34,615 nt of DNA from Trichosphaerium sp. ATCC 40318. Lineage: Eukaryota > Protista > Tubulinea. Each line of letters begins with the position of its first letter. Position 1 is the stretch's first letter. Under the pieces are notes generated by a model. It was not told the DNA's origin, did no database searches, and was given only the letters and a program-made list of their open reading frames with translations. Below are positions 1 through 34,615 of this stretch, one piece after another. Where the stretch lies: assembly GCA_038496445.1 (NCBI GenBank), contig JALMLS010000012.1, positions 1 through 34,615 of the forward strand. The letters run 5' to 3'. A program made the translations under genes and the position numbers.

Positions 1-1729
1 TAGTTTCTGCCGCTTACGGAGCACCCCTTAAAGGCAATTACCACATGTATACGCACCTGCATTACCAAGAAGTCTGACAAAATGACCATCAGGATACTTT
101 GAGGTTCTAGACCAACTATCAATACTGACAACAATCCGTTTATCTAGAACGTAACCAATTAGCTTATAACAAAGGCTCGTTTTCTTTTCAAAAAACGTAC
201 TTTCTAATTTAGCCCTTGATTAGTAGTTATGCGCACTAATGGTACAGTCTGATCCGTGGACATGAATAAGAATTTTTTCTTATCTTTTGTAGTCGTGTCT
301 CTGATCAAGGAGCCACAAAATCTGGTATGTCAAGGAAATAAAAAAAAAGAAACAAAAAATGTCACCTCCTGCATAGGTGCGCAAGTAATTATATTCTCTG
401 TAATCAAAGGATACGCTCCCCACTTTCTTCTTATTATACCAACAACTCTAGCACTCGCAACTTTCTCTAATTCCCCTTGAATCTCATCATCTTCATAATC
501 ATATATTTCAGCTCTTTTAATAATTTTTTGAGATTTAGATTTCCACTCTTCATTAGGCAATAATTGTACGGCAACAATATCACCATTAGTAGCTCTAAAC
601 ACAACATATATCAGCACACCAAGAATCCAAAAAAAAAAGAAACAGATGACCCCAGAGAAAGAAACAAAAACCAAAAGAGAAAAACGCACCTGTTGATATC
701 CTTTAGACCACAAACTAGAACCTCCCTGTTATCTACATATACACTACCTTGCATAGCATTATCATGAGATAAACGAAAACCACCCTGTCTGTATTTTCCA
801 CTCATTAATCCATCCTTGATCTCAACAGGGTTGGCATGCTGCGAGTGAAAGTCAAAACAACACATTACCAACTAGCTCTGTTCTTACCTTTGGAAATACA
901 ATCTCAGCGTTGTCCATATCAACATCTAACTCATCGGTTACTCTAGGCCTTACAACAATATCCATTATTTCAGGATCATTGAGGTCCTGAGCGTACTCCC
1001 AAACTAATATGCGTTAGTGTTGTCCAACAAATGTCACACGCATTAAATACGCGTCCAACGAATGTTTCATAAGCTCTCATAGCGTATAAACGCCGATATA
1101 CAAATACGTACTTGTTTTTGCGTTTAATCCTGCCTCTACAGCTCGGGCTTTGTTGGCTTTGTCATTTGTTAACAGAATGACGTCGATAGAAGGCAAATGC
1201 GAAGTGTACCACTGAGTGGCAGTTCGTATGGCTCTATCATTTCTGTCATTTGGCGATTCGCCACGCAGTGGATCGACATACGTTCCCCTAGGGTAGTTTT
1301 AATGGCTACTGGGATTTTTTGAGAAAATGCAAATATTATTCTCTTTTTCCGTTGCGTTTGTATTTTTTTAGCGTAGAGAGGGTCGTACTTGTGGTGTTCG
1401 TTGGAAAATACATAGAATCTTTGTTTATTTGCAATTAATTCGCGTAACCGCTCTTTAGTATGTCGTGACTGATGTCCCACCTCCTCGATGACAGTTTGAA
1501 GTATTATTACGTTTTCAATCTTTGGGTGTTCAATAAAATCGATTTGGTGTAGCACTACATTGGTGTCCAGTATCAAATAAGGACCAGAATCGCCTAATTT
1601 CCCACCACCGTAGCATTTTTTACAAATTGGAGAACCACACCATATATCTTCACGTAAGTAGTGCTCTTTTATTGTTCGTATGATTTTCTTCCTTCTGGTC
1701 ACACGAGTGACGGCCTTACGGCGCAACAT
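1..1729 (-). CDS. DIS3: Exosome catalytic subunit DIS3/RRP44, 5' part (CR3, PIN, cold-shock domains); multi-exon, continues beyond the left edge
   Basis: ATG at 1729. [19 protein letters not shown] (CR3) and PIN motifs [13 protein letters not shown] and [12 protein letters not shown]. Spliced exons give [34 protein letters not shown] and [28 protein letters not shown] introns. One apparent -1 frameshift at the CCC run 213-215. Confidence 0.95.
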
Positions 1730-1947
1730 ACGAAAAAAAAAACAAAAAACAAAGAACACGACAACACTTGACTAAAAAATGTCACTCTACAAAAATGCTT
1801 AAAATTACCGTAATCCATTGTCCACAAGTTTTTTTATTAATTTACAAACTTTTTTTGTTTTTCTCAGTGCGATGACAGCGAGTTTACTTTTTTTTTTTTT
1901 GCAAAAACGGAATGTCACTCCACGCGAAAACGTACATGAAAAAACTC

Positions 1948-2013
1948 CACGTGATACCTAATAAGTCATAGAACACCCAAAATTACTTCATACATAATAT
2001 CAATTATCACGTG
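1948..2013. promoter_or_regulatory. Paired CACGTG (E-box/G-box) motifs upstream of DIS3, representative of a window-wide motif
   Basis: CCACGTGA at 1947 and TCACGTGA at 2007, ~220-280 bp upstream of the DIS3 ATG. Similar motifs precede ATGs at 17826, 19025, 25305/25357 and 32098. Confidence 0.4.
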
Positions 2014-2068
2014 ACTTTGACAAGCCACAAATTTTTTTCCATATTTTCCTTTCGGTTTTTCAAGTTAT

Positions 2069-2893
2069 TCATGATTTATTCGTAGGCCTCTCAAGTAATA
2101 AACCAAACTTTTTGATACTATCCCAATCAAGATCTCTTATTTTATATCCTTTATGTATCATAGGCTTAATCTTTGTCCTGAACCACATCTCCTCAGGAGC
2201 GCATCTCTCCATTTCTAAAAATTCTTGAACTGTAAATTTTTGCTCTACAGGGTCTGCGTAAGGAACCAAAACACACTCTTTTGGTGGTTCTGAATCAGAA
2301 AGGGAATTTGTTAGTTTTGGAGGTTTAATCTTTCTTAGAGAAGCAGCTAAGAACGTCTGCAAGTCAACCAGTTGATAATACTCCGCCTCAATGATTAAAG
2401 ATTGAATTTCTCTTAAAGATAAATCAGGCAGTGTCTTATTTCTTAGCCAGTTAAGGATATGATGAAAATATGTAGGATCACGGTCTATAAAGACACTATT
2501 TGTTGAAGTATCCTTTTCAAGCTTAAATCGACCTACATGCAATGTTTAGAGAGTTATTGTAGCGCGTGACGGCTGAAAAGTGTCGTTTTGTGTTGAAATA
2601 AATAGTTCGGAGTAAAACTGTTGTTTACACACCAGAAAACATGGCGCTGAGCATGCTATTTGATACAGCCTTTAACGTGGTTGATGTAGTAGTAAATAAT
2701 TGACCTCCAACGTCTAAAAAGGTACTTTAGTATTACGAGCGTGCTGTCGGTAAAAATTACAAGCGTTATGGGAAGGGTAAAAAAGAATTGATGCATTTTT
2801 AGTTTTAGTTTTGTTTGTACTTAGTTTCACGATAGTTGACTGATTCTTCGATGTATATTTACTCTTGTGCTTGTGGTTGTCGTTTATTGACAT
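2069..2893 (-). CDS. KCTD-type BTB/POZ (T1) domain protein, 3 exons
   Basis: Spliced: MSIND...IVKLN|VGGQLFTTTSTTLKAVSNSMLSAMFSG|RFKLEKD...VFIDRDPTYFHHILNWLR...EAEYYQL, the canonical KCTD BTB signature. TGA at 2069-2071. Confidence 0.92.
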
Positions 2894-3331
2894 TTTATTT
2901 AAACGACGCTACCAAAAAACGTAGGAGCTGCTTAAAACGGTTGAACCTGAGTTTGAGAACACTGAGATCTATTGTATTACTGTGTTTTGTATTTTAAGCA
3001 GAATTAAGTATTGACTGACAAATTCGCCAAAAAAACTTAACAAACGGATTTAGTCAAAAGGATCTAAGCGGCCTTATCTACGCCCTGCAAGTCAACGCCA
3101 GACAATAAACAATAGTCAAAAGGTCACTCCCTTGTATTCTTATCAACATGTTTCGCACGTTTCATTGTTTGATAGAGTTGACAAAGTAGTATAGGCACGT
3201 CTAGGCGTTTTTTTCTGAATAAAAAAAAACAAATCGTTTGTTGCAGCTACGCCAAAAAGGATTTATTTTAGCAAACAAAGTATATGTGTACAATCGGGAC
3301 AACTCGTAATTCATTTTCTGACTCGAATATT

Positions 3332-4699
3332 TTAAAATCCTCCATAGTTACGACCACCATGCTTTTGACGCGATTTACGGCCACCCCTTTTAAAAACAGA
3401 GTATTAGAATAAAAAGAAAAAATAAACAAAAAAAAAAAGTGCTCACTTTCTTCCTTTTCTGCTCTTTAGATTGCCCATCATCATATCGTCATAACCAGGT
3501 GCGTCACCCATGCCATCATCCATAACAGCCTATTACGGTTAGAACCTCTAAGTTGTAGAATACTAAAACGTCGGACTAGCGAGTAGTTTTCAAATTTTTT
3601 GTAAAATGACCTACTTTGATATTCTTTTTAATTTCTGAAATACGCTCTTCGTAAGCAGCAGCGGCTTTTTTAGCACGCTCTTGTTCTGTTATGCCCCAGT
3701 GGACCTTTGCTTTAATGTCTTTCATCAAAGATTCGGAGTTGGTTACCCTAGAGAAGTTGGTATAAGCGCATATGTAACCGCTTTAAAAATGAGTTCTTAC
3801 CAAGTTTCCAATTTTGAAAGAAGAGCACCAATCTCTTCTGGACGTACATCACGTGCTAATTAAGGTATCAGTGACGTTCCAAGAGTAAAACAAAGGCAAA
3901 GAAAGAAATGAAAATGGTTTTTCTCGCGTACAAATGACAGTTTCTACTTGTAACTGAGAGTGCTCTTGATCTAATTTTGCTACCAACACACCCTAAACAA
4001 ACGTCAAAAGAAGAGCAAAAAAAAAAAGGTAATTGTTTGAACTACAAACCTGGTAAATGGACTCAATAATCAAATCTTCTAAGTCACGAAGATTGGGAAT
4101 AGCGAGTTCTTTTAATAACATCGTATAAGCGAGTGTCTGTACAAAGCGTTAAAATTGCGACCCGTTATTGCTACAAAAGTATTGCTGCGTAAATATGTCG
4201 CGGTACAACGTACTCTGTTTGTTGAGGCTAGACCAGCGATGGTAAGTTGTCTAAGCTTTAGTAATTGCGCTTCAGTAAGCTTTGGTAGGTCGTCGCGTTC
4301 TGTAGAGAGTGTTGGTGTTCGTTGAATACAACAAGAAGAAAATAAAAGTTAAATAGACAGTTAATCACTGTAAGCCAGCGATCATCAACTACGTACTTGT
4401 GTAATCGCTGTAGAGTCCGTAGGCAAAAATTTCTAACAGCTCATGGTAGAGCTTAGGCTCACCTGTGGCAGTTTTCATCTGTATTTTAAAGATCAGAGAA
4501 GTGTCTTGGTTGTGTTGTCGCGTACGGCCTTTATGTTATCCATTGCAAGCAACTCACCGAATACAAAAAGATTTGGTGCGCTCAGAGCCTGTTTAATGAC
4601 TTGTTGAAGCGCTGAAGCGGATTTTGTGGACTTGGCCATAATAACGAACGGTTGGACATGTTGACCGCTTGAGAGCTCTTTAATACTTACAGCTGCCAT
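3332..4699 (-). CDS. CSN7: COP9 signalosome subunit 7 (PCI domain), multi-exon
   Basis: ATG at 4699. ALQQVIKQALSAPNLFVFGELL, then exons ELLEIFAYGLYSDY, LPKLTEAQLLKLRQLTI, LKELAIPNLRDLEDLIIESIY and RDVRPEEIGALLSKLETW. Last exon ends GGRNYGGF* (TAA 3332-3334). Confidence 0.9.
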
Positions 4700-4923
4700 G
4701 TTGCGTATACTCAAATTTTACTGGACGACTGAATAACACAAATACAACAAAAGTCTTTGAAATTAAACAAAATGGATTTGCTGAAAAACTAGTCTCAGTC
4801 AACTAATCTGTTGAGCCGATCGCATGGCGAGTGACTGGTTTATTTTTAGTGGTACAAATTAACCACATTGATCAGACAAAAAAAATAAAGACCTTATCTT
4901 TGTCTTTATGTATTATACATTCC

Positions 4924-5902
4924 CTAAGTGCGTGGAGGCTGTGGTGGGATTGGTGGTAGTGTACGTTTCTCATTTAGTGGTAAAACAGGCAAGCTTTGAT
5001 CACCTTTAATAACTGTTAGTCATTGTAATGGAAAAATTCAAGTAGTACGTCTTGGTTCTAAATGACCTGTAACTGACACTTCTTCATCAATAGATGAATC
5101 GTTGTGATCGCCTTCAGTATCGCTCAGAAGATGTTCTATCGTCATAGGTGGATCATCTTGAAGTATTTGTTAGCGATAATGTGATGGAAAGAACATAACA
5201 GAAAAAAAGCACAAATTGACATACATGACTCTCGTCGTTCTGTAGAGTGCTCTGGAGACTCAACGACATCTATGTCGTTATTATATTGCCTCATTTCGTT
5301 TGCTGACAGGCCAAGATCAGTAGGATCATTAGGCGGTGATGTGACGTATGATTTTTGAGTGGCGACAGGCATTTGTAGTTGTGATGTTGTTTCATCTTCA
5401 AATTTCATTTCTGTTTGTTCTTCGTGGTCATTAAAACCACTCTGCCCAGGCGATCTAGGTCCAGACGCATCTGTAGTTACGGGTAGTGTTGTTTGTGGTG
5501 GGCCTGTGTCCCTTTTACCCATGAGTTTGTCCATGGCGTTCTGTAGAGCATCTTGTATTCCTAATGGCGTATTAATAAACAATTGCCTTTTACATCTAAT
5601 CAACACGTTTTGTTTTTATCTTCGAACACAGTGGAAATATTGGTTATTAGAGTGAGAATGAGTAATGTACCTGCGCACATAGCCAACATCAGTACAATAC
5701 CGAATGCAAGACATGTAAGTACGATAATAAACGGCATTACGTTGTACTGTTTATCTATGCGGTTTTAGTACGCTATTATTGTTAATATGTTTGTACCTTC
5801 AATAATTGTGGCACTATACGCTCTACTTTGTCGACGTATTGGCGTAGATAATACACCTACTATAAACAATATAATACATAATACAATAACTGTGTTACTC
5901 AT
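4924..5902 (-). CDS. Hypothetical single-pass membrane protein: signal peptide, very short ectodomain, acidic/Pro-rich cytoplasmic tail
   Basis: Exon 1 MSNTVIVLCIILFIVGVLS (signal-like). Exon 2 PFIIVLTCLAFGIVLMLAMCA (TM). Tail includes part of ORF 5142-5606 and ends RTLPPIPPQPPRT* (PxxP motifs). GT-AG introns. Confidence 0.65.
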
Positions 5903-6299
5903 TTTCAGCGCCCTAATAGGTGTTACACCGTAATTATTGACCTCATAGAGCGAATGGGGTCCTGATTGGGCTTATACAACGCAACAGTGCAAATGCGGAA
6001 AGGAGGTTCGAAACAAGCCAGTGTGTTACTACGTAAAGGGAAATACGCACCTGCCTTACTGATTTGAGTACTTTTCTGAAATTATACTTGTTGTGACACA
6101 ATGAAAATCATTGACTCTGTTTCTCTGCCCGGGCAATAAAAATGTCAAAGTTGAATCAACTCTAGAAAACTGACTCATGGAACTTTGCTTCTGTGCAAAA
6201 ACTGATGCAACACGTGTTAGTAAAATCAAACACACGGAACACAAATGACAGAGAAGAACTTTGTTTGTCTTTGTAAGGTGCGTTTTATTCGAAGTTTTC

Positions 6300-8485
6300 T
6301 TAAAATTCTACGTCATTTACAAATCTTCGTATCATATCATAAGCACGGCGAGGCTGTAGCAATCCAATTAGCACTTTATGTTGTATTTCAAAAAGGGAGA
6401 CAAGGTTATCACGTACTTGATCTTGTGGTACCAAATGTCCAGCATCTCTTACAACAACTTGAGTGAACTTGTTTACATTGCGAGCAAAACCAGCAACCTG
6501 TTGAAAAGGAAAAAAATAAGAACACATGTGACAACCATGTTAAGTTTTGTAATTTTTTTGTTCGTTCTTACCTCAACGTCTTTAGTATCTACTTTCCATA
6601 TCTTCTTTTGCGCTTTAACATAAGCTGCTCTTCCACTCCAGTTGAGTTGTCTCAAAAAATTCTCACAAACTGGTGCTGACAGGATGATATCATTTTGGCC
6701 GTTGTAGATAAGAACTTTGTAGTTTTCAAGCAAAGGTACTAGATAATCAGTAACGCTAACCATCCAATCGTTTACCAAAAACTTTTCAACTATTCGAGGA
6801 GTTAGGCAATCGAATGAATAATAATTAACTTTTTTTTGAGTTTAACTGTAGACTTACCAGATGAGTTGTATGGCTGAAAGCCGTATGTGCCAACGTGAAG
6901 AGCATCTTTGTTCTCTTGTTTTTGAAGGAATTTATCATATGGATTTGGAGGGTAGATTGGAGAGCGGATGTTGAAGTAATCAGCAGTGCCAGTGATGTTT
7001 CTAAAACAAAAAATAAGAATTCATATTCCACATGAAGACTAAGCGCCTATGTTGTGCTATAGGCACTAATTCAAACAAATATGATTCTTTCGTTTAGTTT
7101 ACCTGAAATACGGTGGGTACGGGTAAAAATCTCCGTTAATCATTTCATCAAAGACAAGGAACGCTTTGTAGAATTCCTTTTGTTTGATATGTACTTCAAT
7201 CTGTGCTTCATATTCTTGAATCTTTACCATTTCGTTGTAGTCTGCAATACCAGCCCAGAAAGCGAGTGTACCGAGGCCCTATTTAAGATAAAGTTAAGTT
7301 CAAAACGTTTTTTGTGGATTTCTTGTAGAAAAAAGCAAAATAAAACGTTACCTGTGTTTGTGTCAAAGGATCCATCATACCATCACCAATAGAGATACCC
7401 TTAAGGTTGATACGTTTTTTGGCGCTTGGGTTTTTAATATGGATAGTATAACCTGTAGCTGGTATATATTTTCCAGCATAAGACTCTCCTAGTGAAGAAA
7501 AAAGAAATCAGTGAAAAAAAAACTAAACGGTTTATTTGATTGTCCTAAATTTTTGTTTCTCGTTCTTGAGAGTATGCCAAAGTTTCATTGGTTGCGTAGA
7601 TAGTAAAACCCGTACCTGTGATATAGAAATCATTTGATCTGTAGTCCTCAAAAACTTCGAAAAATTGGTAGAGAGCTTCGTACCTAAAAAATCACACAAA
7701 ATGTCAGTAAAAGGATTTAAACGTGTCACTACGAGGTCTGACGTACAAGTTTGCGCCTACTTCTGCTTCGTTTGTGACAAATCCACTATCACTTCCAGTG
7801 AAACTGAATCCTAATACAGTACGGGTTAGATACAGCCACAAAAACTGACATGTTTTTATATTCACGCATAAATGTAGCGAAAGGTTGTTTAAAATGATTT
7901 GTACCAACACCAACTGGGTTATCAATGTATACAACGTTAAATTGTTTAGTCCAGGAGTATGGTTTTCCTGTTAGAGTAGTTGCATCAGCTTCTACTCTAA
8001 ATGGACCATTTTCGTTAAATAGACCGTCCAATGATGTGTAACCTGGACCGCCCTAGCGTGAAGGTGAGAAAAACCTTTTTTGGTGTCTTTCAAATTTGGA
8101 AAACATTTAGGACATTTCTTTGGCCTAATCGTTCGTACGTTTAGCCATAACAATACTGGCTTGTCTTGAGCGTTTTCGCATTCACAAGGAAAGAACCAAA
8201 AGAACATGTTGCTATCCGTTGTTGAGTTCACTGTAAAGTACCCAGAGTAACTCTCAATGCCTCCAAGCGTTACTTTACTGTATGAACATAATTAGGCGTT
8301 TAATATCACAAATACGCATACCTGAGAGATCTAGCGGTCGCAGCGTCATTTGGGAGGTATTGTGTGAGGAATAGTGGCTCCGAGGCAGCTAATACCGCGC
8401 CTGTATGTGTTATATTCGCGTTTAGGTTGTATTACGTACTCAGGGCGCACAAGCTAAGGAGAAAGGCGATAAGATGCGTCGCCAT
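6300..8485 (-). CDS. Secreted serine carboxypeptidase, peptidase family S10 (CPVL-like), many exons
   Basis: Signal MATHLIAFLLSLCAL. ESYSGYFTVN, MFFWFFP, PVLLWLN|GGPG, VVYIDNPVG, catalytic Ser in GESYAGKYIP, VLIYNGQNDII (Asp) and VRDAGHLVPQDQ (His). TAA at 6300. Confidence 0.93.
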
Positions 8486-9330
8486 TCTTATTTAATCAGG
8501 ATAATATTCAATGCATGCCTTAATGCCATTATTGATAGTTTTAGCGCTGTAAACAGCCTTTATGGCTGTACTACATGTAATTACACTTTGTACTATAGTA
8601 CTTATTTGCTGTACAATGGTATGCCTTCACTCGTTCGTTAGACACAATATTCGCTGGTACAGAAACTCTTGGGTTAACCTTGGTATAGAATGTAAAAATA
8701 ATTCCATACAACTTATGGCAAAGTAAATCCTTTCTAGCTGGCGCCTAGTAAACTTATATTTATTACATTCTACAACGCACCATCTATGTTCGCTCAACGA
8801 ACTATTTACAGTGATATGAAAAGGGATTGCTGTTGCTGTGGCGGAGTCGAGGGTTTTTTGGGGAAACAAACGCCATTTAAAGCGTCGAGGTTTACAGATG
8901 TTGCTGTGATCACTGTACGATAGCCTATTATGCCTTTGAAGTGTTGTCTTTACAGGATTCTAACCAGAGTGATAAATCATGCCCATGCTAGTTGCCAGAG
9001 TCAATTCTAACAGCAGATTCTATTATTCGTTGTTGGTTTTCAAAACGTCTTCATTAGACACCAGGGCAAAGATAATACCCCTAACAAGGTCTGATGCAAC
9101 ACCCATTTGGTGGAGACTAAGTAAATTGACGGTTTAGATATGGTAGCCGGTATGTGGAGAATATTTTGAGAAAAAAAGAAAGAACTTTTGAGTTTTCTAC
9201 AACCAAAACACGTGGTTCGTTTTTACTTTTTTTTTGGATAAAATCTAACACGTGTTGGAAGGGCCTCTCAGAACCACACGATACAATGTTACTGCCAATC
9301 CTTTTATTGGATGATACAGTTTTTTGCAAG

Positions 9331-11561
9331 TTAAAAATATTTTCGCTTGTAAAATTTGGAGAACATTTCACTGGTGTACTTGCTCCCATAGTCGCCTCCA
9401 TCCACCTAATAGCGCATTATACAACATCCAGATGTTTTATATATTAAATACGTACCGAGGTACCATGTAATTGAGGGAAACGACCAACACCATCACTAGG
9501 ATCAGTATCTTTAATGCAGCCTAACAACAATAAAAAAACTCCAGAAGCTCCACGTGATTGACATTTGTACCTCCTTTCCCGTCAGGTCCAAAATGAATGC
9601 CATCAGGTTCTATGTACTTGCATGAATAAAAACCTTGTTCTAGATAAGCGACCGAGAGAAACAACTAATAATACTGACCGCCTTCGCTACCACATGCTTT
9701 TGTATAATTCGCACTTGAACAAGGATTTCCATTACAACTACCCAGCAATGGTGCACAATCATCTAACGCCATTAGTTTACTTACAATTAGTGTTGCTAAT
9801 TATACATGCCTGGTTGAGCCCAAGCGCCATGGTATACCCACCTCTCCACGTAAGAAGAGTAAGCGGGATAGTTCCAAGTAGTTTCAATATCAGAAATTAA
9901 ATTCATAATCAGGGCTGCAGCTTTCCATGGCTTTTAAAAAAAATAAGTATTCCTTCAATAAGATAACTTAATATGTACTTGTGAGTTACAACAGAATTGA
10001 TAAAAAGAAGTTGGATATGCACCACCATCAATTAGTCTGTAAGGGTCAGCGCAAATCCTACTAAAAGATGAGCTACATGAAGCGTGATTTGTACTACTGA
10101 GCCCATGTTCATCAACGTGCCTGTTACCGTCTCCTGTTACTGAAACCTTCCAATACTCTTCCTCTGAACAACCTACTTCCAATCCCCATAAGCCTACTTG
10201 ATTATTTGCAGTACCAAAGTAACACTCCTGGACTCCCAGTTAGCGTGTACGCAAACCAGCAACAAAACATACTGCATCTTCTTGAAATACGTTTAACTTC
10301 TGTCCGACATTGCTTGATATTAAGGACTTCAATTCTGTATCATGTAGGAGCCATGCTGTAATAGCCAGAGGAAGTTTCCTTCCTTCATCATGACCACCAT
10401 TAGCTGGCCACTGTGCAACAAAAAGTAAGGAAATAGAGATGTTCTTAAACAGCACCAACCTTCATTCCGTTTCTGAGCATTGAAGCAAAATCAATTCCAG
10501 CTTGCAGATACCTCACTACTCCACATAGACCAATAGATGACGATAAAACATCAGACTCCATTATGCGTATACCGGCTTGTCCAGTAGCAACAGCGATATC
10601 AGCGCCCTAGAAGGACATACAAGTAAGTAAGTGAAGACACATTCACATATAAACTACGAACGTATGCTGGCATGTTTTGGATAGGATGCATCTTACGCCC
10701 TTCGCTATTATTGTAAATTCATGAGAGTATTGTAAAAGTACATACAAGTTTGTCCTGTGATCCAACTGAACCTTCTCAAACTGGGTTGCAACATAAGATA
10801 AATCAAGAGGGTTTGAAATGCCAGAAGTATCAAGTTTAAGCAACAAACTGGCGTCAACAGATGTTGTACTGATTTGTTTCTTATCTTTACCAAAATAACC
10901 AGGTCTAAACGAAAGAGATCCATTGTTTGGCGGAATTGTCTTCACGACCGTTAACACTGCGAAAGAGTTTGTTTCATTTCATCACAGGTTTACTTAGTAC
11001 TAACCTGTTGCTACTTCAAGGCAAGGTCTGCACTCCCCTGGCGCTACACTCACTGTTTTTACAACGGATGAATCACCTACAGGTATATAGTACTTTAAAT
11101 CGTTCTTCAAACTTACCTTCAACTCTCAAAGGTAGCTTTGGCACAAGGGATGCGTTAAAAGTCGAAATACGACTATCAAATCCGTTCTGGAAGATTGAGC
11201 TTGGGTTTACTTCAAAACCATTTGCTGTCCCTGAAGAAAAAAAATTAATCACGTGTTACGAAAAGTTTTTTGAAAAAAAGCGAAATGACGTGCCAGTAAA
11301 GTCTGGGGTTATTTGAGTGATAGTGATAGGTCCAAGGACCCAGAAGTCGCCGTTTGCGTACTGGCCAACTGTGTAAACGGTGTCAAAGACAAAAGTCATA
11401 TTGTACTGCGTCACAGAGCGCAACCTTTGCGGTTGTGATAATCCCGGGCACTTTTATTATTAAAAGTTAGTACGACTAGTTAATTAATATGCATGGTGTA
11501 CTTGAAGGTTTACTGCTACACAAACTGCAACAAGAGTATAAAGCAAAAGAGTTGTTTTCAT
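9331..11561 (-). CDS. Secreted hypothetical protein resembling an uncharacterised bacterial family; about a dozen introns, three of them GC-AG
   Basis: Continuous spliced ORF: MKTTLLLYTLVAVCVA...VGQYANGDFWVLGPITIT...NGFEVNP...FRPGYFGKDK...YGADIA...YLQAGID...WPANGGHDEGRKLPL...DPYRLIDGG...YQFCC...VERWVYHGAWAQPDDCAP...GPDGKGGCIKDTDPSDGVGRFP...RKYF* (TAA 9331-9333). The bacterial resemblance is from recall, not a search. Confidence 0.8.
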
Positions 11562-11974
11562 TGGAACTTTCTTGTCAAAAAACAATATCTCTATGCGCTG
11601 AATAGCTAAAAGAGGATTTCCGATACTCCGAATAGTGTTAAACAACTTTAAACACACTGTAGAAACGCTACCTGCAAGTACAGCTCATAATGTTGAGAAT
11701 AAAAAAAACGGTTTGTGGTTCACACGTGTTTCATATTTTACAAGGTCTAAGTGCTTCAAACATGAACTTCTTGTAGAGGTAGGGTTTTTATGGCCTCTAA
11801 AGTGCAGTTGAACGAAGGTACGGAACCGAAAAACGCTAAATAATGAAAGATGTCTTCAATGGGTTTATACTCCTTCGGAATAGTACCACACTCATGTTTA
11901 CGCGTAAAATAAGATGCCAATCTACTTTAAGCTTCCCAATTAGCTCGTCTAATGTAAATTGTTGATAGATCCTA

Positions 11975-12830
11975 ATGAATGGCCTCGTTAGCTGGCGTAA
12001 TCATAGCTGTGCTTGGGATGCTGTATACACAGGTTTACAGTCTGTTGGTGATAACGTACATTTTTTGAAGCTGCAAGTGGATTTACACGTGCTAGGTGTT
12101 TCCTACTCTTTCAGTGCTTTTGAGAGATCCAAGCACAGAAAATAAAGAATTATTCATTAAACAGTTTTTGGCTGATCTCTATGAACGTTTTCCGAAGGAG
12201 AAAAAGAAGATTGAAGCGGCATATATCAAACAACGTTCTGGCATATATTCAACACTATTCAATGTTGATGCTGTTCATGAGTTTGTGCAACAACAATGTC
12301 TTGCTTTTCATGCGACCTATGAGTATGATGTACAATGCAACTGTGAAGGTATTGTGCCCATATTTATAGCTATAACATCGCATAGAATACCAAACAAAAC
12401 CTGTGTTTGTTTTTGCACCTAGAAGCGTCCAACACAATTTTGAAGAATGGGTAAACAAGAAAATTGGCAGAGCTTCAAACTGCAAAACATGTCGCTATGG
12501 TGGTTCCAAAGAAATCAAGGCATACAATATCTCAACATTACAGTGCTTACACAATTATAGGCTATTACTTTGCCGTTGTTACTTACAGTACTGCCAAAGA
12601 ATGATTTCAATAACATTCCAGAGTTGTTTATGCATAACAAACAGTACTAACATAATTATGGTTTCATTTAACTTTACATAGTGAGTGGAAAGCACAGTAC
12701 ATAATTATGTGGCAGCCAAATCCAAAACATTTTACATGTTACGTCAGCACCAACAGCGGTTGGTGGTTTGTGGATAACATGAAAAACCCAACTATTGGTG
12801 TTAAATCAAACCCATGTTTGTTTTTTTTGA
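11975..12830 (+). CDS. USP-fold (C19/USPL1-like) cysteine peptidase, intron-containing, possibly disrupted
   Basis: Cys box GLVSWRNHSCAWDAV (11981-12025) spliced in frame to ORF 12096. Finger Cys pairs CNC and CKTC. His box PKHFTCYVSTNSGWWFVDNM (~12722-12781). One junction near 12350-12420 cannot be put in frame by eye. Confidence 0.65.
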
Positions 12831-12841
12831 CAAATTAATAG

Positions 12842-13555
12842 TTGACAACTGTAGGGACAAATACAAAAGTGCATGGTGATGGGTGGAGAGTTCAGCGTGT
12901 AATATACAAATGTGATAATCCATATAAAGTCACTTTGGATGTCAAACATAGTCACAACATTCGCACCACCAAAAGAAGTACTATTCAAATAGACTTGCTT
13001 GATGAGCCCAACAGTTCTGATTCTATGTTTGTACCCACCAACAACAATAGCAATGAGCATGATGAGGCTTTTTCAGTTGAAAATAAAGAGACTGCTAAAG
13101 CTACAATATTTGTTCCTGGTCCAAAACACAAGAGCATTTCTATTGTTGTTGTACTTGGTAGACGAAGGGCCTTGTGGTTTGAAAAGGCTGTGTGTATTAT
13201 GACATTTTTCAATATAATAGCTAAGTTGTTCTAGGGCAATAGAAAGTGGATTGTACGGGTGAAGATGACAATTAGTAACAAAACTTGTGAACACGATATG
13301 TGGGAAATAGAAACAAAAGAAATAACTGGCTTTAAGAGAGCATTTAAAGAATGGAAAGCCCAGCAGGACACTGTTCTAGAAAAGCTTGCAAAAATAGGAA
13401 TAGGACACTGTAATAATCCTTCTCGTATGTATCTAACAACTAGGTTTTGCAGTGGATGCCCTATGTATCGGCAATGGGTTACAATTGATGGAAAAACAAA
13501 GCTTGTTACCATTCCACAGTTTTATTGTACAAAATGCTTTTACAAGTGCCACTAG
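12842..13555 (+). CDS. Further coding exons inside the TIR element, ending in a Cys-rich putative Zn-binding segment; either the C-terminal extension of the protease or a second gene
   Basis: ORFs 12842-13234 and 13259-13555 separated by an intron-like stretch ending TTCTAG. C-terminus HCNN...FCSGC...YCTKCFYKCH*. Confidence 0.4.
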
Positions 13556-14569
13556 ATTGTATACATTGGTATAGATAATATCCCATACTAAACACTTGTA
13601 TTTGGGGCTTCTGTAGTATAGGAGAAGCATTTTGTGTAACTGAGGAAGGCGGGTTACACCTAACTATTTGTTTTAGGTAGAATGCTGTTGTATTTAACTT
13701 CTCTACTTGTTTTGTGAGCCGTACTGAGGTGTTGTCTAAATGTGTTATGTACTTTCATGGTTTGTATCAACGGTAAAATAGCCTATGTGTGATTTGAGGT
13801 AACATTTGGCGAGATAACACAGCTTTTTGCTTTTTTTGCAAATGTAAAAAAAGGCTAACATCCATGCGCATTTGGATGCATATTTTTTGCATTTTCAGCA
13901 CCGCCAAAAACAGCACGGCAGCACTATAAAAGAACAGCGGAGTTGTTTCCGAACGGTTTTACTTCATTTCAGTGAGCTGGGCTTATTCAGCGCATAGAGA
14001 TATTAAGTGACAACAGTTGTGTTTTCTAAACACTAGTAGCTGCTCTTTTTACCCTTTAGTAGAGAATTTAAACGATTTGAACTGTAATGTTCCACAAGAA
14101 CGGACAAACAAAACGTGCGGTGTTTTGTATGAGATTGACAGTAATCCTTCACCGTGAAACATTGAAAAAAAAAACCCGACAAGCGAATAAACACGTGATA
14201 GCTGCTCCACAACCATAAATTGTTTCACCTCCTGTTCCAACTAACAACAAAGTGCAGCCAGTCAGTCTCTGCACTTTATAAAACAATAGCTGCTTTAACT
14301 ATTCTTTATCCATATTCTAGTAAGCGGCTATAATGTTCACAAAGTACGGGAAACATGAATTAAAAACCATTTTTCAGTGAGGTTTGCATGAGCAGTATTC
14401 CAATACAATGTCAATGTATGAAGGTGATTTATTCAAAATGAATTTACAAGTTTGTCTCAAGGTAACACTTGTCTCTATCAACGTAATATGGTACTCTGCA
14501 ACGTACGTGGTTCAAGTTTGTATCACAGCCTACTTCATAACCCATCGACAGCTTAACTTGGTCTGTTAC

Positions 14570-15516
14570 TTAACTCTTTAGTACGAACCCTTTAAGTGAC
14601 ATAATACCCTCACCTGTAATGTTATTACAACCTCTCAGGGAAATATAATTGACACCAGCCAGAGCCTTGATACCATCATCTGTGATTTGTTTACAATGTT
14701 CAAGCCAAATCTTGTGTACTCCAGCAAGTGCCCGTAACCCTTCATCTGTTATATTTGTACTATTTAGAACGATGGTGTTGATACTGGAAAGAGCTTTCAA
14801 CCCTTCATCTGTGATGTGCTTACAAGAATCAAGATAAATAGTATGAGTGGAAGCAAACGCTGTTAACCCTTCATCTGTTACACTTGTATCACCAAGATCA
14901 ATACTATGAACTCCAGTAAGAGCTTTTATCCCTTCATCTGAAATATTCTCACAGCCACACAGGTCTATGGTATGTACTCCAGCAAGCGCTTTTAACCCTT
15001 CATCTGATATACTTGTACAAGTGAGATCAATACTATGAACTCCAGAAAGCGGTTTTATCCCTTCATCTGAAATACTGTTACAGCCATACAGCGCAATGGT
15101 ATGTACTCCAACAAGTGCTTTTAAACCTTCATCTGTTACGTATGTATCACTGAGATCAATTTCACGAACACCAGCAAATACTTTGACAATAGAATCGGTA
15201 TTGGATAGCTCCCTCACTTTGATTTTTGTATGCTGGAGAGTACTTGAATGTTTTAAAACTGATTTTGCTTGCGAGATACTTGCAATACAAACGCTACTGT
15301 ATCCGATTGTATCATGAATGATAGATGCAAGCCGATGGCATGTTTGTGCCACTGCAAACCTCGCTTTTGTCGTTTGACGCAGAATATGTGCTAAAATCTC
15401 TGTAGGGAGGTCTAAAACGCTTTCTTGTGCACCTCTATAATGTTAGAATAGTTTATAGACTAATTAGCACGTGCTAAGTACCTTTGGTCTTTTACGTCCA
15501 GTCTGTTTGTTGTCAT
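14570..15516 (-). CDS. F-box + leucine-rich repeat protein (FBXL/AMN1-like), one 5' intron
   Basis: ATG 15516: MTTNRLDVKDQ|RGAQESVLDLPTEILAHILRQ...VAQTCHRL (F-box). Nine LRRs of consensus VHTIDLxxCxxITDEGLKALxG, with the DNA repeat CCTTCATCTG recurring. Confidence 0.88.
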
Positions 15517-16209
15517 ATGATTTGATCCCAAAAACGCCGCTGATGTAAGTTATATTGGCCACAGAAGAAACGCTTTTCAATAAGCCACTCCTGTTTAAGT
15601 TACACAAGCTTGGCAATTTAGTGGATGCAAATAGCTAGAACATTTTTAACTTCTTAAACGAAATACAGTGCAAAGACCAAATGAAACACGTGTAGTACTG
15701 GTAAGGAATGCTTGCAGAGGAGTGTGGTAGCCATTTCACTAAAAAGAGACACAAAAGATAACTGTTTTGGCATTGATGCGAACTTAGACTTTACGTGCTT
15801 GTGATGATTGGTGGTAATCTACTGAATTTTTAAAGACCATGAAGAAGAAAGCAAAAAATATCACGTTTTCTTCAAGTATTGACTACTTACGCTATCTCAA
15901 GATTCTGGCCTCTTAATATTCGACTACCAAAGCCATAGATACTAACTTTGCAAGGTTAATTTCGTAAGAAACACAATTGGGAGGATGATTACAATGTCTA
16001 GTGGCTCTAGCGCAGCCCTTTTGTTGACTAGGAATATATTAAGGCACAGGTTCTATTGCTAGTTAAGAAGGAGAAGATGTGTCGGTTGAGATGTATTTAT
16101 GTTTATTATTAAATAATGATTGTCAAGTACAAAAGCAATTTTATTCAATCAATTTCTATCAGCGTCTTTCCATTCGAATATATTACTTCCTTATAGCCTT
16201 GTTTTTGTT

Positions 16210-16584
16210 TTATATACACAGGATGTGGGATATTGTTTTTGTTGGCTTGTTTGCGCTGATAATCTACCGAAGATTATTTGATGAAAAAAGAAAGTAAAAA
16301 ATCAATCAGTTGTTGATTTGTTTAACAAGTTAAACCGTACTTTCTTGTATTGCTTCTTTATACGCTAATTCTAGAGGCTCTATGAGGTCTAGATACTTAT
16401 CTCTCCTTTGTGGTAGTGGTGGGCTTTAAAGGTGTTAACACAGAGCTCCTAAAACGATAATATTGAATTACCTTTGGGTTTGTGAATTTGCTGCTCTATG
16501 ATAGCGCTGTCCATTATTAGGTTGTGTACTATTGCTTGATTTCTTTTGATATTGATGATAATTCCAAGGCTGTGGTGACGTCAT
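16210..16584 (-). CDS. Small 3-exon hypothetical protein (Q/N/P-rich)
   Basis: MTSPQPWNYHQYQKK...QTQ|SPPLPQRRDKYLDLIEPLELAYKKQYKK|IISANK...*, joined by GTAATT..AAG and GTACGG..TAG introns. No recognisable domain. Confidence 0.4.
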
Positions 16585-16919
16585 TGTTGTTGATGGTTTT
16601 GTTTTTTACACTCTATCTAGGTTTTGCCATGCAAAAACTGTTCAAGAATCCCAAAGTAGTATGTGCAGATTTTCCTATCCAGAATGAGTAATGTTCGCTA
16701 TTAAATACGTTAAGATATTAGCCCTAAAACCCAACAAAAAGTTTATCAATCAATCAGTAAAGAAAAGAATTCTGCTTACACTTTTCCACCAGTACATCTG
16801 TTTATCATAAGTTACAAACCTGACTTGTATAGACATCTAAGACTTGAACATTTGTTACCCCTAAAGGAGAAGTACAGCCTCTTTAACCTTTAAATTTAGT
16901 TCATGTTTATTGACGCATG

Positions 16920-17798
16920 TTACAACAACCATGTTTTAAAAGAGTTTGGTTCCAACTCAATGTATTCTATGCCCAATGTTTCAACGGATTCTTTCGTAAC
17001 ATAAATGCGTTTACCAACTTCAATAGTTCTTAGTGATGTTAAATATTCCAAACATGAGTCTGTGATGTTGGAACAATCGTCAATCCTTAGGTGTTCTACA
17101 TTAATTAAATGCTTCAAACCTTCATCTGTTATCCTGTGGCAATACACGAGATGTAATCTTTTTACTTTTCTCAACGATTTGATTCCGTAATCTGTGATTG
17201 ATGACCCATAAAAAATAGTAACTGTGTGAACGTTTCTTAGGTGCTTTAGCCATGAGTCTTGTGGTTCACGGAGGGTAATTTGGTGTACACGTGTTAGCGC
17301 TTTAATTCCGTTAACAGTAATGTTATGGCAACCAAAAAGGTTAATGGTGTGGACTCCAGTGAGTGCCTTTAGTGAAGCATCCGTAATATCTGAGTGTGCC
17401 AAGTCAAGATAGTAAAAGATATGTTTCCCTCCTTGTAATAACCGGAGAATACAAGCATCTGAACCGCTTGCTTTTTTTATACTTAGAGAGCGAACACCAT
17501 TAAGTAAAGCCAAGTCGCTCTCTGAAACGTCGTATGCTTCTGAGTGAGGGCCTTCTATAGTAGTGTTTTTGAGCAATGGGCTGAGTTTACCGCTGAGAAA
17601 GTGAACATCTGACGACAAGTTTTTTAATTTGATCCTATCAAGGCCAATAATGTACCGAATGATATCTTTGAAGCCATGAGAAACCTCAGAAGCCGTAATA
17701 CGATGGTTTCGGTTTAAATAACGTAAAATATGCGTTAACGTCTCTGGCGGTAAGGAGTGTTCGGTTTCTTTTATTTCTAATGGTCGTTTAGCTGACAT
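16920..17798 (-). CDS. Intronless F-box + LRR protein
   Basis: ATG 17798: MSAKRP...SLPPETLTHILRYL...ASEVSHGF (F-box), then LRRs (VHTINLFGCHNITVNGIKAL, LHLVYCHRITDEGLKHL). Paralog of 14570-15516. Confidence 0.88.
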   Translation of the reverse strand: MSAKRPLEIKETEHSLPPETLTHILRYLNRNHRITASEVSHGFKDIIRYIIGLDRIKLKNLSSDVHFLSGKLSPLLKNTTIEGPHSEAYDVSESDLALLNGVRSLSIKKASGSDACILRLLQGGKHIFYYLDLAHSDITDASLKALTGVHTINLFGCHNITVNGIKALTRVHQITLREPQDSWLKHLRNVHTVTIFYGSSITDYGIKSLRKVKRLHLVYCHRITDEGLKHLINVEHLRIDDCSNITDSCLEYLTSLRTIEVGKRIYVTKESVETLGIEYIELEPNSFKTWLL

Positions 17799-18131
17799 TA
17801 AATTGTGAACGATGGTAGATTGTGTCACGTGTTTAAAAAGTAATATTACTTCAATTGACCCAAACGGCAATGGTTCTCTTTATGTTTTTGACGTTCGAAA
17901 TTCTCTAGCTTGGATACATTGTTAAACAGGTCTATCTATTTCTCATCACGAACACAACAAGCTAAATAGCAAGATAGTTGGGCAGTCACTCCTCTCTACA
18001 TGGTCTTCTCGTTGTATATACAACATATTCGCTGTATAAGAACAAGGACATGGGCCTTAACTCACTGATGTAAGTACTTCTACTGAAGTTGTTCAGAGAA
18101 TAAGCTTTGTATTTTTCACAGCTTTTACAAC

Positions 18132-18615
18132 ATGTCTAAAAGGCGTTCTGCAGGCTTCGAGCCGTCTAAAATGTTATCAACATCGCTAATAAATACACAT
18201 GAAGACACTTGTAGTAGAATCAGACCCGTTAAACAAAGAATGAACTCAAATGGAAACGAAATGGGTATCAATCTCCCCCAACATACACTAGAGTGCGTCC
18301 CTGCAAATATTAACAATATAAACGGTTCGGGGTTAACGAATACATCAAAGACTTAGTTCTTTCATCCTTGCTGACGAGAGTGAATTTGAGAAAGAATTAG
18401 CATCGCTGAAGATGCTTCGCAAGGAAGGTTACCTGAATGATGCACAATATGTTAACAGACGCAAAGGTTTACTGTTATCTTCAAAACTAGCTAATGAACA
18501 ACATGCTTACATGGTAACGTTTGTTTATTTGATAGCTTTATTGCAAACTTACACTATCGAAGGTCTTTCAGCCTCGGTGGCAATGGTTATAGTTCAACCC
18601 ACCGTTATTGTGTAA
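18132..18615 (+). pseudogene. Possible gene relic with a SHOCT-like motif
   Basis: Broken ORFs. EFEKELASLKMLRKEGYLNDAQYVNRRKGLL resembles the SHOCT pattern LxxLxxLxxxGxIxxxEYxxxKxxLL. Confidence 0.25.
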
Positions 18616-19196
18616 ACAAATTCCATGCTAATTGTTTTTCAATAAATAAAAATTCAGTTGTCTACAAAGAGTTGCGAAAACAATATCTGTGCAACCTCAT
18701 GTAAAATTTACGTGGTGAAGTAATGTAAAGTCTGATACTACATTTTATTACAAATCACGTGATAAAAAAACACACACGCGTGCGATTTACAACTACATCC
18801 ACAATAGGCGAGTGTATGTGGAAATACTGTATCATGGTCTGTGTAAGGTACACATACAGTTCGAAACGGTTTACAAACGTTCGAAAAAAGAAAAAAATGT
18901 TCGAAAAAATTGTTCGCAAAATCAAAAAGTTCGAAAAAACATTATAAAACACTGCAACCGACACTCGCAATACGTGAACTCAAAATTACGTACCAATTTC
19001 CTAAAACAAACGTTGCAGAGCTATCACGTGATAAAAAAGCCAAAAGGCACGTAAAAAGCTGTCGTATACGTTGTCATGTTGAGCGCTAACGGAACATTAA
19101 CAAATGCGCGTGAAAAACCACTTTCGATCAAGGAAATGTATTTGACTACCTCCGTCATATCTTTTTTCTTTGTCGGACTTATCAAGTTTGAGTTGG

Positions 19197-22100
19197 ATGA
19201 GTCGGGAGGTAGTTAGATTAACGCCTTTTTAATTCTCTTTTTTAGCAAAGTGAGGAAAACGGAAAACCAAGAAGTATAACATCTGCGGTTGCATATCATG
19301 TTACACCGAGACTTAAAAGGTATTGTTGTTACCAAGTCCTTAAATATAATAGTATTACCTAGCCGAACTGAAGAAACTTGGATCAGCACTGCGCAAGCTT
19401 AATCCTAATACTTCTATCTTGAGTAAATATTTTGATTTGAGACAGCTTAAGGATGTTGAGAAAATAACAACAGGTACAGTGTACACAGTTGTGTCCATTT
19501 ACGTTATTTGTAGTATACAAACTACAGAATCTATATAACGGAGAGACAGCCAATAAACTTCTACTTGTTTCAGGTTTGTTTATTAACATTAGTACATGTT
19601 AACCATCAATTTAGCTTATGCTGATTTGCCAAATATTAAATCGATGTGCTTACATGTGGGAGCAAATGCCAATGCTAAAGATAAATATGGACAAACAGCT
19701 TTACACAAAGCAGGTACTCTGATGTTCTTAATACAATGTATGCTCTAACACTTTTCAGCATTTTGTGGACGCCTCGAGGCTGTTATATTATTGCTCAATG
19801 CAAATGCAGATATAAGTGCTACAGACAAAGACGGCGAGACACCTTTACAAGTTGCTGGTACTGTTGTACATATAATGTATGTTCTATCTAACATGCTCCA
19901 GCTTTTTGTGGACACAAAGATATTGTCAATTTATTGATTGATAAAGATGCAAATGTCAATGCTACAGATAAGTATGGACAAACAGCTTTACACAAAGCAG
20001 GTACGTGATGAAAACATAAAATGTATGGTCTAACACATTCCAGCATGCCGTGGACACAATGATATTGTTGACTTATTGCTCAAGGCAGGTGCCAATGTAA
20101 ATGGTACAGACAACGACGGAGAGACAGCCTTGTACAAAGCAGGTACTTATTGCGTTGCAAATAGAGTACATGTTCTCACACTTCGCAGCATGCCGTGTAC
20201 ACTACGATACTGTCAAATTATTGATCGATGCAGATGCAAATGTCAATGCTACAAATGCACAAACAGCTTTAGACGTTGCTGGTACTGTAATGTAAAAAAA
20301 TGATGTTCTAACACCTTCCAGCATGCCGTGGAGACCATGATACCGTTAAGTTATTGATCAATGCACAAGTGAATATCAATGTTACAAACAAAGAAGGACA
20401 CAGCTTTATACCAATCAGGCACACGCACTGTAACAGTATATGTTCTAATACTTTACAGCGTTTTATGGGCACAATTACAGTGTTAAATTATTGATCAAAG
20501 CGAAAGCAGATATCAATGCTACAGATATAGATGAAGAAACAGCTTTACATGCTGCAGGTAGTAAATTGTAAATATACAATTTTTTTACACTTTCCAGCAT
20601 GCTGTGGACACGTTGATACTGCAAACTTATTGATTGCATCAAAAGCAAATATCGATGCTACCAATATACATGGACAAACTCCTTTACACAAAGCAGGTAC
20701 TGTTGTAAAATATACAATGTATGTTCTCACATTTTCCAGTATGCCAAGGACAACGATATTGTCAGATTATTGATCACAGCAAAAGCAAATATGAATGTTA
20801 AAGATAAAGATGGAGAGACAGCTTTACACAAAGCAGGCATGTGATGTAAATATACAACATATGTTCTAACACTTTCCAGTATGCCGTGAACACTATGATA
20901 CTGTTAAATTATTGATCGATGCAGATACAAATATTAATGCCACAAATAAGCATGGACACACAGCTTTGTACCAATCGGGTAATCTGTGTTGTAACAATGA
21001 ACATACTAAAACTTTCCAGCATTTTGTGGGTACAAAAGTATTATTGCATTATTGATCGGAGCGAATGCAAATGTCAATGCTGTGGACAAAGGTGGACAAA
21101 CAGCTCTACATGCTGCAGGTAGTAAATTGTAAAGTATGCAATGCTAACACGTTTCAGCATATAATGGACACGATGCTACTGCAAACTTACTGATCAATGC
21201 AAATGCAAATATCAATGCTATTAATAAACGTGAACAAACAGCTTTACATTTAACAGGTACCTGATGTAAATATACAAAGCAGTTTATAACACTTTCCAGC
21301 ATACTGTGGACACTACATTGTCGTTAAATTATTGATAAATGCAGATGCAAATGTCAATGCTAAAGATATAAATGGACAAACAGCTTTACACAAAGCAGAT
21401 ACTGTGATATAAATATAAAATGTTCTCACATGTTCCAGCATGCCGTGGACACAACAGTTCTGTTAAATTATTGCTCAAGGCAGATGCAAATGTCAATATT
21501 GCAGATAAAGATGGACAAACAGCTTTACATGTTTCTGGTATAAACATCAGTTGGAGTTACAAAATATCTTATACTTGTTAGTTGACTGTGATGACAGTAG
21601 AGTAGCGGAGCAGTTAATTAAACATGGCGCAAATGTTGAAGCACTAGACAATAAAGGATGGACACCTTTATTTTATGCAGGTTATACTACATTACCAACA
21701 CAAAGACTCTAACTATTAGTAGCACAATATAAATATTCTAAAGTGTTTCTCATCTTATCAAAAGCAAGTGATGTTTTTTCTCAGACCATGAGAGGACAGA
21801 AGTTTGATTTTAAATTTGTATTGAAAAAGGTGGTTGATAATGATCCTGCGTACACCAAAGTGTTTGAAACTCTTTTGACACACTTTCCAACCAATGGACA
21901 CACTCGTTCACTATGGGTTTCATGTGCACATATAAAGAGTGAGGAATATGTAAGGCTAGGTATTATATTTGCTGATGAATGGAGATGCAAGCTTGCAAAA
22001 TGGTTGCAATACTTGGTACAGCTTTAATTCAAAAAGTGTTGACTGATCATACACCAAGCCAACACGCTCTTATTTTAAGCTTGCAATGCAAAAAGGTATT

Positions 22101-24160
22101 TGCGCTCTAATCTGTACTTACAATCGCATATTTGTACAATCCTCGGTACCAACACATTTTGCATTCAAACAGTTTTAATTTCCTTGTTAGAGCTTTTGGG
22201 TTGAGCAAGGAGGACTAATGGAAGGTATTTTGTATGATTTACCAGATGATATGTGGAGTAAAAAAACAAGCCAAGTTCGGACCATTTATCAAATGTGTGA
22301 AGAAGAAGGCTGGTGTATAAACTCCATTCAACCAGATTTTAAACATTGTATGTGACGATAGTATAAAATCGCTGCTAACTGTTGCATAGCATTTAGGGAG
22401 TTTTATACATGCAACTATTGTGCTCAACACCAATATACAGGAAATGTTGTATGTCAATATATAACATTTTTTGTTTAATCTGTGGGTAGAAGCTTATTGC
22501 TGATCACCTCAAATGTAAGCGTGGTAAATATGCTATTCAGCCTATCACCCCAAATAGAGTATTATGTGATACTACAGCTGGTACAATCAATTGTCTCTGA
22601 CAACCATTTAAGTTTCATAACAGGACTAAAAAGTAAGACATCATGGAACTTAAATCCACGATTGGAGTATGCGTGCGGTTGGGATAGATCAAACAACAAG
22701 TGAGTTGTTCATCTTTTAACCTAACATTGTTTAATATTTTACAGAGGTTTTAATGAAAAAGCAACCCATTATAGAACATTGGACCTATTTGATGAGACTG
22801 ACACTGTAGCCAAACGAGAACTAAAGTTTCTTCATGAACAGATGTCAAAAATGCATGGATATGATCAAGTCACTGTTAAATCAGCATATCTTGTTTGCAA
22901 TGATGTCTTGCTTCAGAACTTTGGGATGTACAACACAATACTTAAACATAGGCACCAGTACGTACACAGTATACATGCACATGTTTTAGGAAATATTGAT
23001 TGTTACCTAGAGAACTACCAAAGTTATTTTGTAAGAATGATTGGAGGCGTGATGCCAATCAACGTACAAGTGTTTTTGATAAGTTTTTATCTTTGATACC
23101 CAGATCAACCAACAGCACAAAGGTACTACTATAGTAACAACAATAACTTGTGACTAATTGTTCAGTTACCTGTTGTGTTAATGGCACATGGAACACGTGC
23201 TGAAGCAGCATATAGTATTGTAAAAGCTGGATTTGGAACTGTAAGTGCATTGGATGCTGGATATTATGGACAAGGAATCTATTTTACAGTACTACTTAAT
23301 CATCACTTTGTTCTTGTTCTAATATGTTATTGTAGAGTAGTCTCACATATGCTTGTTCTTATGATAGCACCACTAAAGGCGGAAAAACACTGATTTTGAG
23401 TTTAGTTATACCTGGCAATGTGTATCCTGTACACACACATGGGTTCTATGTTTATTTACAATATTGGTAGGTAATTGAAAAACCTAGTGATGTTATCAAC
23501 TTTCAGGGTAAGCCTATTAAACCTGGGTACCAAAGTCATTATGCAGTGGTAAACAAAAAGGGAGAAGCTTTAAGCAACAATATTGATAAATGCAAATGGG
23601 ATGAGTTGGTTGTGGCTCAAGGTAAATAGTATCACGTGATGACAGGCCAGTGTTTTTTACTGTTAATTTAGATGTACAAGCTGTGGCACGATATGTCATT
23701 ACAGTTGTAAAGAAGCCAAGAAAACGGGTGACTCAAAAAAAAAGTAAGGCTACAAAAAAGAAATCAAACAAGCCAACGAAGACCAAGAGCATCAAAACAA
23801 TTGGAAGTGATAACATAGAAAACAAAGAGATTTTGAAATCAGAAGATGATAGCGAGTCAGATGAGTTGTCTGATGAAGATTCATTTATCACTAAACGGTA
23901 AGGCAATAACACTAAAATATCTTACTTATTTACTGTGAAGAAAATTATGGGCAGCTGCAAATCCAAATCAACCTGATCAACCATGCACACAAGACCAGCG
24001 TGTAATATCACTAAAAAAAGAAGTCACAAGGCTCAAACAAGAAAATAAAACCGTCCTTGACTGCAATGCCAAGCTGGAGGAAGACAAGGCACTATTGGAA
24101 GAAGAAATTGCCAAACTACTTGCCCAAATTGCAAGTCTCAAGAGCAATGTGAGCTCATAA
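19197..24160 (+). CDS. Ankyrin-repeat + PARP-like ADP-ribosyltransferase, copy 1 (15 ankyrin exons); lesions in the 5' part, catalytic part intact
   Basis: Ankyrin exons 19615-21680. Catalytic exons PVVLMAHGT...AGYYGQGIYFT|SSLTYACSY...LVIPGNVYP|...GYQSHY...WDELVVAQ give an H-Y-E triad. Lys-rich, acidic and coiled-coil tail; TAA 24158-24160. Frameshift near 19300 and in two ankyrin exons. Confidence 0.85.
19615..21680 (+). repeat. Tandem array of 15 exon+intron units (~140 bp period), one ankyrin repeat per phase-1 exon
   Basis: Exon starts: 19615, 19759, 19902, 20044, 20189, 20322, 20459, 20598, 20740, 20880, 21020, 21158, 21300, 21439, 21582. Twelve are 99 nt, one is 93 nt, two are 97 nt. 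Introns are 39-46 nt and mutually similar (GTAC....TGTTCTAACACTTTCCAG). Confidence 0.93.
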
Positions 24161-24425
24161 CTGTTTTCTACATAATAAAAATTCAAATAGCTTCTATGTT
24201 GTCTAATAAGCGTTTATGTTTAGAATTTCTTCAGCACTTAGGCTGCGCTATGATTAAACATGCAGTACTAATAACTATTAAGCGTTTATGTGTAGAATTA
24301 AGACACATGGTTTTTGATTAACTACGCAATCTTTTGTTTGTATCAAATATTCAATGTTGAAGTATTCCTTGAACAGTAACTAGATCAATTGTAAATTAGT
24401 TTCTTCATGCTGTCTAGTAAGAGTG

Positions 24426-25292
24426 TCATTGTTTTGGAACAAAGATAACTGCCAAATCCTCGTTCTCTCCATAGTACATTATACCAAATAAAACATATAT
24501 TTCAATGTCAGCAGATATCCATTTAGATGCTAGTTCTGGGTATTTGCTTAGAGCTTTCATAGTATCATTAAAACACTCTCCAATACAACTTAAACATTCT
24601 TCATTTTCTTCATAATGATCACGTACATCATCAATTCGAAATAAGTTAGCTGCACTATAGTAGTACCCAGAACCTCCCCCACAAATAGGCAGAGCTACCA
24701 GCGGACATCTCAAATAGTAACATTTAGGACAGTATACTCTGAGGTCCGGTTTGTACACGCACATACAATCCTTTGTGGGCTTTCTACAAACATCACATGT
24801 TTTGGGGCGAGAATCTACAAATTCAAACTCGTGGTTTGGTTCAGGCAAAGAATAGTCGATATCGCTAAGGTTGTCAAGGTCTTCTAATGCAGTTTCGTAA
24901 TGTTCGTATTTTGCCCAACGGATAACGTGAGATACAGCCAAGTCCCACAATGACTCTTTCGGTCCTTCATCATTTTCAACTGAAAAAAATAAAACATCTT
25001 CTTGTAACACGTGCGTTATTATCCTTTCTTTAATTTCTTCCGTGTTTTCATCATGAATTACTTCAAGTACAGAGATATCCTTTAAAAGGCGTGTTTTACC
25101 ACATGGCATACCAGAAATGATGTTGCGAAAGTGCTTGTTTGTTGATTTGAGCTTTACAATGCGCTTTACGTCTGTATAAAGCAGAATTTTGATTATCTCG
25201 CCTAAAATGTCAGTAACAAGAAGAGCTTGTGGTGTTTGATGTTTTTATATTGTCGACTGTTTTTCTTCTCGCAGTTGTTTATTTAGACTCAT
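24426..25292 (-). CDS. Intronless F-box-like protein with Cys-rich (Zn-binding) C-terminal region; one in-frame TAA near the 5' end
   Basis: ORF 24426-25109 extends in frame through LVTDILGEIIKILL...KLKSTNKHFRNII (F-box-like) to ATG 25292, interrupted only by TAA at 25245-25247. CDVC, CMC, CPKC and CLSC motifs. Confidence 0.65.
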
Positions 25293-25426
25293 ACTTGTAA
25301 ATGACACGTGCTGCTCGACGTGATATTGACAACTACACAGGGTCAAATAAATTAATCACGTGACACAAACAACTCGCCTTCCAAAAATAATCACTTATTA
25401 TAAGTTTTTGACTGTACAAAGCAATT

Positions 25427-25537
25427 GGTAAGAGGTTGCACAGACAAATTACAAAGCTATTAGATAGCCCAACAGAGATACTTGCTCATTTACTTGAGTT
25501 TGTGGAGAGTTTTGATCGATTGGATTCTGAAAGCTGA
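25427..25537 (+). pseudogene. F-box fragment
   Basis: Reads GKRLHRQITKLLDSPTEILAHLLEFVESFDRL...*, close to LDLPTEILAHILRQ in gene 14570-15516. Confidence 0.5.
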
Positions 25538-26051
25538 AACTCTAGTCATTCACCAAAAATACAAGGTTATGAAGAACGAGCTATCAAAGAGCAAAAGAGA
25601 AGAAAAGCAGCTTGAACTTTCATTTTGAATGTACACTTTTTTTAGCTGCTTTTTTTTTTGACTAAACCCAGATTTTAGGTAGCCGTTGTGGGATTGGTAC
25701 GCTTTTGAATAGAGAATTTTTCTCTAAGCAGTTGATGAAAAAGTAAAAAATGTGTCAGTCACGCAGCAGTCAGCTACTCACCTGAAACTGCCGTATGCGA
25801 TAGGTTAAGGTTTGTATTTCAAGGGGAAGATCTTAACAGAGATGCACAATAAGTACATTATATGCAATTATCATAGGAAATATGTGCCTTGCTCTTTTCA
25901 GTAAAAAAGGAACTTTTAATTCCTTATTTAAGAGCAACAACACCTTTTTCTGTCAAATGAATAGGCCAGATCTGCTTAAACAGTAATTTACTACTTATTC
26001 CTGATATGAGGCCGCAAACAACGCCGTTTAGAAAACAATTTTGTTCACTAT

Positions 26052-26150
26052 CTTATGCAACATCCCAAACAGCCAAAAATGATGCATACACACTACACGT
26101 GCATGTTGAATACAATACATCATTTTTGGCTGTTTGGGATGTTGCATAAG
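26052..26150. repeat. 99-bp foldback: perfect 33-bp inverted repeat around a 33-nt spacer (MITE remnant or hairpin RNA)
   Basis: CTTATGCAACATCCCAAACAGCCAAAAATGATG (26052-26084) is the exact reverse complement of 26118-26150. Confidence 0.9.
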
Positions 26151-26646
26151 TTAGAAAGAGGAAAAAAACTGTAGACTTTTTTTTGAAAAAGGGCACTACA
26201 ACAAATGAAAAGCGGTTAGCTCGGTTTTGTATCGCTAATCAAGAGCAATAAGCTGAACTTGACGTTTTTTGCGGAGCCACGACTAACGTTTTAGTGTGCA
26301 CACTCAGGGTCGATGCACTACTACTCTTTATACACTTTCTAGGTATAAATGATGAACAAAAAAGAACCTAGCTAGAAGATTTTCACATTTTACAATAACG
26401 TCATACCTTAAAAACAGTAAAACGTATTTATTTTTTCTCACGGCTACAGGTTTATATTAAACTCTCATACTTACTGTGTAGATTCAAAGCATGCAGTGCT
26501 TACACCACAGCACATTCAACTGCTTAGCGAAAAATTCTCTATTTGGGCTTTACGGCAAGAACAATCTTATAAAAACTGTACTGATAGACAGGAACGACTT
26601 TTAAAAACAGACAAATTTATGGAAGGGAAGCTTGGTACTTTATTGA

Positions 26647-27287
26647 CTAGTCTGCTTGACAACAGTATCGGACTTTCATATCGGGGCGCCTATAGCCATT
26701 TCTACCATTTCACTTCTAATACATTCCAGTCCTCCAGTAGGTTTACATGGTACTCTATAAGTCACGCGTGGAATGTTAGACCAATTTTGTTCACTTGCAA
26801 CAGATAAATTGAGCACCTGTAGGAGGCTTTGTATTGTAGCTATTTGGGCATACTTTTCCTCCATGGAATCGCTTGTGGTTATATGTAGATTTATGTTCGC
26901 CACGGCCATATGGACGGTCGTCATCGTACCTTAAAAGAAGTTGTAAAGAGCTGACAAATCAGTTTTGAAAAAAACAAAGTACCACTTTCCATTGCAAGGA
27001 ACAGGTTCGCAACAGTATCTCAGTTTCATATCTGGACACGTCTCCGAATTATCACTATTCTTGCACTGTAATCCGCCTGCCAATGTACATCAGGCTCTGA
27101 AAACATAGTCTGTGTGCCAATCTGTTCCAGAAGAAACTTGTACACATTGAACGTTTGTGGCTTTGTAACCATTCGGACCTTTCAATGTCTGCGTATTCAA
27201 AGGTACCCGTGTCATTTTGAAAAATAGCTCATCACAAACCCCTTTGAATGGTATCTTGATCACTGCTAGCTTTTGGATCCTAATACA
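26647..27287 (-). pseudogene. Relic of a gene with two tandem WxxW (mucin CysD/CILP-like) domains
   Basis: ...NVQCVQVSSGTDW...*CTLAGGLQCKNSDNSETCPDMKLRYCCEPVPCNGKW|YDDDRPYGRGE...GGKVCP...CKPTGGLECIRSE...PDMKVRYCCQAD*. This fits WxxWxDxDxPxGxGDxE...C...GLxC...CxDYxVRYCC. TGA at 27090-27092 and two frameshifts. Confidence 0.7.
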
Positions 27288-27703
27288 CTATCCACATGAA
27301 AAAGGTATTGTAAGCGTGTCTTGTAAGTATCAATGTATTTGAGTAAACTTAACCAGTTTTAAAAGACTTGTCTTCATTTTGTGATAAGCTATGACATTCT
27401 GTTGAAGAAAATTCCAAATTCTTATGAGCTCAATCTCAGCTGTCCAAACTGTCGCTGTCAAAGGGAGTACAATTCCTTTAGGGTATTTTTCCGATTTTCC
27501 AAAGGTACATGGGCTTTGAGGTACCAGGTAATTTTGTTACATTACTAAGAAGGCTATTAATGTAATACACTCAGACAGAATTCTCAACTCGTTCCTGTTT
27601 AGCATGAGGTCAAAGACAAGCACCAGATTTTGTTTATTGTTGTAGAATATTGTCTGTTGTAGTCAAGCAACAATGCTTTGATTTGAATTTGTTACTTACA
27701 AGC

Positions 27704-28030
27704 ATGAGTCTAAATGAACAACTGCTAGAAGAAAAACAATCGACAAGCGATATACAGTATCAAACATCACAGGCGCTCTTGTTAGAACAGCTAATCAAAA
27801 TTCTGCTTATACAGACGTAAAGAGCATTGTGCAGTCAACAAACAAACACTTTCGTACTGTTGCTTCTGCTATGGTATGTGGTAAGAGATGTTTTAAAGGG
27901 TATCTATGTACTCGAAGCAATCCATAAAAACAAAGAAATTAAACAATCACGCACGTGCTACTAGAATTTCATTGACAAAGGAATAAAAGAGTCGTTGTGG
28001 TACATGGTGTATCACACATTATATGTTGTA
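27704..28030 (+). pseudogene. Truncated, frameshifted inverted copy of the F-box-like gene 24426-25292
   Basis: ATGAGTCTAAATGAACAACTG... aligns with the start at 25292. Shared ATCAAAATTCTGCTT, TATACAGACGTAAAG and AAAGAGTC-TTGTGG. Multiple deletions; abuts the 3' end of ankyrin-PARP copy 2. Confidence 0.85.
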
Positions 28031-28044
28031 CATTTCAAAAACAG

Positions 28045-31000
28045 CTATGAGCTATCGTTACTCTCAAGACTTGCAATTCGGGCTAGTAGTTTAGCAATTT
28101 GATTGCATTGGTTGGCATTTTCTTCGTTCAGTTTAGCATTGTCTTCCTCCAGTTTAGTGATTCTGGTATTTGATTCCTCAATGATAGTTGTGTTTTCTTG
28201 TTTGAGCTTTGTGACTTCTTGTTTTAGTGATAGTACACGCTGGTCTTGTATACATGGCTCATCAGGTTGATCCAGCGTTGCGGCTGCCCATAATTTTCTT
28301 CACAGTAAATAAGTAAGACATTTAGTATTGTGTAGTCTTACCGTTTAGTGATAAATGAGTCTTCATCAAACAGCTCTTCTGACTCGCTATCATATTCTGA
28401 TTTTGAAAACTCTTTGCTTTCTATGTTTTCTACAATTTCACTTCCAATTGGTTTGATAATCTTGGCCTTCTTTGGTTTGTTTGATTTCTTCTTTTTTCCT
28501 TCACTTTTTTTCTGAGCCACCCGTTTTCTTGGCTTTTTTACAACACTTATGATATATCGTGCCACAGCTTGTACATCTAAATTAAACAATTAAAAAATAC
28601 TTTGTTACACCTCATGGTATTATTTACCTTGAGCCACAACCAACTCGTCCCATTTGCATTTATCAATATTGTCACTTACAGCTTCTCCCTTTTTGTTTAC
28701 CACTGCATAATGACTTTGGTACCCAGGTTTAATAGGCTTACCCTGAAAGTTGATAACATCACTAGGTTTTTCAATTACCTACCAATATTGTAAATAAACA
28801 TAGAACCCATGTGTGTGTACAGGATACACATTGCCAGGTGTAACTAAACTCAAAATCAGAATTTTGTCACCTTTAGCGGTGGTATCATAAGAACAAGCAT
28901 ATTCAAGACTACTCTACAATAACATATTAGAACAAATGCAAAGTGATGATTAAATAGTACTGTAAAATAGATTCCTTGTCCATAATATCCAGCATCCAAT
29001 GCACTTACAGTTCCAAATCCAGCTTTTACAATGCTGTGTGCTGCTTCAGCACGTGTTCCATGTGCCATTAACACAACAGGTAACTGAAAATTAGTCACAA
29101 GTTATTATTATTACTACAATGTACCTCTGTGCTGTTGGTTGATCTGGGTATCAAAGATAAAAACTTATCAAAAACACTTGTCCGTTGATCATGGCTCCAA
29201 TCATTCTTACAAAATAACTTTGGTAGTTCTCTAGGTAACAATCAATATTTCCTAAAACATGTGCATGTACTGTGTACGTACTGGTGCCTATGCTTCAGTA
29301 TTGTGTTGTACATCCCAAAGTTCTGAAGCAAGACATCATTGCAAACAAGATATGCTGATTTAACAGTGACTTGATCATATCCATGCATTTTAGACATCTG
29401 TTCATGAAGAAACTTTAATTCTCTTTTGGCTACAGTGTCAGTCTCATCAAAAAGGTCCAATGTTCTGTAATGGGTTGCTTTTTCAATAAAACCCCTTCCA
29501 AAATGGTTAATGAAATTAAAGGCACTAAAACTCAACTTGTTGTTTGATCTATCCCAGCCGTGTGCATACTCTAATCGTGGGTTTAAGTCCCATGATGTCT
29601 TACTTGTTAACCCTTGTTTAAAATCAACTGGTTGGTAAAAACGGTATTGTACCAACATTAGTGCCCATTAATAGTGTATTTGGTCTAATGGGCTGAATAG
29701 CATATGTACCATGTTTACATTCGAGATGTACGTCATCAATAAGTTTCTACCACAAGTTAAAAAAGATTAAACAAACTGACATGCAATATGTTCTTTATCT
29801 TTGTTTTCAGAACAATAGCTGCATATGTAATGCTCTGTAAACCCTATACAACAATAAACAACAATATTCACTATTAGCACTTACGCTTTGGGTTATCTGG
29901 TTGAATAGAGTTTATACACCACCCTTCTTCTGTGCACATTTGATAAATGGTCTGAATTTGGCTTGTTTTTTTACTCCACATATCATCTGGTAAATCGTAC
30001 AAAATACCTTCCATTAGTCCTCCTTGCTCAACCCAAAATCTCTATTGATGAAATTAGCACTTGAACTTAAAAATGTATTGGTACCGGGGATTGTACAAAT
30101 ATGCGATTGTAAGTACAAATTAAAGTGCAAATACCTTTTTGCATTGCAAGCTTAAAATAAGAGCGTGTTGGCTTGGTGTAGAATTAGTCAACACTTTGAA
30201 TAAAAGCTGTACCAAGTACTGTAACCATTTTGCAAGCTTATATTTCCATCCATGACTTTTTATATATGTCCATGATAGCCACAGCTGTTGTTGATTTGTT
30301 GGAAAGTGTGCCAAAAGAGTTTCAAACACTTTGGTGTATGCAGGATCATTATCAACCACCTTTTTTGCTACAGATTTAAAATCAAAGTTATGTCCTCTCA
30401 TGGTCTGAGAAAAAACAAAACTTGCTTTTGATAAGATGAGAAACACTTCAGCATTTCTATGTTGAGCTACTAATAGTCAGGTTCTTTGTGTTTTGGTAAT
30501 GTAATTTAGTGTTAAACTTGCACACCTGCATAAAATAAAGGCGTCCATCCTTTATTGTCTACTGCTTCAATATTAGCACCCGAAAACAGTAATTGTCTAG
30601 CTGTTTTGCTGTCACCATATTCAACTAGCAAGTGTAAGATAATTTTAAACTCCAAGATGTTATGACCAGCAATATGTAAAGAGGTGTGTCCATATTTATC
30701 AGTAGCATTGACATTTGCTTTCACATTGATTAATAACATAATAGTATTAGTGTGCCCATGGCATACTGGAAAGTGTGAGAACATATATTTCATATATACA
30801 CCATAATACCTGCTTTGTGTAAAGCTGTCTGGCCACAGGTATCTCTAGCATTGACATTTGCATTTGCGTTGAGCAATAAATTGACTATATTGTTGTGTCC
30901 ACAGCATACTGAAAAGTGAGAGAACGTATTTCACATTTATAACAATACCTGCTTTGTGTAAAGCTGTCTCTCCATCTTTGTCTGTATCATTGACATTTGC

Positions 31001-31728
31001 ATTTGCAAAGAGCAATAATTTAGCAACATCATTGTGTCCACAAAATGCTGTAAAGTGAGACCATGTACATTATATATTTACAATATTGTACCTGCTTTGT
31101 GTAAAGCTGTCTCTCCATATGTATCTCTAGCATTGACATTTGCATTTGCATTTATCAATAAATTAACGACAATGTAGTGTCCACAGTATGCTGCACAGTG
31201 TTAAAATACTTTGTATATTTACATCAGGTACCTGTTAAATGTAAAGCTGTCTGTTCATGTTTATTTGTAGCATTGATGTTTACACCAGCATTTATCAAGA
31301 ACATAGCGGTCTGAAAGTCTCCACAACATGCTGTAAAAAGTCAGAATGTACATTTGATATTTATAAATACACTGAGTGAAAAACATTTACAGTACCTGCT
31401 TTATGTAAGGCTCCATTTTTACTATCTGTGTCTGTAGTATCATTGTGTCCATGGCATGCTGAAAAATGTTAGAACATATGTTGTATACTTACTATACAAT
31501 ACCTGCTTTGTGTAAAGCTGTTTGTCCATACTTATCTGTAGCATTGACATTTGATCCAAGGTTCTTCAGTTTGGCTAGGTATTATTATTAATAGCGATAC
31601 CTTTTAAGTCTCTAATATTCTCTTGGCCTTACGTATCATGATATGTAACCGCAGATGCTATACTTCTTGGTTTTCCGTTTTCCGCACTTTGCTAAAAAAG
31701 GCGTTAATCTAACTACCTCCCCACTCAT
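28045..31728 (-). CDS. Ankyrin-repeat + PARP-like ADP-ribosyltransferase, copy 2 (8 ankyrin-module exons); early in-frame TAA
   Basis: ATG 31728 (MSGE|QSAENGKP), TAA at 31629-31631 in exon 2. Ankyrin exons 30526-31574. PVVLMAHGTRAEAAHSIVKAGF...GYYGQGIYFT...WDELVVAQ. TAG 28045-28047. Confidence 0.85.
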
Positions 31729-32505
31729 CACAACTTAAATTTGCTTCTTGAAACATTGGCAACAGGCTTTACACAGCAAACTACAGTGTTGGAAGTACAT
31801 TCAATCTGTTCCTAGATGCCACAAGGAGTTTGGAGATTAAGTCTCAAGAAGAAAAAGAAAAGACAATGCGCTTAAAATATTGTTATTTGTTGTGTGGTGC
31901 TCGCTGCCAAAGTTTTAGGTGGGCAGTTTAAGTTATATGAGTCTGGGTCCTCCGCTATATGACGGAGGTAGTCTAAATACATTTCTTTGATCGAAAATGA
32001 TGTTATGGTTTTTTCAAGCGCATTTGTTCATGTTCCGTTAGCGCTCAACGTGCCAACGTATACGACAGCTTTTTACGTGCCTTTTTGGCTTTTTTATCAC
32101 GTGATCGCTCTACAACGTTTGTTTTAGCAAATTGGTACGTAATTTTGAGATGACGTACTGCGTCGGTAGTTACAGTGTTTTTTTAAAGGTCATCTTTTTT
32201 CGAACAGGTCTTGGTTTTTTCGAACATTTGTATGTGTACCTTATTTCAAACTCAGAGCTTCACGAATAGAGTCTCTTCAAAGAGTGTAGAATCACCATAA
32301 TTGGCAAGGTACTATGTAACGAGAATTGACCGATTTTGATGACGTTACTTGTCAGACAAGGAATAATATTGTCACATGACCCAAATGGATATTATGTTTT
32401 GGGTAAAGAAATGGGTACCCGAAACGCCGCATGTGCGAGGCGAAGGAAAAACAGCGAAAACAGGTTTTACCAAGTTCACGGGGAATATTGGATCCGTATT
32501 TCGCT

Positions 32506-32820
32506 CCAAAACTGATTTGTCAGCTCTGTACAACTTCTTATCTTCTTTTGAGGTACAATGACGACCGTCCAGATGGCCGTGGCGAGTTTGAATCTACATA
32601 TAACCACAAGCGATTCCATGGAGGAAAAGTATGCCCAAATAACTACAATCCTACAGCGCAATGTTTGTCCGTTGCACATGGAGAAAATTGGTCTGACATT
32701 CCACGACATGAAAGTCCGCTACTCCTGTCAAGCCGACTAGTCAATAAAGTACTAAGCTTCCCTTCAATAAGTTTGTCTTGCTGTTGTTAAAAGTCGTTCC
32801 TGTCTCTATCAGTAAAGTTG
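32506..32820 (+). pseudogene. Second, internally deleted copy of the terminal WxxW exon (with preceding intron and 3' UTR)
   Basis: YNDDRPDGRGEFESTYNHKRFHGGKVCPNNYNPTAQCLSVAHGENWSDIPR/DMKVRYSCQAD*. Inverted homolog of ~26575-26970. Confidence 0.8.
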
Positions 32821-32861
32821 TTACAAGATGGGTTTAGTAATAAAAAAAAAAGAAGTGAAAG

Positions 32862-33225
32862 TAACGCCCTTCCGTTATGAATACAAGCAATATTCATATT
32901 CATTGTCCCGTAAGCCATATTCATTAATATTCATTCATGAATATTCATGGGCGTTTGGTGAGTCAGGATGTTGAGGAGCTTTTGGTTTGTAGCACCTAGC
33001 GATGTTCCAAATGGATAGATTCAACAAGTTGCATTTGAAAACCGAATCGGAATAGTCAACAGAACACCAAAACCCACAAATCCAGTCAAAATCAGCCATC
33101 AAATTGCACAATTTTCGGCCTTTTACTGTGTGCATGAATAATGAATGAATTTTTTTAGTCGTGAATTTGTGAATGTAGGCTGTATTTGAATATTCAAATT
33201 ATTCATCCATAACGGAAGAGCGTTA
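32862..33225. mobile_element. 364-bp hAT-type MITE
   Basis: 18-bp TIR TAACGCCCTTCCGTTATG (32862-32879) / CATAACGGAAGAGCGTTA (33208-33225), 1 mismatch. Perfect 8-bp TSD AGTGAAAG (32854-32861, 33226-33233). Subterminal ATTCAT/ATGAAT repeats at both ends. Confidence 0.9.
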
Positions 33226-33413
33226 AGTGAAAGTTCAAGCGGGTTTTCTTTGATTGCTTTATTTGCATCTCAGTGCGCTTGGCAAACACAACCAACAGTA
33301 TGGAGCACTGTTGGTAAATTTGTTCTTTACAAAATAGATCAACCACACACGTGACACCACTTTTCACCTGTTTCACCTTATGCGACAAAAAGACTCATTT
33401 TTCTTACTTTTAG

Positions 33414-33852
33414 TCCTACTTCTACTCGTATTTTGACGAGCACTCAAATTGTGCTACTGTTAAATTTCGACCCTTTTAGAGGTACTGATGATTGGTCTGA
33501 CTTGCGTTCTATTTAGGGGAATGATTGGCGCCTTTATGTACAACTAGGACCTGATGCCAGCGTTTCTCCAACATCACAAATCACAAGTGCTGTAAGCGCA
33601 GATATCAGATCTTTTGTTTCATTCCTTCACCTTCATCCTTTCTTTCCAAATTTACCAGGTGACATTGCTGGAACATGCATCCCAAGCGATCCTGACTTGG
33701 GTACATTCAAGAACTTCATGCAAAACGAGGACATCTCACCGCAAGCAACACGGCTCAGGTCAATGCCTTCAACAATACCAATAAATACTTGCCTTAATAT
33801 TAAGAAGCTCCTGTCGGAAATGCCATTTCAAGAATATCCACCCAATACCTAG
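33414..33852 (+). pseudogene. Exon-like frame with a JAB/JAMM-like HxHP...PSxxD motif and one premature stop
   Basis: After a TTTTAG acceptor, ~145 codons with a single TAG (33514-33516). SFLHLHP at 33628-33639, PSDPD at 33682-33696. Confidence 0.35.
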
Positions 33853-33959
33853 ATTCTATTATACACTTTAGTGGTAACTTAAACAGCCAGTGGAAAAAAG
33901 AATACAACCATTGAAAACAATCAATCACTAAAGCCAAGGATAGTAGGTGAAACGTACTA

Positions 33960-34448
33960 CATAGACAAATTTTCTGTTGCTCAATGACATTTGTGACCGA
34001 TATTATTCATGCAACGTGTATTAAGTATTCTGGTTTTAATATGTTAATGTTCTATGACAGTGCTTATGGTATCAATGACAATGATCTCATAGCTATATCG
34101 AAATAAATAGTATAAACACCCTTGAGTGCTTTGATACTTCACTGTAACATTTGAACAATTGTTTAGGATACTTTCATGTAATTTAAGTTGATACCCTCAT
34201 CTGTCACATAGTATTTATCTCAAAGAGTGTAAGAACCAGTGGTACAACAAATTGGACTCAGACAACACAATGTCTGATACACAACAGGTCTAGCATCTAT
34301 TAGTTAACTTACTTTATTTGGATTCCATGTAATGCCTAACGTTTCAACAGCTTCCTTTGTAATTGCTGTGTTTTCTCCATTAATGTGTATTGATTTGAGA
34401 AACTACCCAAAATCTATGGTATGAACGCCAAAAAGGCGTGATATGTCA
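33960..34448 (-). pseudogene. Degenerate LRR gene of the same family as 14570-15516 and 16920-17798
   Basis: Fragments LFGVHTIDF, AITKEAVETLGI (cf. VTKESVETLGI), YVTDEGI and SIKALKGVYTIYF, broken by stops and frameshifts. Confidence 0.7.
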
Positions 34449-34615
34449 ACTTGTTGTCTTTCAAGGGCGGTTGAGGTTCAAGGTCATCCAAGTTCTGAAG
34501 CAAGTCATTGTATGCGTAGTCGCTTATAAACGTATGACCAGTTTTTGTGGTCAAGGTACTGTCAGTATCCTGGTTCCCAGCTACTGTCTTGTTGAATTTT
34601 TCTAAGTTTTTCTTA

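Follow-up and report, generated by a model that had tools for sequence, protein, structure and literature searches.

Architecture of gene A and of its ankyrin array

The window analysed here is a stretch of 34,615 nucleotides with a GC content of about 37%, which agrees, as does the shortness of its introns, with the published Trichosphaerium genome (37.69% GC; PMC10521059). On its forward strand lies a gene of a marine amoeba, gene A, in which, as read from the DNA, fifteen one-exon ankyrin repeats are apparently joined to a PARP-type enzyme predicted to be active; exons of the window were searched singly and were joined only for the counting of stops and substitutions. The N-terminus of 73 aa is encoded by exons at 19197-19208, 19246-19273, 19311-19319, 19363-19473, and 19514-19573, of which the start and the 9-nt micro-exon are putative; the ATG at 19197 is usable only via this micro-exon, which is common to the paralog described below, and the piece of the N-terminus that was tested has no Pfam match. 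The ankyrin array follows (19615-21680), mapped as fifteen phase-1 exons with introns of 39-46 nt.

The thirteen exons 3' of the array (21720-24160) join without a stop into 634 aa. They comprise a family-specific middle region of three exons (21720-22347), in which no Pfam domain was found and which is kept in the spliced homologues P0002 and P0003 and in L001, a diverged amoeba contig; a degenerate Cys/His segment (22390-22580), missing from P0002 and P0003; a PARP-type ADP-ribosyltransferase (ART) domain on six exons (22745-23700), with its His at 23187-23189, its Tyr at 23280-23282, and its Glu at 23603-23605; and a tail (23672-24160) which is Lys-rich, then acidic, then coiled-coil, up to the stop at 24158-24160. 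This is the order given by the first-pass annotation, which had placed a middle region, a PARP domain with intact H-Y-E residues, and a basic, acidic, and coiled-coil tail after the array. A transmembrane stretch is absent from the 3' parts of gene A and its paralog, and no Rfam match was obtained.

Within the array, Tandem Repeats Finder detects a period of 142 bp across 19662-21529, and the repeat unit of exon plus intron measures 133-145 bp, the exon making up 70% of it; the two modules tested against Pfam, 3 and 15, both match Ank. The earlier description of fifteen modules, each on its own exon of about 99 nt, holds for the number of modules, the one-per-exon arrangement, and the phase-1 introns of 39-46 nt, while only 12 of the 15 exons are exactly 99 nt long; module 5 (20189-20281, forward strand), for instance, has 93 nt owing to a 6-nt deletion that leaves it in frame. 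The introns of the array are 69% identical to one another as against 56% for the other introns of gene A, a value reached in none of 20000 permutations; the duplicated unit was therefore exon plus intron, as had been proposed for a unit of about 140 bp. Identity between modules is low (median 71% in nucleotides and about 50% in amino acids; module-to-module likeness 60-81%), the highest internal repeat identity is 69% in A and 78% in the paralog, and modules 1 and 15, at the two ends, are divergent; judged by its sequence, the array of gene A is old.

The PARP-type domain and its relatives

Among the exons of the enzyme, that at 23166-23288 matches the Pfam PARP family with an E of 2e-4, which lies under the curated cut-off for this piece of 41 aa. 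The codons of the triad are intact in gene A, beginning at 23187 (H), 23280 (Y), and 23603 (E), and the catalytic motifs of the paralog are identical, so that the residues earlier read as intact are indeed kept in both; in the homologues, Y is found in 78 of 78, E in 77 of 78, and H in 70 of 78. The fold was predicted with AF2 from the spliced homologue P0003, in place of the joined window protein, on a 78-sequence alignment; P0003 is 51-85% identical to gene A over the main ART exons and 32% over one. The resulting ART model has a pLDDT of 91, and its best PDB matches in Foldseek are PARP1, tankyrase, and PARP12 (E 4e-11 for PARP1 and tankyrase), in agreement with the earlier claim that the domain folds as an ADP-ribosyltransferase; on this model the C-terminal domain of gene A is of PARP-type (ARTD) fold with an H-Y-E triad. 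A profile of the clade described below finds PARP13, PARP12, PARP10, and PARP4 as best PDB entries, with E values of 2e-7 to 2e-5 for PARP10, PARP12, and PARP13 (ZAP). A single-sequence fold of P0002 was set aside (pLDDT 45), TALE matches to the exon at 23166 were rejected as summed repeat matches of 1-3 bits, and an Atlas search with a pre-catalytic exon gave nothing informative.

A search with the catalytic exon (23166-23291) matched 230 cluster representatives, and the exons of the window conform to the clade profile, whose consensus includes LSSLDAGYYGxGIYF; by these sequence comparisons the enzyme of gene A is a member of an amoebozoan PARP-like ART clade, with members in Mastigamoeba, Copromyxa, Nolandella, Pyxidicula, Arcella, and Trichosphaerium. 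The N-termini of other members carry LRR, Roc-COR, EGF, FG-GAP, or ANK-SH3, and the occurrence of the same ART behind so many receptor-like N-termini suggests that receptor-like proteins of amoebozoans may use it generally as their output domain. In a quick tree, the nearest relatives form a branch of their own (100% SH-aLRT).

The closest relatives, proteins without introns, come from JGI contigs and MMETSP transcripts, one of the spliced homologues being from Trichosphaerium sp. ATCC 40318; they are colinear with gene A and cross its 3' exon junctions uninterrupted. Since no homologue exceeds 85% identity over a full ART exon, expression is shown for the family and not for A or B themselves; the earlier view of a multigene family, as opposed to two untranscribed copies only, is nonetheless upheld by these spliced and transcribed relatives. 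On the spliced contig L003 the same middle region and ART are preceded by ankyrin repeats of 99 nt, six or more in a row, from which they are separated by a scaffold gap and a stop. L001 (45% GC) agrees with gene A in layout and in where its introns lie, its ankyrins being diverged and one per exon. At the position of 22390-22580, L001 and L002 possess a Cys/His-rich, zinc-finger-like motif, of which A and B retain remnants; the finger of L001 resembles a UBR box by eye, the motif is split by an intron, several ligands are missing in A and B, and neither Pfam, PDB, nor Atlas supports zf-UBR for the L001 finger exon.

A metagenome scan returned relatives at 29-48% only. A viral or plasmid origin was rejected, there being no plasmid match and no exact viral DNA match; the one matching locus in IMG/VR is without a long ORF over the match and is thus probably intron-containing eukaryotic DNA. 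No paper on the ankyrin-PARP family or on its ART clade, and none on a one-ankyrin-per-exon gene structure, was found in the literature, and the main text of the Trichosphaerium genome paper mentions neither ankyrin nor PARP (PMC10521059); the family of A and B is real and apparently undescribed.

Duplication, array change, and lesioned modules

Paralog B (28045-31728, reverse strand) lies tail to tail with gene A, inverted and 4 kb away; its model, an open frame of 893 aa with eight ankyrin modules, two of them partial, requires two introns of 25-26 nt and, in addition, either one GC donor or an intron of 26 nt. The 3' parts of A and B share 82% amino acid identity, and the flanks are shared as well, the upstream one (18908-19160, forward strand) being 82% identical to 32229-31957 and the downstream one (24916-25306) matching 28028-27690; B is therefore an inverted duplicate that took in the flanking DNA. 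No homologue was found for the ORF between the two genes. Over the 3' parts dN/dS is 0.39 overall, with 0.03, 0.15, and 0.23 for core ART exons, which by this comparison of A with B are under purifying selection. The highly diverged exon at 22390-22448 has a dN/dS of 1.15 over 20 codons; positive selection was not accepted for it, as relaxed selection on a decaying finger fits instead.

The arrays differ in module number, 15 in A and 8 in B. The pairings A13/B4 and A15/B8 have 95-100% support and A14/B7 is paired by position and intron, whereas nothing in A corresponds by position to B5 or B6; paralogs unlike in module number and order, rather than a fixed collinear series of exons, are thus what the earlier reading had anticipated and what is found. 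Several modules bear traces of rearrangement: B1 is a chimera of the N-terminal exon joined to mid-repeat, B2 has a deletion inside the module, B3 is 90% identical to A12 in its 3' half and unlike it in its 5' half, and A5 and A10 are alike in their 5' halves only, where they are 90% identical. The recombination junctions seen in both arrays lie inside exons, which argues for unequal crossing-over or conversion and against the cassette-wise swapping of symmetric exons envisaged by the first-pass annotation. The symmetry of the exons would follow from duplication of a unit containing one intron; taken alone, symmetric exons are no evidence of cassette shuffling, and the locus shows how such arrays change.

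Three modules of gene A carry lesions, at odds with its initial reading as an intact 15-module gene. Modules 6 (20322-20418) and 9 (20740-20836), both on the forward strand, are 97 nt long, frameshifted, and followed by a GC donor; each has lost 2 nt from an AC run, a contraction that is also a typical long-read error. Module 13 (21300-21398, forward strand) is 99 nt long with an AT donor, and its intron, if retained, leads to a stop. If every exon is spliced in, a stop is first met at aa 278, upstream of the enzyme, which comes into frame only by the skipping of modules 6 and 9 or by the use of cryptic donors; if 6 and 9 are skipped, with or without 13, the frame is open to the natural stop. 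The three non-GT donors of the array include those of both frameshifted modules (chance 0.03), and the other 3.8 kb of coding DNA of A and B, despite 23 ACAC sites and 11 homopolymers of at least 6, is free of frameshifts; on this coincidence and this contrast, the sequence makes it more likely that the lesions are real than that they are assembly errors. Gene A is then probably a decaying copy or the maker of a shorter product, and B the likelier functional copy; as the 3' exons of A are intact and constrained, any decay would be recent or partial.

Alternatively, gene A could be a working variable receptor that skips modules 6, 9, and 13 as inactivated exons and includes its symmetric exons alternatively, so that one enzyme is provided with several binding surfaces. 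The open frame obtained by skipping 6 and 9, the non-GT donors on all three lesioned exons, and the constraint on the 3' exons are in keeping with such a receptor, as are the inactivated repeat exons and splice variants described for Ectocarpus ROCO genes (PMC3341825; PMC11378527). Against it, the introns of about 43 nt have to be considered, with a stop on retention at module 13. In genomes with short introns a weak donor usually results in intron retention rather than exon skipping. The only spliced array seen, that of the relative L003, has consecutive 99-nt repeats and is silent on skipping.

Nor does the binding face carry the selection signal that a variable receptor would call for. The test covered those inner modules of the two arrays that are intact, 15 in all, with simple counting on near-saturated sequences and hence low power. 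Entropy at DARPin binding positions exceeds that at random positions (p=0.016) and shows no excess over other surface positions (p=0.44; 15 modules, low power), highly variable columns are found mostly where the outer helix begins, and the counting method gives a dN/dS of 0.31-0.41 for the binding positions. A homogenised repeat pattern with a variable binding face is absent from both arrays, and the dN/dS check proposed by the first-pass annotation reveals, at this low power, no focused diversification at the locus. A working variable receptor is accordingly considered unlikely, and the case for the locus as an example of one is weak; the three lesioned modules would allow exon skipping to be told cleanly from intron retention.

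It has also to be considered whether the lesions are assembly errors and gene A an intact 15-repeat gene, given that both deletions shorten AC runs, that repeat arrays of a large family may be poorly polished, and that the probable source assembly was built from Nanopore and PacBio reads of amplified DNA and polished with Illumina (PMC10521059). This account is unlikely: the lesions coincide with donor changes of the substitution type, modules that are 60-81% alike should allow short reads to map uniquely, and the neighbouring 3.8 kb is frameshift-free at all its ACAC and homopolymer sites.

Proposed role and comparison with known systems

On balance, we regard it as probable that A and B belong, in a Trichosphaerium-like amoeba, to an expanded intracellular family of ankyrin-array ARTs, whose arrays arose by tandem duplication and unequal crossing-over and of which A is probably a decaying copy. 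The ankyrin stack would bind a protein partner inside the cell, as suggested by the missing transmembrane stretch in the 3' parts, and the C-terminal domain, to judge from its fold and its intact H-Y-E residues, may use NAD+ to ADP-ribosylate this partner or itself. The array would have grown by tandem duplication of the unit of about 140 bp with its one intron and changed by homologous unequal crossing-over or conversion, an in-register crossover keeping the frame; whole genes appear to duplicate and die, so that the family may evolve by gene birth and death.

A plausible role of the family would be in conflict with invaders inside the cell. To our knowledge, the recognition of giant viruses or intracellular bacteria by free-living amoebae is largely an open subject, and an expanded family in which a PARP-type enzyme is combined with recombining repeat arrays offers a candidate for it that can be tested. 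The more far-reaching proposal, that the Trichosphaerium ankyrin-array PARPs are diversified pathogen sensors set on an NAD+-consuming effector, with the skipped exons of A letting splicing and recombination vary the surface, appears improbable. Very unlikely is a family of housekeeping, tankyrase-like scaffold PARPs tagging cellular substrates for turnover and expanded by a duplication-prone genome instead of conflict. In its favour, ankyrin+PARP fusions have had several origins among eukaryotes (PMC4245714), no positive selection was seen at A and B, and the repeats of L001 are diverged and stable-looking. Against it, repeat number shifts rapidly between neighbouring paralogs, the receptor-like N-termini to which the ART clade is joined are many (LRR, Roc-COR, EGF, FG-GAP, ANK-SH3), and the profile matches ZAP/PARP13, PARP12, and PARP10 best.

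Tankyrases (TNKS1/2, PARP5) resemble gene A in the combination of N-terminal ankyrins with a C-terminal H-Y-E ART of PARP fold; they are defined by ANK, SAM, and ART together, and reports of them are confined to animals and choanoflagellates (PMC9688111). No SAM domain was detected in P0002, in P0003, or in those middle exons that were tested, short exons limiting the sensitivity of the search, and in further difference from tankyrases repeat number varies between the two paralogs (15 and 8 modules), both points agreeing with the first-pass annotation. The ART of tankyrase is 15-18% identical to that of P0003 in structural alignment, and the clade profile finds no tankyrase in PDB at E<=1e-3, its nearest entries being PARP13, PARP12, PARP10, and PARP4; with no SAM detected and an ART that is not orthologous, a tankyrase identity of gene A was rejected.

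The ROCO-LRR and NB-ARC-TPR genes of brown algae share with A and B the one repeat per symmetric exon, the variable repeat number, the inactivated repeat exons, and the clustering of paralogs (PMC3341825; PMC11378527). They combine LRR or TPR with Roc-COR or NB-ARC, whereas A and B combine ankyrin with ART; inverted repeat exons, part of the same comparison, were not seen in A or B, and the positive selection on the ligand face of the algal genes has no counterpart in the dN/dS of 0.31-0.41 obtained here at low power. Fungal NLRs with ankyrins of high internal conservation likewise join an ankyrin array to an effector and change repeat number by recombination (PMC4986451); their defining repeat identity of 85% (PMC4986451) compares with maxima of 69% in A and 78% in B, no NACHT or NB-ARC match was found in Pfam for the exons tested or the homologues, and A and B have no matching selection signal at the binding face. 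The PDB entries that the clade profile matches best are PARP10, PARP12, and PARP13 (ZAP), whose WWE, CCCH, and macro domains are unseen in A and B; the homologues of the A/B enzyme keep the catalytic Glu in 77 of 78 cases.

Introns of the two ankyrin-ART genes

In the region encoding the PARP-type ADP-ribosyltransferase (ART) domain, at window positions 23011-23122, 22958-23010 and 23429-23470, two introns are 100% identical between gene A and its inverted paralog, gene B, whereas the middle-region introns of the same two genes share about 70% identity; this difference suggests that the catalytic region of A and B underwent gene conversion recently. The 5' model of gene B (31503-31728, minus strand) requires introns of 25 and 26 nt, their counterparts in gene A being 37 and 43 nt long; should these short introns fail to splice, either the start assigned to B would be wrong or B would also be damaged.

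Surrounding DNA and other open reading frames

Between the two genes lies an ORF of 227 aa (24426-25109, minus strand), for which a homologue search found none, and which is duplicated in part at 27690-28028. An imperfect, MITE-like palindrome of 108 bp is found at 26048-26154. Near gene B, an inverted duplicated segment (26564-26967 and 32507-32829; 81-85%) looks, as judged by eye, like a putative cold-shock/zinc-knuckle-like gene fragment. Elsewhere in the window, perfect 21-bp inverted repeats delimit an element at 11584-14004, and the minus strand bears a PIN-domain ORF (1169-1759), a BTB-domain ORF (2069-2542) and two long LRR ORFs (14570-15352 and 16920-17870), one of which has an F-box; the LRR ORF at 14570-15352 contains a 66/129-nt tandem array whose repeats are not separated by introns. 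Over the whole window, the motif CACGTG occurs 27 times, 5.75 occurrences being expected.

Relatives outside the window

In L001, a diverged amoeba contig with the same gene layout as A, a 72-nt tandem array (6186-6513) lies within a neighbouring gene. The proteins P0112 and P0056 are Roc-COR proteins, in which an ART of the amoebozoan PARP-like clade takes the position of a kinase.
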